Assembly (NCBI GenBank): GCA_963796455.1
Contig: CAWCLO010000008.1
Span: forward strand, 1-64,000
Length of the DNA stretch: 64,000 nucleotides
DNA from: Candidatus Sulfomarinibacteraceae bacterium
GTDB lineage: Bacteria; Acidobacteriota; Thermoanaerobaculia; Thermoanaerobaculales; Sulfomarinibacteraceae
Reading direction: 5' to 3'
Of the stretch, positions 1 to 64,000 are shown piece after piece (position 1 is the first letter of the stretch; each line of letters begins with the position of its first letter). The translations under genes were made by a program, and so were the position numbers. The notes beneath the pieces were generated by a model. The model ran no database searches, was not told the DNA's origin, and worked only from the letters and a program-made list of their open reading frames with translations.

Positions 1-67
1 ATACGAATCCTGCCCCCGGTTTGAACAAATCACAAAAACGCCGCCCGTGAGGGCGGCGATTGTGATT

Positions 68-389
68 TGGTTGCGGGGGCGGGATTTGACATCGTGAGGC
101 CATTGGGCCGTTCGTGCCGACGGCACAGCGCGATGCAGATCCTGCCCCCGGTACGAAACGGCTTCGACCGTTTCGTACGAACAACCAGTACGAAAAAACG
201 CGGCGCCGAAGGGTCGAGTGTTGTGTCCTGCTTGTGGGGGCGGGATTTGACATCGTGAGGCCATCAGGCTGTTCGTGCCGAAGGCGCAGCGCGATGCAGA
301 TCCTGCCCCCGGTACGAAACGGCTTCGACCGTTTCGTACGAACAACCAGTACGAAAAAACGCGGCGCCGAAGCGCCGCGAATTGTGTAC
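68..389 (-). repeat. tRNA-3'-end-derived tandem repeat, 161-bp period (2 full units; a third begins at the left window edge)
   Basis: TGGTTGCGGGGGCGGGATTTGA at 68, a variant at 229 and the real tRNA 3' end at 390; unit bodies nearly identical. Confidence 0.9.
354..379 (-). terminator. Intrinsic terminator after tRNA-fMet
   Basis: On the minus strand CGCGGCGC-TTCG-GCGCCGCG followed by T6. Confidence 0.75.
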
Positions 390-466
<77 letters not shown>

Positions 467-469
467 TCA

Positions 470-3506
<3,037 letters not shown>

Positions 3507-3530
3507 AGGGGAAGATTATCACGCAGACGC

Positions 3531-3635
3531 AAATTCAGATTTTGGATTTTGGATTTCGAAATTTTTGCCGCCCTGCCCTTTGGCTCGGGGTGGGTGTTTG
3601 AGAATCCCAAATCCGAATTTCGAAATCCGAATTCT
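3531..3635. repeat. Inverted heptamer-repeat arms (GATTTTG-type / CAAATCC-type) around a short spacer
   Basis: AATTCAGATTTTGGATTTTGGATTTCGAAATT ... AATCCCAAATCCGAATTTCGAAATCCGAATT. Confidence 0.8.
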
Positions 3636-3655
3636 TCCCGGTGTAGAATCTGTCG

Positions 3656-4462
3656 ATGTTTTTGTACCGCGAGGGCGACCCTACAGGCACCTACCTCATC
3701 TCGCAGAATTCGCACGCCTGGTTGGCGTGGCAGATCGCCGAGCACTGGGGCAACCGGTCCTTTGCCCGGCCGGCGCCCCAGGCCGAGGCGCTGGCGGCCG
3801 TTCTGTTGCACGATTGCGGGTGGACTGAATTTGACGAAAAGCCGACCGTTGACGAAAATGGCCGGCCGCGCGCCTTTAACAGGATGCCGATCTCCGAGCA
3901 TCTGGAAATCTGGAGATCGAGCGTTCATCGCACGGCGCAATTCAGTCGATACGCCGGTCTTCTGGTGGCCTCACATTTTGCGTCAATGGCCGAACGCAAG
4001 CTCAGCGATGCCCTCGATCGCGACGATACCGCCGCCGCCCGGCTCAGCAAGTCATTTGGTGCCGAGATGGAAAGATTGGAGGCCACCTGGCAGGAGAAGC
4101 TCGGGGCCGACAGCCGTTATCAGGCGTATCTCTCGGGTTCCGGTCGTTTGGTCAACGCCAAGCTTCTCGATGCATGCGACCGGATCTCGGTCTATCTGTG
4201 TGCGACCCTGCCGGCGCCTTTTACGGTCGGAGCACAGAGTGCCACTGGTGAAACCGAGACCGTTACCTTCGAGACCGTCAACCCAACGACATGGAGAGTC
4301 CATCCGTGGCCGCTGCAGGGAGATCGTCTTCGAATCCACTGTGAAGGAAAACGTTTGGCCCAGTCTTCGTTTGCGAATGCCGCTGAGTTCCAGGAGACAT
4401 TTCGCCGCGCCCCGACGGTACGCCTGGTCTTCAACTTGTTGAGATCTTCGGCCGTCGGTTGA
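3656..4462 (+). CDS. DUF3891-like HD-motif protein
   Basis: ISQxxHAWLAxQIAxHWG and HDxGW motifs. Confidence 0.75.
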   Translation: MFLYREGDPTGTYLISQNSHAWLAWQIAEHWGNRSFARPAPQAEALAAVLLHDCGWTEFDEKPTVDENGRPRAFNRMPISEHLEIWRSSVHRTAQFSRYAGLLVASHFASMAERKLSDALDRDDTAAARLSKSFGAEMERLEATWQEKLGADSRYQAYLSGSGRLVNAKLLDACDRISVYLCATLPAPFTVGAQSATGETETVTFETVNPTTWRVHPWPLQGDRLRIHCEGKRLAQSSFANAAEFQETFRRAPTVRLVFNLLRSSAVG

Positions 4463-4486
4463 CTTTCGCTCGCCCATCTCTACAAT
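4459..4486 (+). promoter_or_regulatory. Sigma70 promoter of tRNA-Asn
   Basis: TTGACT-16 nt-TACAAT. Confidence 0.65.
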
Positions 4487-4505
4487 ATGCGTTTGCCACT
4501 GATGT

Positions 4506-4580
4506 TCCGCAGTAGCTCAATGGTAGAGCGGGTGGCTGTTAACCACTAGGTTGGGGGTTCAAGTCCCTCCTGCGGAGCCA
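4506..4580 (+). tRNA. tRNA-Asn (GTT)
   Basis: TCCGCAGTAGCTCAATGGTAGAGC..CTGTTAA..GGTTCAAGTCC..CTGCGGAGCCA cloverleaf. Confidence 0.97.
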
Positions 4581-4590
4581 GCAATTTCTC

Positions 4591-4618
4591 GCCGGGGTTT
4601 TTCCCCGGCTTTTTCTTT
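4591..4618 (+). terminator. Intrinsic terminator after tRNA-Asn
   Basis: GCCGGGG/CCCCGGC stem plus T-run. Confidence 0.75.
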
Positions 4619-4960
4619 CCCGCGCCCGCGCCTGAATTTGGCAGAGGAGTGGAGGGGCAGGGGGCAGAGGGGCAGGGGGGAAAGGGAGAAAGGGGGAAAG
4701 GGTGGCCGCCTCCGAGCGCGCCCACCACCATCTCACGACCGCTCACAACGGATAGAGCCGCAGATTGTCTGGCCCGATCTGATTTGCGTCCATCTGCGTG
4801 ATCTGCGGTTTCTCCGTCTCTTAGGCTCCGGCCCACCCACTTTCCCGCGTCTGCGCCCAAGGCTGAATCTCGTAGAGGAGCAGAGGGGCAGAGGGGCAGG
4901 GGGGAAAGGGAGCGAAGCGATGCCGGGCAGTGTGTCCCCCGTTCCCCCTTTCTCCCCTTC
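4617..4960. repeat. Duplicated purine-rich octamer tracts (GAGGGGCA/GGGAGAAA) with a pyrimidine counter-arm and an ATCTGCG motif cluster
   Basis: CTGAAT..AGAGGAG..GAGGGGCAG..GGGGGGAAAGGGAG at ~4632-4690 and ~4863-4912; CCCCCTTTCTCCCC at ~4944; ATCTGCGTGATCTGCGG at ~4792. Confidence 0.7.
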
Positions 4961-5101
4961 ATGTCTCCACGCTCCAACATTGCAGAAAACGGCGCGTGGT
5001 GGCGCTGCCTGCTTCGCCCTGTTTTCCGGGCAATCAGGACCGTGTATTCTGGCATTTGCCTGGATCTGACAGGCTCTTGTGAAAAATAGTGCAAAAAGGT
5101 G

Positions 5102-5130
5102 TTGACGTACCCTGTTCCGAGGCGTATAAA
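5102..5130 (+). promoter_or_regulatory. Sigma70 promoter of gdh
   Basis: TTGACG-17 nt-TATAAA; GAGGAGG RBS before the start. Confidence 0.65.
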
Positions 5131-5165
5131 ACGCGCGCGACTGCGCGTCGGCGCGTGAGGAGGCG

Positions 5166-6453
5166 ATGATGGCAACCGAGTTCAACGCATTCGAGATGGC
5201 ACAACGACAATTCGACGCAGTGGCCGACAAGCTACAGCTCGATGAAGGCATCCGGGATCTTTTGCGCTGGCCGCAGCGCGAGTTTCATTTCACCGTGCCG
5301 GTGAGGATGGATGATGGTTCGTTCCGGGTCTTCAAGGGCTTTCGTGTCCAGCACAACGACGCCAGAGGTCCGGCCAAAGGTGGTATCCGCTTCCACCCAC
5401 AGGAAACGGTCGACACGGTGCGCGCACTGGCCACCTGGATGACCTGGAAATGTGCGGTCGTCGACATTCCGCTTGGCGGCGGCAAGGGTGGCGTGATCTG
5501 CGATCCTCACGACCTCTCACCGCGCGAACAAGAAACGGTGTGCCGTACGTGGGTGCGCCAGGTTTCTCGCAACGTCGGCCCGGTCCAGGATGTGCCGGCA
5601 CCGGATGTGATGACCAACCCCCAGCACATGGTCTGGATGATGGACGAGTACGAAAAGCTCGCGGGTGGTCATTATCCGGGGTTCATCACCGGCAAACCTG
5701 TGGAGGTTGGTGGATCCCTGGGACGCACCGAGGCAACCGGCTTTGGCGTGATCTACACGGTTCGCGAGGCCTTGAAGCGTTTCAAGATCCCGGTCCAGGG
5801 AGTTCGGGCCTCGATCCAGGGCTTTGGCAACGTGGCCCAGTTCGCCGCGAAGAAATTGATCGAACTCGGCGGCCAGGTGGTGGCGGTGTCCTGTTGGGAC
5901 AATGATGACCACTGTGCCTACACCTTTGCCAAACCGGACGGGATCGACACCGAGTTCCTGCTCTCGATCACCGATCGTTTTGGCACAATTCACAAGGAGA
6001 AGGCTGAGGAAGCCGGTTACGAAGGTTCTCGAGGGCGACGCCTGGCTCGATCAGGAAGCAGAGATTCTCATTCCGGCGGCGCTCGAGAACCAGATCACCG
6101 GTGACAACGTCGGTCGTATCAACGCCAAGGCCCGGATCGTCGCCGAGGGCGCAAATGGTCCGACGACTCCGGAGGCCGATGCGGTGCTCAAGGAACGGGG
6201 AATCTTCGTCATTCCGGATTTCCTCGCCAACGCCGGCGGCGTCACCTGCTCCTATTTCGAACAGGTGCAGTGCAATACGAACTTCTTCTGGCCCAAGGAA
6301 GAGGTGCTCGACCGGCTCGACCAGAAGATGACCAGAGCATTTGATGCAGTCGCCGATCTCGCGGAAGAGACCGGCGAATTCATGCGTGACGCCGCCTATA
6401 TGATCGCCATTCAGCGGGTGGCGACGGCGTGTCATCTGCGCGGTTGGGCGTAG
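5166..6453 (+). pseudogene. gdhA: Glu/Leu/Phe/Val dehydrogenase (glutamate dehydrogenase) with a +1 frameshift near 6021 (real or sequence error)
   Basis: GPAKGGIRFH, GGGKGG, DVPAPDV, GRTEATG in ORF 5166-6104; [24 protein letters not shown] in ORF 5902-6453. Confidence 0.85.
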
Positions 6454-6456
6454 CAG

Positions 6457-6562
6457 GAGAGTTGAGGTTTGAGTTATGAGTTTTGAGTTCCCTTCCCGGG
6501 ATCCAGCGGTTCCGGGAGTGGGTGGTGGACAACTCAAAACTCAAAACTTAAAACTCAAAACT
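6457..6562. repeat. Inverted heptamer-repeat arms (TGAGTTT / AAAACTC) around a GC hairpin spacer
   Basis: GAGTTGAGGTTTGAGTTATGAGTTTTGAGTT ... AACTCAAAACTCAAAACTTAAAACTCAAAACT. Confidence 0.85.
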
Positions 6563-6584
6563 GAATATTCAATTTTTTCGGCTG

Positions 6585-6612
6585 TTGACCGTCAGTAGTC
6601 GGTTGCTATAAT
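6585..6612 (+). promoter_or_regulatory. Sigma70 promoter of tRNA-Gln
   Basis: TTGACC-16 nt-TATAAT with extended -10 TG. Confidence 0.75.
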
Positions 6613-6624
6613 GCGCGTTCCTGT

Positions 6625-6698
6625 TGGGGTGTCGTCCAACGGCAGGACATGCGGCTCTGGACCGTAGTATCGGGGTTCGAATCCCTGCACCCCAGCCA
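6625..6698 (+). tRNA. tRNA-Gln (CTG)
   Basis: TGGGGTGTCGTCCAACGGCAGGAC..CTCTGGA..GGTTCGAATCC..CACCCCAGCCA. Confidence 0.96.
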
Positions 6699-6708
6699 CT
6701 CAAGTTTC

Positions 6709-6739
6709 TCAGCCCGGCTCTCGCCGGGCTGATTCTTTT
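6709..6739 (+). terminator. Intrinsic terminator after tRNA-Gln
   Basis: TCAGCCCGGC-TCTC-GCCGGGCTGA plus TTCTTTT. Confidence 0.75.
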
Positions 6740-6740
6740 A

Positions 6741-6812
6741 TAGAGGGGCAGGGAAGTAGAGGAGCAGGAGGGCACGGGAAAAAGGGAGAAAGGGAGAAAG
6801 TGGGAAAGGGCG
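6741..6812. repeat. Purine-rich octamer tract (GGGAGAAA-type)
   Basis: AAGGGAGAAAGGGAGAAAGTGGGAAAGGG. Confidence 0.7.
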
Positions 6813-6820
6813 AATCTCGG

Positions 6821-7468
6821 TCAGGATGACAAGGTGGGCACGAGGTTTCGATAGACCACGACCGAGCCCCTTTCGGCACGAATGTGGACGGTTTTCTCGG
6901 TCGCCTCGTTCGAGACGGATGGTTTGCTAGCGGCATCGATCGGGGCATTCTCCAGCGGCCACCTGACCCCGGTGATGGTGACCCTGACGTCCGGATCATA
7001 GGTCCAGAACGACCAGGTCTCGCCAACCTCCGCCGGCAGAAATGCCTCGTCTCGGACCGCCAGTGCGACGCAGTCATCGCCCTCGAAAACCAGGTTTTCT
7101 CCCATCCCCAGTCGAGCCAGAAGACCCAGATTACCGAGATCGTGATCGGTGCGGCTGCCGAGTGCTGCAAGGACCCCGATACGGTCGATGCCGAGGTCGT
7201 CGAAGGCGTATTCGAGGGCCTTGTCGAGGTCGGTGCGATTCTGATCCGGGCGGAGAACCATCCGTTCTTCACCGATCCATCTGCGGGTCGGGTCATTGAT
7301 GGAGTCGAGATCACCGATCACCGCCATCGGTTTGAGGCCGAGCCCGGCCAGGTGATTCGCCCCGCCGTCGGCGGCCAGAAGGACCGCGGCATCGCGAGCC
7401 ATTGCCGCCGTCTTTTCGCTCCATTCAAAGGGTGAACCGGCCACCAGGAGTGCTCGTCCGCCTGTCAT
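6821..7468 (-). CDS. thiN: Thiamine diphosphokinase
   Basis: AADGGA, IGDLDS, DQNRTDLDKAL, GSRTDH, VSNE motifs. Confidence 0.92.
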   Translation of the reverse strand: MTGGRALLVAGSPFEWSEKTAAMARDAAVLLAADGGANHLAGLGLKPMAVIGDLDSINDPTRRWIGEERMVLRPDQNRTDLDKALEYAFDDLGIDRIGVLAALGSRTDHDLGNLGLLARLGMGENLVFEGDDCVALAVRDEAFLPAEVGETWSFWTYDPDVRVTITGVRWPLENAPIDAASKPSVSNEATEKTVHIRAERGSVVVYRNLVPTLSS

Positions 7469-7546
7469 GGACACATGGTACAGGAGGTCATCGATTCGCC
7501 ACTGAGGCAAAACAAAACAACTCTTCAGGTGATAAACTAAGCACCG

Positions 7547-9058
7547 ATGAACGACCCTATTGAAAACCTATCCGGCACGGTATATATCCCCGACACTTCA
7601 GCCCTTATTGAAAACCCCGACGCCTTGGACCGTCTCCTCACGGGCGGCAACATCGTGGTGTTGCTCCACCAGGTGATCGAGGAATTGGGGCGACTGCAGG
7701 CATCGCGGTCGAAATCGGAGGGCGTCCGCCACGCCGCCCGATTGGTGATGCGGAAGATGCTCGAGTATCGCCGGCATCAGCTCATCCACCACAGTATCGA
7801 TCGGCTCTTTTCGCACCAGGAGGATCCGGAGACCTTTCGCCGGACGTCGGCAGGCGGAATTCTGGCCTGGGAGACGGAAGGCACGACGATCGAGCCATAC
7901 AGCGACGAATCCGGAGACAACCATATTCTGGCAAGTGCACGTCGCATCGCCGATGTCGCGAGGTCGAACGGCCACCCCGGTTACGAAGTCGTGGTGATCT
8001 CGGAGGATTCCAATCTCCTCCTCAAGTGTGATGCCATGTCGATCACAGCCGAGAATCTCCGGTACGGCAAGGTCAGCCTCGAAAGCGTCGACCAGATCTA
8101 TCGTGGTGTCGTGGCGGGCGATCTTTCCGAGGATGCGATGCAACGATTCCTCGACAGCGGGGCGCCGGGTGAGCGCAGCCTCGACTTTCACGATGTGGAG
8201 CTTCGCGAAGAGGCCGATCTCGTGTGGAACATCGGGGTTGTCCTCCACTGCGGGGAAGAGAGGCTCCTGACTCGCGCCAACCCGGAGACACAACGTTTCG
8301 AAGACCTGCGCTTCGCCCAATACTGGGATCGCAAGCGGATGACCTACAAACCGCGGCCCATTCTCGGATTCACCCCACGTGATCCGCAGCAGATTCTGGC
8401 CATGGAATTCCTCCTCGACCCCGAGGTGCAGTTGGTGGTTCTCGATGGCCCGGCGGGATCCGGCAAGACCCGGATGATGGTGGCCGCCGGTCTCTACATG
8501 GGTGTCGGTCAGCCGACGACCTGGCGGGTGGCGCCGCAGTCGCAGCCCTTGACCCCGGACTACGGCTACGATCACGGACTGCTCCTGCTCCGGCCCGAGC
8601 ACGCCTCCAGCCAATACGACCTCGGATACCTGCCCGGCGACTACGAAAGCAAGCTGTCACCATGGTTGGAGCCCTTTTTCCAGGCCATCAGATCGCTGTC
8701 GTTATCGAACGATCACGATTTCATGGAAGAGCTTCGTTCAACCGACCGGTTGAACATGATCTCGACCTCGATGCTGCGAGGGCTCGATATCGAGCGTTCG
8801 ATCGTGCTCGTTGACGAAATGCAGAACGGAGACCGCCACCTCGCCAAGACCCTGATGAGCCGCTTTTGTGCCACCTCCAAGGTCGCCCTCGCAGGGTGTC
8901 TCGATCCGGTGCAGATCGACAACCCTTATGTCGATTGGCGGTCCAACGCGCTGACCAGGATCAAAGAGAACTACAAGGGCTTTGGCCCGCAGGTGGCGCA
9001 GGTCCGCCTCGTCCACAACTACCGTGGACCGATTTCGACCAAGGCGGACGAACTCTAG
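7547..9058 (+). CDS. PIN-PhoH fusion (PhoH2-like RNase/ATPase)
   Basis: PIN acidic residues (PDTS, IEEL, GDNHIL, SEDSNL); Walker A GPAGSGKT; LGYLPG; DEMQN; QIDNPY. Confidence 0.9.
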   Translation: MNDPIENLSGTVYIPDTSALIENPDALDRLLTGGNIVVLLHQVIEELGRLQASRSKSEGVRHAARLVMRKMLEYRRHQLIHHSIDRLFSHQEDPETFRRTSAGGILAWETEGTTIEPYSDESGDNHILASARRIADVARSNGHPGYEVVVISEDSNLLLKCDAMSITAENLRYGKVSLESVDQIYRGVVAGDLSEDAMQRFLDSGAPGERSLDFHDVELREEADLVWNIGVVLHCGEERLLTRANPETQRFEDLRFAQYWDRKRMTYKPRPILGFTPRDPQQILAMEFLLDPEVQLVVLDGPAGSGKTRMMVAAGLYMGVGQPTTWRVAPQSQPLTPDYGYDHGLLLLRPEHASSQYDLGYLPGDYESKLSPWLEPFFQAIRSLSLSNDHDFMEELRSTDRLNMISTSMLRGLDIERSIVLVDEMQNGDRHLAKTLMSRFCATSKVALAGCLDPVQIDNPYVDWRSNALTRIKENYKGFGPQVAQVRLVHNYRGPISTKADEL

Positions 9059-9084
9059 AAATTTCGGATTTCGGATTTCGAAAT
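9057..9084. repeat. Heptamer tract (GATTTCG) abutting the element end
   Basis: AAATTTCGGATTTCGGATTTCGAAAT. Confidence 0.75.
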
Positions 9085-9939
9085 CACTGATGTCCTCGAG
9101 TGAGTCTCGGACAACGATCGGGGACAGCGGCGGGGAACGGTAGACAGCGTCAGCGAACAGCGATCGGTGATCAGCGGCAGAATTCAGCTGTCAGCGACAG
9201 CGATCAGCGCTCACGTTTTTGGGTTCAACAGCCGCCAGGTCATCGCACGGACCTGATCGAAGGCGTTCATTGCTTCACTGGCACCATTCCGGCTGATCGC
9301 ACCGGCGTGGGCGAGGAGCATTAAGTGGCTGTCGACCTCTTTGGCCGAGGCGTAGGCGATTCTCCAGTGGTTCAACCGGTCTCTACCGAATCGGCCGTGC
9401 CCTTCTGCCAGATTCGCTGGGACTGAACTTGCCGACCGGATCACCTGATCGGCTATGGACTTCAGAGGAGCTGGAACCCTCATCACGAGCTTGATCGCGA
9501 TTCCTGCTGCTTCGAGTGCTTTCGAGTGGGCAACGAGGTTGGTGGTCGTGGCTGCGTTGGACATGGTCACCTCCGGGTCGTTCATGCCCATATCCACAAG
9601 CCGGTGTGGTGGCCGATGTCAAGGATGCCCTGCACCCTGCCTGTCCTTGACATCGGCCGCCCACCGGCTACCCCTTCTGATGAACGACCCGGAGGTGGCC
9701 ACGCCGTCGCCTGGACTCCTGATCGCTGCCGCTGGACACTGAACGCTGTCCCTGATCGCCGATCGCTGTCCCTGTCCGCTGTTACCTGTCGCTGTCGCTG
9801 GAAACTGTCGCTGCCGCTGCAACGCGGACGCGGACACGGGCACGTGCCAACCGCCAATCGGATATGCCAAAAACCAGCCCATGACCCTTGTGTCTTCACG
9901 TGGGCAAGGTCGGCCGTGGATTTGTAATGGGCAGGAGTA
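9085..9939 (-). mobile_element. Putative full-length TIR-bounded element carrying a four-helix-bundle gene
   Basis: Ends CACTGATGTCC (9085) and, on the reverse strand, TACTCCTGCCCA (9939) match the termini of copies at 34573, 36527 and 55688; CAGCGA-rich and TCGCTG-rich arms. Confidence 0.7.
9211..9564 (-). CDS. Four-helix-bundle protein (23S rRNA IVS protein/Avd-like family)
   Basis: 'DQVIRSASSVPANLAEGHGR...IAYASAKEV' matches the family QxxRAAxSxxxNIAEG..R signature; GGAGGTG RBS before ATG 9564. Confidence 0.9.
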   Translation of the reverse strand: MSNAATTTNLVAHSKALEAAGIAIKLVMRVPAPLKSIADQVIRSASSVPANLAEGHGRFGRDRLNHWRIAYASAKEVDSHLMLLAHAGAISRNGASEAMNAFDQVRAMTWRLLNPKT

Positions 9940-10004
9940 TTTCCGGTCTCTGGATGCCATCCACCGGTACGAATAATCCAGGGGACAGCGTCCGATCTCC
10001 GAAC

Positions 10005-10412
10005 TCAGGTTGCGGCCACCGTTTCAACTTCGAAGTTCGGTGGGTTCTCGAGGGTTTTTTTGACCTTGCATTGCGACGCGACCCGGATCAGCGCGCTGTG
10101 ATACTTCTCCGGAAAATCGGTCGGGACCTCGATGGTGATCTTGACGTCGGTGAGGGTTTTCTTTTCTCCCTCCATGGTCCAGCTCTGGGTGATCCGGATT
10201 CCCTCATGCGGGATCTGCCGCTTCTGGCAGAAGCCGAGAACGTAGATCCCAGAGCAGGTTGCGAGCGAGGCGAGAAAAAGGGCGAATGGTTCGGGTGCTG
10301 ATCCGTCGCCACCGGACTCCGGATCCTGGTCGGTTTCGATCGTGAAACCGTCGTAAATGGCGTTGACCTTTTTGCCGCCGGGAAAGCTCACAGTCATCGA
10401 ATTGTTGCTCAT
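10005..10412 (-). CDS. OsmC family protein
   Basis: TDQ..GGDGSAPEPF.LFLASLATC and QCKVKKTL two-Cys motifs. Confidence 0.9.
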   Translation of the reverse strand: MSNNSMTVSFPGGKKVNAIYDGFTIETDQDPESGGDGSAPEPFALFLASLATCSGIYVLGFCQKRQIPHEGIRITQSWTMEGEKKTLTDVKITIEVPTDFPEKYHSALIRVASQCKVKKTLENPPNFEVETVAAT

Positions 10413-10480
10413 CGGTCCTCCTTCGTCGGGAGGGATTCTAGCCGATATTTGCTTTGAGGCGATGGGGCAATGAGGTGGTG

Positions 10481-10602
10481 GGCTATAGGCCATTAGCTGC
10501 AGGCAATAAGCTATAGGCTATAAGCTATAGGCTATAAGCTATGGGCTATGGGCTATGGGCTATGGGCTATGCGCTATGGGGGATGGGCTATAAGCTATTG
10601 GC
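10481..10602. repeat. Heptamer arm (GCTATRR)n, left arm of the inverted repeat around tlyA
   Basis: GCTATAG/GCTATAA/GCTATGG units. Confidence 0.95.
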
Positions 10603-10603
10603 C

Positions 10604-11350
10604 GTGAGGAAAAAGCAACGTCTCGACGTTATTCTCTCTGAGCGCGGTCTTGCACCGTCACGGGCGCGAGCACAGTCACTGATACTGACGGCGAAAGTTC
10701 GGGTCGACGGCAATATCGAAACCAAGGCCGGCACTCAAATCGATCCGGCGGCCAATATCGAGATAACCATCCCGGACCACCCCTATGTTTCCCGCGGCGC
10801 TCTCAAGCTCGTCGCCGCTCTCGACGAATTCGCGATCTCTCCGGAAGGTCTCGATTGTCTGGACATCGGCGCCTCGACGGGCGGCTTCACCGACGTCATG
10901 TTGCAGCGCGGCGCGCGACGGGTCATCGCCCTTGACGTGGGACGTGGCCAACTCGACTGGCGACTCCGCACCGATGACCGTGTGGTGGTGATGGAAGGAG
11001 TCAATGCGCGCCACCTCGAGACCGATGAACTGCCGTTTGCTGTAGCGCTCGCCACCATCGATGTTTCGTTCATTTCGCTGACCCTCGTGGTGCCCTCGAT
11101 CATTCCCCACCTGCTCCCCGGGGCGTGGTTGGTGTGCCTGGTGAAACCCCAGTTTGAAGCCGGGCGGGACCAGGTCGGAAAAGGAGGTATCGTTCGCGAC
11201 GAAACGATCCGCCGCACCACCATCGATCGAACTGTTCAGAGCATTTCGGAGCTTGGTCTGGACTTTTCCGGAACCATCGAGTCGCCGATTCGAGGCCAGA
11301 AAGGCAATCTCGAAGAACTCGCCGTCTTCAAGAAACCAATACCAGCTTGA
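10604..11350 (+). CDS. tlyA: TlyA rRNA (cytidine-2'-O)-methyltransferase
   Basis: S4 domain (RLD..L..RGL..SR..A), YVSRGALKL, DIGASTGGFTD, DVSFISL, KPQFE, GNxE; start GTG inferred. Confidence 0.95.
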   Translation: MRKKQRLDVILSERGLAPSRARAQSLILTAKVRVDGNIETKAGTQIDPAANIEITIPDHPYVSRGALKLVAALDEFAISPEGLDCLDIGASTGGFTDVMLQRGARRVIALDVGRGQLDWRLRTDDRVVVMEGVNARHLETDELPFAVALATIDVSFISLTLVVPSIIPHLLPGAWLVCLVKPQFEAGRDQVGKGGIVRDETIRRTTIDRTVQSISELGLDFSGTIESPIRGQKGNLEELAVFKKPIPA

Positions 11351-11352
11351 AT

Positions 11353-11450
11353 CTCATAGCCCCATAGCCCCATAGCTCATAGCCCCATAGCCCATAGCCC
11401 ATAGCCCATAGCTTATAGCCTATAGCTTATAGCCTATAGCTTTTAGCCCC
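11353..11450. repeat. Heptamer arm (YYATAGC)n, right arm of the inverted repeat around tlyA
   Basis: CCATAGC/TTATAGC/CTATAGC units. Confidence 0.95.
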
Positions 11451-11476
11451 AGCCCGCAGCCTCACTGCCTGTGTGC

Positions 11477-14400
11477 TCACTCGTCGAGTTCGATCCTGAC
11501 CAGGCGATGCTCCCACGTCAGTGAGCCGAGGATGTTGCCGTCCGGCAGCAGGGTGATGGCGGTCAGCCCGGGGAGATCCCTTTGCAAGAGCTCGGGCGGA
11601 TCCGATCCCGTCGGGTCGATGGACCACAGCTCGCCTGTTTTCGGGGCGCTGGCGGCGAGCCGACCCGATGGGAGCAGCGCCAGATAGCCCTCCTGTTGGG
11701 TGCGCCCACTCCAAGCGGGAACTTCGAGCCTGCGCACGATCCGACCGTCGGCCAAATCCACCAAAACGATGCCACCGTCGGCTGGAAGTGCCGCTGCGAT
11801 CAGCCCGCCGACCTGGGTGATCCCAACCACCGGTGCCGGGAGGTCGGCAATGAGGTCCTGCTGCTGCCAGTCGGGAGGCGTATAGCGGTAGAGCTTTCGG
11901 TTTCCGGTGTCGGCGGCCACCAGGGATCCATCACCCAACCACAAGAGACCCCTTGGTCCGAAGAGGGAGCGGCCGATCGTTTCGATCTTCCCGGACGGAT
12001 CCATGATCTGAATGCGGCCGTTCCAGGTGTCGGCGATCGCGAGCACACCGTCTCGACTGAGTGCGAGCCCGGAAGGCTCGTGAAAATTGCCGTCCGCCGA
12101 TCCTTCAGAGCCGAAATCATCGAGGCAAAGGCCGTTCTCGCTATACCAGCGGATTCGGTGGTTGAGGGTGTCGGTGACGACGAACCAACCGTCTCTCGAA
12201 ACCGCGATGCCGCGAGGTTCCTTCAGGCCCCCTGAATCCTCCGAAGACTCGGCGGCCGACCATGGAGGGGGGCACGAAGCAAGTGGCCACTCGATGATGA
12301 GACCGTCCGGTCGGACGATCCACAACGAGTCCGGTCCACCGGCCAGTTCGAGCACAGCCTCGTCGCTTGCAAGAACCCGCCGCCACGGGAGCACGGCGCC
12401 GCCACTGCGGTGGAGACCCGAGGCGTCGGCTGCCCAGAGATTCGACCCCTGCCAGGCGATCTCCTTGATTCCGTCGAGGCGACCGTTGACCGTTCTGGGG
12501 TTGAGGCCGCCTCGGCCGACCCAGACGTTCAACCCGTTGCTCCAGGCGAGCCATGGGCCGTTGGCGGCTGCCGCCACGATCGATTCTGTGGAAACCGGGC
12601 GCCAGGCTCGGTTGTCGTACCGCCAGATCCCGCCGTGGCCCCAGGCCCAGAGCGCGTCATCAGCAGTCAGAAAGCTGGCGCCCTGTATTCGAGTCGTCTG
12701 TGACCATTGTTGATCGCGCAACTGCATGACGGCGCCATCGCTGCAGATGGCCCACAACTGATTTTCGTGACGCACGGCCGATCGCGTCTCACAACCCGGG
12801 TGTGGATGGCTGACCGTCAGCGTGGCCTCGGAGTCGAGCTCGGCCACTTCGCCGTTGGACATCACGACCACAGCTCCAGTGCTGTTCCGGATCAGAGAGG
12901 AAAGAGCCGGACGGTCGATTCTCGGAAGTTCGCCCAGGAAATGGGCACCCGGCGGTAATTCGACAACAGGCTCGATGGTTCCGGTGGCCATGTTGTCGGC
13001 GGGCATCACTCGATAGATAGCAGCCTCGCCCTGCTCGGCGATCTTGACCAATCCCGGGATCCCCCGCAGCGGGTCACCGCTTGCGAGACCATAACGTTTG
13101 CGCTCGAGGTCTCCGACCACGACCCAGCCCACATCGTAGCGATCGAGCACGGCCCGGCGCGCCCGTGCGTCGCGTCCTGCGTAGAGAGTCTGAAGATCGG
13201 TGAACCTTGCTGCGATTTCGATCGGGTCCTGGCCCCGTTGTTTGAGGTGCCACTCCCAGCCGACGACGGTCGGTTGGCCGGTGTGCATGGTGATCCGCGT
13301 GTGCTGGCTGTAATAGGGCCCGGCGGCCTCGGCGACCGCCTCTTCCGGGCGGGCCGCACCCTGGAGAGCGTGTGCCAAAAACCAGGTCTCGGGATAACGG
13401 AACCTGAGAAAGGCCTGGCCGTCGAGGGTCGGCCTCGGAGAAACGACCCGCGGCTGCAACCAGCCCTGAGCGACGCCCAGTGGGAGATTCACCATCGCCA
13501 CGATCTGCAGCGGAACCCAGGCCCCGATCACCAGGATCCGGCGTCTGCCACGGGTTCGTAGAAGCACCAGGGTGAGGGCGGCCGCGAGGAGCAGCCACAC
13601 CCCGTTGTAAACCTTGAACACGGTGTTCATGCGGTCGATCAGGGTCCATCGCTCACAGGCGGCCACCGCAAGCACGGCAAAGGCCCCCAGCGACCAACCG
13701 AAGCGGGTCATCCGGTCGCGGGTTGTGACCATGACGGTTGCGAAGAGCGCCGCGGTCGCGAGGGCGAATGCCGCAGCCGAAGAGTTCATCCAGAGGCCGG
13801 CGATGATGCCTGCGCCGGCGGTGGGAACGACCATCCACGATCGTCTGCCGAGCGCCAACACCGCGGCCATCGCGAGCGGGATCAGGAAGAGGCCGAAATG
13901 ACGCAGGACCGCCCACGCCGGTGCAAAATCATGCCGGGTCAGAAACAGACCGCGTTCGCCCGCCCCCGCGCTCAGGCTGGCGAGCAGTTCGACCACGAAG
14001 GGTGCGGCGGCAATCAGGCTGACTGCTGCTGCAACGACAAGATGTTGGATGCCCGGCAAACGGCGCCTGGCTGCGACAAGGGTGCCGACGCCCAGGGTGC
14101 CGCTGAATACGAAGAGGTCCCACGGATTGGTGGCCACGAGGGCCGCGGTACAGATCCCGCAGAGAATCGCGGCGATGACCCACGTTCCGTCGCGTTTTTC
14201 GACACAGACCCAACCCCAGATGAGTCCGGCTATCAGAACAGGGAGGGCGATGAAATGTCCATGGAGGTCTGCAAAGAGCGTTGTCCAGAGCGGGTATTCA
14301 TCGATCACCGGGCTTGGAAGCACCCTCGAGGTGGCCCACCACAGATCGAACCACTTTCCGTGGCGCAGATGTCCGACGAGCCACGGCCAGGCGAGGTTGC

Positions 14401-17002
14401 CGGACAAGAGGACCAGAACCGGGAGGAGGATTGCGGCGCGCCATCTCCAGCGCCGCGCGAAAAGCAGCCCGAGACCTGCGAGGGCGGCGGCGGAGAGAGC
14501 CGGAATGGTGGCCGACATGAGGTTGTAGCCGACCGCCGCGCTGCACCCGGTGACGAGGATCGGAAAAGCTGCCAGAACCTCACCAAAGTAGTAGTAGTGC
14601 AGAGGCATCCCCGCCATCCACGGTTCACCTGTCGGCCAACTGGAGGCCCGCAAAAATGAGTTGAGAAACGAAAAGTCCATCGGTTTCTCGCCCCAGAAAA
14701 TCGCCGGGTTGGAGGCGCGGACAAGAAGGAAGAGCAGACCGACGGACAACGCCACCGAGACCACCATCATGATGTTGCGGCGGCGGCGGACAAGGATGGA
14801 GACCGCCTCTTCCCATCGTGCGGTCAGGGCGAGGGAGCCGGCCGAGAGAACGAGGATGAAAGTCCAGCTTGCCGTGGAGGGACCGGTCGGCCACATGCCG
14901 AGTTCGTTCCCGAACCACATCAACCAGGATGGGACGATCCAGCCGGTGGCGATGGAGAGCCCGACCCCGGCATCAGGCCACTTCCCGACCACCGGCAAGA
15001 GGAGGAACCATGAGGAGGCCGCGAGACCGGCGAAAACAAACAGCCACAGCCCCAGGTCGATCACCTGGCGGAGCCCGGTGGGCACCGGCGGTATGGCGGG
15101 AACTTCTTCGACGACGCGCCGCTCGAAATCGAGAGCATCGAGCATCCCGAGATTGGGCAGCGGTCTCTCGACCCTCTCGGCGAGCAGTTCCGGATCGATC
15201 TGTGTGGTGCGGCGGAAGATCAGAACCTGCGGAAAATCGTAGTTGACAAAGCTCTCGTCGGCACGCTGGACTGGCCATCTGAGACCAAAAAGACGGGGAC
15301 CTCGGCGTGCCCGCGTCAGAAGCTCGAACCCGGCTTCGCCGGCGAACAGGAGGCGATAGAGGCGCCCGGTCTTTGGGAATCGTTCGGGGTTGGCGAAAAT
15401 CGTCCGGGTCACCCGATTCGATGTCAGAACAACCCAGTCTGCCCGGGCAAGGTCCTCACACCATCGGAGAACCTTTTCATCGTCGTCCGGCAGGTCATAA
15501 GAAGGAAGGCTGTATGTCGTCACGGAGCCTTCCCTGAGGTGCAGTCCGATCGTCTCGTCCCAGCTTTCGAAAGCAACCGTCTGGCCTGATTCGAGCATCG
15601 GTTGCAGCCACTTCGTGGCCGTACCGTGCGGGTGAGGCTCGACAAACGCCCACATGAATGCGAGACCCCATACGATCGTGCCGGCGGCAACGGTCAGAAC
15701 GGCCCTTCGGCGGTAGCCACCGGGCAGACGGGAGAGCCACCACGCAGCAAGCAGGGCCGCCGGAACCACCAGCGGTTCCCAATATCGAAGGTATTTGACG
15801 TAGAGGGTCGACAGGCGGACCGACATCGGAACCAGCCAGGCCAGAACGATCAGCAGGAGGATGGTCGAGTTGTTCCAGCGACCGGAGATCCAGCGTCGCC
15901 ACCTCGACCCGAGGACCCGCAGACCCGCGGCTGCAGCAACGAGAACGGTGAGCAGCAACAGCGGCCCCCAACCCCAGAGGGCGAGTTCACGCAAGGGGTA
16001 GAGCACCGGCAAGGTGTTGACAAAGACCCGTACGTACGGCAGATCCGCCTCACCCATCACCATGCGCACCTGTTCGCCGACGCCCGCGAGATAGGCCGGG
16101 TTGAGCCCGCCGCCCACCAGCGTCGTTGCGATGAATCGACCGGGTGCGGTGCCGCTACCGAAACCAGTCAGCGCGGCCACCTGGAACAGGACGAAAACCG
16201 CGGCCAGAAAAGCGAACCCGATCAGGAGACGGCGCTGTTTTCCCGGTCGTGTCGCCGAGAGGTGCAGCAACACGGCGCCAAGTGCGGCAGCAAGCATCGG
16301 CGCAAGTGGCGGACGAGCGCCCGTGAATGCCCATGGCTGACACAACCAAAAGGCAAATCCGCCGACTGCCACAGCCACCGCGCCCAAGCGCGTTGCGTCG
16401 ACCAAACCACGTCTGCGGGCCACCAACAGGAGAGCCATGGCCAGAGGTAAGCCGAGCGCCAGGGACGCCACCTTGACTGCAAGTGAGGCGCCGACGGCAG
16501 CGCCGGCTCCCGCCGCCGCGGCTGCACGACCACCGCTGGCCAACCAATAGCAGGCCGCCAGGGCGAGCATGATCCAGGCCGTGTGGTGTGCTTCGACCGT
16601 TGCAAAGTGCGACTGTTGGAGATCGAGGGGAACCCAGGCGACCAGAATCAGAAACAGTTCGCCGGTGCGGCGGCCCCACGCACGATGGGCCAGAATCCAG
16701 CCGAGGATGAGAGCGAGCATCGACGACAACAACGAAAGGACGCGGCCGGAAACCACCAACCCACGCAGGTGTTCGCCCTTGGCGAGAACCATGGTGGTGG
16801 CGTGCACGGCCTGGAAATGGAGCGACCCATAAGCAAAGAACTCGGGGTTGGAGAACCACCCGTCAAGCCGTTCGGTGACAAAGCCGACCTGACGCTCGTC
16901 GGGGTGGACCGTCGTGGACACGACTCCGGCGTCCCACCCCTGGAGGAGCAGGCGGAGGCCGAGTGCAATCAGTAGGAGAAACCAGGTGCGCTTACGCAGC
17001 AT
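11477..17002 (-). CDS. Large membrane protein: GT-C-like N domain + DUF2298 (YYY) domain + NHL beta-propeller
   Basis: HPDE..FFAYGS, QSHFATVE; GEKPMDF..HYYYFG, ADLHGH, RMNTVFK; EPRGIAV..DTLNHRI and EPSGLAL..DTWNGRI NHL repeats. Confidence 0.8.
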   Translation of the reverse strand: MLRKRTWFLLLIALGLRLLLQGWDAGVVSTTVHPDERQVGFVTERLDGWFSNPEFFAYGSLHFQAVHATTMVLAKGEHLRGLVVSGRVLSLLSSMLALILGWILAHRAWGRRTGELFLILVAWVPLDLQQSHFATVEAHHTAWIMLALAACYWLASGGRAAAAAGAGAAVGASLAVKVASLALGLPLAMALLLVARRRGLVDATRLGAVAVAVGGFAFWLCQPWAFTGARPPLAPMLAAALGAVLLHLSATRPGKQRRLLIGFAFLAAVFVLFQVAALTGFGSGTAPGRFIATTLVGGGLNPAYLAGVGEQVRMVMGEADLPYVRVFVNTLPVLYPLRELALWGWGPLLLLTVLVAAAAGLRVLGSRWRRWISGRWNNSTILLLIVLAWLVPMSVRLSTLYVKYLRYWEPLVVPAALLAAWWLSRLPGGYRRRAVLTVAAGTIVWGLAFMWAFVEPHPHGTATKWLQPMLESGQTVAFESWDETIGLHLREGSVTTYSLPSYDLPDDDEKVLRWCEDLARADWVVLTSNRVTRTIFANPERFPKTGRLYRLLFAGEAGFELLTRARRGPRLFGLRWPVQRADESFVNYDFPQVLIFRRTTQIDPELLAERVERPLPNLGMLDALDFERRVVEEVPAIPPVPTGLRQVIDLGLWLFVFAGLAASSWFLLLPVVGKWPDAGVGLSIATGWIVPSWLMWFGNELGMWPTGPSTASWTFILVLSAGSLALTARWEEAVSILVRRRRNIMMVVSVALSVGLLFLLVRASNPAIFWGEKPMDFSFLNSFLRASSWPTGEPWMAGMPLHYYYFGEVLAAFPILVTGCSAAVGYNLMSATIPALSAAALAGLGLLFARRWRWRAAILLPVLVLLSGNLAWPWLVGHLRHGKWFDLWWATSRVLPSPVIDEYPLWTTLFADLHGHFIALPVLIAGLIWGWVCVEKRDGTWVIAAILCGICTAALVATNPWDLFVFSGTLGVGTLVAARRRLPGIQHLVVAAAVSLIAAAPFVVELLASLSAGAGERGLFLTRHDFAPAWAVLRHFGLFLIPLAMAAVLALGRRSWMVVPTAGAGIIAGLWMNSSAAAFALATAALFATVMVTTRDRMTRFGWSLGAFAVLAVAACERWTLIDRMNTVFKVYNGVWLLLAAALTLVLLRTRGRRRILVIGAWVPLQIVAMVNLPLGVAQGWLQPRVVSPRPTLDGQAFLRFRYPETWFLAHALQGAARPEEAVAEAAGPYYSQHTRITMHTGQPTVVGWEWHLKQRGQDPIEIAARFTDLQTLYAGRDARARRAVLDRYDVGWVVVGDLERKRYGLASGDPLRGIPGLVKIAEQGEAAIYRVMPADNMATGTIEPVVELPPGAHFLGELPRIDRPALSSLIRNSTGAVVVMSNGEVAELDSEATLTVSHPHPGCETRSAVRHENQLWAICSDGAVMQLRDQQWSQTTRIQGASFLTADDALWAWGHGGIWRYDNRAWRPVSTESIVAAAANGPWLAWSNGLNVWVGRGGLNPRTVNGRLDGIKEIAWQGSNLWAADASGLHRSGGAVLPWRRVLASDEAVLELAGGPDSLWIVRPDGLIIEWPLASCPPPWSAAESSEDSGGLKEPRGIAVSRDGWFVVTDTLNHRIRWYSENGLCLDDFGSEGSADGNFHEPSGLALSRDGVLAIADTWNGRIQIMDPSGKIETIGRSLFGPRGLLWLGDGSLVAADTGNRKLYRYTPPDWQQQDLIADLPAPVVGITQVGGLIAAALPADGGIVLVDLADGRIVRRLEVPAWSGRTQQEGYLALLPSGRLAASAPKTGELWSIDPTGSDPPELLQRDLPGLTAITLLPDGNILGSLTWEHRLVRIELDE

Positions 17003-17129
17003 CGATATCTACGTTAACGGAAGATGCGTCGAATCGTCCACCGGCGGGGGATCGGGGAGAGTGAATTTTTTGTTGAAGTTGGGTCGACTGGGGTGAGGAG
17101 CAGAGTATCTGGAGCTGACGAAAGGAAGT

Positions 17130-17360
17130 GGCAAACAGGGACAGGGACAGCGTCCAGCGGCAGCGACAGGGACAGCGACCGGGATCAGCGATCAGTGTCA
17201 ACAGCGAACAGCGAACAGCGATCAGTGGTCAGCGGTCAGCGCATTGAACCATCCTGTCTGGAGAATCTGTCGCTGAAGACTGCCGCTGATTACTGTTCGC
17301 TGTCGCGGCCCCAGTCGCTGTCCCTGAACGTTGTCCGAGACACACTCTTGGAAAAGGGTG
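17130..17360 (+). mobile_element. Degenerate ORF-less derivative of the TIR element
   Basis: CAGCGA-rich then TCGCTG-rich arms; 3' end CTGAACGTTGTCCGAGACACACTCTTGGAAAAGGGTG. Confidence 0.55.
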
Positions 17361-17425
17361 CCGCGAAAAAAGGATGTACCTGGTCTGTACCGGGCTTCAA
17401 GAATTCGAAAGCGTTCCTGGGCGAG

Positions 17426-17461
17426 TCAAGCCCCAAGCCCCAAGTCCCAAGCCTCAGACCC
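17426..17461. repeat. Heptamer tract (CAAGCCC)
   Basis: CAAGCCCCAAGCCCCAAGTCCCAAGCCTCAGACC. Confidence 0.8.
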
Positions 17462-18366
17462 TACGAACTCCGGCGGCAGACGAACTCTGCCAGGGCCGCC
17501 AGCTCACCATCGGGGCCCTCGATCGTCCGGGCGCCGGCAACCATCCGTTCTTCCACTTCGTGCAGCCGGAGGCGTGCCGATTCGAGCCCATAGAGGGTCA
17601 CATAGGTGAGTTTTCCGGCTGCCTCATCCTTGCCGGGCGACTTGCCGAGGTCCTCGGCGGTCGAGGTGGTATCGAGAATATCGTCGGCGATCTGGAAGGC
17701 GAGACCGAGATCTTCGCCGAAATCGACAAAGGCCTGCCGGCCGGTGGGATCCACTCCTGCGAGGATTGCGCCCATCTCCACGGATGCCCGCAATAGACAC
17801 CCGGTCTTGTGGCGGTGGATGAGTTCGAGTCGTTCCTCGTTGGGAGCACAGCTTGAGCCCGAGACCTGCCCGGTCGCCTCGAGGTCCTCTATCTGACCGC
17901 CGACCATGCCGCGCGCCGAGATCGCTTCGGCCACCGTAGCGACCGCCTCGGCCCGCAGGGGTGCCCAGTTATCACCTTCGGGGTGCCGGGCGATGACCAG
18001 CAGCCCTTCGGTGAGGAGGGCGTCTCCGACCAGGATCGCAGTCGCCTCGTCGTACTCCACGTGTACCGTGGGCTTGCCGCGTCTGAGGGCGTCGTCATCG
18101 AGGGCCGGCAGATCATCGTGAACCAGCGAATAGGTATGGATGAGTTCCAAGCCGCAAGCGGCTTCGGTGATGTCGTCAGGATCGCCACCGGCCGCGCGGT
18201 GCGCTATGCGCGCAAGCACCGGGCGAATCCTCTTGCCACCGGCGAAGACGGCGTGCGCCATAGCCCGGTGGAGCCGTTCCGGCCAGACCCCTTCTGATGG
18301 CAGCAGCGTCTGAAGCGCCGACTCGACCCGCAGTTTTTCTTCGCTGAGCAACGTCGAGACCTTCAC
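17461..18366 (-). CDS. ispA: Farnesyl/geranylgeranyl diphosphate synthase
   Basis: GGKRIRP, HDDLP.LDDD..RRG, FQIADDILD, GKD motifs. Confidence 0.95.
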   Translation of the reverse strand: MKVSTLLSEEKLRVESALQTLLPSEGVWPERLHRAMAHAVFAGGKRIRPVLARIAHRAAGGDPDDITEAACGLELIHTYSLVHDDLPALDDDALRRGKPTVHVEYDEATAILVGDALLTEGLLVIARHPEGDNWAPLRAEAVATVAEAISARGMVGGQIEDLEATGQVSGSSCAPNEERLELIHRHKTGCLLRASVEMGAILAGVDPTGRQAFVDFGEDLGLAFQIADDILDTTSTAEDLGKSPGKDEAAGKLTYVTLYGLESARLRLHEVEERMVAGARTIEGPDGELAALAEFVCRRSS

Positions 18367-18367
18367 C

Positions 18368-18610
18368 TCAACTCACCTCGTCTTCGTCTTCATCCTCGTC
18401 TTCGAGGAGTTGGGTCACCCTCGTTTCGACTTCCTCGAGCCGATGGCGGCAGCGGCGGGCCAGGTCCATTCCATTTTCGAACAGACCCAGGGCCTCCTCG
18501 AGACCGACCGACTCGTCCTCGAGCCGAGCCACGATCTCTTCGAGCTTGCCGAGTTGGTCCTCGAATCGTTCTTCCTTTTTGTCTTTGTCGCTCATCTTCT
18601 GCTCCGTCAT
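18368..18610 (-). CDS. xseB: Exonuclease VII small subunit
   Basis: FE..L.KLEEIV..LE...LEEAL.LFE.G. Confidence 0.93.
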   Translation of the reverse strand: MTEQKMSDKDKKEERFEDQLGKLEEIVARLEDESVGLEEALGLFENGMDLARRCRHRLEEVETRVTQLLEDEDEDEDEVS

Positions 18611-20016
18611 TTCTCGCTTGCACTTTCTCCAGGTGGGTCCTCAAAAAGGGACGGCTGGGGTCCGGGATCTTTTTTCTGGGTCGTTGTTTTGGCGCTTGTC
18701 GAGCTCACAAGGGATCGCAGCTCGCCGTGGGCGAGCCGGGTGATCAGGGTCTGGCCGCCGTGGACAAGTGCCGCGTCCTTGAGAGGAGCCGATCGACCGT
18801 CCAGGGTGGTGATCGAATAGCCCCTCTCGAGGACCTTGGTCGGGCCGAGGTGTCCGAGGGCACGTTGACCCGCGTCGATCCGGGCACGGATCAGGTCGAT
18901 CCTCGCGTCCATGAGTTGCGCCAGTTGTTGACGCCTGCTGAGCAGGAGCCGCCGGTGGCCGCCGGCCGCGATCCTCGCAGGCAATGACCTGAGGTTTCGG
19001 GCCGCAAAGTCGAGCCGGTTTTTTGCGGTCTCGACGACCCGGAGCAAAGCGGGAGCGAGCCGGACCGCCCGGTCGAGACGCTCACGATAGCGGCGAATGC
19101 GCTGCGGCACACGATCCAGCCCGGAGGACCCTGCCAGGCCCAGGAGCCTGGCTCGTGCGAGTTCGATTCGGCGAAGGATGTCCCGATTGAGAAGATTCTC
19201 GGCGTCGTCGAGCTGACGGACCACTTCTTCGAGCCGTGCCACGATTATTTCGGCAGCCTGGGTCGGGGTGGCCGCCCGCTGATCGGCGACAAAATCAGCG
19301 ATGGTGAAATCGACTTCGTGACCAACGGCCGAGATCACCGGCAGCGAAGATGCGGCGATCGCGCGTGCCACTTTTTCTTCGTTGAAGGCCCAAAGATCTT
19401 CGAGGCTGCCGCCGCCCCGGCCGACGATCAACACATCAACTTTTCCGGATCGGTCGAGTCGGCGGATGGCCGCCGCTATCTCCGCTGCCGCGCCGTCGCC
19501 CTGGACCATGGCCGGCGCGACAACGATTTCGTGGTGAGGAAAGCGGCGAAAGACTTTGAGCATGTCCTGGAGCGCGGCGCCGCTGGCGGATGTCACGATC
19601 CCGATCCTGTTTGGAAGCGCTGGGAGGGGCCGTTTTCTTTCGGCGGCGAAGAGTCCCTCTGCCTCGAGCTTTTTCTTGAGTTGCTCGAATGCCAGTTGCA
19701 GGGCGCCCATTCCCTGCGGTTGGAGGTCGTCGACCACAAACTGAAAACGTCCCCGTTGGGGATAGATGGTCAATGAACCGAGCGCGAGCACCGCGAGCCC
19801 GTCTTCGAGGCGGAACTTGAGGCGTCCGGCTTTGCCCGCCCACATCACACAGTCGAGAGCGGCGTTGTCATCCTTCAGGGTGAAGTAACAATGCCCCCGG
19901 CCGGAGGTCGTGGCGTTTGTGATTTCTCCTTCCACCCGTATGGAAGAAAATCCTTGTCCGAGGAGTTTGTTGACCTCGGCGATCAGGTCCGCAACTGAAA
20001 AAACTCGGTCCTTCAT
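18607..20016 (-). CDS. xseA: Exonuclease VII large subunit
   Basis: GEITN..SGH.YFTLKD, GRGGGSLEDLWAFN, SAVGHEVD, RAATPT, LERGYS. Confidence 0.97.
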   Translation of the reverse strand: MKDRVFSVADLIAEVNKLLGQGFSSIRVEGEITNATTSGRGHCYFTLKDDNAALDCVMWAGKAGRLKFRLEDGLAVLALGSLTIYPQRGRFQFVVDDLQPQGMGALQLAFEQLKKKLEAEGLFAAERKRPLPALPNRIGIVTSASGAALQDMLKVFRRFPHHEIVVAPAMVQGDGAAAEIAAAIRRLDRSGKVDVLIVGRGGGSLEDLWAFNEEKVARAIAASSLPVISAVGHEVDFTIADFVADQRAATPTQAAEIIVARLEEVVRQLDDAENLLNRDILRRIELARARLLGLAGSSGLDRVPQRIRRYRERLDRAVRLAPALLRVVETAKNRLDFAARNLRSLPARIAAGGHRRLLLSRRQQLAQLMDARIDLIRARIDAGQRALGHLGPTKVLERGYSITTLDGRSAPLKDAALVHGGQTLITRLAHGELRSLVSSTSAKTTTQKKDPGPQPSLFEDPPGESASEK

Positions 20017-20104
20017 GTCGATTTCACCTGCGAAAACTCGGGTCGTGCTCGGTAGAGCCTCGACGCAGCAACCGGGCACCGGGCGAGCGCAGCATCGGGT
20101 CGAT

Positions 20105-20353
20105 TCAGCCCGAAATCTCCTCGCGTGTCAGCGCATCGTCGACGAGCATCACCGGGATGCCCGAGACAACGGGGTAAACCCTGCCCGCAGCGGAAGCAAG
20201 GCCGATCTCGACGACGGGTTCCTCGCCTTTGAACTGGTCGCGGTATTTGTCAACCAGCCGACGGCGGACCTCTTCGGGAAGGTCGATGACCTCGAGCGGT
20301 GTCTTGTCGACCGGGCAGACCAGGATCTCGAGCAATTTTGGATCGACGGCCAT
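20105..20353 (-). CDS. Trm112/YcaR-like protein
   Basis: LLEILVCPVDK...YPVVSGIPVML. Confidence 0.85.
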   Translation of the reverse strand: MAVDPKLLEILVCPVDKTPLEVIDLPEEVRRRLVDKYRDQFKGEEPVVEIGLASAAGRVYPVVSGIPVMLVDDALTREEISG

Positions 20354-20390
20354 CGCGGACTCCTTTGGCGGTCAGTCTACACGAAGTCAC

Positions 20391-20424
20391 GTGGCTCCCG
20401 GATGCGAATGCGTCCGGGAGCCGC
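20391..20424. repeat. GTGG-headed palindrome (REP-like hairpin)
   Basis: GTGGCTCCCGGATGC-GAAT-GCGTCCGGGAGCCGC. Confidence 0.5.
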
Positions 20425-20497
20425 GTCAAGGAGTCACGGGTTGAGGCTGATGCCCACCCGTTCCCTCATGAGGTCCCCAATTCTCGTTTTTGAACCT

Positions 20498-22549
20498 CTA
20501 TGTTTTTGCTTTGTCGTCACCGTCCGACGGATCAGTTTCCTTTTGTTGTGCGACAGATCCAGCGTCCGTGGTCTCCCCGTTGCGTCGGCGCATTCTCTCG
20601 ATCCGTTTGTCGATGACCCGCTGCGTCTCTTTGCGAGCCTCCTCGAGATGACCGGGATGCTCGTGCTCATACATTTCCTCCGGCATCTGGCCGGTGAGCC
20701 AACTCGGGTTCATCGGATAGACGTGGGGGTGGAAGATCACGGAGTAAAAGTGCCAGACGAAGATCGCCAGTGATGCCAGCCATGCCTCCCAGAAATGGAT
20801 GACCAGGGCCACATCGAGCACGCCCTTGGGAAGAAACTGGATGAACCAGTTGTCGAACCACAGCATGAGACCGGTGATGACCATGACGACGGTGCCCCAC
20901 ACCAGGGCCCAGTATTCGGCCTTTTCAACGTAGTTGAATCGTTGGATGCACTCCATGCGCGGTCTGAGACCGAGGTTGTAGAGCATCCGCCGGAGGAAGA
21001 AGCGGAAGTCGCGTGGGATCGGCATCATGTCCTTGATGAACAAACGGCCGCGCCGTGAGAAGAGGAAGAGCGTGTGCCACAGGATTGTCCCCATAAAGCC
21101 GACTGCGGCCGCCCTGTGCAGGATTCCGCGGACCTCGAAGCCGCCTTCCCAACCGAAGAAGAGGCGCGAAATGAACCCCTGGTCGTAGCGTAGGGCAAAC
21201 CCAGAGACGACCAACGTGATGAAGGTGATGGCGAGGAGCGCGTGCTGGACGACCTCGTCAATGTGCATGCGCAGGATCTGCGGTCGTTGTTTGGTCATGT
21301 TGACGAGATGGCGCATGAGATCGATGACCCAGTGCAGGATCATCAGACCGATGATGATCGCGATAGCGACGATGTAGATCTTTTCGACCACATCGGCCGC
21401 GGGAGTGCGCAGACCCTGGCCGCCGATGCCGTGGATCGGTGTGTTGGCGATCTTCTCGGAGATATTCGGGTGGCACTCACCACAGGTGGCCCGCAGATTG
21501 TTGGGGTTGACGGTCGAAGTCGGGTCGGAGCTCGCCAGGATACGGTGCACCCCGTGGCAGGAGGCGCAATTGGCGACGTGGGTGTCGCCGGACTTCGATT
21601 TGAGACCGTGGTAGGAATCGATGAAGGTGGTCAGACGGCCGGTTTTGATGTCGTACTTTTCGTTGAGCACCGCCGACTCGTGACACGGCGAACAGGTCAT
21701 TTCGGCGACCTTGGAACCGGAAACCGGAGAAAGCGGATCGTCGGGCGACAGGATCCCGTGCTCGCCGTGGCAGTCGGTGCACACCGGCGCATCGGTTTCT
21801 CCGCGGGCCACCAACTGACCGTGGATGCCCTCCCAAAAATCTCCCTCAACGCCCTTGTGGCACTGGCCGCAGGTTTTTGGGATGTTGAAGTGATTGATGC
21901 TCGACTCCTGTGATCCCGGCGACAGGATCTTGTGCGATGTGCCTCCGGTGGAGTGGCAATCGTTGCAGCTTGCAGCGACGTAGACCCCGCCGCGCGACGC
22001 CTGACCGTGAACCGAGCGCGCGTAGATCTGGATGGGATGGTCGATCAATATGTCGTACTTGGCGGTGAGATCGAGGTCTTCGTGGCATTTGCCGCAGGTC
22101 TGCGGCAGGTTGGTCGGGTGGGTCATCGATCGTTTGACGGTCGGCGGCAGGATGTCGTGCGATCCGTGACAATCCGAGCAGTGCGGCATGTCCTCGCATT
22201 CGCCGAGGCGGGCGCGACCGTGCGCCTGGTACTCCTCGGCAGCATCCTCATGACAGCTTCGGCACGCGCTGCAGCCGACGTTGAAATCCTCGGCAGGTGG
22301 CCGGTGGGGAACGGTGTCGCGGTCAGTATGACAGCTGAGACACTCGAGACCGTCGTGGGCCGAGTGGGAGACCTCGTCGGCAAATGCGGAGCCGCGGGGG
22401 CTGGCCTCGTGACAGTCGGCACACGCCGAACTGTCGATGGGCTCGTACTCATCCTCCTGAGCCGAGATCGGGGCTGCCGGCATCAGGATGACTGCGATGA
22501 TCATGATCGGGAGCATCAGGAGAAAAAGACGATCCTTGGTGGAGCTCAT
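20498..22549 (-). CDS. Multiheme cytochrome c (11 CxxCH) fused to a cytochrome b membrane domain (CbcL-like)
   Basis: Signal peptide; 11 CxxCH counted; C-terminal QH..L, HR.AA, EKAEYWA..WG, HFWEA.LA..WHFY, EHEHP. Confidence 0.88.
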   Translation of the reverse strand: MSSTKDRLFLLMLPIMIIAVILMPAAPISAQEDEYEPIDSSACADCHEASPRGSAFADEVSHSAHDGLECLSCHTDRDTVPHRPPAEDFNVGCSACRSCHEDAAEEYQAHGRARLGECEDMPHCSDCHGSHDILPPTVKRSMTHPTNLPQTCGKCHEDLDLTAKYDILIDHPIQIYARSVHGQASRGGVYVAASCNDCHSTGGTSHKILSPGSQESSINHFNIPKTCGQCHKGVEGDFWEGIHGQLVARGETDAPVCTDCHGEHGILSPDDPLSPVSGSKVAEMTCSPCHESAVLNEKYDIKTGRLTTFIDSYHGLKSKSGDTHVANCASCHGVHRILASSDPTSTVNPNNLRATCGECHPNISEKIANTPIHGIGGQGLRTPAADVVEKIYIVAIAIIIGLMILHWVIDLMRHLVNMTKQRPQILRMHIDEVVQHALLAITFITLVVSGFALRYDQGFISRLFFGWEGGFEVRGILHRAAAVGFMGTILWHTLFLFSRRGRLFIKDMMPIPRDFRFFLRRMLYNLGLRPRMECIQRFNYVEKAEYWALVWGTVVMVITGLMLWFDNWFIQFLPKGVLDVALVIHFWEAWLASLAIFVWHFYSVIFHPHVYPMNPSWLTGQMPEEMYEHEHPGHLEEARKETQRVIDKRIERMRRRNGETTDAGSVAQQKETDPSDGDDKAKT

Positions 22550-22742
22550 GGCGCGGCCCTCCACTCCCCATTGTGGATTGCTAACCGAAGATGTCAAGCT
22601 CAAAAGTCTTTTGTTTTCTAATGGTTGCATTATTGACCATATGGCCAATTCTCTAAGTTACCGTAGCGAAAACTCTTCCGAACAAGATGCGCTGGAGACT
22701 GCGTATCGGTCGCCCAGTTTGCCGTCCTTGGTCGTCATCGTT

Positions 22743-23123
22743 TCAGAAGAAATCGACAGAGGCTGTCCTTCTTCGTGGGCCGTCAAGTTCGACAAAGAAG
22801 ATGCCCTGCCAGGTCCCGAGGCGGAGGCGGCCGTCAGCAACGGGCACGGTCACCGAGCTGCCGAGAAGGGTCGCCATGAGGTGGGCGTCGGAGTTGCCCT
22901 CGGCGTGGGCAAACGGGATGTCGGGCACCATCGCCTGGTAGGCTTTGACCAGATCGCGGGCGACATCCGGATCGGCGTGCTCGTTGATCACGATCGCGGC
23001 TGTGGTGTGCGGTACGAAGACGTGACACAGACCCGCCTCGACTCCTTCGATCGTTGCTGCGACCTTTCGTGTGATGTCGATCATCTCGTGGCGGGAACCG
23101 GTACGTATCTCGATGGTCTTCAT
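22743..23123 (-). CDS. yjbQ: YjbQ/UPF0047 family protein
   Basis: HTTAA..INE.ADPDV, EGNSDAH, LGTWQGIF..E.DGPR. Confidence 0.93.
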   Translation of the reverse strand: MKTIEIRTGSRHEMIDITRKVAATIEGVEAGLCHVFVPHTTAAIVINEHADPDVARDLVKAYQAMVPDIPFAHAEGNSDAHLMATLLGSSVTVPVADGRLRLGTWQGIFFVELDGPRRRTASVDFF

Positions 23124-25105
23124 GATGGATGCCTCCAGTGTTCTTGGTGGACCAGACGATAGGCTTCGGCAAGATAGGTCACCCGCCGCACGTAATTGTA
23201 GGTCTCCGGCACCGGAATCTCCTCGGTGAAGCGCTGCCGATCAGGCCATATTTTTATCCATTTTCTCACCCGGGTCATACCGCCGTTGTAGGCCGCGAGT
23301 GCCGGTTCGACGGCCCCGAAACGGCGCAGCAAAAACGCCAGTTCCCTCGCACCGAGACGGATGTTGAGCTCGGGGTCCAGAAGATCGGGTGGTGACGGAA
23401 GACCGAGGGACCGGGCGTGGCCGCGGGCGGTGCTCGGCAGGAGTTGCAGCACACCAACCGCGCCCCGTGGGGACCTTGCATGGGCAGTGAATCCACTCTC
23501 TTGCCTGCCGATAGCGGCGATCAGCCACGGGTCGACGCCGAATTCTCGAGCGGCCTCGACCAGGGCATCGCTCCATCTCAGCGGCAGGTACTCGATGACC
23601 ACATTCTTGGGAACACCTTCCATTGCGACCGTGCCGAGTTTGGGGTATCCAGCCCGCAACCAACGGATGTGGTCGGTTGCAAAGCCCTGGTCCTGGGCGA
23701 GTTCGGCCGCGGCGATGGCCTCACCGGGAGTCGTGCTGCGATCAAATCGGATTCGACGCCATTCGCGAACCGCATCCCCTTCCAGGCCTGCTGTAATCAA
23801 CCGCTGCACCGATTCCGGTGCTGTCCCTGCCGTTACGGTCACGGGCAGATCAACAGCGTCGGGAGCATCGAGATCCAGAATCTCTCGCGCCCAGATCCCA
23901 TAGAGGTCGGCAAAACCGGCGTTTGAAAGATGCTCCAGTCCCGTCAGGTCGGTCATCGCCCGCCTCGCGGACCAGAAGCTCAAACACCTCTGTTGCGATG
24001 GCATCGTTCGGGCCAGCTCTGCAATTGTCTGCGCGGAGGCTCCGTTGCGGACAAGATTGATGCCGAGGCGGCGGCCAAGCCATTCGCGTTTTGAATCACT
24101 CCAACCGAGGGCCTCGAGACGCCACCAGCTTTCGAGTGCGGAATCCAGGTTGCCCGTTTCGGTGCCGCACTCGAGCAAAAGGGTCAGAGCCATCACCCGC
24201 AGTTCGTCATCTCCGCCGGCAGCCAGAGAGCTGCCCGCTGCGGACCGGCAATCATTGAAAACACTTTTTTCTCCGCGCCCCGGGAACAGGTGCCACGCGC
24301 GGTTGCGGTATGCCTGGGCCCTCAAGACAAGGTCTTCCGCGGTCGCTGCCTTTCCCGAAGGCAGAGCCTTCAATGCTCGCAATGGCGCACCCGATTGCAG
24401 CTCTGCTCTGGCAAGTTCGCGCCTCCGCTCGAGATCAACCTCGCCCGTGAAGCGTTGTGACCGCATTTCTGCGGCGGCCCGCTTCGGCGAGCCCTGGAGT
24501 CTCCAGGCACGGGCCCGTTCCACTCTCGAAGCCGGCGGCAGGCCTGCAAGGAGCTTTTGATCGAGTGCCTGGTCGTGGGATCGGAGGCGGCGAGGAGATG
24601 TCACAACGAGTCGTTGTGCCGCATCGAGCCGCACTTCGAGATTATTGCTGTCGAGCAAAAGGGCGTCCGCCCTTGGTTGAAGATTGGCGGCCAGCAAGGC
24701 GCGTTCGCCGAGGATTGCATCAAAGGCCCCGTCACGGTGAAGGGCGGTTATCAACGCCAGACGCGCGCGGTCGGCAAGATCGGCCGGTGGGTGGTCTGCG
24801 AGGTATACCCGCCACTCTTCGCCGCCGACCTCGGCCCGTTTGAGGCAATCGGCCCACACGATAAACCGGACCCGCTCGAGGCCGGGCCCCGAACCTGCCT
24901 CGGCAAAGAGCGAAGCTGCTAAGAGGGGGTCGGTCGACGCCGCGGCAAAGGCCTGGTCCAGCAATTCCTCGCGCGCGTCATCACGGATCTCGGTCGTCGG
25001 AACGGCACACGCACTCAAGACGACAAGCGCAAGCGCGAGCCCATACCCGTGCCGATGCCGCGGTTTCAGGTTATGAGACCTGCGGCGAGACGAACGCACC
25101 CTCAC
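23120..25105 (-). CDS. Soluble lytic transglycosylase (Slt-type) lipoprotein
   Basis: Lipobox LSAC; RQESGF, GAVGVLQL, AYNGG, ETYNYV. Confidence 0.88.
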   Translation of the reverse strand: MRVRSSRRRSHNLKPRHRHGYGLALALVVLSACAVPTTEIRDDAREELLDQAFAAASTDPLLAASLFAEAGSGPGLERVRFIVWADCLKRAEVGGEEWRVYLADHPPADLADRARLALITALHRDGAFDAILGERALLAANLQPRADALLLDSNNLEVRLDAAQRLVVTSPRRLRSHDQALDQKLLAGLPPASRVERARAWRLQGSPKRAAAEMRSQRFTGEVDLERRRELARAELQSGAPLRALKALPSGKAATAEDLVLRAQAYRNRAWHLFPGRGEKSVFNDCRSAAGSSLAAGGDDELRVMALTLLLECGTETGNLDSALESWWRLEALGWSDSKREWLGRRLGINLVRNGASAQTIAELARTMPSQQRCLSFWSARRAMTDLTGLEHLSNAGFADLYGIWAREILDLDAPDAVDLPVTVTAGTAPESVQRLITAGLEGDAVREWRRIRFDRSTTPGEAIAAAELAQDQGFATDHIRWLRAGYPKLGTVAMEGVPKNVVIEYLPLRWSDALVEAAREFGVDPWLIAAIGRQESGFTAHARSPRGAVGVLQLLPSTARGHARSLGLPSPPDLLDPELNIRLGARELAFLLRRFGAVEPALAAYNGGMTRVRKWIKIWPDRQRFTEEIPVPETYNYVRRVTYLAEAYRLVHQEHWRHPS

Positions 25106-26700
25106 ATGAGGAGCGCTTCGGCGTCGCCGTCTGCGAGGATGCGAACCAGTTCGTCCTGGAAATAGTCGTGATCCTGACGGATCTCCGGTGAGATTCTCTT
25201 CTCGTACATCTCCCGGCTGCGATCGATGTCTTCCTTGAGACGTTTTCCAAGATCTTTGGCGGCACGGCCCCGATCGACCTCTTCCTCGTTGTAGAGCTTG
25301 ATCTCCGACACCAGGAGCCGGGCAAACCGCCGCGCCTCTTCCAACCTGGCTTCATCTTCGGGAGAGCGACCAAAATCGATCTGCCCTTCCTCCGACGGGG
25401 GCTCCTCGACCGGTGGTTCGACCGGGCGGACCGGCGGCGGGGCATCGAATTCGCTCGCAACCGGCGGTGCTTCCACCTCCGCGGCGACCTCGGCCGGCGG
25501 CGCTTCGGGTTCCGGCTCTTCTTCGCCGCCGAAATCGGGCGTCATCAAGTCTTGACCCACCTCGACCCGCACAGTTGCCGAAGGATCAAAACCGGCATCG
25601 GCGGTCACGTCTTCGGCTGGAGAAGGCTCGAAATCATAGTCCATTTCCATGGCTTCGACGGGTTCAGCCTGGACCGGATCCTGAACGGCCTCCGGTATTT
25701 CTTCCACCGCAACCGGTTCAAAATCTATCGCATCTGCAACGACGGGTTCCGGTTCGGGTTCCGGCACGGGCTCGGGTTCGGGTTCGGATACAGGTTCTGG
25801 TTCAGGTAAAGGTTCAGGATCCGGTATCGCGACGACCTCCGCCGCGACCGGCGCTGCTTCGATCGGTTCTGGTGATACCGGTTCATCCTCGAAGGTAATT
25901 TCCGGAACTTCCTCCAAGGCTTCCAGTTCCGGAGCGGCCTCAAAGGCATCGACCGAAGCCGCCTCGGGCGGCGGCGCCACAACCTCGATCTCGGCCAACA
26001 TCGGTGATGGGACCGTCGTTCGATGTTGCAGGGTGTCGATCAACCAGCACGCGACGGCATTGAGCGCCTGGGCCGAATCCACATCCCAACTCTGGTCACC
26101 GTCATGGTCGATATAGATCATCCCCATGAGTTTGCCGCGGAGGCTGATCGGCAACAGAACCGCCTCCTCGGGGATGTTCGTTCCGGCCAACCAGCTGGAA
26201 ATCAGCGGATCGGTTCGCGGCGCGAAACAAAGTGGTTTGGCGGTTTCAACCAGGCGTTGAAAATCAGGCGATGCTGCGACCCCGCCATGCCAACCGCGCA
26301 GGGCTTCGGAATCGTCAAAGCCGAGCCCGCTCCACGCGGTGACGATCCCGTCACGAATAACCAGCACAACGGCACGACCGACATGATCAGCCATCATCGG
26401 CAGAAGCGATCGGAGCAGCTCGGACTGGCTGCGAGCCCCTTCGAGGACCCGGAGGTTATCGAGGGTGACGCCGCCGCTCGCCGTCGGCTGGGAGCGCAGT
26501 TCGGCGATCATCGCTTCGACCTCGGCGACCGGAAGAAGGTCCTCGGCCTCCGCAGTCTGAGCGCTCTGAACAGTCGACTTGGCGGTGTGAATCAACTCCT
26601 CGAGGCTGGCAACGACGGTGTCCAGCCGATTTGCAACTGAGTCGCGTCCACGAGCCTGCGCCTGTTTGAGATGCTCGAGAATGGCATCGAAGCGGTCCAT
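25102..26700 (-). CDS. GAF-like domain + acidic/Pro-rich linker + conserved helical C-terminal domain
   Basis: LLPISLRGKLMGMIYID; EPEP repeats; ARRFARLLVSEIKLYNE. Confidence 0.7.
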   Translation of the reverse strand: MDRFDAILEHLKQAQARGRDSVANRLDTVVASLEELIHTAKSTVQSAQTAEAEDLLPVAEVEAMIAELRSQPTASGGVTLDNLRVLEGARSQSELLRSLLPMMADHVGRAVVLVIRDGIVTAWSGLGFDDSEALRGWHGGVAASPDFQRLVETAKPLCFAPRTDPLISSWLAGTNIPEEAVLLPISLRGKLMGMIYIDHDGDQSWDVDSAQALNAVACWLIDTLQHRTTVPSPMLAEIEVVAPPPEAASVDAFEAAPELEALEEVPEITFEDEPVSPEPIEAAPVAAEVVAIPDPEPLPEPEPVSEPEPEPVPEPEPEPVVADAIDFEPVAVEEIPEAVQDPVQAEPVEAMEMDYDFEPSPAEDVTADAGFDPSATVRVEVGQDLMTPDFGGEEEPEPEAPPAEVAAEVEAPPVASEFDAPPPVRPVEPPVEEPPSEEGQIDFGRSPEDEARLEEARRFARLLVSEIKLYNEEEVDRGRAAKDLGKRLKEDIDRSREMYEKRISPEIRQDHDYFQDELVRILADGDAEALLM

Positions 26701-26910
26701 AGTGCCTCCAATTTTCGCCCTTAGATCATTATCGCCAGCTAGGCGACATTTCGTCAAGCGATTGATTTTACTCGCGATCCGAGTCGGTAACGGGGATCAC
26801 AGAGCTTCGGGGCCTGGGAGAAGTGGCCGCGGGACTGGATGCCGGGGAGTTGCAAAAGGCGTTGTCAGGTGGCCGGGATTCTGTTAGCGTGCGCAGCGAA
26901 GGGAGGAGCA

Positions 26911-27705
26911 ATGAAGAGAAACACAATCCTGCCCCTCGGCATCGCCTTGTTGGTTGTATTCTCCGTTGTCACCGGTTGTTCGCGAGGCCCGAGCGAAGAG
27001 GAGCTCAAACTCGCCGCCCTCGAGGATCAGTTGGCAACCCTACAGCAGCAGTATCAGGTCCTGCAGGAGGCGCGAACGGAACTCGCTACGGCGACCGCCA
27101 CATTAGCTGAGATCAGTGCCCTGAAGGAGCGCGATCTCAGTGAAGAACAGGTTGCTCAACTGGCTGAGCTCCCGACCCAGATCGACGCCCTGACCTCAAC
27201 CCGGGATGAGGCCTTTGATCCTGTCCAGGCAACGTTGGCTGATTTCCTCAATGTTGCCCTCAATGAATTCCCCGAGAATCCCGCGACGGTAAAGGGCCTG
27301 GATATTTATTCGGATGAGGCGATCTTGATCGCCGAAGAAACGGTGGTCAAATCAGGGGACTACAAGAAGGCCATCACCCAGCTTGACGCCGCCTTGAGTT
27401 ATTACGAATCACTCGATCTTCCGCCGAACCCAAACCTCACCGCCAAGCTCGCCAACCTCGACGAGATGCGGTTCATTACCCAAGAGCGCTTCGACCTCGT
27501 GACCAAGGGAATGACCAAAGAAGAGGTCAACGAGGTTGCCGGGGTGGCCTACTATCAGAATATCCAGATCGATGAAAAACGCGGCGTCGAAACGTGGCTT
27601 TATCGCAAGCGCGACGGAGGCGGTGCGGCTGTTTACTTCAAAACGAAAGATAACAAGGTCTACAACAAGAACTTCGAAGCGATCACGACCAAGGTCGTCG
27701 AGTAG
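26911..27705 (+). CDS. Lipoprotein with coiled coil and C-terminal BamE/SmpA-like domain
   Basis: GGAGGAG RBS; lipobox VTGC; 'KGMTKEEV...ETWLY'. Confidence 0.65.
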   Translation: MKRNTILPLGIALLVVFSVVTGCSRGPSEEELKLAALEDQLATLQQQYQVLQEARTELATATATLAEISALKERDLSEEQVAQLAELPTQIDALTSTRDEAFDPVQATLADFLNVALNEFPENPATVKGLDIYSDEAILIAEETVVKSGDYKKAITQLDAALSYYESLDLPPNPNLTAKLANLDEMRFITQERFDLVTKGMTKEEVNEVAGVAYYQNIQIDEKRGVETWLYRKRDGGGAAVYFKTKDNKVYNKNFEAITTKVVE

Positions 27706-27762
27706 CCCTTTTATAGCGCTTCGTCTGCCGCGGCGTTCCCTTTTTCGAGGCGAGCGCCGCGA

Positions 27763-27791
27763 TTGACGCTCTGGGGCATGGGTGCTATTCT
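27763..27791 (+). promoter_or_regulatory. Sigma70 promoter of rpsU
   Basis: TTGACG-17 nt-TATTCT with extended TG. Confidence 0.55.
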
Positions 27792-27860
27792 TCGGATCCG
27801 TTATGCGTGCGTCCCGGCATTGATACGGGAGCAATCGGCAACGAGAGGGGGTGAGTCTTT

Positions 27861-28073
27861 ATGCCAACAGGAGTCACAGTTCGTGACAACGAGTCCTTCG
27901 AACAGGCACTGCGCCGCTTCAAGCGGAAGTGTGAGAAGGCTGGCGTCCTCTCAGAAGTCAAACGTCGCCGTTTCTATGAAAAGCCCTCCGAGCGTAGAAA
28001 ACGGGAGATGATCCAAGCGCGCAAAAAGATGCTGCGCAAGATGGCTAAGCAACGCCGAGCAGGCCTGCTCTAG
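27861..28073 (+). CDS. rpsU: 30S ribosomal protein S21
   Basis: [23 protein letters not shown]. Confidence 0.97.
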
Positions 28074-28084
28074 TTTTTCCGTCA

Positions 28085-30454
28085 GTGGATCGTTCATACG
28101 CTCGAGAGCTCGAGTTCGACAAAATTATCGAATTGGTTGCGGCCCACGCTCGAACAGGCGTGGGCCGCACTGTTTTATCGGCTCTCAGCGGCCCGCTCGG
28201 GACGGTGTCCGAGGCGAGGCAAGCGGCGCAACTCTGTCGCGCCGTTCAATTGATGATCGAAGAGGATGAAGCGCTGGCCCTGGCCGGGATCGATGAGGCA
28301 GTTCCCTGGCTCGACCCTTCGGCTCCGCCACCAACCGAGCCGCGAGAGTTGCTGGCCCTTTTGACTCTCGCCCGTCGTGTGGCAAGTGTACGGCAGCGTC
28401 TCGCTGCAACCGACGATGTACTGCTCGAATCGATTGCCCGGGACCTTCCCGATACCGCTGATCTGGTCAGATCGGTGGCACCCCGCCTCGGCCGCGACGG
28501 CAAGATCTCGGACACCGCCTCACCCGAGATCACTCGATTGCGGCGGGAAATGGCTCGCGTGCGTTCCGAGGTGCTGGGGGCTCTCGAGGGAATTCGTCGA
28601 GCCCACCGGGATACCGTCACCGACGCTCCGCCGACCCTACGCCGCGATCGATACTGTCTACCGGTCAGGTCCTCGGCCCGATCGCAACTTCAGGGATTGT
28701 TGTTGGATGTTTCGGCGCGTGGTGCGACGTCCTTTGTCGAGCCCTTTGCGATCGTCGAACTCAACAATCGGTTGATCGCCGCCAGCGCCGGGGAGCGTGC
28801 GGAAATTCAGCGGATCTTGCGCGAGATCGCCGGTTTGTTCGCCGACAACCGAGAGGATCTCTTGCGCGCCGTCGACATCCTCGGAGAGCTCGATGCGGTG
28901 CAGGCAAAGGTCCTGTTCGGCCGAGCGATCGCCGGAAGGGTGATCGAGCCTGGAGACGGTTCCGATCTCGTGCTGCTTGGTGCAAGACATCCTTTGCTCG
29001 ACGAGCGCCTCTCCAGCCTTCGAAATCAGGTCTTCGGAGCCGAACGGCGCGACCCCGGCCACATCGCCGTACCGCTCGATTTTCGGCTGCCGGAAGGCGT
29101 GGCGACCATGGTCATCTCCGGGCCGAACGCCGGAGGCAAAACCATTGTCCTGAAAACCCTGGGCCTCATGGTCTTGATGGCGTTCCGGGGGATTCCAATC
29201 CCCATCAGCGAGGGCAGTTCGATTCCCCACCTCACCGGTTTGTGGTGCCACATCGGTGATGAACAGGATGTGGCAGCGGATCTGTCGACCTTCTCCGGCG
29301 CTATGGCTGCCACGGCTCGTTTGCTCGAGGATGCCTCACCGGAGACTCTGGTTCTCTTCGACGAACTCGGTGCGGGCACGGATCCGATGGAGGGGGCGGC
29401 CCTGGGTTGCGCCCTCCTCGAAGAGCTGACGGCTCGAGGATGTATCACTGTTGTCTCGACCCACCTCGCAGCGATAGCTCTTGCTGCGAATTCGAATGAC
29501 GCGATGGACAACGCGGCCATGGATTACGACGAAGCCACCGAGCGCCCGACCTACACCCTGACTGTCGGTCGACCGGGTCGTTCGAGGGCGCTCGAGATCG
29601 CCGATCGGATGGGTGTGATGTCTTCGGTCCTGGATCGTGCGCGCGAGCTGCTTGGTGGCGATCACCTCGAACTCGACAAGTGGTTGCGCCGCCTGGAAAT
29701 CCTCGAAAACGAGCTCGAAGCGGAAAGGCTTCTGCTTCGCCAACAGATGGCCGAGGCGGATGGGGTGCGCCGCGACGCGCGGCTCGAACTCGAACGTCTG
29801 GAAGCTGAGCGTCGCGAGCTTCCGGAAAAATTGCTGGCTGAAAGGGACGCGCTGCGGCGGCGCGCCAAAGAAAAGCTCGACAAGGCGATCGCCAGACTCA
29901 AAAAGGCTACCGAAGAACACGAAGCCCTCGGCAGGCGCCGCTTGGCCTCGCTCCGGGAGGAGGCGTTGCGACTCGATCTGCCCGGGAACGAGAGAGTGTC
30001 GCCACCGGATAAAGGCCTCGAACCGGGCGTTGCAGTCAAGCTCGAGATGGGCGGCCGTGGTGTGCTCCGCGAGGTGCGAGGCAGCAGGGCTCAGGTCGAG
30101 GTGTCGGGCAAGCGTCTGTGGGTGCCCTCGCAGGAACTGACCCTGATCGGGACCGCGCCGAAAACAACACCATCCAAGGTGAGGGTGGTCGCGGCCGAGA
30201 CCACTGCCAGAGAGCTCAAACTCATAGGACTCGACAGCGAACGTGCCCGCGAAGACCTGGAACGCTTTCTCGATCAGGCGCACACTTCGGGGCTTGCCGC
30301 GGTGCGGATCGTCCATGGCCACGGCACAGGCACCCTGAGGCGGATGGTCGCAGATGTCTGCCGCACTCACCCCGCGGTTCGCTCCTTTCGCCATCCACCG
30401 CAGAATCTCGGCGGAACAGGCGCTACCGAAGTCGAGCTGGACAATGGGGCATGA
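28085..30454 (+). CDS. mutS2: MutS2 with C-terminal Smr domain
   Basis: LEFDKI, SGPNAGGKT, DLSTFS, DELGAGTDP, VHGHGTG..GGTGAT. Confidence 0.96.
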   Translation: MDRSYARELEFDKIIELVAAHARTGVGRTVLSALSGPLGTVSEARQAAQLCRAVQLMIEEDEALALAGIDEAVPWLDPSAPPPTEPRELLALLTLARRVASVRQRLAATDDVLLESIARDLPDTADLVRSVAPRLGRDGKISDTASPEITRLRREMARVRSEVLGALEGIRRAHRDTVTDAPPTLRRDRYCLPVRSSARSQLQGLLLDVSARGATSFVEPFAIVELNNRLIAASAGERAEIQRILREIAGLFADNREDLLRAVDILGELDAVQAKVLFGRAIAGRVIEPGDGSDLVLLGARHPLLDERLSSLRNQVFGAERRDPGHIAVPLDFRLPEGVATMVISGPNAGGKTIVLKTLGLMVLMAFRGIPIPISEGSSIPHLTGLWCHIGDEQDVAADLSTFSGAMAATARLLEDASPETLVLFDELGAGTDPMEGAALGCALLEELTARGCITVVSTHLAAIALAANSNDAMDNAAMDYDEATERPTYTLTVGRPGRSRALEIADRMGVMSSVLDRARELLGGDHLELDKWLRRLEILENELEAERLLLRQQMAEADGVRRDARLELERLEAERRELPEKLLAERDALRRRAKEKLDKAIARLKKATEEHEALGRRRLASLREEALRLDLPGNERVSPPDKGLEPGVAVKLEMGGRGVLREVRGSRAQVEVSGKRLWVPSQELTLIGTAPKTTPSKVRVVAAETTARELKLIGLDSERAREDLERFLDQAHTSGLAAVRIVHGHGTGTLRRMVADVCRTHPAVRSFRHPPQNLGGTGATEVELDNGA

Positions 30455-30490
30455 AAGGATGGTCGATCGTTAACAGGGGCCTGGCTGGAA

Positions 30491-30610
30491 CGCTATGGAG
30501 CTATGAGCTATGAGCTATTGGGCTATGAGATCGCAAGTGAGGCTTTGTCTGAATTGGCCCACCGCCTCATAGCCAGGTCGCGCCGGCGGCCGATCATAGC
30601 CTCATAGCCT
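30491..30610. repeat. Inverted repeat arms (GCTATGA / TCATAGC)
   Basis: GCTATGGAGCTATGAGCTATGAGCTATTGGGCTATGAG ... CTCATAGCC..CATAGCCTCATAGCC. Confidence 0.75.
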
Positions 30611-30669
30611 TTTCTCTCCGCTGCCTCGTGACAGGCTGTTGAAATGACGCTGTGCGAAAATAGCCTCCT

Positions 30670-32418
30670 ATGGTCGACATCGATCTCAGTCGTGACTCGA
30701 TAGCTCGCGTGCGCGAAGCCGCCGATGTGGTCGAAGTCGTGGGCGACCACGTCCGGCTGAAAAAGCGCGGTCGCACCTGGGAAGGCTTGTGTCCCTTCCA
30801 CGAGGAGAAGACCCCGTCGTTTTCGGTCGATGCCGAGAAGGGGCTCTACTACTGTTTTGGCTGCCACCAGGGCGGCGACATCTTCAAGTTCATCATGCAG
30901 CTCGAGCACCTCGAGTTTCCCGAAGCTGTGGAACGTCTTGCCCGGCGATTTGGAGTGCAACTTCCCCCCCGGAGCCCGGAGGCGGGGCGCCGTCGCCAGG
31001 AGGGTGACCGGCTCCGGAACCTGCTCGAGGAGGCGCAGCACTTTTTTTCCTCACGGCTCGAAGATGGGGAAGGATCGGCTGCCCGGTCCGAACTCGATCG
31101 TCGTGGATTCGCCAGAGAATCGTGGAGGAATTTTGGATTCGGCTTCGCGCCCGACGACTGGCGAAAGCTGCTCGAACACATGACGCGCCGCCACCCGGAA
31201 AGCCTTCTGATCGAAGCCGGGCTCGCCATCCGGCCGGAGAGCGGAACGGCGCCCTATGACCGTTTTCGGAATCGGCTTACCTTCCCCATCCGATCCGGGG
31301 ACGGCAGACTGATCGCCTTTGGCGGCCGAATACTTGGAGATGGTGAACCCAAATATCTCAATAGTCCCGAGAGTGCGATCTTCCACAAACGCTCGACGCT
31401 ATTCTGCCTCGATCTGGCGCGTCGGCCCATCGCTGATTCTGCGAGGGTCCTGGTGGTTGAAGGTTACTTCGACTGCCTCTCCCTGCATCGGGTAGGAATC
31501 GAGAATGCGGTGGCGACCCTCGGCACGGCGCTGACAACCGACCACGCGCGCTTGCTCAAACGGCGCCTCGGCCCGGAGGGTGTCGCCATCCTCTGCTACG
31601 ACGCTGATTCGGCGGGACGCAGGGCGGCGGCCACCGGTGCGGGAGTGCTTCTCGAGGCCGGTGTGGAGGTGGCCGTGCTGGTGCTGCCGCCGGGCAAGGA
31701 CCCGGATGACGTCATTCGGGAACAGGGAGTCGCGGCCTTCAAAGAGCTGCTTGTTCAGCCGACGCCGTTGCTCGAATTCCTGCTCGCGGATCTTCCCCTC
31801 GACCCGGCGGGTCGAAGGCGGGCCGGTTTGTTACTTGCGCCGTTGGTTTGTGCGGCATCAGATCCCGCGATCCGGCAGAATCTGGTCGAAGAACTGGCCC
31901 GGCAAATCTATCTGACGCCGCGCGAGGTCGAAGAGCAGGGTCAACGAGGACGCCGCGTGGCGCCGACCCCGCAGATCACCGCAAAAAAACCCCTCCCGCC
32001 CGGGGAACGTGAGCTTGCCCGGATCCTCCTCGAGTGCACCCCGGCCTGGCGGCAGAAGATCCTCGACCTCGTCCAGCTTGACTACATCGTCGATCCGCGT
32101 GTGCGGCGGCTCATGCAGGACGCCTCTGCGCTTTCGGATGGCGGCGAAGGGAGTGTCTTCGTCAGCAATCTGCTCGACAACTGCACAGACCCCGAGCTTG
32201 CGTCAATGGTTGCGGAGCTCAGCAACTCGCCGATGCCAGAGGTGACTGATGAATCGATACGGATTCAGCTGAAAACCTCTCTCGATCGCCAGGCGCGGGA
32301 AGGTGCGAGGCGTCTCGAGCCCCTTATCTCCGAGGCCGAAAAGCGGGGGGATCAGGAAGAAGTTGACCGATTATTGGCGGAAAAGACACGGCTGCGGCTG
32401 GATTCGGCAAAATTTTGA
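30670..32418 (+). CDS. dnaG: DNA primase
   Basis: CPFH.EKTPSF..CFGC zinc finger, FGGR, KYLNSPE, EGYFD, YDAD, DPDD. Confidence 0.98.
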   Translation: MVDIDLSRDSIARVREAADVVEVVGDHVRLKKRGRTWEGLCPFHEEKTPSFSVDAEKGLYYCFGCHQGGDIFKFIMQLEHLEFPEAVERLARRFGVQLPPRSPEAGRRRQEGDRLRNLLEEAQHFFSSRLEDGEGSAARSELDRRGFARESWRNFGFGFAPDDWRKLLEHMTRRHPESLLIEAGLAIRPESGTAPYDRFRNRLTFPIRSGDGRLIAFGGRILGDGEPKYLNSPESAIFHKRSTLFCLDLARRPIADSARVLVVEGYFDCLSLHRVGIENAVATLGTALTTDHARLLKRRLGPEGVAILCYDADSAGRRAAATGAGVLLEAGVEVAVLVLPPGKDPDDVIREQGVAAFKELLVQPTPLLEFLLADLPLDPAGRRRAGLLLAPLVCAASDPAIRQNLVEELARQIYLTPREVEEQGQRGRRVAPTPQITAKKPLPPGERELARILLECTPAWRQKILDLVQLDYIVDPRVRRLMQDASALSDGGEGSVFVSNLLDNCTDPELASMVAELSNSPMPEVTDESIRIQLKTSLDRQAREGARRLEPLISEAEKRGDQEEVDRLLAEKTRLRLDSAKF

Positions 32419-32690
32419 TATTTTTTGTCCGGTAGGGGTTGCCAAAATCGATTGAGCGACCCATATTCCTCTGGATGGCAATGTGGCCTGTCAGAAAGGC
32501 CGTTGCAGTGGCATTGAGCCCACACCGACATTATCTCGATGGAATACACCTTTGATGATTGACCCGTTGCGGGAATGGAAAGCCTGCGCAATGTGCTTTC
32601 CTCAAGGTGGTGCGCACGACAGGCGAGAGTGTTGACTATCGACTCTGGGTTTTCGGTGGACGTTCTTCAGTGCGGCATAGGAGGCGGCTA

Positions 32691-34406
<1,716 letters not shown>

Positions 34407-34445
34407 TTCAACCAGAAGGCTGTGCCAGGCCGCCTAGCGGCCTGG

Positions 34446-34569
34446 CTATGAGGCTTGAGGCCTGAGACCTGGGGCTTGCACGTTCAGAAGCGAGATCGAT
34501 CCTTTGAAGCCCCAAGCCCCAAGCCCCAAGCCCCAAGCCCCAAGCCCCAAGCCCCATGGCCCAAGCCCC
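34446..34569. repeat. Inverted heptamer arms (GGCTTGR / CAAGCCC)
   Basis: GGCTTGAGGCCTGAGACCTGGGGCTTG ... (CAAGCCC)n. Confidence 0.85.
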
Positions 34570-34572
34570 GAT

Positions 34573-34848
34573 CGTTGCTCTCAAAAACAAATCGTCATTC
34601 GAAGTTGCCCCGCGTCCGCGTCCGTGCCCGTATTGCAGCGTCAGCGACAGTGATCGGCGACAGGAAACAGCGACAGTGTCCAGCGTCAGAGATCAGGCCC
34701 AGTGATCAGGTGCCGTGACGACGTGGCCACCTCCGGGTCGCTCAACGGATCGGAGTAGCCGGTGGGCGGCCGCTGATCGCTGCTGCAGACAGCTGTTCCC
34801 CGTCGCTGTCCCTGAACCCTGCCGAGACTCTGTTTTTGGACAAAAGTT
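34573..34848 (+). mobile_element. ORF-less deletion derivative of the four-helix-bundle TIR element
   Basis: Shares ACAAATC, GTCCGCGTCCG, CGTGGCCACCTCCGGGTCG, GTAGCCGGTGGGCGGCCG and CCGAGACTC..TTGGACA with 9085-9939. Confidence 0.75.
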
Positions 34849-34917
34849 GCCCCAAGCCCCACGCCTCTTTTTGTCCTCCTTCTTGCTGTACGGACCCCGT
34901 CGCGCTACCATACGCCG

Positions 34918-34990
34918 GGGCCCATAGCTCAGCGGTCAGAGCCGCCGGCTCATAACCGGTCGGTCCCAGGTTCGAATCCTGGTGGGCCCA
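34918..34990 (+). tRNA. tRNA with CAT anticodon, probably tRNA-Ile2 (lysidine); CCA not encoded
   Basis: GGGCCCATAGCTCAGCGGTCAGAGC..CTCATAA..GGTTCGAATCC..TGGGCCCA; position downstream of rpoD. Confidence 0.9.
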
Positions 34991-35031
34991 TGGCTTGCGG
35001 TCCGCCGCGCAGGATGTTCTGAAGGAGTGAC

Positions 35032-35781
35032 ATGAGCAGCGTACAAAATGACCTCACCTCGCTGATTCGTCTCCAGAAAATCTATGATTCGATTTCGGAG
35101 GCGATCGCCGAACGCAACGCACCTCCTGAGGAGATTCGAGAGCTGCAAGAGGCCAACCGCTTGCGGCAAGAAGAGCTCGAAGAACTCGAAACGCAGATGG
35201 CGTCGCACGAAGAAGAGATCAAAGAGGTTCGTCGAAAAGAAGCCGAGTGGGAGCTCGAACTGGAACACTTCCAGAAACAAAAGAGCATCGTCACAAACGA
35301 ACGGGAGTTCACTGCTGTGATCTCAGAGATCGACTATGCGACCAAGGCGATCGAGGAAAGCGCCAGTCGCCGAGAAGAACTCGAAGCATCGATTGCTCAG
35401 ATCAGCGAAGAACTCGAAACTCGACGTAATTCCCGGCCCGAAGAGGAGACGGCTCACCGCGAGGTCATCGACAATTGGGAAACGAGGAAGACAGAACTTC
35501 TGCAACAGGTCCACGCTCTTTCGACGCAGGCCAAGGAGCTTGAAGAAGAGATCCAGCCGAAGGCCAGAGCGCGTTTTCTCAGGCTGCTGAAAAGCAAATC
35601 AGGGACGGCCATGTCGGAAGTGGTCGATGGTTCCTGTTCATTGTGCCACTTCGCGCTGAGACCTCACCTGCAGCAGCGGGTCCGCCGTTGTGAGGAGATC
35701 ATCGACTGCGAGCATTGCCACCGGATCTTGTATGCGAGCCTGAGCCTCATCCCGGACGAAGTCGACACTGTCGACGGTTGA
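35032..35781 (+). CDS. Coiled-coil protein with C-terminal C4 zinc ribbon (DUF164-like)
   Basis: Long coiled coil; CSLC..CEHCHRILY. Confidence 0.88.
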   Translation: MSSVQNDLTSLIRLQKIYDSISEAIAERNAPPEEIRELQEANRLRQEELEELETQMASHEEEIKEVRRKEAEWELELEHFQKQKSIVTNEREFTAVISEIDYATKAIEESASRREELEASIAQISEELETRRNSRPEEETAHREVIDNWETRKTELLQQVHALSTQAKELEEEIQPKARARFLRLLKSKSGTAMSEVVDGSCSLCHFALRPHLQQRVRRCEEIIDCEHCHRILYASLSLIPDEVDTVDG

Positions 35782-35784
35782 ACC

Positions 35785-36477
35785 GTGAGCAGCGGAATTG
35801 GCGAGCGCCTGGCAACGGTGAAGGAGCGGATTGCCGCGGCCGCGAGGGTCGCGGACCGTGATCCCGAATCCGTCACCCTGATTTCGGTTGGCAAGAAATT
35901 TCCGGCCGATGTCATCCGCTCGGCCGTGGCGGCAGGCGCGACCGATTTCGGTGAGAACCGCGTCCAGGAAGCCGTGGCCAAGAGACCCGAGGTCGAGAGC
36001 GGGCGATGGCACCTCATTGGTCCGCTGCAGCGGAACAAGGCTCGAGCGGCGCTCGAGGTCTTCGACATCATCCACACCATCGACCGTTCGGACATTGCCG
36101 ATCGCCTCCAGTTTCTGCTCGAACGAGACTGGCCGGATCGCCGGCTGGATGTCCTACTCGAGATCAACGTCGGTGCGGAATCACAAAAAGCAGGGGCGAC
36201 ACCTGGTGAGGCGGCCGCGCTCCTCGAGCACGTGCGTGGGTGTGACCGGTTGTGCGTCAAGGGCTTGATGGCGATCCCGCCGTGGGGGACGGAAGCTGAG
36301 GCCTCGCGGCCGTATTTCCGTGCCCTACGAGAGCTCCGGGACGACCTCGAACAGAAGAGCGGATCATTGCTTCCCGCGCTTTCCATGGGGATGAGCCAGG
36401 ATTTCGAGATCGCCATCTCCGAAGGCGCGACCATGGTGCGGGTCGGTACGGCGATCTTCGGGCCACGGGGGCGGTAG
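35785..36477 (+). CDS. yggS: PLP homeostasis protein YggS
   Basis: FGENRVQE, WHLIGPLQRNK, GLMAIP, LSMGMS.D, VRVGTAIFG. Confidence 0.96.
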   Translation: MSSGIGERLATVKERIAAAARVADRDPESVTLISVGKKFPADVIRSAVAAGATDFGENRVQEAVAKRPEVESGRWHLIGPLQRNKARAALEVFDIIHTIDRSDIADRLQFLLERDWPDRRLDVLLEINVGAESQKAGATPGEAAALLEHVRGCDRLCVKGLMAIPPWGTEAEASRPYFRALRELRDDLEQKSGSLLPALSMGMSQDFEIAISEGATMVRVGTAIFGPRGR

Positions 36478-36526
36478 GCGTCGAGCCGTTCGTTTCGAGC
36501 CAGATACTGGATACTAGATGCTGGAT

Positions 36527-36959
36527 CACTGCTGTCCAAAACAAATCGGCATGTGAGGTTGCGCACCAGGAAACACGAGATTTGCGGGTCGGTTTTTGGA
36601 AATTTCCGTTCGCGGTTGCCCTTGTCCGCGTCCGTGTCCTTGCCCGAATTGCAGCGGCAGCGACAGTGTCCAGGGGCAGCGACAGGGATCAGCGATCAGA
36701 GGCAGAAATCAGGTGCAGCGACGGCGTGGTCACCGCCGGGTCGTTCAATAAAAGGAACAGCCGTTGTGGTGTCGGCGTCTCGCTTGCCCACCGTGCGGCC
36801 GAGACGGCCGCACCACCAAGGGCGGAGTCCCGAAGAAACGAGTGCTGTTCACTGTCCCGGCCGCTGATCGCTGACGCTGATGACTGAACACTGCCGCTGG
36901 CGACTGTTTGCTGCCGCTGCCCCTGAACGCTATCCGAGACTCTGTCTTGGACAAGAGTA
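36527..36959 (+). mobile_element. ORF-less TIR element copy containing a REP-like doublet, flanked by ATGCTGGAT direct repeats
   Basis: CACTGCTGTCCAA ... TTGGACAAGAGTA; ATGCTGGAT at 36518 and 36960. Confidence 0.78.
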
Positions 36960-37077
36960 ATGCTGGATACTGGATACTCGATTCAGCCTGTCTCTTGAAA
37001 AGTCCCCTCAAACGCAAATCACCATCAGTTCCGGTGTAGCCCTTGACAATGCTTTGGGGTGAATCGACGATCTTGCC

Positions 37078-37196
37078 GCATCTAGCATCTAGCATCTAGC
37101 ATCTAGCATCTAGCATCTAGCATCTAGCATCTAGCATCTAGCATCTAGCATCTAGCATCTAGCATCTAGCATCTAGCATCTAGCATCTAGCATCCA
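37078..37196. repeat. Perfect heptamer tandem repeat (GCATCTA)x16 plus one variant unit
   Basis: Directly visible. Confidence 0.98.
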
Positions 37197-37303
37197 GTCT
37201 GCCGTTCGGTAAAACTTCCCCGAAATCTCAAAACCCGTGACATTTCCCTTGCTGATATGAATACTTTGTGAAAAAATTCTCATCCACTGGGCTGGGGGAA
37301 TCA

Positions 37304-38536
37304 ATGGACCGGAATGACGCTACAAATCTGGAGATCGAACGCGAGGTCAAGAGGCTGGCCGCCGACGCCAAACCTCGGTGTGTCGAGTTCCTCCACGACC
37401 TCGTCACGCTCCCTTCCCCGAGTCGCGGAGAACGTCTCGCATGTGAACGGGTCGTGCGCGAGATGGAGACCCTCGGGTATCGCGATGTCCATCTTGATGA
37501 GATGGGCAATGTCCTAGGGAGAATCGGATCGGGCCCCCGGGTCCTCGCCTTTGATGCTCATATCGATACGGTCGGCATTTCGAACCCGACCCGATGGCGC
37601 TACGATCCGTTTCGGGGGATCGTCACCGGTGGCACCCTTTACGGTCGCGGCGCCTCGGATCAGAAGGGCGGGCTGGCGGCAATCGTTCATGGTGCGGCGG
37701 TGGCTGATCAGGTTGGCCTGGCCAACGACGTGACGGTATGGGTCACGGCCACCGTCAATGGTGAAGACTGTGTCGGGCTTGCCTGGCAGTACATCCTCAA
37801 TGAAACAGAAATCCGTCCGGAAACCGTTGTGGTGGCGATGCCATCCCATCTGGGTGTTTGTTATGGCCAACGCGGACGCATGGAGGTTGAGATCGTGACC
37901 CCGGGTGTTTCCACCCACGGTTCGCAGCCGGATCGCGGGAAAAACGCGATCTCCGCCATGATGCCGGTCCTCGAAGGCCTGAATCGTTTGCATCGCGAAA
38001 TGAAAATCGAACACGAAATGTTGGGAAAAGGCTCATTGGCGGTGACCGGCATTTCGTCCCGGTCTCCGTCCTTGACCGCCATCCCGGACGAGTGCACGAT
38101 CCATATCGACCGCCGGTTGACCATCGGTGAAAAACCCGAAGATGCGATAGATCAGATCCAGGCCGTCGTCGACACTGCGGCGCCGGATGCCGAGGTCCGA
38201 ACACTCCATTATGATCTCGCCTCATGGCGGGGCTTCACCTACCCGACCGACAAGGTCTTCCCGGCCTGGGAGACTTCGGCCGAGAGTGCGGCCGTGCGAT
38301 CGGCGCTCACGACCGCAGAGCAGGTCCTCGGACGGTCGCCGCGAATTCATCGATCGGCTTTTTCCTCCCATGGTTGCGCCATCGCCGGCATCTTCGGGAT
38401 TCCGACGATCGGTTTCGGGCCGGCGGACGAGCTCCACTCCCACACCGTCAACGACCAGATTCCTCTCGCCCAACTCGAGCCCTCGATCGCCTTCTTTGCG
38501 ATGTATCCCGAGGCGTTTTTGCGCTCGAGCAGCTGA
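37304..38536 (+). CDS. M20 family (YgeY-like) hydrolase homologue with atypical active-site residues
   Basis: FDAHIDTVG, GRGASDQKGG, GQRGR, HGS.P..G.NA, IDRRLT, IGFGP. Confidence 0.85.
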   Translation: MDRNDATNLEIEREVKRLAADAKPRCVEFLHDLVTLPSPSRGERLACERVVREMETLGYRDVHLDEMGNVLGRIGSGPRVLAFDAHIDTVGISNPTRWRYDPFRGIVTGGTLYGRGASDQKGGLAAIVHGAAVADQVGLANDVTVWVTATVNGEDCVGLAWQYILNETEIRPETVVVAMPSHLGVCYGQRGRMEVEIVTPGVSTHGSQPDRGKNAISAMMPVLEGLNRLHREMKIEHEMLGKGSLAVTGISSRSPSLTAIPDECTIHIDRRLTIGEKPEDAIDQIQAVVDTAAPDAEVRTLHYDLASWRGFTYPTDKVFPAWETSAESAAVRSALTTAEQVLGRSPRIHRSAFSSHGCAIAGIFGIPTIGFGPADELHSHTVNDQIPLAQLEPSIAFFAMYPEAFLRSSS

Positions 38537-38593
38537 GGGGCTTCCAGTAGGCTCCGAGCTACCGGTTCACCGCTGCCCAGCGCCGATCTTCCT

Positions 38594-38820
38594 CTCCGAT
38601 CCCGATCCCGATCCCGTTCCCGACGAGATACTGGATACTCGATGCTCGATTCACACACCGATCGGAATCAGAGTTCCTGGGGTAGGCAACGGATCGAGTG
38701 TCGCTGTTGTCCAAGATACGGGCGACAGGGACAACGACAGGAACAGCGACAGCGGCAGGGAACAGCGACCGGGAACAGGGATCCGTGTTCAGCGGCAGCG
38801 ATCAGGAATCCAGGCCGCGA
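38594..38820. repeat. Composite of (CCGATC)n, GATACTG heptamers and a partial TIR element (38702-38820)
   Basis: CGCTGTTGTCCAAGA end; GTGTTCAGCGGCAGCGATCAGGAATCCAGG shared with other copies. Confidence 0.65.
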
Positions 38821-38898
38821 AGCGATAAAGGCATTCGATGCCTTGAGGTATTCCCTGGGTGAACGACCAAGTTCGAGCGCCTCCGGTTACCATGATCC

Positions 38899-39795
38899 AT
38901 GCCCGAACTCCCAGATCTCACGATCTATCTCGAGAGCTTACGCCGACTGGCCGTTGGTCGTGCTCTGGAGGAGCTCCGGGTGCTCAACCCGTTCGTCTTG
39001 AGGACCGTGAGTCCGGCTGCCGAGGATTTCAGGGGGCGGAAGCTTCACACCGTTTCCCGCCTTGGTAAGCGGATCGTGCTGGAATTCGATGGCGAGTTTT
39101 TTGTCGTCATCCATTTGATGATCGCCGGCAGGCTTCGTTGGCTCGAACGAAAGGCCACTGTGGCGAAGAGAGGCCCTTTGGCGGTTTTCGTTCTCACCGA
39201 CGGTCAACTCGTCCTGACTGAGGCGGGGTCCAAGAGACGGGCTTCGATCCACCTCGTGAGCGGGCGGGAAGCAGTTGACGAACATGATCCCGGTGGTCTC
39301 GAGGTGCTCGATGCCGACCTCCCAACCTTCCGGGCTGTGGTGGCCCGCGAGCGCCACACCCTGAAAAGAACGCTCACCGATCCGCGGATCCTGAGCGGCA
39401 TCGGCAACGCCTACTCCGATGAAATCCTGCATCGGGCGCGGCTGTCGCCCTTCAAGCTCAGCGACTCGTTGAGCGATGATGAATCGGAGCGTTTGTATCG
39501 CTCGACCATTGCGGTGCTTGGTGAATGGACCGAGCGGCTTCGGTCGGAGATCGGTGATGGTTTTCTTGACAAGGTCACCGCGTTTCGTCCGGAAATGGCG
39601 GTACATGGCCGTTTCAACCAACCATGCCCGGATTGCGGCGCCTCGGTGCAGCGGATCCGCTATGCGGCCAACGAGGCAAACTACTGCGCCGGGTGCCAGA
39701 CCGGTGGCCGGATCTTTGCCGATCGCTCGCTCTCCCGCCTCCTGAAGGCCGACTGGCCGAAGACCCTCGATGATCTGGAGAAGAAACCGCACTGA
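38899..39795 (+). CDS. Fpg/Nei family DNA glycosylase
   Basis: N-terminal PELP, R.GK, HLMIAG, GIGNAYSDEIL H2TH, C-terminal CPDC..CAGCQ zinc finger. Confidence 0.93.
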   Translation: MPELPDLTIYLESLRRLAVGRALEELRVLNPFVLRTVSPAAEDFRGRKLHTVSRLGKRIVLEFDGEFFVVIHLMIAGRLRWLERKATVAKRGPLAVFVLTDGQLVLTEAGSKRRASIHLVSGREAVDEHDPGGLEVLDADLPTFRAVVARERHTLKRTLTDPRILSGIGNAYSDEILHRARLSPFKLSDSLSDDESERLYRSTIAVLGEWTERLRSEIGDGFLDKVTAFRPEMAVHGRFNQPCPDCGASVQRIRYAANEANYCAGCQTGGRIFADRSLSRLLKADWPKTLDDLEKKPH

Positions 39796-40775
39796 AAACC
39801 ACGAGGTATCGAGGCGCGGAAAGAAAGCCCGCAGATCAAGCAGGGAGACGCTGATCCCTCGCGCTCGCTGTCGTCGCAAACACGAAGACACGAAGGCACG
39901 AAGGAGTCACACCAAGAAAACCACAGAGGCCCAGAGACACAGAGAGAACGCCCGCAGATCACGCAGATAGACGCAGATCCATGGCAAACGGTCTCGTTGC
40001 AGAAACGATTGCCCACAGATCACCCCGATGGACCCAGATACAGCCAAGAACGTCGCAACCACAGAGGCCCAGAGACACAGAGAGATCACAGAGGAGAAGT
40101 GCAGCCGAGACGGCTGCACCACCATGGTGGTGCACGCGTCTCGCGTGCACATTGATGAACCACGAAGAACGCAAAGAACGCAAAGGCTCGGTTGGCGAGC
40201 TTGTGAGGTGTTGCCATCAGTGTCGGCAGATCGACAGACGATTTCCAATCGCCTGTCACCGGTGAGAAGCGGGGTGACCCCGATCGCCAGCGCTCGGAGT
40301 CACCCCGCTCCCCACCGACCGGCACGCCTACGGCATGCCGGATCTGCCTTGCATCGGAGACCCCCTTCCTTGATTGAAGGATGGGAGAGGACGGAGGCGA
40401 GGCCTGCGCGGTCGCGCAGGCAGCTGAGTCAGGAAACCGCGACGAAAGCTGGTTTTCGGGGCGGTTTCCTGACCCAGCTGTACCCGGCCGCCGGATGGCG
40501 GCCGGGTCCTCGCCGGGCGGAGGAGCCCTCCGGGAAGTCCTCTGCGTCTCCGCGACTCTGCGCCTCTGCGTTCAATACACTTTTGGCAATATCGTTCCAG
40601 CAGTTCGGCTGCCATTGCGCCTTCGCGTCTTTCCGCCTTTGCGTTGATCAACCCCGACGCTGACGCCGTTCGACTGCGGAGATGGCTGATGCCCTCGCAA
40701 TCAAGCTGGCATCTGCGTCAATCTGCGTGATCTGCGGGCATATTGCGCTGCTTTTTGGTGCCGTGGTGGTTGCGA
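39796..40775. repeat. Nested inverted triplet-motif arms around a multi-hairpin core
   Basis: CGCAGAT/CACAGAG/CACGAAG/CGCAAAG clusters on the left; CTCTGCG/CTTTGCG/ATCTGCG clusters on the right; several long stems between. Confidence 0.8.
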
Positions 40776-40812
40776 CGGGCGGGATGGTTCGAAGTTTCGG
40801 CGTCGCCGTGCT

Positions 40813-42168
40813 TCAACCGGCCGGTTCGAGCAACCGGGGCAGATCGGAGACGGTGGAGATCGCCACCGACGGGAGGCCGAGCTTGGCGTGGCTGTCGCGC
40901 TCGGGCACCCCGACCCGCTCGAATCCAAGGGCCGCGGCCTCGCGGACCCGGTCGGCCGCGCGGCTCACCGCCCGAACTTCGCCGAGCAGTCCGATTTCAC
41001 CAAAGACCGCCAACCCGCGCGCCAGGGGACGGTCGGCGGCGGAGGACAGGAGCGCGGCCGCTACCGCCAGATCGAGGGCCGGTTCGCGCAGCGAGAGACC
41101 GCCGACGAGATTGACAAAAACATCGCGATCACCAAAGGCAATGCCGGCATGGCGTTCAAGAACGGCCAGGAGCAGCGAAAGGCGGGAGGAATCGAGGCCC
41201 TGGGCGACCCTTCTCGGGGTCCCGAGAGCCGATGGTGCAACCAGCGCCTGGACCTCGACCAGGAGCGGAACCGTCCCCTCGAGGGCCACGGCGACCGCCG
41301 AACCCGGCGCACCGCTGCGGCGGTCCTCGAGCAGCCACGCCGAGGCGTTCTGGACTGCTTCGAGTCCCTTGCCGGTCATCGAATAGAGGGCGAGGTCGGA
41401 AATCGCTCCAAAACGATTCTTTCCCGCCCGAAGCGCGCGCAGGTCATGGCCCGGTTCGCCCTCGAGGGACATCACCACGTCCACCAGGTGTTCGAGCAGT
41501 TTGGGCCCGGCAATCGATCCGTCTTTGGTCACGTGTCCGACCAGAATGACCGGAACGCCCCGTGTCTTGGCCAGGTGCTGGAAACGGGCAGCCACCTGGC
41601 GAACCTGACTCACCGATCCGGCAACGGCCTCGACGCTGTCGAGGACCGCGGTCTGCACCGAGTCGACGATCACCAGGCTCGGCTCGAGGTTGTCCAACTG
41701 GCCGATCACGGTTTCACAGGATGTCTCGGGCAACAGGAGGAGTTGCTCGTGGAGACCGTCGATCCTGGTTGCTCGCAACGCGACCTGTTCCGCAGATTCT
41801 TCTCCCGTGACATAGACGACCAGATTCTTTTCGCGGGCAAGGGCTGCCGCGACCTGCAGCAGCAGGGTCGATTTGCCGATTCCGGGTTCACCCGCAAGCA
41901 GCACCAGGGATCCCGGAACGAGACCGCCGCCGAGGACCCGGTCGAGGCCCTCGAGCCCGGTCGTGATGCGATCGGTCCGGGAGGTCGCGGCCTCGGTCAC
42001 AGGGACCATTTTGGCTCCGCGGGGCGGACTGGCGGCATGTTTTTTCTTTTTCTTCGGGACCGCCCGGTGTTCGGTGTAACTATTCCAATCCCCACAACCC
42101 GGACACTGGCCGAGCCACTTGCCGCTTTCGTGGCCGCACGAGGAACAGAAGAAGATCGTCTCGGCCAC
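40813..42168 (-). CDS. radA: DNA repair protein RadA/Sms
   Basis: C..CG..KW.G.CP.C, GEPGIGKST, KNRFG, GEIGL.GEVR. Confidence 0.97.
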   Translation of the reverse strand: MAETIFFCSSCGHESGKWLGQCPGCGDWNSYTEHRAVPKKKKKHAASPPRGAKMVPVTEAATSRTDRITTGLEGLDRVLGGGLVPGSLVLLAGEPGIGKSTLLLQVAAALAREKNLVVYVTGEESAEQVALRATRIDGLHEQLLLLPETSCETVIGQLDNLEPSLVIVDSVQTAVLDSVEAVAGSVSQVRQVAARFQHLAKTRGVPVILVGHVTKDGSIAGPKLLEHLVDVVMSLEGEPGHDLRALRAGKNRFGAISDLALYSMTGKGLEAVQNASAWLLEDRRSGAPGSAVAVALEGTVPLLVEVQALVAPSALGTPRRVAQGLDSSRLSLLLAVLERHAGIAFGDRDVFVNLVGGLSLREPALDLAVAAALLSSAADRPLARGLAVFGEIGLLGEVRAVSRAADRVREAAALGFERVGVPERDSHAKLGLPSVAISTVSDLPRLLEPAG

Positions 42169-42176
42169 GGTGGAAC

Positions 42177-43661
42177 TCAGTTGAGGGCGCTGCCGGCAAG
42201 ACCGAGGCTGTATTTCACGTCGTCGTCGTTCCAGGTGATACCACCACCGAAGAGGATCGACGATTTTTCGGACACCAGGGGATCGTCCCAGCCCGCGGTC
42301 AGAAAGATATGGGGTGAAACAAAGTATCGCCCTTCGAACTTCAGGTGCGCCGACTCGTCAAACGGCCGGCCGAAATCATAGGCCTCGAGAACGAAGACCA
42401 GAGGTCTCTTGCCGAGCTTGATGGCATGGTCGATCCCGATCCCCCCGGTCGATTCGATGAGACCCGCGCGGACGATGGTCTCGGGGAAGATCTGATAACC
42501 GACCTGAGCGTTGACCCCCATCGCATCGGAGGTTCTGATGCGTTCCTGGAGGTAAGTTTCCTGGGTCCCATCGTCGAAGGTCAAAGTCACCCACTGGGCA
42601 TCGGTTCGGACCTTGCCGTATGGCATGTCGACACCCTCAATACGGAAAAACCTCTTGTTGGTCGTCCACAGATCGAAGCCGAATTCCATTCGGCTTTCGC
42701 TGGTCGAGGCAAGGGACACCGCCCGCAGACCGATCTCCAGGCGGTAATTCTTGTAGCGACCGATGGATTCGTTGAGCGTGCCGATGCCGCCTTCGATCGA
42801 GTCGAGGGTTTCGTTGAGGTTGTTGACGGTGGTCTCGTCGTTGACCAGCTTGCCGATCGATCCTTCACCGGAAGCGATCTTGTTGGTAATCGCGTTGAGG
42901 TTTTCGGCCGAGACCTGCAGGTTTTCCGACAGTTCCCGGATATTGCCGATCGAGGCCTGGAGATCCTGGCGATTCTCAACCACCACCTCGTTGAGTTCGT
43001 CCGTCAGTCGGTTCATGTTGTCGGCGATTCGCGGCAACTCATCGCGCAGGGTGGCGGAAAAGTCCCGGAAATTGGCCGTCGTTTGATTGACGTTGGCCTG
43101 ATTCTCGGCGATCAGCACCGTGAGCGATGCCGTGAGCTCACGGATGTTGGCGACGATCTCGGCGAGCGCCTCTTCGCCCTGGGTCCCGCCGATGGAGCCG
43201 CGGAGGGCCTCGGTCACCTCCTTGACGTCAGCGCCGATCTCGGTTGCGACCCGCATGACGTCATCGAATGAAGGCGCGGTGGCCCCCCCGAGTTCTGAGC
43301 CGTTCGGCAGGAGCGGTAGCGTCGGATCGCCGGGCAGGATCTCAATGTACTTGTCGCCGAGCATCCCGAGGCTGGTCACCTGGGCGGTGGCCCCCTGGTG
43401 GAGGCGGACCGAGGAATCGAGGGACAAGGTCAGAAGCGCCTCGGAACCATCGAGGCCGATCGATTCCACCTTGCCGATCCGAACGCCGGCAACCCGGACC
43501 GCCGCCTTGCGGTCGAGCCCGGCCGCCGATGCGAAACGGGCGGTCACGATCATGCGATCGCCGCGGTCGCCAACCGGGATGTCCTCGATCTTGATGATAA
43601 AAATACCGAGAATGATCATCCCCATGAGCATGAAGACGCCGATTCGTGCGGCCGGGGTCAT
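42177..43661 (-). CDS. mlaD: MCE/MlaD family protein with long helical and beta-rich C-terminus
   Basis: F..AAGL..AAVRVAGV.IGKV, GMLGDKYIEI.PG. Confidence 0.88.
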   Translation of the reverse strand: MTPAARIGVFMLMGMIILGIFIIKIEDIPVGDRGDRMIVTARFASAAGLDRKAAVRVAGVRIGKVESIGLDGSEALLTLSLDSSVRLHQGATAQVTSLGMLGDKYIEILPGDPTLPLLPNGSELGGATAPSFDDVMRVATEIGADVKEVTEALRGSIGGTQGEEALAEIVANIRELTASLTVLIAENQANVNQTTANFRDFSATLRDELPRIADNMNRLTDELNEVVVENRQDLQASIGNIRELSENLQVSAENLNAITNKIASGEGSIGKLVNDETTVNNLNETLDSIEGGIGTLNESIGRYKNYRLEIGLRAVSLASTSESRMEFGFDLWTTNKRFFRIEGVDMPYGKVRTDAQWVTLTFDDGTQETYLQERIRTSDAMGVNAQVGYQIFPETIVRAGLIESTGGIGIDHAIKLGKRPLVFVLEAYDFGRPFDESAHLKFEGRYFVSPHIFLTAGWDDPLVSEKSSILFGGGITWNDDDVKYSLGLAGSALN

Positions 43662-44449
43662 GGCTGATCCTCCAGTTCTTCGGGCAGCTCGCCTTCGAGA
43701 AAACCGCGAATGAAGCGTTCATTCGATTGGGCAAATTGATCCGGGGTGTCGACGGCGAGGATCTGACCGCGGCGCATCATGGCGATGCGGTCACCGATAC
43801 GGTCGGCGAGACTCATGTCGTGAGTGATGGTCACCACCGTCACACGGAGCTCTTCGCGGAGTTGATTGATGACACGGCCGATTGCTGCGGTGTTGATCGG
43901 GTCGAGCCCGGTGGTCGGCTCATCAAATAGAAGGATTTCGGGCTCCAATGCGATGGCACGGGCGAAGCCTACCCGGCGCCGCATGCCTCCCGACAACGAG
44001 GCCGGCAATTTGTCTTCGATTCCCTTGAGGCGAACCAGTTCGAGGCACTCGCGCACCCTGCGCGCGACCTCTGCCGGCGATTTCGTCGTGTGGCGCCGGA
44101 TCGGAAACGCGATATTGTCGAAGACCGTCATCGAATCGAAAAGGGCGCCCTCCTGAAAACTCATCCCGAATTTTTTTCGTAGATTCAGCACGATCTCGGA
44201 GGAGGCGATGGTGAGATCGACCCCGTCGACAACGACGTGGCCTTCGTCGGGTTGCAGGAGCCCGATGATATGTTTGATCAAGACCGATTTGCCGGCTCCG
44301 GAGCCGCCCACGATGACCATCGACTCGCCGCGGCTGATTTCGAGGTTGACGCCCGAAAGGACCTTTTTTTCGCCAAAGCTCTTGTACAGACCGATCACGC
44401 TGATCATCGGGTCCGCGATGAGCTGGGGAGCGGCGTTGGCGGAATTCAT
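43658..44449 (-). CDS. mlaF: MlaF/Mkl ABC ATPase
   Basis: GGSGAGKS, FQEGALFDSM, LSGGMRRRV, DEPTTGLDP. Confidence 0.93.
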   Translation of the reverse strand: MNSANAAPQLIADPMISVIGLYKSFGEKKVLSGVNLEISRGESMVIVGGSGAGKSVLIKHIIGLLQPDEGHVVVDGVDLTIASSEIVLNLRKKFGMSFQEGALFDSMTVFDNIAFPIRRHTTKSPAEVARRVRECLELVRLKGIEDKLPASLSGGMRRRVGFARAIALEPEILLFDEPTTGLDPINTAAIGRVINQLREELRVTVVTITHDMSLADRIGDRIAMMRRGQILAVDTPDQFAQSNERFIRGFLEGELPEELEDQP

Positions 44450-45216
44450 CAGAAGAGGACCTTTGTCAGAAAAAAGTCGGACAACAGGATGTACAGGCTC
44501 GCCGTGACAACCGCCGAGGTGGTGGATCGTCCGACACCCTCCGCACCACCGGCGGTATAAAAGCCCTTGGTACATCCAGTGACGGAGAGGATGAGTCCGA
44601 AGAACGCGGCCTTGATGAGCCCTGAGGTCACGTCGTCGACCTCGAGGAATTGGAAGGTGCGCTCCATATAAAGATAAGAATTGGCGCCGAAGAGACCCAC
44701 AGAAACCAACCACCCGCCGATAATTCCGACGGCTCCGCCCATCACCGTAAGGACCGGCAACATCAGGACCGAGGCGTTGACACGAGGAACCACCAGAAAG
44801 TGGATCGGATCGGTTGCCATAGCGTAAAGCGCATCGATCTGTTCGGTGACGCGCATGGTGCCAAGCTCGGCGGCCATGGCCGACCCGGCGCGGCCGGCCA
44901 CCATCAGACCGGTCAGTACCGGTGCCAGTTCCCGGGTCAGCGACAATGCCACGACCGAGCCGACAAATCCTTCGGCGTGAAAACGCTCGAAACCGCGGAA
45001 GGTCTGCAGCGCGAGCACCATCCCGGTGAAAAAACAGGTGAGAAAGACCACCGGGATCGAATCCCACCCGACCCGTACCATTTGACGCAACAACTCGGTG
45101 CTGTCGAACGGCCGGCGGAAGGTCCAGAGGACAGACTGGGACATGATGTAGAAAAAACGGCCGAGCTCTTCGAAGGCGCCAAGCACGGCGTTGCCCAGGC
45201 TATCGAACCACCCCAT
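44449..45216 (-). CDS. mlaE: MlaE permease
   Basis: RELAPVLTG..AGRAGSA.AAELGTM.VTEQIDAL, GGAEGVG. Confidence 0.95.
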   Translation of the reverse strand: MGWFDSLGNAVLGAFEELGRFFYIMSQSVLWTFRRPFDSTELLRQMVRVGWDSIPVVFLTCFFTGMVLALQTFRGFERFHAEGFVGSVVALSLTRELAPVLTGLMVAGRAGSAMAAELGTMRVTEQIDALYAMATDPIHFLVVPRVNASVLMLPVLTVMGGAVGIIGGWLVSVGLFGANSYLYMERTFQFLEVDDVTSGLIKAAFFGLILSVTGCTKGFYTAGGAEGVGRSTTSAVVTASLYILLSDFFLTKVLF

Positions 45217-45242
45217 AACGCCCGCGGTGCGAGCGGTCCCCT

Positions 45243-46631
45243 CTACCACGGTGCGTCGCCATCCTGGTGGCTGAAATCAGCATTTTCGAAGCGCGTGAAC
45301 TCGTGCTGAAAGACCAGATCGATTTCGCCGATCGGGCCGTTGCGCTGCTTGGCGATCATCAGTTCCGCACGGCGCGGATCTTCGGCTTCCCGGTCATAAA
45401 CGGAGGGTCGGACGATGAACATGACCACATCGGCGTCCTGCTCGATGGATCCGCTCTCGCGGAGATCGGAGAGCTGCGGACGATGGTCGCCGCCGCGGCG
45501 TTCCGGTTGGCGGGACAGCTGCGACAACACGAGCATCGGCACATCGAGTTCTTTTGCGACCGCTTTCAAACTCCGTGAAATTGCGGAGACCTCTTCGTTG
45601 CGGCTCGAGAATCGCGCCCCGCCGGACATCAACTGCATGTAGTCGACCATGATCAGGTCGAGGCCCTGCTCCTGTTTGAGACGGCGGGACTTGGCCGAAA
45701 GCTCGAGCGCCGTGATGCCCGGTGTGTCGTCGATCCAGAGGTGGACCTCGCGAAGGGCCTGCGCCGCCATCTCGAGCTTGGGCCAATCGGACTTGGCAAG
45801 ATAGCCCCCCGAAATTCGTTTCTGGTCGACCCGGGCCTCGGCCGAAAGAAGACGCCGTACCAGTTGTTCGGCGGCCATTTCGAGGGAAAAAACGGCGACT
45901 TTCTTGCCGCCCCGCAGTGCCGCGTGGGCGCAGATATTGATTCCCAGGGAGGTCTTGCCCATCGACGGCCGAGCGGCCAGGATGACCAGATCCTTGCGTT
46001 GGAGACCGGATGTCAGTTCATTCAGACGGATAAAGCCGGTATCGAGTCCGGTCAAAGTGGATCGCGTCTCGCGGGCAGCCTCGATGTTCTCGAGTTCTGA
46101 GTCGGTGAGCTTTTTGATCGGCACCAGACCGCCCGCAAGGGTGTCCTCGGCGATCTGATAGACGTCTTTCTGGGCCGATTCAACGGCCTCCCGGGCCTCG
46201 CCGTGATCGAGCGAACAGGTCGAGAGGATCTTCTGAGCAGCACTCATCAGACGACGTTTGACGGACTTGTCGTGAACGATCTCCGCGTAGTGGATGACAT
46301 TTGCGACATCGGGCAGCGCATCCACCAGGGAAGAGAGATACGAGGCACCGCCGACCTGCTCCAGACGACCCTGCTCGGAGAGGTGGTTGCGAACGGTGAC
46401 CAGATCGGCCGCATCGGCCTTTTCGTGCAGCTCCAGGCATGTCTGGTAGATCAATCGGTGGCTTTCGAGATAAAACTCGTCCTGGCGGAGTTTCTCGATG
46501 ATGTGGAGCATGGCTCCCGGATCGAGGAGCACGGCGCCGAGAACGGCGCGTTCGGCTTCCGGGTCGTGCGGCATCCGATCGGCGGTGGAGCCGGGGCCAC
46601 TGATGACATTGCCTGGGCTTCTGCTGCTCAT
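45243..46631 (-). CDS. dnaB: Replicative DNA helicase
   Basis: EAERAVLG, AARPSMGKT, SLEM, DYMQL, LSQLSR, LRESGSIEQDAD, KQRNGP. Confidence 0.98.
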   Translation of the reverse strand: MSSRSPGNVISGPGSTADRMPHDPEAERAVLGAVLLDPGAMLHIIEKLRQDEFYLESHRLIYQTCLELHEKADAADLVTVRNHLSEQGRLEQVGGASYLSSLVDALPDVANVIHYAEIVHDKSVKRRLMSAAQKILSTCSLDHGEAREAVESAQKDVYQIAEDTLAGGLVPIKKLTDSELENIEAARETRSTLTGLDTGFIRLNELTSGLQRKDLVILAARPSMGKTSLGINICAHAALRGGKKVAVFSLEMAAEQLVRRLLSAEARVDQKRISGGYLAKSDWPKLEMAAQALREVHLWIDDTPGITALELSAKSRRLKQEQGLDLIMVDYMQLMSGGARFSSRNEEVSAISRSLKAVAKELDVPMLVLSQLSRQPERRGGDHRPQLSDLRESGSIEQDADVVMFIVRPSVYDREAEDPRRAELMIAKQRNGPIGEIDLVFQHEFTRFENADFSHQDGDAPW

Positions 46632-46704
46632 GGGTCTCTCATCCTACCTCAAAACGGCTTCAGAATCTCGCAATCTACCGAGACCGTTTCTGACCAAATA
46701 CCAA

Positions 46705-46865
46705 GGGGCGGAGGGCAGGGGGGCGGAGGGGAAAGGGGGAAGGGGAGAAAAGGGGAAAGGGAGACCGTCCAGTCTCTCGATACTCGATGCTGGATTCCGA
46801 ACCAGGACGGCGGAGGCGCATGGGGGCGGAGCGGCAGAAGAGAAATGGGGAAACGGAGAAAGGGT
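46705..46865. repeat. Purine-rich octamer tracts and GATACTC/GATGCTG heptamers
   Basis: GGGGAAAGGGGGAAGGGGAGAAAAGGGGAAAGGG; CTCGATACTCGATGCTGGAT. Confidence 0.65.
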
Positions 46866-46889
46866 GGAACCACCCGCCACCGACTACCC

Positions 46890-47047
46890 ACTCATGCGAG
46901 TGTCGCCTCCCGATGTCATCCTGAGCGGAGCCCGCCCTGGGGCGTAGTCGAAGGATCTATGAGACGGACCGCAAAAACCTCGAACCGCAGATCCTTCGAC
47001 TTCGCGCCGAAGGCGCTTCGCTCAGGATGACATATTGAACGACAGTT
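46890..47047 (-). repeat. Palindromic repeat element (GTCATCCTGAGCG..AGGATC type), copy A
   Basis: ATGTCATCCTGAGCG...CGCTCAGGATGACAT (46913-47033); reverse complement of 52382-52539. Confidence 0.9.
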
Positions 47048-47139
47048 CCGATCCCGATCCCGTTCAGGAGAAGGGAAGAAGGGGAGTGCGGGAGGCCGAG
47101 GTTGATTGAAGGGTCGGAATCCAGTATTCGTGTTTCCGC

Positions 47140-48216
47140 TCACCCTTCTTTTTGCAGCTCCCGGAAAACCTCGATCACCTCGTCGGTATCAACCCTTTGA
47201 TCGAGGATCACGCCATCGTCGGTGGGGAGGACCCACCGAACTCCATGGTCGTCCTTCTTTTTGTCGTATCCGATGAGGGCGCGAATCGAATCGGCGTCGA
47301 TAGCCGAGATCTCGGGCAGGTCGCCGAGCGTATCGATGGCGGCCGACAGGCGTGCTTCTGCCGCGACGCTCAAAACCGAGTGGCGGCGGCCGAGGCGGGC
47401 GGCCGCCTTGAGGCCCCACGCCACCGCTTCTCCGTGCAGAAGGTGGTGATACCCGGTGGCCGCCTCGAGAGCGTGAGCCAGGGTGTGGCCGAGATTCAGG
47501 GCCGCGCGCTGGCCCCCCTCCCTCTCGTCCGCGCTCACGACTCGAGCTTTGACCGCCAGACAGCGCATCACGAGGTCTTGCCATGTTTCGGGGGGCAGCG
47601 ATTCATAGCCGGCCAACCCTCGGTCTTCGAATATGTCGAGAAGTTGGTGGTCGCCGATCCAGGCCGTCTTCACCATTTCGGCGGCACCAGCCCGGAGCTC
47701 GCGGGGGGGAAGCGTGGACAGCGTGGCGACATCGATGACCACAAGACGCGGCGGCCAGAAGGCGCCGACCAGGTTCTTTCCCTGGTCCAGGTTGACACCG
47801 GTCTTGCCACCAACCGCGGCGTCCACCATTGCCAACAAGGTGGTGGGAACAGCCGTCCATTCGATACCCCGTAGAAAGACCGCGGCGGCAAAGCCGACAG
47901 TGTCGGTGAGCACGCCACCGCCAAGGGCGATGACCGAATCACCACGATGAACACCCTTCGAGAGCCAAAGACCGAGGAGCTCCTCGATGGCGCTCCACCG
48001 CTTGTGCTCCTCGCCGTCCATGAGTTCGATCAAGGGCACGCCGACATCGAGTGACGCGGCCTTTGCCCACAGAGGGCCGACAGTTGTGTTGCTCACCAAC
48101 GAACAGGGTCGGGTGGGAAAAACACCATCCAGAAATTCACCAAGGCGTTTCAGCGCACCGAATTCGGCAAGGATTTCGTATGGGCCGCGTTCGCTCTCGA
48201 CGCTCAGTCTTTGCAT
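47140..48216 (-). CDS. aroB: 3-dehydroquinate synthase
   Basis: GE..K, GGGV..D..GFAA, PTTLLAMVDA.VGGKTGVN, KNLVGAF, LNLGHT.AHALE, HGEAV. Confidence 0.96.
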   Translation of the reverse strand: MQRLSVESERGPYEILAEFGALKRLGEFLDGVFPTRPCSLVSNTTVGPLWAKAASLDVGVPLIELMDGEEHKRWSAIEELLGLWLSKGVHRGDSVIALGGGVLTDTVGFAAAVFLRGIEWTAVPTTLLAMVDAAVGGKTGVNLDQGKNLVGAFWPPRLVVIDVATLSTLPPRELRAGAAEMVKTAWIGDHQLLDIFEDRGLAGYESLPPETWQDLVMRCLAVKARVVSADEREGGQRAALNLGHTLAHALEAATGYHHLLHGEAVAWGLKAAARLGRRHSVLSVAAEARLSAAIDTLGDLPEISAIDADSIRALIGYDKKKDDHGVRWVLPTDDGVILDQRVDTDEVIEVFRELQKEG

Positions 48217-48259
48217 CGGTCTATCCTACCCCGGAACAATGGAGTGCCCGATACTCTCG

Positions 48260-48322
48260 TCGCTATCGCTATCGCTATCGCTATCGCTATCGCTATCGCT
48301 ATCGCTATCGCTATCGCTATCG
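48260..48322. repeat. Hexamer tandem repeat (TCGCTA)x10
   Basis: Directly visible. Confidence 0.97.
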
Positions 48323-48350
48323 AGAGCAACCCAGGATTCCCGCAGAGCCC

Positions 48351-50057
48351 TCAGTTTCCCGGGCTCATTCCCGCGACGGTGTCCGACACCGGCAGTTCCA
48401 ACTCGGCGGCCATGTCGCGGCCGATCCTCCAGTTGCCGTCCACCGCCGGTTCCCAGGGTCGGTGTGCTTCGAGGTACTCGGCGATGAGATCGGCCATCTC
48501 ATCCGATGAGCGCCACACGACTTCGGCCTCATCGAGATGGGGAAAGAGCCCTCCGCCCGCGCTGCGATAGGAGTTGCAGGCGACGACAAACTCCTGCTCG
48601 GGATCGATCGCCAGCCCCTCAAATCGAAGATCACGGATCCGCGATCCCTCCGGTTGCGAGGGGTCGATGCGATAAGAGACGCCGGCCATGTTGTCCACGT
48701 TGTAGTGGGGGATGGCAGGGTCTGTGAGGATCGTGCAGCCGCCCTCGGGGGGGCAGCGAATACCGTCGTAGAAGCGGGCCGTGTGCTCGAGTACATCGTG
48801 GATCTTTGCGCCGGTCAGCTTCACCGCCACCAGGGTGTTGGGATAAACATAAAATGCCTGGATCCAACGCCAGCTGACGGGCCCCGCCGCCAGCTCGGGA
48901 ACCCTGGTACTGAGCAACGCGGCCAGCGAAAGCTCCGCGCCCGTCGCATCCATTTGGACCTCGTGCAGAAGGTCGATGGCGGCGCAGTCTTCGAGACGGC
49001 AGCGATCGACCGAAACCGGACTCGTGACTTCGCCTGTTGGACCGTCGAGGGTCGTGGCGAGGCGTTGGTGGGTGAGGGTGAATTGGCGCGTCATCTCCTG
49101 GTCCGGCTCGGCTTCGCTGGAGGCCAGGTTTTCGCCGGTCCATTCCTGGATCTCCCATCCCTCGTCGCCCTTCACGAGCTTCATATCGATCCGTGTCACG
49201 AATTGGGCTCGTGCTCGCGGTTGCGACACGATGGTTCCGTTGAGGTCTCGTGGCGGGATATTGCGGTGGGCGTGACCGGTCAGGAGAACATCGACTCCGG
49301 GCATTTCGCTGAGGCGCCAGCCGAAGTCCTCGTGTTGGGTACCGGTCGCTTCCCCGGTCTCGAGGTCACGTTCGAATCCGGTGTGGGCGATCACGATGAC
49401 GAGGTCGCACTTCTCTCTGTTGCGCAGGATCGGCACCCAGTGCCGGGCAGCCACATCCATCGGCTGAAATTCGAGACCGGCGTAGTTCTCTGCCTTTTCC
49501 CAACCCGGAACGTTCGATGTGGTCAGACCGAGCACGCCAATCCTCAGGGGGCCTTCCTCGAAGACCACGTAGGGGCGAAAAGCAGGTTGACCGGTTGCCC
49601 TCGTGATCGTATTGGCCGAGAGGAAGGGAAAATCAGCCAGATCCCGGGCGCGTTCGAGCACTTCGAGACCATAGTTGAATTCGTGGTTGCCGACCGCCAT
49701 CGCCTGGTAGCCGATGCGATTCATGGCGCTGATGGTCGGGCTCGGCTCTCCCCAACGCACGTGGGCGAACTGTTCGAGCGGCGAACCCTGAATAGTGTCC
49801 CCGGAATCGAGAAGCACCACCGGATGGTCGGTTGCGCCCCGGATCTCCTTGACGATGGTGGCCACCTGGGCAAGGGATCCGCGGGTAGACGGCTGGTTGG
49901 CGTAGTCGTCAAAGGGCATGACCGAACCGTGCAGATCCGAGGTGTGGAGCACGGTGAGGTTGGCGGTGGCGGGTTCTTCGGCCCCGATCGCCGAAGGGAT
50001 GAGGATCAGGGCGACAACCACGACTCCGGGCACAAGCGAAATTCTGGGGTGTTTCAT
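48351..50057 (-). CDS. Secreted 5'-nucleotidase / 2',3'-cyclic-nucleotide phosphodiesterase family protein
   Basis: Signal peptide; TSDLHG, DSGD..QG, GNHEFNYG, HTG, GHAH; YVYPNT, NSYR..GGG. Confidence 0.92.
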   Translation of the reverse strand: MKHPRISLVPGVVVVALILIPSAIGAEEPATANLTVLHTSDLHGSVMPFDDYANQPSTRGSLAQVATIVKEIRGATDHPVVLLDSGDTIQGSPLEQFAHVRWGEPSPTISAMNRIGYQAMAVGNHEFNYGLEVLERARDLADFPFLSANTITRATGQPAFRPYVVFEEGPLRIGVLGLTTSNVPGWEKAENYAGLEFQPMDVAARHWVPILRNREKCDLVIVIAHTGFERDLETGEATGTQHEDFGWRLSEMPGVDVLLTGHAHRNIPPRDLNGTIVSQPRARAQFVTRIDMKLVKGDEGWEIQEWTGENLASSEAEPDQEMTRQFTLTHQRLATTLDGPTGEVTSPVSVDRCRLEDCAAIDLLHEVQMDATGAELSLAALLSTRVPELAAGPVSWRWIQAFYVYPNTLVAVKLTGAKIHDVLEHTARFYDGIRCPPEGGCTILTDPAIPHYNVDNMAGVSYRIDPSQPEGSRIRDLRFEGLAIDPEQEFVVACNSYRSAGGGLFPHLDEAEVVWRSSDEMADLIAEYLEAHRPWEPAVDGNWRIGRDMAAELELPVSDTVAGMSPGN

Positions 50058-50193
50058 CAGGCGGCGATCTTATCAAGGACCAGCGACGCCTGTGCTCGAC
50101 CCGTCTTGGAATCCCGTCTCATTCCGCGTATCCTCGTTTGATGACTGCATCCGATCTTCAAGTCGACAGATACCGGTGCCTCGAGGGGGCCTT

Positions 50194-51385
50194 ATGAGAC
50201 GATTGCGTCTGCTCACCGGCGGAGAAAGCCACGGCCCCGGTCTGACCGCCATCCTCGAAGGATTGCCGGCCGGTCTCGAGGTCGATCGACAGCAGATCGA
50301 CGACTGGCTTCGTCGTCGCCAGCATGGATTCGGCCGCGGCGGCCGGCAACGTATCGAAAAGGACGAGGTCGAGGTCAGCGGCGGTCTCCGCGACGGCCGG
50401 ACTCTGGGCTCGCCGCTGGTTCTCGGGGTGCGCAACCTCGACTGGAAGAACTGGTCGGCAACCATGGATCCCTGGCAGGTGGATGCCGAGCAGGCCGCCA
50501 AGAGAGCGGTGACGCGGCCGCGTCCGGGCCATGCCGACTACTCCGGAGGTGCGGCCACCGATCAACTGGCGGACATGCGCAACGTGCTCGAGAGATCCTC
50601 CGCCCGAGAAACCGCGGCGCGGGTGGCGGCCGGCGCGGTCTGCGCCCAATTGCTGGCGCGCTACGGTGTTCGCATGCGCTCCGCGGTGCTGCGGGTCGGG
50701 CCGCACGAGGTTTCGGCCGGCCCACCCTCGTGGGAAGATCTCGCGGGTGTGCGCCACGACTCACCCCTGGTCACGCCGCGCCCGAATGACGAAGAGCAGT
50801 TGGTCGAGGCGGTTCGTCAGGCGAGGACCGATGGCGAAACCATGGGTGGTGTGGTGCGGTGCCGTCGTTCGCGGTCTGCCTCCCGGGCTCGGTTCCTATA
50901 TGCACTGGGACCGAAAACTCGATGGCCGAATCGTCCAGGCACTGGTCTCGATCCCATCGGTCAAGGCCGCATCCATTGGTGCCGGTATGGAAGTGGCGGC
51001 GGTGCACGGATCGGAGGCCCACGACGCCATCGTGCTCGATGACGGGCAGCTGAGCCGTACCACCAACCGGGCCGGCGGGCTCGAGGGTGGTGTGACCGAG
51101 GGTGTGGATCTGGTGGCGAGGGCCTTTTTCAAACCCATTTCGACCCTTCGCAAGGGGCTGCCGTCGGTTGATCTCGCAACCGGCAAACCGGGAGTCACCG
51201 AGTGGGAACGGTCGGATGTCACGGCCATCGGTGCGGCACCGGTGATCGTGGAGGCGATGCTGGCGCTGGTGCTTGGCGACGCACTGCTCGAAAAACTCGG
51301 CGGTGATGCGATCGTCGACACCGACCGCGCATGGTCGGCTCTCACCGAACGTCTCGCACCCTGGTGGCGTCCGGACAACACCTAG
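50194..51385 (+). pseudogene. aroC: Chorismate synthase with a +1 frameshift near 50855 (real or sequence error)
   Basis: TGGESHG, RPGHAD, ERSSARETA in the first frame; GLGS..DRKLD, NRAGGLEGG, KPISTL, ERSD in the second. Confidence 0.85.
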
Positions 51386-51399
51386 GTTCGGAGGCGATC

Positions 51400-52248
51400 G
51401 TGCGCGTCAAGCGAGCCTCCAAATACGGTTTCTGTGCGGGTGTGAGGGTCGCCGATACCACCCTTCGACGTTTTGCCTCCGGTGGGTCACGGGCTTCCAT
51501 CCTCGGTGCGCTGGTCCACAACGAGAGGGTCGTGGCTGAGATGGAGACCCTCGGAATGCAAACGGTCGACGATCTGGCAGAGGTCACCAATCCGACCGTT
51601 GTTTTTTCGGCCCACGGCGTACCACCCTCCTGCCACGACCGCGCCCGTGAAATGGGTCTGGAGGTGCTCGATACCACCTGTGCCTTTGTCAAAGACATTC
51701 ACGATGAAATCGAGGACGCGCTCGCCGGTGGCTTCCATCTCGTGGTGATCGGAGAGCCGGAGCACCGCGAGGTTGTCGGTTACACCGGCGATCTCGATGC
51801 AGCCGATTTTCACGTGATCACTGATCTCGATGATGTGGAGGCGGTGGGTTGGGGAGGGTTTACGAAGATCAAGGTAATTTTTCAAACGACGCTCAATGCC
51901 GGTGACTTCGAGCCGGTGGTGCGCGCGATCGAACAAAGCAATCCGAGAACTTTTCGCGCCGACACCATCTGTTATGCCACCAGGGAGAATCAGGACGCAG
52001 CCCAAGAGCTTGGCGATGATCCCACCGTGGATGTGATCGTCGTCGTTGGGGGTCGGAATTCTGCCAACACCGAGCATCTGTGGGAGATCTGCAAGCGCCG
52101 AAAACCGTCGTACTGGATTCAGGGTGTCGAAGACATTCGTGAGGAGTGGTTCGAGGAAATGTCCTGCGTCGGCCTCACCGCCGGTGCCTCTACCCCGGAC
52201 AGCATCATCGACGAAGTCGAGAAGTTCCTTCTGACATTGGCGAGTTGA
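51400..52248 (+). CDS. ispH: 4-hydroxy-3-methylbut-2-enyl diphosphate reductase
   Basis: GFCAGV, VHN, SAHG, DTTC, TIC.AT..NQ, NSAN, TAGASTP. Confidence 0.96.
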   Translation: MRVKRASKYGFCAGVRVADTTLRRFASGGSRASILGALVHNERVVAEMETLGMQTVDDLAEVTNPTVVFSAHGVPPSCHDRAREMGLEVLDTTCAFVKDIHDEIEDALAGGFHLVVIGEPEHREVVGYTGDLDAADFHVITDLDDVEAVGWGGFTKIKVIFQTTLNAGDFEPVVRAIEQSNPRTFRADTICYATRENQDAAQELGDDPTVDVIVVVGGRNSANTEHLWEICKRRKPSYWIQGVEDIREEWFEEMSCVGLTAGASTPDSIIDEVEKFLLTLAS

Positions 52249-52259
52249 GGTATCGGCTC

Positions 52260-52381
52260 GAGCAGAGGAGCAGAGGAGCAGAGGAGCAGAGGAGACCCTG
52301 CCCCTTTTCACCAACGACGTTTCCGGTACGGTCTCTCCCTTTCTCCCTTTCTCCCTTCCTCCCTTTCGGGAACGGGAACGG
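52260..52381. repeat. (GAGCAGAG)n and (TTTCTCCC)n octamer arms plus (GGGAAC)3
   Basis: Directly visible. Confidence 0.8.
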
Positions 52382-52539
52382 AACTCTCGTTCAATATGTC
52401 ATCCTGAGCGAAGCGCCTACGGCGCGAAGTCGAAGGATCTGCGGTTCGAGGTTTTTGCGGTTCGTCTCATAGATCCTTCGACTACGCCCCAGGGCGGGCT
52501 CCGCTCAGGATGACATCGGGAGGCGACATTCGCTTGAGT
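52382..52539 (+). repeat. Palindromic repeat element, copy B (inverted relative to 46890-47047)
   Basis: ATGTCATCCTGAGCGAAG...GCTCAGGATGACAT (52396-52516). Confidence 0.9.
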
Positions 52540-52633
52540 TCGAAGTCAGTGCGGGTGATTCCCCCTTTCCCCCTTTCACCCCTGCCCCCTTTCCCCTCGC
52601 CCTTCCGCCGCGCGGATCCAGTAAGCTCGGGGC

Positions 52634-53428
52634 ATGAGTGATCAAGAAGCTCGGATCGCCGTGGTCTCGGGGGCCTCGAGCGGGATCGGTGCCGCCACGG
52701 CTCGGTTGCTGGCCGCCAATGGTTGGCAGGTGGTGCTGGTTGCCCGGCGCGAGAACCGGCTCGAGGAGATCGCCGAAGAGATTGCGGCCGCCGGCGGAAC
52801 TGCCAGATCCGAGGCCCTCGATGCCGCCGATGGCGATGCGGTCCTCGATATGCAGGAACGGGTCCGGAACGAACTGGGTGTGCCTTCGCTGATCATCAAC
52901 GGCGCCGGCGCGGGTGTCTGGCGGTTTATCGAAGAGACCTCTCCCGAAGAGATCCGACAGATGATGGGGGCGCCCTATCTGGCAGCGGCGAATCTGAGTC
53001 ATGCTTTCATGGCGGACATGTTGGCCGCCGGACGCGGCCATCTCGTGCACGTTGGTTCTCCCGCATCGGTCATGCCGTGGCCGGGGGCGACGGCCTATAC
53101 CTGCTCACGATGGGCCCTGCGTGGTTTGCACGAGGCGCTGTGCATGGATCTGGTTGGCACTGGCCTGCAAAGCTCGTTGGTCTATTTCGGTGAGGTGTCG
53201 AGCGAGTACTTCGATGCCAACCCGGGCTCGCACGAACACATGCCCTCACTCGCTTCGTGGGTCCCGATCTCCACCTCGGAAGAATGCGCTGAGGTCATTC
53301 TCGGGGTCCTTCAGCGACCGCGAAGGGTCACCTTCTATCCATTTGCCCTGCGCATCATGGCGTGGCTGGCGGCACTCTCACCCGCGCCGACCCGCTGGCT
53401 GATCGCGCGGACAGGGCGAAAGCACTGA
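52634..53428 (+). CDS. SDR family oxidoreductase
   Basis: SGASSGIG, ARR, NGAG; atypical YTCSR in place of YxxxK. Confidence 0.9.
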   Translation: MSDQEARIAVVSGASSGIGAATARLLAANGWQVVLVARRENRLEEIAEEIAAAGGTARSEALDAADGDAVLDMQERVRNELGVPSLIINGAGAGVWRFIEETSPEEIRQMMGAPYLAAANLSHAFMADMLAAGRGHLVHVGSPASVMPWPGATAYTCSRWALRGLHEALCMDLVGTGLQSSLVYFGEVSSEYFDANPGSHEHMPSLASWVPISTSEECAEVILGVLQRPRRVTFYPFALRIMAWLAALSPAPTRWLIARTGRKH

Positions 53429-53523
53429 GGCCGTGGTGTAGTGAGGCCATGAGGTCGTGAGGGGCCCCACCCGCATCGCCTCGACGCCAGGTCGCGCCGG
53501 CGGCCGGTAACTCCCTCGCTGCC

Positions 53524-54417
53524 TTAATGTATCGAGGTCAGACGGTACTCTGCCAGAAGCCTTGCGTCGATCAGATCCGACTCGCTCCCCTCGATGCGGA
53601 AGTAGTGGCGGCCGATGGTATAGGCTCGCTCGATCCGTCGTTGAACCTCGGATGGGTCGTAGAGCAGGCGATAGACGTGCCCGACCTGAACATAGTCGAT
53701 CATCCGAAGATCGTCATCGCTGTCAAAGTCTCCGTCCCGTCCCGCAGAAATGATCTTGAGTCGAATCCACCTGCCGTGCTCGAGATCGGGGATGTCCTGG
53801 GTGAAAAAGGTAGCCTGCAGCCCCGCTTCGAGATCTGATTGAACCTGGGGGTCGTCGAACGCAGCGGCTCCGGGAACGACCGGCTGAAAAGAGACACGGT
53901 AGGGCCGTCCCCATCCGTCGGCGGCGCGAATCTCGTACATTTCGCGCACCGACGGCGGTGCCATCCCGGTGTCTGCGCCAAAGAAAACCAAGGGGATCCA
54001 GCCCCGGATGCGTGCGGTCGACGAGGGAGCCAGCACCTCCGCCCAGTCACCCTCGAAGGGAGGCACTTCTTCCTCACGAACCGAGAATCGGGATGCTGCC
54101 GATCCAATCTCGTGCATGCGGTGAATCGTCTCCAACTCGGAGGAACGGCCTTCGTCACCAAAGGCCATCCAAACGATGGTCGTGCGCAGATCCGGGCCGG
54201 GACCGGTGGTGCGGAGTCGTATGAAACCGATGATCGGAAGCACCAGAATCAGACCGTAGACCACGACCCTCCAGCCGCCGGCTCGAATCTGAGACATCAA
54301 TGATGGCTTCTCCGGGCGGGCCAGACTGGCGCTGAAATCCCAGCCGCAGTGAGCACAGATTGTCGCTCCCGCGGGGAGCTCCTTGCCACATCCATCGCAG
54401 ATGATTGCATCACTCAT
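53524..54417 (-). CDS. Zinc-ribbon + TM + GspG-like C-terminal motif protein
   Basis: CDGC..CAHC; TM helix; DGWGRPY and SAGRDGDF..DD. Confidence 0.6.
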   Translation of the reverse strand: MSDAIICDGCGKELPAGATICAHCGWDFSASLARPEKPSLMSQIRAGGWRVVVYGLILVLPIIGFIRLRTTGPGPDLRTTIVWMAFGDEGRSSELETIHRMHEIGSAASRFSVREEEVPPFEGDWAEVLAPSSTARIRGWIPLVFFGADTGMAPPSVREMYEIRAADGWGRPYRVSFQPVVPGAAAFDDPQVQSDLEAGLQATFFTQDIPDLEHGRWIRLKIISAGRDGDFDSDDDLRMIDYVQVGHVYRLLYDPSEVQRRIERAYTIGRHYFRIEGSESDLIDARLLAEYRLTSIH

Positions 54418-54476
54418 GGGGACAGCGTAGCACCATCCGGGTGGGTGGCAGCGAGTGAATCAACTATGCTCGATAC

Positions 54477-55046
54477 ATGGCGGATGCTGCGAAATGGGAC
54501 GCGATCGAACTACTGGTTCGCAAGGCCCAGGGTCGTGACCAGAATGCCTTTCGGATCCTTCTCGGTGAACACCGGGGGGCGGTGGTGTCGACCCTCTTCG
54601 CCTGTGGCGTCCGGTGTGAAGAAACGGCGCGCGATCTGGCTCAGGATGTGGCCCTGCGGGCCTGGCAGAAAATGGACTCGCTCGCGGATCCGCGCGCCTT
54701 CCCCGCCTGGTTGCGCCGAATCGCCGCCAACGCCGCCCGCGATCATTTGAGACGAACCGCGGTTCGGCGCGAGGACGAACTGGATGAGGCGCTCCATCTC
54801 GAAGGTGGAGACGATCCCCATGATCGAGCCGAGCGGGTTGCGGAGGTTCGGCTGATGCTCGCGGCATTGGCCGACGAGGATGCGGAGGTCGTGCAGCTTC
54901 TCGTGGCGCGCGCCGAGGGCGTATCGGTTGAACGGCTGGCTGCTGCAATGGAAATCAGCCCGGATGCGCTCAAAATGCGGGTGATGCGGGCCCGAAAGAG
55001 ACTCCGGGCGCGGCTCGAGGAGATTCGCACCGGGGGAGTCGGTTGA
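54477..55046 (+). CDS. ECF RNA polymerase sigma factor
   Basis: DLAQDV.LRAW, F.AWL.RIAAN..RD, region 4 'ALKMRVMRARKRL'. Confidence 0.9.
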   Translation: MADAAKWDAIELLVRKAQGRDQNAFRILLGEHRGAVVSTLFACGVRCEETARDLAQDVALRAWQKMDSLADPRAFPAWLRRIAANAARDHLRRTAVRREDELDEALHLEGGDDPHDRAERVAEVRLMLAALADEDAEVVQLLVARAEGVSVERLAAAMEISPDALKMRVMRARKRLRARLEEIRTGGVG

Positions 55047-55112
55047 TTCCCCTCGGATTGACCGTTACCCTGCGGCCGTGACAGCGTCCTTATAAGCGGA
55101 GAGTTGACGACA

Positions 55113-55604
55113 ATGACCATATGTACCCACCACGGCGATCTGATGCGTGATCTTGCACGGGGGCTGCTCGACGATGAGCCGGCCTTCGAGGCAGAGATCC
55201 TGCGCCAGGATTGCGAGCACTGTTCGGCGTGGTGGGAAAGTTCATTTGCCAACGCAGACATCGAGCCTGTCGATTCGGCGGTTCTCGAGGTCTTTGCGGC
55301 CTTTGCCCCACCGAAGAGCCGTCAAAGGTACGGCTGGTTGGCCGCTGCTGCTGCGGTTGTCCTTGCCATAGGTATCTCGTCGATGTCATGGATCGGGGGG
55401 GGCTCGGGGACAGCAGTGATGACCTCCCTCCCGGAGCCTCCGGCTGAAACCACGCTGGTGAGTCTTGATTTCGAGGACGGCACCCTCCACGGAGTTGGTG
55501 TCGTCATCCAAGGTGCCGAAGCTCAGCAAGAGGTGCCTGAAAAGGCCCTCTTCATCGCTGATCTCGAATCGGGCGATCTCTCGACCTGGACCACCAACGG
55601 CTGA
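55113..55604 (+). CDS. Putative membrane anti-sigma factor
   Basis: N-terminal C..CEHC (ZAS-like), WLAAAAAVVL TM helix, follows the ECF sigma gene. Confidence 0.7.
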   Translation: MTICTHHGDLMRDLARGLLDDEPAFEAEILRQDCEHCSAWWESSFANADIEPVDSAVLEVFAAFAPPKSRQRYGWLAAAAAVVLAIGISSMSWIGGGSGTAVMTSLPEPPAETTLVSLDFEDGTLHGVGVVIQGAEAQQEVPEKALFIADLESGDLSTWTTNG

Positions 55605-55687
55605 GTTTCCTCAGCCCGGCTTGGCCGGGCCAAGCCCTCTCCTGAACATCCTCCTCGATAATGTCGTGGACCGGGTGCATCCCGCAC

Positions 55688-56131
<444 letters not shown>

Positions 56132-56202
56132 ATCCTGCATCCTGCATCCGCCAGGTATGCGGTACCATTCATGACGCTCGGATTGCCGAGCCGGGAGGCA
56201 AG

Positions 56203-58263
56203 ATGACCCAGGGTAGGATTTTCGTGCTTGTTCTGATTCTGATGGCAGGTGTGGCCGGCGCGCAACAACACGCTTTCAACGTCCACGACCTGGTGGCCAT
56301 GCAGCGGGTGGCCGATCCGCAACCGTCGCCCGACGGCAGCGTAGCCGCCTTCGTGGTCACCACCATCGATCTCGCGGCCAACAAGGGTCGGCGGGATATC
56401 TGGTTGGCTGCCACCGATGGTTCGGGTGAGCGGCAACTTACCGATGATCCGGCCAACGATTGGAGCCCGCGCTGGAACGGTGACGGCAGCTTCTACTTTC
56501 TTTCGTCTCGATCCGGATCGGCCCAGGTCTTTCGTTACGACATGAAGACCGGGGCCCAGACCCAGATCACCGATCTCCCCCTCGGAGTCGACGCGCTCAA
56601 GGTGGGGCCCGGCGGCAAGGCGCTGTACGTGGGACTTGCGGTCTTCCCCGATTGCGGGCCTTCCGTCGCCTGTACCCAGTCGAAGCTCGAGGCGCGGAAA
56701 GCGCAGAAGACAACCGGTCTGGTTTTTGACAAGGTCTTTGTTCGTCACTGGGACACCTGGAAGGATGGCCGCCGCAACCACGTCTTTCGAATTCCGATCC
56801 TCGGCAACGGTACCGCAGGTGAGGCGGTGGATCTGATGGCAGGTGTCGATGGCGATTGTCCGACAATTCCGTGGGGTGGAGACGGAGACTTCGACATTTC
56901 ACCCGATGACGCCTGGTTGGTTTACTCCGCCAAGGTCGTTGCTGGGTCGGAGGAGGTGTGGTCCACGGATTGGGATCTGTGGAAGGTCCCGACCGACGGG
57001 TCGCAGGCGCCGCGCTGCCTGACCGAAGACAACCAGGCGTGGGATGCGGCCCCGGCCTTTTCCCCCGACGGATCCAGCCTCGCCTACCTCGCCATGGCTC
57101 GACCCGGATTCGAGGCCGACCGCTACCGGGTTCGTATCATGAACTGGAACGATGGATCGGTTCGTCCGGTTGCTGATAACTGGGACCGGTCGCCGGGTTC
57201 GCTGGTATGGTCGCCCGATGGGTCGAAGATTTTCACCTCGGCCAACAACATCGGCAATCACACGATTTTCAGCATCGATCCGGCCGACGAAATGGTCTCG
57301 GCGGCCATCACCCTCAACACCAACTCGAACCCGCGACCGTTGCCGGACGGCCGTCTGCTCTTCACCCGCGACAGCCTCACCTCTCCGGTGGAGCTCTATG
57401 TGCTCCCGAAAGGCGGAGGAACACCGGCGCCGATCACTCACCGAAACGACCGGCGCCTGGCCTCGATCGAGTTTGGAAGGTACGAGCAGTTTTCTTTCAC
57501 CGGCGCCCACAACGACGAGGTCTTCGGCTATCTGGTCTATCCCGTCGGTTTTGATCCTCAACAGACCTATCCCCTGGCTTTCATCGTCCACGGGGGGCCC
57601 CAGGGCAGCTCTGACGACCACTGGCACTACCGCTGGAATCCGCAGATCTATGCGGGCCACGGTTATGTCACCGTGATGATCGATTTCCACGGTTCCACCG
57701 GTTATGGTCAGGACTTCACCGATGCCATCCGGGGCGACTGGGGTGGAGCACCCTATGAGGACCTGATGACCGGGCTCGACTATGTGCTCGCCACCTATCG
57801 TTTCGTCGATTCCGAACGCATGGCTGCGGCCGGGGCGAGCTTTGGCGGATACATGATCAACTGGATCCAGGGCCAGACCGATCGTTTCAAGGCCCTCGTC
57901 TGCCACGACGGGAACCTCGACGAACTGATGGCCTACTACGACACTGAAGAACTGTGGTTCCCGGAGTGGGAACACGGCGGCACACCCTGGGAGAACCCCG
58001 AGGGCTATCGCAAACACTCACCGGTGAACCACGTGCAGAACTGGAAGACCCCTGAACTGGTGGTCCACGGCGCGCTCGACTATCGGGTTGTGGACACCCA
58101 GGGCCTCGCCACTTTCAACGCCCTGCAACGCCTTGGGGTGCCCTCGCGTCTGCTCTATTATCCGGACGAAAATCACTGGGTGCTCAAACCGCTGAACTCC
58201 ATTCAATGGCATGAGGAGGTGTTGGGATGGATGGATCGGTGGACGGGGGTGGGAGAAGAGTAG
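56203..58263 (+). CDS. S9 family peptidase (dipeptidyl-peptidase 5-like)
   Basis: Signal peptide; beta-propeller SPDG repeats; HGGPQ, GASFGG, DYRV, DENHW. Confidence 0.95.
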   Translation: MTQGRIFVLVLILMAGVAGAQQHAFNVHDLVAMQRVADPQPSPDGSVAAFVVTTIDLAANKGRRDIWLAATDGSGERQLTDDPANDWSPRWNGDGSFYFLSSRSGSAQVFRYDMKTGAQTQITDLPLGVDALKVGPGGKALYVGLAVFPDCGPSVACTQSKLEARKAQKTTGLVFDKVFVRHWDTWKDGRRNHVFRIPILGNGTAGEAVDLMAGVDGDCPTIPWGGDGDFDISPDDAWLVYSAKVVAGSEEVWSTDWDLWKVPTDGSQAPRCLTEDNQAWDAAPAFSPDGSSLAYLAMARPGFEADRYRVRIMNWNDGSVRPVADNWDRSPGSLVWSPDGSKIFTSANNIGNHTIFSIDPADEMVSAAITLNTNSNPRPLPDGRLLFTRDSLTSPVELYVLPKGGGTPAPITHRNDRRLASIEFGRYEQFSFTGAHNDEVFGYLVYPVGFDPQQTYPLAFIVHGGPQGSSDDHWHYRWNPQIYAGHGYVTVMIDFHGSTGYGQDFTDAIRGDWGGAPYEDLMTGLDYVLATYRFVDSERMAAAGASFGGYMINWIQGQTDRFKALVCHDGNLDELMAYYDTEELWFPEWEHGGTPWENPEGYRKHSPVNHVQNWKTPELVVHGALDYRVVDTQGLATFNALQRLGVPSRLLYYPDENHWVLKPLNSIQWHEEVLGWMDRWTGVGEE

Positions 58264-58366
58264 GGAGAGAGGGAGAAAGGGAGAGAGGGAGAGGAGAGGG
58301 AAAGGGGGGAGAAAGGGAGAGAGGGAGAAAGGGAGAGAGGGAGAAGGGGAGAAAGGGAGAAGGGGC
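58262..58366. repeat. Polypurine octamer tract (GGGAGARA)n
   Basis: About 100 nt of only A and G. Confidence 0.9.
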
Positions 58367-58522
58367 GATCGTTCGTTCTTCGTGCTCCTGTTCACCCTGA
58401 GCCCTGTCACCCATTTCGCGTGAAGAGACTCGTCGATCGATAATTGTTCGAGTGACTGGAATCATCGCAGACGTTTGAACAATGCTGATATTATTGATGA
58501 GTTCGGAATTGGAGGGAATCAG

Positions 58523-59083
58523 GTGATCATCGCCTGCCCGCAGTGCGACACAAAGTACCGCTACGACGAGGCGCGTTTTGGCGGAGCTGAGATCAAACAG
58601 GTGAAATGCACCAGCTGCAGCCACTCGTTCGAGGTCCGCAATCCCCTTGACGAACCTTCCAATGCGACCTCTATTGGAAAAATGTTCACCGACACACCGT
58701 CCGAGGTCTTGAACGTCGACTCCGATCATGAGCCCGAGGCCCCCGAACTCCCGGAGCTGGCCCCCTTGCCAAAAGACCAGCGCTTTTCGTTGGCGGTGAT
58801 AGCCGGAAGCCAGGCGGGAAGCGTCTTCCCGATCACCAAACCGCGGGTCTATCTGGGTCGTGGCTCGGCGGTGGACGTTCAGGTCAAGGATTCCGAGGTT
58901 TCCCGTAGACACGCCATGATCGAGGTGCGAAGCGGCAAGGTCGTACTCGTCGACCTCGGGGCGACCAATGGGACGTGGGTCGGCGGTGAGCGCGCGGACG
59001 AGTCCGAAATCGTCAATCAGGGCGAGTTCACCCTCGGCTCCACCACCCTGATGTTGATCGTCACCGGCGGTCCTTCGGCCTGA
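58523..59083 (+). CDS. MJ0042-type zinc ribbon + FHA domain protein
   Basis: CPQC..KCTSC; LGRG..DSEVSRRHA..DLGATNGT. Confidence 0.9.
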   Translation: MIIACPQCDTKYRYDEARFGGAEIKQVKCTSCSHSFEVRNPLDEPSNATSIGKMFTDTPSEVLNVDSDHEPEAPELPELAPLPKDQRFSLAVIAGSQAGSVFPITKPRVYLGRGSAVDVQVKDSEVSRRHAMIEVRSGKVVLVDLGATNGTWVGGERADESEIVNQGEFTLGSTTLMLIVTGGPSA

Positions 59084-59231
59084 TCTCTTTGCTGCTGCCA
59101 ATCTGACGTATCCTACCGATCAGATTCGGGACTTGAATTTGGTTTGTTTCTTGCTTAGCCTTTGCGCGAGGCCCTCTCAATCGAGACGGCTGATCAACAG
59201 AGAGTCGGGTCCTTTATTGGAGGAGCGTTGA

Positions 59232-60194
59232 ATGATCGAAGTTGAAAACCTCGGCAAGACTTACGTCGACAAGCCCGTAGTTCGGGACCTGAGCTTTTTT
59301 GTCCCTGAAGGACAGGTGCTCGGTTTTCTCGGACCCAACGGTGCCGGAAAAACCACGGTGATGCGGATGCTGACCGCGTTTCTGCCGCCGACCACCGGGC
59401 GGGTCGTTGTCGCCGGCATCGATCTCGACAAAGACTCCGTCGGACTCAGGAAGAACGTCGGTTACCTGCCCGAAAACGTGCCCTTGTATCCCGAGATGCG
59501 GGTCGATGAATATCTGCGGTTTCGGGCCTTGGTGGAGGGCGTGGTGAGTGCCGATATCCGCAGCCGGATCGACGACGTGCTCGATCGATGCCTGATCGGT
59601 GATGTTCGTCGCCAGGTCATCGGCACCCTTTCAAAAGGATATCGGCAGCGGGTCGGTCTGGCTGGGGCGCTGATCCACCAACCTCCCGTCCTGATCCTGG
59701 ACGAACCCACCGTCGGACTCGATCCCAACCAGATCATCAAGGTCCGCGAGCTGATTCAGGAGCTTGGTCGTGACCACACGGTTCTGCTTTCGACCCACAT
59801 CCTCCCCGAGGTCGAGCAGGTTTGCGAGCGGGTCTTTATCATCGACCGCGGCCGCATCGTCGCCGATGGCACGCCGGACGCCCTCCGGGCCAAGCTGCTT
59901 GGCAACCCGGTATTGGAGCTGGTGCTCAAAGACGAGCCGGTCGACGCCGCAGATGCCATGCTCGGCGTACCGGGGGTGGTCGCGGCGGCACGAGAGGAGA
60001 ACGGACGCTACGTGCTCGAGTACGCAGCCGATTCCGATCCGCGCGAGGAGGTCTTCAAGCTCGCGGTTGCCAGGGGCTGGGTCCTTTTGGAGCTGACGCC
60101 GCAACAAGCGACCCTCGAAGATGTATTTGTCCGATTGACCACCCGCGAGGACGACATCGTGCCGGCGGCTGAGTTGGAGGTTGCCAATGTCTAA
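59232..60194 (+). CDS. ABC transporter ATPase (GldA-like)
   Basis: GPNGAGKTT, LSKGYRQRVG, DEPTVGLDPNQ. Confidence 0.93.
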   Translation: MIEVENLGKTYVDKPVVRDLSFFVPEGQVLGFLGPNGAGKTTVMRMLTAFLPPTTGRVVVAGIDLDKDSVGLRKNVGYLPENVPLYPEMRVDEYLRFRALVEGVVSADIRSRIDDVLDRCLIGDVRRQVIGTLSKGYRQRVGLAGALIHQPPVLILDEPTVGLDPNQIIKVRELIQELGRDHTVLLSTHILPEVEQVCERVFIIDRGRIVADGTPDALRAKLLGNPVLELVLKDEPVDAADAMLGVPGVVAAAREENGRYVLEYAADSDPREEVFKLAVARGWVLLELTPQQATLEDVFVRLTTREDDIVPAAELEVANV

Positions 60195-60930
60195 GACCTG
60201 GGCCATCGTCCGGCGCGAGTTGATCGCCTACTTCTCCTCGCCACTCGCCTACATCGTCATGACGGCCTTTCTTCTGATGCAGGGCTATATTTTCTATCTC
60301 CTCGTTTCTTTTCTCAACAACCCACAGACTCCTGCCATGACACCGCTCCGGCTCTTTTTTGGCGGCACGATCTTCTTCTGGCTGTTTCTGCTCTTCGTCG
60401 TGCCGGTGATCACCATGCGCTTGATTGCCGAAGAGCGTCGGTCGGGGACCATCGAGGTTCTTCTGACGTCACCTGTGACCGAGGCCCAGGTGATCATCGG
60501 GAAGTTTGCCGCCGCAATGCTCTTCTATATCGCGCTGTGGCTCCCGACGATCCTCTATGTGGTGGTGCTCAAACGCCATTCAGAAATCGATATCGGGCCC
60601 GTCCTGGCGGGATATCTCGGGGTCTTGTTGCTCGGTTTCCTCTTCCTGTCGGTTGGCACGCTGGCTTCGACCCTGACCAACAACCAGCTCATCGCGGCCA
60701 TCATCGCTTTTGCCGCGATGGTCATCCTGTTTTCGATCGGTCTGGTCGAACAGTTGATGATGTCCTCGTCGGTACTCAAATCGACCCTCGCACAGATGAA
60801 TCTGTGGACCCAGATGGATGACTTCGCCAAGGGCATCGTCGACACGCGGCACGTTGTGTATCAGCTGTCGGTAGGATCCCTCTTTTTGTTTCTCGCCGCC
60901 AAGAGCCTCGAAATCAAGAAGTGGAGGTGA
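60187..60930 (+). CDS. ABC-2 permease (GldF-like)
   Basis: RELIAYF.SP.AY, TMRL.AEERRSGT.E.LLT.P, GK. Confidence 0.9.
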   Translation: MSKTWAIVRRELIAYFSSPLAYIVMTAFLLMQGYIFYLLVSFLNNPQTPAMTPLRLFFGGTIFFWLFLLFVVPVITMRLIAEERRSGTIEVLLTSPVTEAQVIIGKFAAAMLFYIALWLPTILYVVVLKRHSEIDIGPVLAGYLGVLLLGFLFLSVGTLASTLTNNQLIAAIIAFAAMVILFSIGLVEQLMMSSSVLKSTLAQMNLWTQMDDFAKGIVDTRHVVYQLSVGSLFLFLAAKSLEIKKWR

Positions 60931-60935
60931 GCGGT

Positions 60936-62405
60936 ATGAGACGGCAAACCCTTCGCTATACGGTTTCGGGCCTCGTGGCAGTTGTTCTCGTGGTGGCTCT
61001 GACGGTGATGGTCAACTGGCTCGCCGGTCGTCGCTGGATCCGTGCGGATTGGACCACCACCAAGGTCTACACCCTGTCGGAAAAGACCGAGAATATTCTC
61101 GCCGGAATATCGGAGAAGGTCGACATCCTCGTCTTCATGACGCCTTCGACCTCGATGTTCGATCAGGTCCAGGAACTGCTCGAGCGCTACAAGGCTGCCT
61201 CGAGCAACATCACGGTTGCCTATATCGACCCGGACCGGGAACCGCTCAAGACCCAGGAATTGGCCGAGCAATACGGTGTTCAAGTGGCTGACACGGTGGT
61301 CTTCTCGGTTGCAGACCGCACAAAATACGTGACATCTGACCAGCTCTCAGAGATGGATTATTCGGGAGCACAATACGGCCAGCCCCCGACCATGAAATCC
61401 TTCAAGGGCGAAGAGGCATTCACCTCTGCGATCCTTTCGTTGGTGGCTCCGGATGTGCCGACGATCTACTTCGTGACCGGGCACGGCGAGGCGACGCTGG
61501 CGCCGGGCCAGGGCGGTCTTTCAGAGCGCAACATTTCCGTCCTCGGAGAGACGCTCGCCCGCGACAACATGTCCACCGAGGAGGTTTCGCTGCTTTCAGG
61601 GGAGATCCCCGACGACGCCGACGTCCTGGCGATCATCGGTCCCACACGCGCCTTCACGGAGGCGGAGATCGAGGCCCTCGACGCCTATCTGGGCGGCGGT
61701 GGAAGATTGTTGGTTGCCCTCGATCCGTTAATCGAGCCCAACGGCACGATGCGTGCGACCCGGCTCGAGGTCCTTCTCGCGAGGCACGGTGTCGAAGTGC
61801 GCGACGATCTCGTTGTTGACCCGTCCCGACGACTTCCGTTCTATGACCTTTCGGCGGTCTATCTGGCGGACTTTTCAAACCATCCGATCACCCAGGGTCT
61901 CGAGGGCTTCGCTGTGCTCTTTACGGTCGCGCGCTCGGTCGCGGGCAACGAAGAGTCGGCCTCCACCCTCGTTCAGACATCGGATGCTGGCTGGGGTGAA
62001 TCCAACCTCGCGATGTTGCTTCGAGGAGATCCGGTTGCCTTCGATGGCGAAGACACCCCGGGACCGGCAGCCGTCGGCCTCGCGATCGAGAAGATGGTCG
62101 CCGCCGACGGTGAGGCGCTCGAGGAAGATGCCGACCGGACCTCCCGGCTGGTGGTGTTTGGTGACTCCGACTTCATGACGGATATCGATATCGCCAACGC
62201 CGGCAACGCGGTGCTTGCCGGAAATGCCTTCAACTGGTTGGCCGCGCGCGACGAGCAGGTCGGCATTCCCCCGCGTGACGTGGAACAGGTGAGTCTTTTT
62301 TTGAGCAAACAGCAGATGCGGAATCTGTTGTTGGTGGTCCTGGTCATGATGCCGGGAATGGCCATCGTCGCCGGGATCATGGTGTGGCGGAGGCGACGGC
62401 ATTGA
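60936..62405 (+). CDS. GldG-like ABC auxiliary protein
   Basis: DWT..K.YTLS, YF.TGHGE, GGRLL, VFGDSDF, C-terminal TM plus WRRRR. Confidence 0.88.
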   Translation: MRRQTLRYTVSGLVAVVLVVALTVMVNWLAGRRWIRADWTTTKVYTLSEKTENILAGISEKVDILVFMTPSTSMFDQVQELLERYKAASSNITVAYIDPDREPLKTQELAEQYGVQVADTVVFSVADRTKYVTSDQLSEMDYSGAQYGQPPTMKSFKGEEAFTSAILSLVAPDVPTIYFVTGHGEATLAPGQGGLSERNISVLGETLARDNMSTEEVSLLSGEIPDDADVLAIIGPTRAFTEAEIEALDAYLGGGGRLLVALDPLIEPNGTMRATRLEVLLARHGVEVRDDLVVDPSRRLPFYDLSAVYLADFSNHPITQGLEGFAVLFTVARSVAGNEESASTLVQTSDAGWGESNLAMLLRGDPVAFDGEDTPGPAAVGLAIEKMVAADGEALEEDADRTSRLVVFGDSDFMTDIDIANAGNAVLAGNAFNWLAARDEQVGIPPRDVEQVSLFLSKQQMRNLLLVVLVMMPGMAIVAGIMVWRRRRH

Positions 62406-62519
62406 GAATTCGGAATTCGGAATTCGGAATTCGGAGTTGTCACCATCAACTGGGAAACACTCAGGATGGCTGTGGGGTCGGTAGGGAATTCCGAACTCCG
62501 AACTCCGAACTCCGAACTT
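62404..62519. repeat. Inverted heptamer arms (GAATTCG / CGAACTC) inside an operon
   Basis: (GAATTCG)4 ... AATTC(CGAACTC)3CGAACTT. Confidence 0.9.
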
Positions 62520-62538
62520 CAACCTGAGGGTCGTCACA

Positions 62539-63897
62539 ATGAAATCCAAGAATCTCGTTTTGCTGGTTGCCGTCGTGATCGTGGTGTTCGCATACATCAT
62601 GTTGGTTGAGCGCCACCGTCCGACCACCGATGAGGTGACTCAGACCAAGGGGCGGGTCTTGCGTGGATTCGATCGAGATGCCGTCGTGGAGATCAACATT
62701 CAAGGTGAGGCGGGAGCGGTCCGGTTGGTCAAGAACGGTGACCTGTGGCAGCTTGTCGAACCGATCGACTATCCCGCCGATTCGTCGGTCGTGAGCTCCA
62801 CCTTGGGATCACTCGCCAACCTCGAGGCCGACCGACGCCTGACCCTTTCCGAGATCGATATCGCCGACTACGGCCTTGATGAACCGGTTGCCGAGGTCTC
62901 GATGCAAATGAGTGACGGAGCTGAGATCGTTCTCTCGGTGGGCGGTGAGATGCCTCTTGGAAGCAACCGTGCCTTGCGTCTTTCGGGTAGCGACGAGGTG
63001 CTGGTGGCGGCGGGTTGGTTTGTTTCCGACCTGGAAAGAACGACGGATGAATGGCGTTCTCGCGATGTGGTGGAAATCGGGCCGGAAGATGTGGCATCGA
63101 TCGAGATCTTCACCGACGACGACAGGATCCGGGCGGTGCGGATGGATGATCGTTGGCAGCTCGAGGAACCGCTTCAGGACGTTGCTGATCGTGAGCACCT
63201 TCGCAACCTCGTTTCCGAATTGAATTCGCTTCGTATCGAGGAGTTCCTCGACGACGATGTCGACCTCTCCGAACTCGGACTCGTTACCCCGGAGTATGAA
63301 ATCACCGTGGTTCGGGCCGATGGCGCCGGGCCCCTGCGCCTGCTTCTGGGTGCGACCCGCGATGGGGCCAACGGGCTCGAAGTGGCATGCCGGCGCGGCG
63401 ACGACCTCTATTTCTGGGCTGCCGACAGGGTCCGAACACGACTCGCCAAAGCGCCGGTCCTCTGGCGTTCAGCCGAGGTCGCGCCATTTGAGACCTGGGA
63501 GGCGACCGGGCTGCGGCTCGAGCGTGGTGAGGAGACGATCAATCTTTCGGGGGGTGATGTTCCCTGGCAGTTTGCCGACGGGGTCGAGGCCAATCTGACG
63601 GCAGTCCAGGATCGACTCACCAGATTGGCCGATCTCGAAGCGACGGACTTCGATCTGATGGCGCCCTTGACCGCCGAAATGGGCAAGGCCGAGATCGTCT
63701 TTGAGAGTGATGACGACACCGTCGCGGAAGAGGTTTTGACTTTCACGTTCTTCCACCCCCTGGCGGAGGGGGGGCGTGTGATGGTCCGGGTCAGCAACCG
63801 CTCCAACCTGATGGCGGTCGATGCTGCAGACGTTGACGCAATTCTCGGTGATCTCGCTCTGCTGCGGCCCATTCTCGACAGCGAAGTCGACGGGTAA
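62539..63897 (+). CDS. DUF4340 domain protein
   Basis: N-terminal TM; repeated W...P...AD, YGL..P units; follows the GldG-like gene. Confidence 0.8.
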   Translation: MKSKNLVLLVAVVIVVFAYIMLVERHRPTTDEVTQTKGRVLRGFDRDAVVEINIQGEAGAVRLVKNGDLWQLVEPIDYPADSSVVSSTLGSLANLEADRRLTLSEIDIADYGLDEPVAEVSMQMSDGAEIVLSVGGEMPLGSNRALRLSGSDEVLVAAGWFVSDLERTTDEWRSRDVVEIGPEDVASIEIFTDDDRIRAVRMDDRWQLEEPLQDVADREHLRNLVSELNSLRIEEFLDDDVDLSELGLVTPEYEITVVRADGAGPLRLLLGATRDGANGLEVACRRGDDLYFWAADRVRTRLAKAPVLWRSAEVAPFETWEATGLRLERGEETINLSGGDVPWQFADGVEANLTAVQDRLTRLADLEATDFDLMAPLTAEMGKAEIVFESDDDTVAEEVLTFTFFHPLAEGGRVMVRVSNRSNLMAVDAADVDAILGDLALLRPILDSEVDG

Positions 63898-63915
63898 GGG
63901 ATACAATCGTCGGCC

Positions 63916-64000
63916 ATGGTTGATTGGCGGGAGCAATTCGAGGATCTGCGGCACAGGAGGCCCGGAATGGCCGGGCGTGTCTGTCGGAGGCTGTTGCGGG
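63916..64000 (+). CDS. Possible CDS start, truncated by the window edge
   Basis: ATG with an open frame to the end (MVDWREQFEDLR...). Confidence 0.35.
   Translation, partial: MVDWREQFEDLRHRRPGMAGRVCRRLLR

Follow-up and report, generated by a model that had tools for sequence, protein, structure and literature searches.

A transposase-less cassette with IS4-type ends that carries a conserved hairpin, predicted to be a single-strand promoter, and an Avd-fold gene

An 855-bp unit between phoH2 and osmC, in a stretch of 64,000 nucleotides that was analysed as a whole (the window), raises the question of what kind of element it is, how it came there and when its gene would be expressed. A sequence-only reading had described it as a candidate mobile element of an undescribed kind, bounded by terminal inverted repeats and carrying a gene for a four-helix-bundle protein. 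We consider it probable that the unit is a transposase-less, IS4-ended cassette that combines a conserved hairpin with an Avd-fold gene, the hairpin being a predicted promoter that would work only on single-stranded DNA. The parts of the unit are as follows.

9085..9939, minus strand: the complete cassette of 855 bp; the genome has 65 near-full-length copies with the ORF, this one included
9915..9939, minus strand: decayed terminal repeat upstream of the ORF, 16/25 match to the family end consensus
9848..9914, minus strand: subterminal block common to family copies, about 20% pairwise divergent
9706..9847, minus strand: hexamer tract and CAGCG-rich arm
9565..9700, no strand assigned: conserved hairpin of 136 nt, 7% pairwise divergent over 65 copies
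9647..9670, plus strand (template): predicted fold-back promoter, pairing with 9599-9622; prediction only
9565..9585, minus strand: upstream ATG (9585), in frame and at the edge of the bubble; GGAGG ribosome-binding site within the outer stem
9211..9564, minus strand: ORF of 117 aa, four-helix bundle, PF05635/TIGR02436, Avd-like fold
9120..9210, minus strand: CGCTG-rich arm, complement of the upstream arm
9085..9119, minus strand: end downstream of the ORF, a decayed terminal repeat (19/25 consensus match) with its subterminal block
9059..9084, plus strand: heptamer array at the 3' end of phoH2, the insertion target, read from the sequence; congeners have heptamer arrays here

Both ends of this copy, though decayed, align gap-free with the family end consensus, and its flanks match at only four of nine positions, so that no target duplication is recognisable here. 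The two arms are 75% complementary (9144-9207 with 9719-9782) and the folding of the 855-bp unit beats 20 of 20 shuffles (z -5.35), which bears out the suggestion that the unit could fold back around its ORF.

The cassette was found to belong to a large family. In the host genome, BLASTN gave 98 matches, 65 of them near-full-length ORF copies and about 33 partial, next to many forms without the ORF. The end motif was matched 269 times, making 72 end pairs, and the ends align to the consensus, which gives the copies the common boundaries that had been expected of them. The terminal repeat is about 16-18 bp long, instead of the approximately 13 bp first proposed, and the initial estimate of about six copies was right in seeing a multicopy family but far too low. 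Between 63 left-right end pairs lying within 1 kb of each other, a full ORF was present in 24, a partial one in 8 and none on that strand in 31, in agreement with the proposed cargo-bearing and empty forms. All five further places in the window where recurrence had been noticed are family members or remnants:

36527..36959, plus strand: ORF-less family member, both ends (0 and 1 mismatches), exact 9-bp duplication
55688..56131, minus strand: ORF-less member of the REP-bearing form, one end perfect and one decayed, flanks matching at 7/9
34573..34848, plus strand: internally deleted member with two decayed ends
17130..17360, plus strand: remnant with two arms and one end
38702..38820, plus strand: remnant with one end and the CAGCG arm

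At 36527-36959 a REP-like palindrome takes the place of the cargo, and all end-paired elements with such a palindrome are ORF-less. It flanks Y1/RAYT genes at L368 and L369 and lies in the window at 36760-36830, 40099-40131 and 55772-55850.

Other repeats were also observed in the window. The tlyA gene is flanked by long inverted heptamer arrays (10465-10616 and 11381-11459) that are 97% complementary over 65 nt, and a perfect heptamer array of about 16 units occupies 37078-37195. Purine-rich octamer arrays lie in intergenic gaps at 4633-4920, 6740-6830, 46699-46876, 52254-52609 and 58238-58377. A 217-nt repeat pair (46878-47094 and 52335-52551), 90% alike in inverted orientation and each with an internal palindrome, belongs to another dispersed family, and positions 59-411 hold two 161-nt tandem copies, 91% alike, together with the start of a third copy.

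Analysis of the flanks pointed to transposition with a target duplication of fixed length. Exact flank duplications peak at 9 bp (20 of the 72 end pairs, with none at 7, 8 or 10 bp), and over the 63 close pairs 20 showed a 9-bp duplication exactly and 34 within one mismatch. Most copies sit in 7-bp arrays, periodic DNA adjoining the ends in 138 of 269 cases compared with 1.8% of random sites. Since a 2-bp duplication inside such arrays could fake a 9-bp one, the comparison was repeated on the 21 pairs outside arrays. Eight of these had at most one mismatch over 9 bp, while mismatched controls gave none; 9-bp flank identity was 0.69 versus 0.32 in the controls, and no other duplication length rose above control. 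The site itself is empty in the congeners, where the sequence-only reading had suggested looking: of 23 congeners with a match 20 were fetched, and in all 20 the phoH2-osmC spacer is 92-305 bp long, compared with 946 bp in the host genome; as they are other species, the junction is unreadable base by base. The short spacers (L011-L030) contain inverted heptamer arrays in nearly every congener, with a repeat unit that differs between genomes. Contigs from four DNA runs yielded no site-spanning piece and no clean joint of the empty allele.

We found an autonomous element with the cassette ends in a congener (L032 in G017). It is 1411 bp long, has a 427-aa frame with DUF4372 and DDE_Tnp_1, and its translation contains a complete YREK motif, Y-2-R-3-E-6-K, as the consulted section of PMC2266710 defines it. 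The cassette end at 9915-9939 is the counterpart of the end downstream of the transposase in L032. Other autonomous elements with these ends come from other taxa and phyla (L058, L079, L080, L084, L094, L113 and L130), and exact 9-bp duplications flank three of the eight. The ends, the length of 1411 bp and the 9-bp duplication fit, by table comparison only, the IS4Sa row in PMC2266710, which lists CA------T ends, 1150-1750 bp and an 8-10-bp repeat. The ends are thus not of an undescribed kind but those of IS4-family elements.

No cognate transposase was detected by tblastn in the host genome, which is 90.5% complete, or in G006; it was found in one of 25 genomes of the genus. No transposase-sized frame lies between any of the 63 end pairs, all shorter than 900 bp. 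The missing resident transposase fits old insertions and leaves the IS4 origin standing. Mobile insertion cassettes consist of IS ends around a passenger gene, have no transposase and are moved in trans. The IS4-matching ends, the 9-bp target duplications and the site empty in 20 of 20 congeners together make it likely that the 855-bp unit is such a cassette, moved in trans by an IS4 transposase. Mobilisation in trans, one of the two routes put forward at the outset, is therefore upheld, and the other, an RNA intermediate, is not, given the DDE-type ends, the 9-bp duplications and a host genome without any RVT_1 match at 90.5% completeness.

Several other candidate movers were considered and rejected. 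RT-driven mobility was set aside for want of an RVT_1 match in the host genome and because private changes lack an A bias (A 0.27, C 0.38, G 0.27 and T 0.32 per site). ISL3 ends in the host genome were set aside with no PF01610 match there, and its one PF01609 gene has different, 21-bp ends. Six Y1 matches were obtained, and of the five read none is flanked by cassette ends, the REP-like palindrome flanking two. The search of the host genome for a transposase, RAYT or RT gene with matching ends was thus negative. At L031 (C7:290500-291900) a DDE transposase gene lies between 21-bp perfect inverted ends, with an IS110-like remnant adjoining; it is unrelated to the cassette.

The family looks old in this genome and not currently spreading, as none of the 21 non-array duplications is exact and no two of 59 ORFs are identical; the earlier picture of a spreading family does not hold here. 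The ORF and the hairpin have been kept while ends and duplications decayed by about 20%. Divergence among the genome copies is 20-24% in the end blocks and 7% in the hairpin, and within the ORF it is 28% at synonymous and 4.8% at non-synonymous sites. Among the 59 ORFs of standard length (six of the 65, with small indels, were set aside), pN/pS is 0.17, and one carries a premature stop where 22-40 would be expected at 5-12% neutral divergence. Constraint is weaker on rare ORF variants (0.62 raw, 0.31 once corrected for saturation), and 39 residues are invariant across 15 sequences of two families. The possibility that the ORF is an incidental passenger in one copy is contradicted by the 65 copies and the purifying selection, even though the ends did turn out to belong to a known IS family.

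As had been read from the letters, the 855-bp unit contains a 117-aa four-helix-bundle gene, whose product scored 56.5 bits against PF05635 (cut-off 33.8) and 58.6 against TIGR02436 (cut-off 24). The predicted structure has four helices (pLDDT 95), and the model matches 2GSC and 2RLD with TM 0.79-0.83. These entries hold five chains each, and the protein is likely, by analogy with its solved relatives, to be a pentameric nucleic-acid binder. A search of protein representatives gave 1338 matches; the PF05635 family is common, and to our knowledge no function has been shown for it outside Avd. The excerpted text of a paper on the intervening sequence of Coxiella names both transposition and a mobility protein among the open hypotheses (PMC4990558). 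The host genome also holds four unrelated single-copy PF05635 genes (C4:1278094, C1:983149, C9:2726 and C10:733004), each flanked by short simple repeats in inverted orientation and lacking the long hairpin.

The hairpin between the upstream arm and the ORF, which the earlier reading had not described as promoter-like, has an outer stem (9565-9583 with 9682-9700), then an internal bubble and an inner stem, and its folding gives z -10.5. Stem covariation was assessed over 40 leaders, namely that of the window and 39 of 57 metagenome leaders, near-duplicates having been dropped by eye; 94.5% were paired and both sides had changed in 23 of 41 pairs, compared with 0 of 500 shuffles and with 27-46% in slid controls. 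On the template strand this hairpin presents the parts of a predicted promoter: TTGACA at 9647-9652, a 16-nt spacer, T-12 at 9669 and A-11 at 9670. The pattern TTGAC[ACT]-N15-19-TA was found on that strand in 132 of 152 genome copies, 130 of them with a spacing of 16-18 nt, and in none on the coding strand. The hexamer-TA combination was present in 42 of 59 copies of a separate metagenome set versus 1 of 59 on the coding strand, and in 31 of 40 versus 0 of 40 in further genera (two duplicate rows included). Kin are not independent, and the number of spacer types therefore outweighs the raw counts: the metagenome set has 33 distinct spacers, every one 16 or 17 nt long, against a TA frequency of 0.012 per position. 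The T at -7 is not conserved (3/132; 6/50).

In DNA folding models, the -35 element and T-12 are predicted to be paired at 90-100% and the spacer to be paired as well, with positions -11 to -4 open (3-14% paired). All 40 aligned leaders have A at -11, and it never stands opposite its complement T. On the template side the loop measures 13-16 nt, with 24 of the 40 leaders at exactly 13, which is the size of the open-complex bubble. An in-frame upstream ATG occurs in 64 of 65 host-genome copies and 57 of 59 metagenome copies, and its position at the bubble edge agrees with what a transcript start there would predict. A fold-back arm was found at 25 of 457 hexamer-TA sites genome-wide, all 25 from the cassette family; the test used was strict, allowed no gaps and picked up 22 of the 65 copies. 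We predict from these models that the hairpin is a promoter active only on single-stranded template DNA. In both window copies of the REP-like palindrome that were read, the base matching A-11 is changed.

The preference between strands and the upkeep of the duplex vary among genomes. Strand preference is weak by wobble (21 versus 12 distinct wobble types, p 0.16), and by folding the template strand is the better of the two in 49 of 65 copies in the host genome, 4 of 17 in G008 and 5 of 14 in G004. Against the single-strand promoter also stands the lack of any replication-strand bias, leading or lagging (38:27 versus 431:374, p 0.46). The partner of TTGACA survives in 5 of 17 copies in G008 and 1 of 20 in G040. 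As G008 shows a burst of seven identical ORFs despite this partner loss, a perfect -35 duplex is not needed for transposition.

The same stem, as mRNA, buries the ribosome-binding site, which fits both the off state of a single-strand promoter and an alternative that we regard as unlikely. According to that alternative, the cassette is IS4-ended, the hairpin acts as RNA, either locking the ribosome-binding site in read-through transcripts or serving, like 23S intervening sequences, as an RNase III or protein-binding site, and the protein binds RNA and regulates itself or its neighbours. In its favour, the GGAGG site lies inside a predicted RNA hairpin of -100 kcal/mol, the whole unit can be modelled as a single RNA with paired arms, and Avd binds RNA in DGR complexes (structure entries). 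The copies are also enriched between convergent genes (25 of 65 against 412 of 2453 gaps, p 2.5e-5, with crude gene calls); we detected no sense/antisense bias in tandem contexts (10:20, p 0.10). However, an RNA role leaves unexplained the TTGACA and TA at 16-18 nt on the other strand and the invariant unpaired -11. In RNA, G-U should be tolerated, yet A-C oppositions (35) outnumber G-U (17), and the coding strand folds worse as RNA in 57 of 57 copies of the host genome, a result driven by two inherited sites. In G040 the hairpin and the upstream ATG (24 of 25 copies) are kept without the GGAGG site (0 of 25), and no Rfam family reached its cut-off.

Comparisons with relatives indicated that the predicted single-strand module has travelled in more than one vehicle, another point absent from the earlier reading. 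Relatives of the module were found in 61 of 119 genomes of the order and in 2 of 301 of a phylum sample. Both IS4 ends are present on 15 of 15 copies in G006. A different end is carried by 16 of 17 copies in G008, 11 of 12 in G014 and 20 of 20 fetched in G366/G370, and it matches autonomous ISL3 elements (L260, L261 and L263). In G017, a complete ISL3 element (L263:948-3186) and a four-helix-bundle cassette sharing its end type are separated by about 260 bp, both within the same heptamer arrays. The ISL3-type copies show apparent 8-bp duplications in 5 of 10 cases in G008 and 3 of 8 in G014, and the G006 copies show apparent duplications in 6 of 15, all of them in arrays. In G040 (C26, C52, C393, C411 and C500) and G036 (C86), four-helix-bundle genes occur in pairs, the two members no more than about 600 bp apart and for the most part oppositely oriented; these copies have no GGAGG site, and the upstream ATG is their start. 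Several genomes (L286, L105 and L008) have a leader lengthened by an insert that separates the inner stem from the ribosome-binding site.

No IS4- or ISL3-type ends were found around 25 of 25 copies in G040 and 14 of 15 in G004, genomes that hold 40 and 36 matches. In the wider tree, which does not resolve the backbone, all IS4-ended copies group in a single clade (98/99) with an end-less copy as its sister, and end-less copies are basal. The hairpin-gene module is older than its ends. From the tree we claim one probable gain of IS4 ends and no more; a change of vehicle from ISL3 to IS4, suggested by a first tree, is not upheld by the wider one. The end-less copies and their basal place also favour an alternative in which the hairpin and gene copy themselves, aided by the protein, via an intermediate of RNA or DNA, the IS ends being secondary. 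We find this improbable: copies cluster by genome, and near-identical bursts coincide with intact IS ends (the near-identical ORFs of G006 and the seven identical ones of G008); moreover the host genome has no RT, the four-helix fold has no known catalytic role, and the end-less copies may have lost old ends or carry a third end type.

The copies of the IS4-ended cassette recombine, as follows from the fall of linkage between variable sites with distance (r -0.236, 0 of 2000 permutations) and from the swapped (RR, LL) or inverted ends in 5 of 65 copies. At C10:352981-353797 of the host genome the cargo is inverted between its ends, and two ends of the same kind were seen at C1:372271, C1:611207, C1:1109038 and C4:218060, which points to recombination in the arms. 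Such recombination, the partial ORF matches, the many ORF-less forms and the possible arm-to-arm homogenisation of palindromes would suit a neutral hitchhiking cargo conserved by gene conversion, with the hairpin an ordinary palindrome or an outward duplex promoter, but this is very improbable, because conversion alone yields neither a pN/pS of 0.17 nor 39 invariant residues across 15 sequences, and an outward duplex promoter needs no hairpin, bubble or -11 mismatch and its -10 would lack T-7.

We propose a mechanism for the IS4-ended cassette in three steps. In the first, which we hold to be very probable, a DUF4372/DDE transposase would have placed the cassette, long ago, in heptamer arrays found at the 3' ends of genes. 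In the second, quite plausible though less secure, the gene would be off in double-stranded DNA, since the coding strand offers a -35 without a -10 and the ribosome-binding site would be locked in read-through mRNA, and on when the template strand is single-stranded. On folding, that strand would pair its -35 and spacer and leave a bubble open, and RNA polymerase could start at the bubble edge, giving a short transcript without the blocking arm. The third step is doubtful: the protein may act on single-stranded DNA and favour its survival or its recombination with resident copies, and such an effect would account for the selection on so many old copies and for their mosaicism. Single-stranded transfer is known in plasmids and viruses, and neither plasmids nor viral contigs gave a match to the cassette family, which counts against the single-strand model. 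The host genome does have a ComEC-family gene, but such genes are too common to count as support.

A still bolder reading, which we think rather unlikely, would make the whole a selfish module, in which a pre-opened fold-back promoter drives the Avd-like protein when the locus is single-stranded during uptake, transfer or repair, the protein aids both persistence and recombination of that strand, and IS4 and ISL3 elements captured the module independently. If so, dozens of copies together would let the whole chromosome sense single-stranded DNA, and a first function would be found for the protein family of the 23S intervening sequences. Should the promoter alone prove to work, single-strand-activated transcription would extend from plasmid leading regions to chromosomal mobile DNA, and it would indicate when the activity of the protein should be sought. 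Independently of these proposals, a PF05635 gene is found here within a bona fide transposable cassette and under selection in dozens of copies.

Among known systems, the 855-bp family has the features of a mobile insertion cassette, except for a resident transposase. It resembles MIC231 and IS231-MIC231 of the IS4 family, as presented in part of PMC2266710, in its IS4-family ends, its passenger without transposase, its target duplication and its likely movement in trans. It differs in that its ends, size and 9-bp duplication fit the IS4Sa row and not IS231, in the 65 cargo copies per genome, in a cargo under purifying selection long after end decay, and in the occurrence of that cargo in ISL3-type ends too. 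With REP/REPIN-RAYT systems it shares a palindrome like those flanking the host's two Y1/RAYT genes, in 23 of the 63 end-paired elements; the REP is, however, an insert in ORF-less forms and not the boundary of the cassette.

The fold of the protein is that of Avd of diversity-generating retroelements (4DWL and 8UB7; PMC10053308, in the portion available), with TM 0.76-0.81 for the model; identity is 7-11%, though, and the host genome has no RT, nor does a template or variable repeat adjoin the cassette. ORF-bearing 23S rRNA intervening sequences of Coxiella (S23p) and Leptospira are alike in having a PF05635 gene between complementary arms that can fold around it, and poor translation of S23p from its native context is reported in the excerpt of PMC4990558. 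The cassette, in contrast, is intergenic, has IS ends and duplications, and carries a conserved rather than an eroding ORF; the host's single 23S gene (C10:140644-143654) matches the whole model and contains no cassette copy.

The closest parallel to the predicted promoter is found in the Frpo/ssi single-stranded-DNA promoters, classes 1-3, of the F, ColIb-P9 and pESBL leading regions (described in sections of PMC9849209, PMC11541004 and PMC12672017). There, a large stem-loop upstream of a gene rebuilds -35 and -10 positions on one folded strand, as the cassette hairpin is predicted to do for the -35, the spacing and T-12/A-11. The cassette hairpin, compared by fold geometry, differs in being chromosomal, multicopy and transposon-borne, and it keeps only T-12 and A-11 of the -10, within a mismatch bubble of 13-16 nt. 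Its copies lie in chromosomal intergenic DNA and outside a conjugative leading region, which lowers its membership in that group but not the mechanistic likeness. Our literature search, with subscription papers mostly outside it, returned no paper that describes the cassette or places a single-strand promoter ahead of a PF05635 gene. A preprint reportedly deals with Avd-like genes that have short tandem repeats on either side, which may lower the novelty of the repeat-flanked layout. The vehicle is ordinary; what is out of the ordinary is the selected cargo, its two vehicles and the predicted single-strand switch.

Follow-up and report, generated by a model that had tools for sequence, protein, structure and literature searches.

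The question raised by this locus is why a single gene, tlyA, runs against its immediate neighbors between two mirror-image repeat arrays, and whether it has been, or is still being, turned round through these arrays. We analyzed a window of 64,000 nucleotides (GCA_963796455.1 CAWCLO010000008.1:1-64000), and all positions given below are counted from its first nucleotide. The source genome (G000), from an uncultured acidobacterium living in sediment, comprises 5.02 Mb in 10 contigs at 60% G+C, and the window lies on its contig C8. Along the window, PhoH2 (plus strand) is followed by a four-helix-bundle gene (minus), OsmC (minus), tlyA (plus), the YYY gene (minus), ispA (minus), xseA (minus), and further minus-strand genes. 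ORF and profile annotation bore out an earlier note on this DNA, according to which tlyA is the sole plus-strand gene between 9.2 and 26.7 kb. The features of the locus are as follows.

10005..10412, minus strand: OsmC-family gene (NCBIfam OsmC-related matches), now divergent from tlyA
10481..10602, plus strand: left arm, a (GCTATRG)n heptamer array, G-rich on the plus strand (TRF, repeat search, alignment)
10508..10566, plus strand: perfect core of the left arm, 59 nt (sequence, repeat search, alignment)
10591..10596, plus strand: repeat-borne hexamer TAAGCT (form TAnnnT), 7 nt upstream of the GTG of tlyA (sequence)
10604..11350, plus strand: tlyA, intact, 248 aa, TIGR00478 at 221 bits (cut-off 185.8); reversed with respect to the ancestral orientation
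11353..11451, minus strand: right arm, an inverted copy of the left-arm array, G-rich in the sense of the YYY gene (TRF, repeat search, alignment)
11384..11442, minus strand: perfect core of the right arm, 59 nt (sequence, repeat search, alignment)
11477..17002, minus strand: YYY gene (chlor_Arch_YYY domain, TIGR03662 at 331 bits), 1841 aa, now convergent with tlyA

The product of tlyA is a TlyA-family rRNA cytidine-2'-O-methyltransferase. The family match is full-length and above cut-off, S4 and methyltransferase domains are both present, and residues 2-238 align to TlyA of M. tuberculosis (PDB 7S0S, E 7e-56), which is again a full-length match. With the 23S-specific equivalog NF049952 the protein stayed below the cut-off (182.6 versus 250). 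The automatic ORF call placed the start at ATG 10541, inside the array; the alignment with relatives begins at GTG 10604. Comparison with relatives yielded dN/dS ratios of 0.10-0.13, but synonymous sites are saturated and these values average over a long history rather than describing selection after the flip.

An alignment of the left arm to the reverse-complemented right arm revealed homology over some 100 nt, which covers roughly 10499-10602 in the left arm and 11353-11451 in the right. This homology ends 9 nt upstream of GTG 10604 and 2 nt downstream of the stop codon TGA (11348-11350). The arms do adjoin the start and stop codons, as had been noted, and the unique DNA between them consists of the tlyA ORF plus 11 nt. 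The identity of the arms is unevenly distributed. The core is identical at 59/59 positions, the inner 40-45 nt or so carry about eight differences including indels (~82% identity), and the outer flanks of both arms are essentially unrelated. A check on the sequence confirmed that 10508-10566 is the exact reverse complement of 11384-11442 over 59 nt and that the order of the variant units is mirrored (GCTATAG, GCTATAA, GCTATAG, GCTATAA, then four times GCTATGG). The two perfect repeats are 817 bp apart, and the repeat search extended the pair to 10502-10566/11384-11448 (65 nt, 97% complementary). The sequence motif (G3N4)3G3 occurs once per arm: in the left core a regular-expression search for potential G-quadruplexes located (GGGCTAT)3GGG at 10543-10566, and in the right core the motif lies on the minus strand at about 11383-11407.

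A chance origin of the arm pattern is excluded. The two-unit pattern had 18 matches in the window against 0.02 expected, and 17 of these 18 fall inside the two arms. In the rest of the genome, the longest match to the left arm was an uninterrupted GCTATGG run of 34 nt, and no more than 21 nt were matched in the part of the arm that bears the variants. The identity of the arms is therefore specific to the pair and requires copying or exchange between its members, as the earlier note had proposed.

To define the ancestral orientation of tlyA, we compared the locus with those of relatives (MAGs of Thermoanaerobaculia, Holophagae or Acidobacteriota), in which orientation was called by tblastn of the neighbor proteins from the window. 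The genus set comprised 25 species genomes, 23 of them with tlyA. The YYY gene lies directly upstream of tlyA in relatives, and YYY, tlyA, and OsmC follow each other in the same direction, and PhoH2 runs the other way, in 23 of 25 genus loci and in 21 of 23 congeneric genomes. Only G000 and one further genome, G015, carry a reversed tlyA between unchanged neighbors. On metagenome contigs of genus level the gene was forward in 12/12 cases, and in a neighboring genus used as outgroup xseA, ispA, and tlyA were co-directional in all three informative loci, the other seven having no recognizable neighbors. The common arrangement of tlyA, co-directional behind xseA and ispA, was thus observed in the outgroup. 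Taken together, these data show that the forward orientation is ancestral, and the proposal that the gene has been flipped is supported: it is reversed here exactly between the arms. In an ML tree of four local genes, G000 and G015 group with forward genomes in two separate clades (SH-aLRT 97 and 99), which indicates at least two independent flips of tlyA. Compared with the congeneric genome G001, 34 ORFs of the window form one collinear 54-kb block, in which 32 share the orientation of the block; the two exceptions are tlyA and the ORF at 53524-54417. A comparison of the arms with those of relatives set this locus further apart, since the inverted repeat across tlyA scores 146 here and no other locus of the 34 compared exceeds 26. 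With a tlyA identity of ≤77%, even the closest of the sampled relatives is too distant for dating the event. A metagenome scan for contigs of the same species returned no relative above 76% protein identity. In the literature, we found no published inversion of tlyA.

Several loci of the comparative set showed peculiarities of their own. In G008 (locus L023, G008:C4:198113-198836), the match to tlyA is spread over two frames that overlap, and this points to a frameshift or an indel of the assembly. In G018 and G006 there are two whole YYY-tlyA-OsmC loci each, on different contigs; contamination of G006 amounts to 9%, and the duplicate loci of both genomes may represent strain mixtures. On the metagenome contig L046, tlyA directly follows ispA without a YYY gene, as in the outgroup genus; hence the group has either acquired the YYY gene or lost it in part of its members.

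Reversal of a gene may separate it from its expression signals. In 29 of 35 loci, a TAnnAT hexamer of the form TA(C/G)(C/G)AT stands exactly 6 nt before the in-frame GTG or ATG of tlyA, and in locus L016 the same motif is out of frame through an assembly indel. From this conserved arrangement the tlyA mRNA of the genus is predicted to be leaderless. The motif is lost in G000, in its sister G010, and in three metagenome contigs; in G010, tlyA is SD-led and begins 55 nt after the YYY gene, and in G015 the motif moved along with the flipped gene. The earlier note had seen neither RBS nor promoter in the present orientation. We found none here either, and a promoter consensus scan of 10300-11600 gave no sigma-70-like site, but the lack of an RBS is ancestral for tlyA, whose mRNA is predicted to be leaderless in the genus, and was not caused by the flip. 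Judged from its sequence and position, the repeat-borne TAAGCT at 10591-10596 is the only candidate −10 element for a leaderless tlyA mRNA in this orientation. For its expression, tlyA would now rely on −10-like hexamers of this repeat-borne kind; alternatively, it may be silent. The divergent OsmC gene has an SD of its own and a −10-like TAGAAT (reverse complement of 10435-10440).

The arms are members of a genome-wide class of intergenic 6-8-nt arrays, in which the tlyA pair is an outlier. TRF listed 1009 arrays of period 6-8 with a score of at least 40 in the whole genome, and these belong to 112 unit families; runs of at least three GCTATRR units occur at 20 further places. Of the 193 arrays beginning no more than 30 nt behind a stop codon, 156 are G-rich in gene sense, 21 neutral, and 16 C-rich. 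A cruder test of array strand bias against the type of intergenic region gave no signal, whereas the stop-anchored test did show the bias. The right arm is G-rich in the sense of the YYY gene and lies 25 nt from its stop codon, which identifies it, under this gene-end rule, as that gene's own gene-end array. Same-family array pairs no more than 6 kb apart are inverted in 110 cases and direct in 117. When the 110 inverted pairs were restricted to gaps of at least 300 nt, the tlyA pair had 59 nt of exact identity and the second-longest 27 nt. Clean arrays also occur elsewhere in the window, at 37078-37194 (GCATCTA, 16.7 copies, 100%) and at 48260-48322 (TCGCTA, 10.5 copies, 100%), and near the window start (71-411) a 161-nt unit is repeated 2.1 times.

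In the accessible part of their report, Rehm et al. 2015 (PMC4692102) describe G-rich heptamer SSRs of the GGGNATC type in Xanthomonas and Nostoc, which form G-quadruplexes in vitro, and mention increased stability near the repeats. The present arrays resemble the SSRs described there in that GGG-tract heptamers with G-quadruplex potential are found genome-wide in non-coding DNA, mostly just after stop codons and on the sense strand; the right arm, G-rich on the sense strand and 25 nt from the YYY stop, falls within the ~50 bp typical of these SSRs. They differ from them, as far as that text describes them, in their unit (GGGCTAT, next to many other families), in the bounding of an inversion by an array pair, and in the lack of a preference for four units. 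In this genome, perfect GGGNNNN runs of two, three, four, five, and six units number 59, 14, 6, 3, and 2, and these counts drop steadily. A search for papers on tandem repeats in Thermoanaerobaculia found none.

To explore whether flanking repeats are tied to flips, we compared the ORFs of G000 with 880 kb of contig C10 of G001, which gave 334 genes with both neighbors collinear. Three of these 334 genes are flipped singly, and tlyA ranks first among the 334 by its flanking inverted-repeat score. At a score of at least 50, tlyA stands alone and is flipped (Fisher p = 0.009; the threshold was set post hoc and the numbers are small). Over 2618 genes of 150-500 aa, the median score was 17, and the 95th and 99th percentiles were 23 and 39.5. 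For tlyA, we obtained 86 with the over-long ORF start and 146 with the true boundaries, a value that is second in the genome to one unannotated ORF. Nine other high-scoring ORFs were scanned, and three of them encode IS200-type Y1 transposases and one is a four-helix-bundle gene of the 23S-IVS type; for these genes high scores are no surprise, because mobile or cassette genes are expected to bear terminal repeats. The two remaining flips between G000 and G001 have background scores of 19 and 15, and flips can therefore happen without repeats. Genes embraced by inverted arrays of the same family (19-27 nt exact) were compared with five congeners, and none of the three informative ones was flipped; a fourth array-embraced control (C4:1077618) had no conserved neighbors and was left out. 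We also considered G015 as a second repeat-bounded flip, since purine-rich arrays flank its tlyA, but these arms score only 23, which equals the genome-wide 95th percentile and is background, and this candidate was rejected.

The two flips at background score are observations in their own right. The ORF at 53524-54417 (minus strand, 297 aa, no Pfam match) is the second single-gene flip in the window and is opposed to the SDR gene at 52634-53428. Both genes are co-directional in G001, G005, G014, and G024, and G000 therefore has the derived state. The ORF has no flanking array pair and only a 12-nt inverted repeat (11/12; 53512-53523/54447-54458), and its score of 19 is background. The third gene that is oriented differently in G000 and G001 encodes a HAD hydrolase (G000:C10:701973-702881) and has no flanking repeat (score 15).

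Which mechanism reversed tlyA? In our reading, the locus probably records a single-gene inversion by homologous recombination of the RecA type, with gene conversion, between inverted heptamer arrays that were already in place. According to this scenario, tlyA would have been flanked by two inverted arrays of the same family, and one of these would have been the array at the end of the YYY gene upstream. Through a crossover or a conversion tract inside the arrays, tlyA would then have been turned round and the core homogenized. The event would have been a non-programmed accident that required no dedicated invertase and cut tlyA from its former upstream context. The resulting 59-bp perfect inverted repeat, with its 817-bp spacing, may still serve as substrate for rare flipping back and forth. 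What is expected of an inversion by recombination is seen here: sufficient arm length, exact bounding of the segment, the opposite orientation in relatives, and a recA gene in the genome (G000:C5:100445-101230, 469 bits). In E. coli, the minimal homology (processing segment) is about 25-30 bp, and the exact inverted homology of 59 nt within ~100 nt exceeds this length. The contrast between the perfect core and the inner parts at ~82% identity fits a recent exchange tract in older arrays better than one duplication of uniform age. There are also observations that this reading does not readily accommodate. None of the forward-oriented relatives carries the presumed substrate, the inverted-repeat score being at most 26 in the 34 other loci; forward relatives often have a hairpin of G-rich array, loop, and C-rich array between YYY and tlyA. 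The ancestor assumed here needs a C-rich array right after the tlyA stop, an arrangement which breaks the strand rule and is found in 16 of the 193 gene-end arrays. No single inversion of a relative-like ancestor (YYY, G-array, loop, C-array, promoter, tlyA) that we considered yields the present layout.

In an alternative account, which we consider unlikely, the inversion made the arms. The gene-end array of YYY is prone to G-quadruplexes, and a break or a switch of the replication template there would have inverted tlyA and left an inverted duplicate of the array beyond it, and later slippage or conversion would have shaped the arms. Such a route is known from eukaryotes and from tandem-inversion duplications, and we found no bacterial precedent for it. 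It would explain why both independent flips show the same order (YYY stop, G-rich array, reversed tlyA, C-rich array, OsmC) and why forward relatives usually have arrays between YYY and tlyA and no matching inverted array after tlyA. Its ancestor obeys the gene-end rule, each arm has its (G3N4)3G3 motif, and G-rich heptamer repeats of similar type form G-quadruplexes in vitro in other bacteria, as far as the accessible part of PMC4692102 describes them. However, a single duplication does not predict a perfect core next to diverged inner parts unless conversion followed, and these diverged inner parts are themselves inverted same-family repeats at both ends of tlyA. Somewhat less probable still is a working reversible switch, in which both orientations would be present at appreciable frequency, tlyA would be either read through from the YYY operon or silent/antisense, and 2'-O-methylation of rRNA would be phase-variable. 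The perfect core includes a slippage-prone four-unit run, which argues for very recent exchange; tlyA has been flipped twice independently in the genus; and in this genome, as in its sister G010, it lacks the leaderless motif of most loci, so that orientation to an outside promoter could matter. On the other hand, the window contains no invertase gene, the arms are generic arrays rather than a dedicated site, and with the flipped state in 2 of 23 species and comparable arms in none of the 34 other loci, there is no conserved switch. We are equally doubtful of the wider proposal that the arms form a recombinase-free, RecA-driven toggle, which repeatedly flips tlyA relative to YYY-operon read-through, and that G-quadruplex-prone gene-end arrays are a general source of whole-gene switches, of which two would have arisen at tlyA within one genus.

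The orientation itself might be wrong if the assembler had crossed the 59-nt inverted repeat incorrectly and tlyA were truly forward. Inverted repeats longer than the assembler k-mer are a known source of false inversions, a forward tlyA would match 33 of 35 other loci, and the two orientations cannot be separated by sequence alone because the inner parts of the arms travel with the gene. We nevertheless regard such an artefact as very unlikely. Long reads seem to underlie the assembly, since its 5.0 Mb are resolved into 10 contigs that reach megabase length in spite of more than 1000 arrays and one of which, of 795 kb, contains a complete 16S gene, and a 1-nt insertion in the 91%-conserved gdh gene is typical of long-read consensus; such reads span the whole 1-kb cassette. 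Moreover, the arms of the G015 flip are too short to mislead an assembler, which argues that flips of this kind are real in the genus. The 21 sequencing runs listed, none of them with RNA, exist as Logan contigs of low depth (best word share 0.23). These gave pieces of 150-520 nt, some of which match the window exactly; none leads from the unique sequence outside an arm across the 59-nt core into the unique sequence inside it, and no joint with a change of strand was listed. Assembly from 31-mers necessarily stops at a repeat of 59 nt, and the pieces therefore speak neither for nor against flipping. The least probable of the readings considered, which we find hard to credit, lets the arms act in RNA as a stem of ~90 bp that encloses the tlyA ORF and serves processing or translation control. 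The minimum-free-energy fold of 10481-11451 pairs both arms (z = −8.2) and places the start and stop codons at the base of the stem. Pairing of this kind is, however, the automatic outcome of any inverted repeat; a tlyA mRNA that is leaderless, as predicted for the genus, would exclude the left arm; and the idea of RNA processing raised in the earlier note finds no support in the comparison, since an inverted repeat of this kind is absent from all 34 other loci of tlyA.

Our preferred reading, recombination between pre-existing arrays, places the locus among known rearrangements. Chromosomal micro-inversions occur by homologous recombination between inverted IS copies, rrn operons, and REP-type elements. 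As in inversions between such dispersed repeats, the segment is exactly repeat-bounded and reversed relative to relatives, the arms bear signs of exchange, and recA is present without a dedicated recombinase. In contrast to them, the arms are only ~100 nt long (59 nt perfect) and consist of a heptamer microsatellite rather than a mobile element or gene, and the segment is one housekeeping ORF with almost no extra DNA. With invertons, that is, invertible promoters, and with intragenic invertons, as far as the accessible part of the PhaseFinder literature characterizes them, the locus shares an inverted repeat around a segment whose orientation could alter expression. It differs from the invertons described there in that the arms are generic and longer than typical recombinase sites, that a whole gene rather than a promoter is flipped, and that an invertase is not found nearby: none of the 44 ORFs scanned in the window belongs to a recombinase or invertase family. 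This is a well-documented but ordinary repeat-bounded inversion with unusual microsatellite arms.

The locus indicates that gene-end heptamer microsatellites, which are abundant and so far unexplained, can serve as substrates when single genes are inverted in core housekeeping regions, or can be left behind as scars, and thereby connects a class of simple repeats with local rearrangement of the genome. The defined 1-kb cassette could further be used for measuring recombinase-free flipping. In other bacteria, TlyA sets the susceptibility to tuberactinomycins. Should a single population contain both orientations, the methylation of rRNA by TlyA would vary heritably.

Two neighboring genes deserve a remark. 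The four-helix-bundle gene (23S-IVS-protein type, 9211-9597) lies between inverted arrays of the CAGCGAT type (9144-9813). Its position between PhoH2 and OsmC is particular to this genome, and a search with the four-helix-bundle protein showed it to be absent from the other genus loci. The glutamate dehydrogenase gene (gdh, 5166-6453) is split into two frames by the 1-nt insertion at about 6022 relative to G001, and this split represents either a consensus indel error or a fresh pseudogene.
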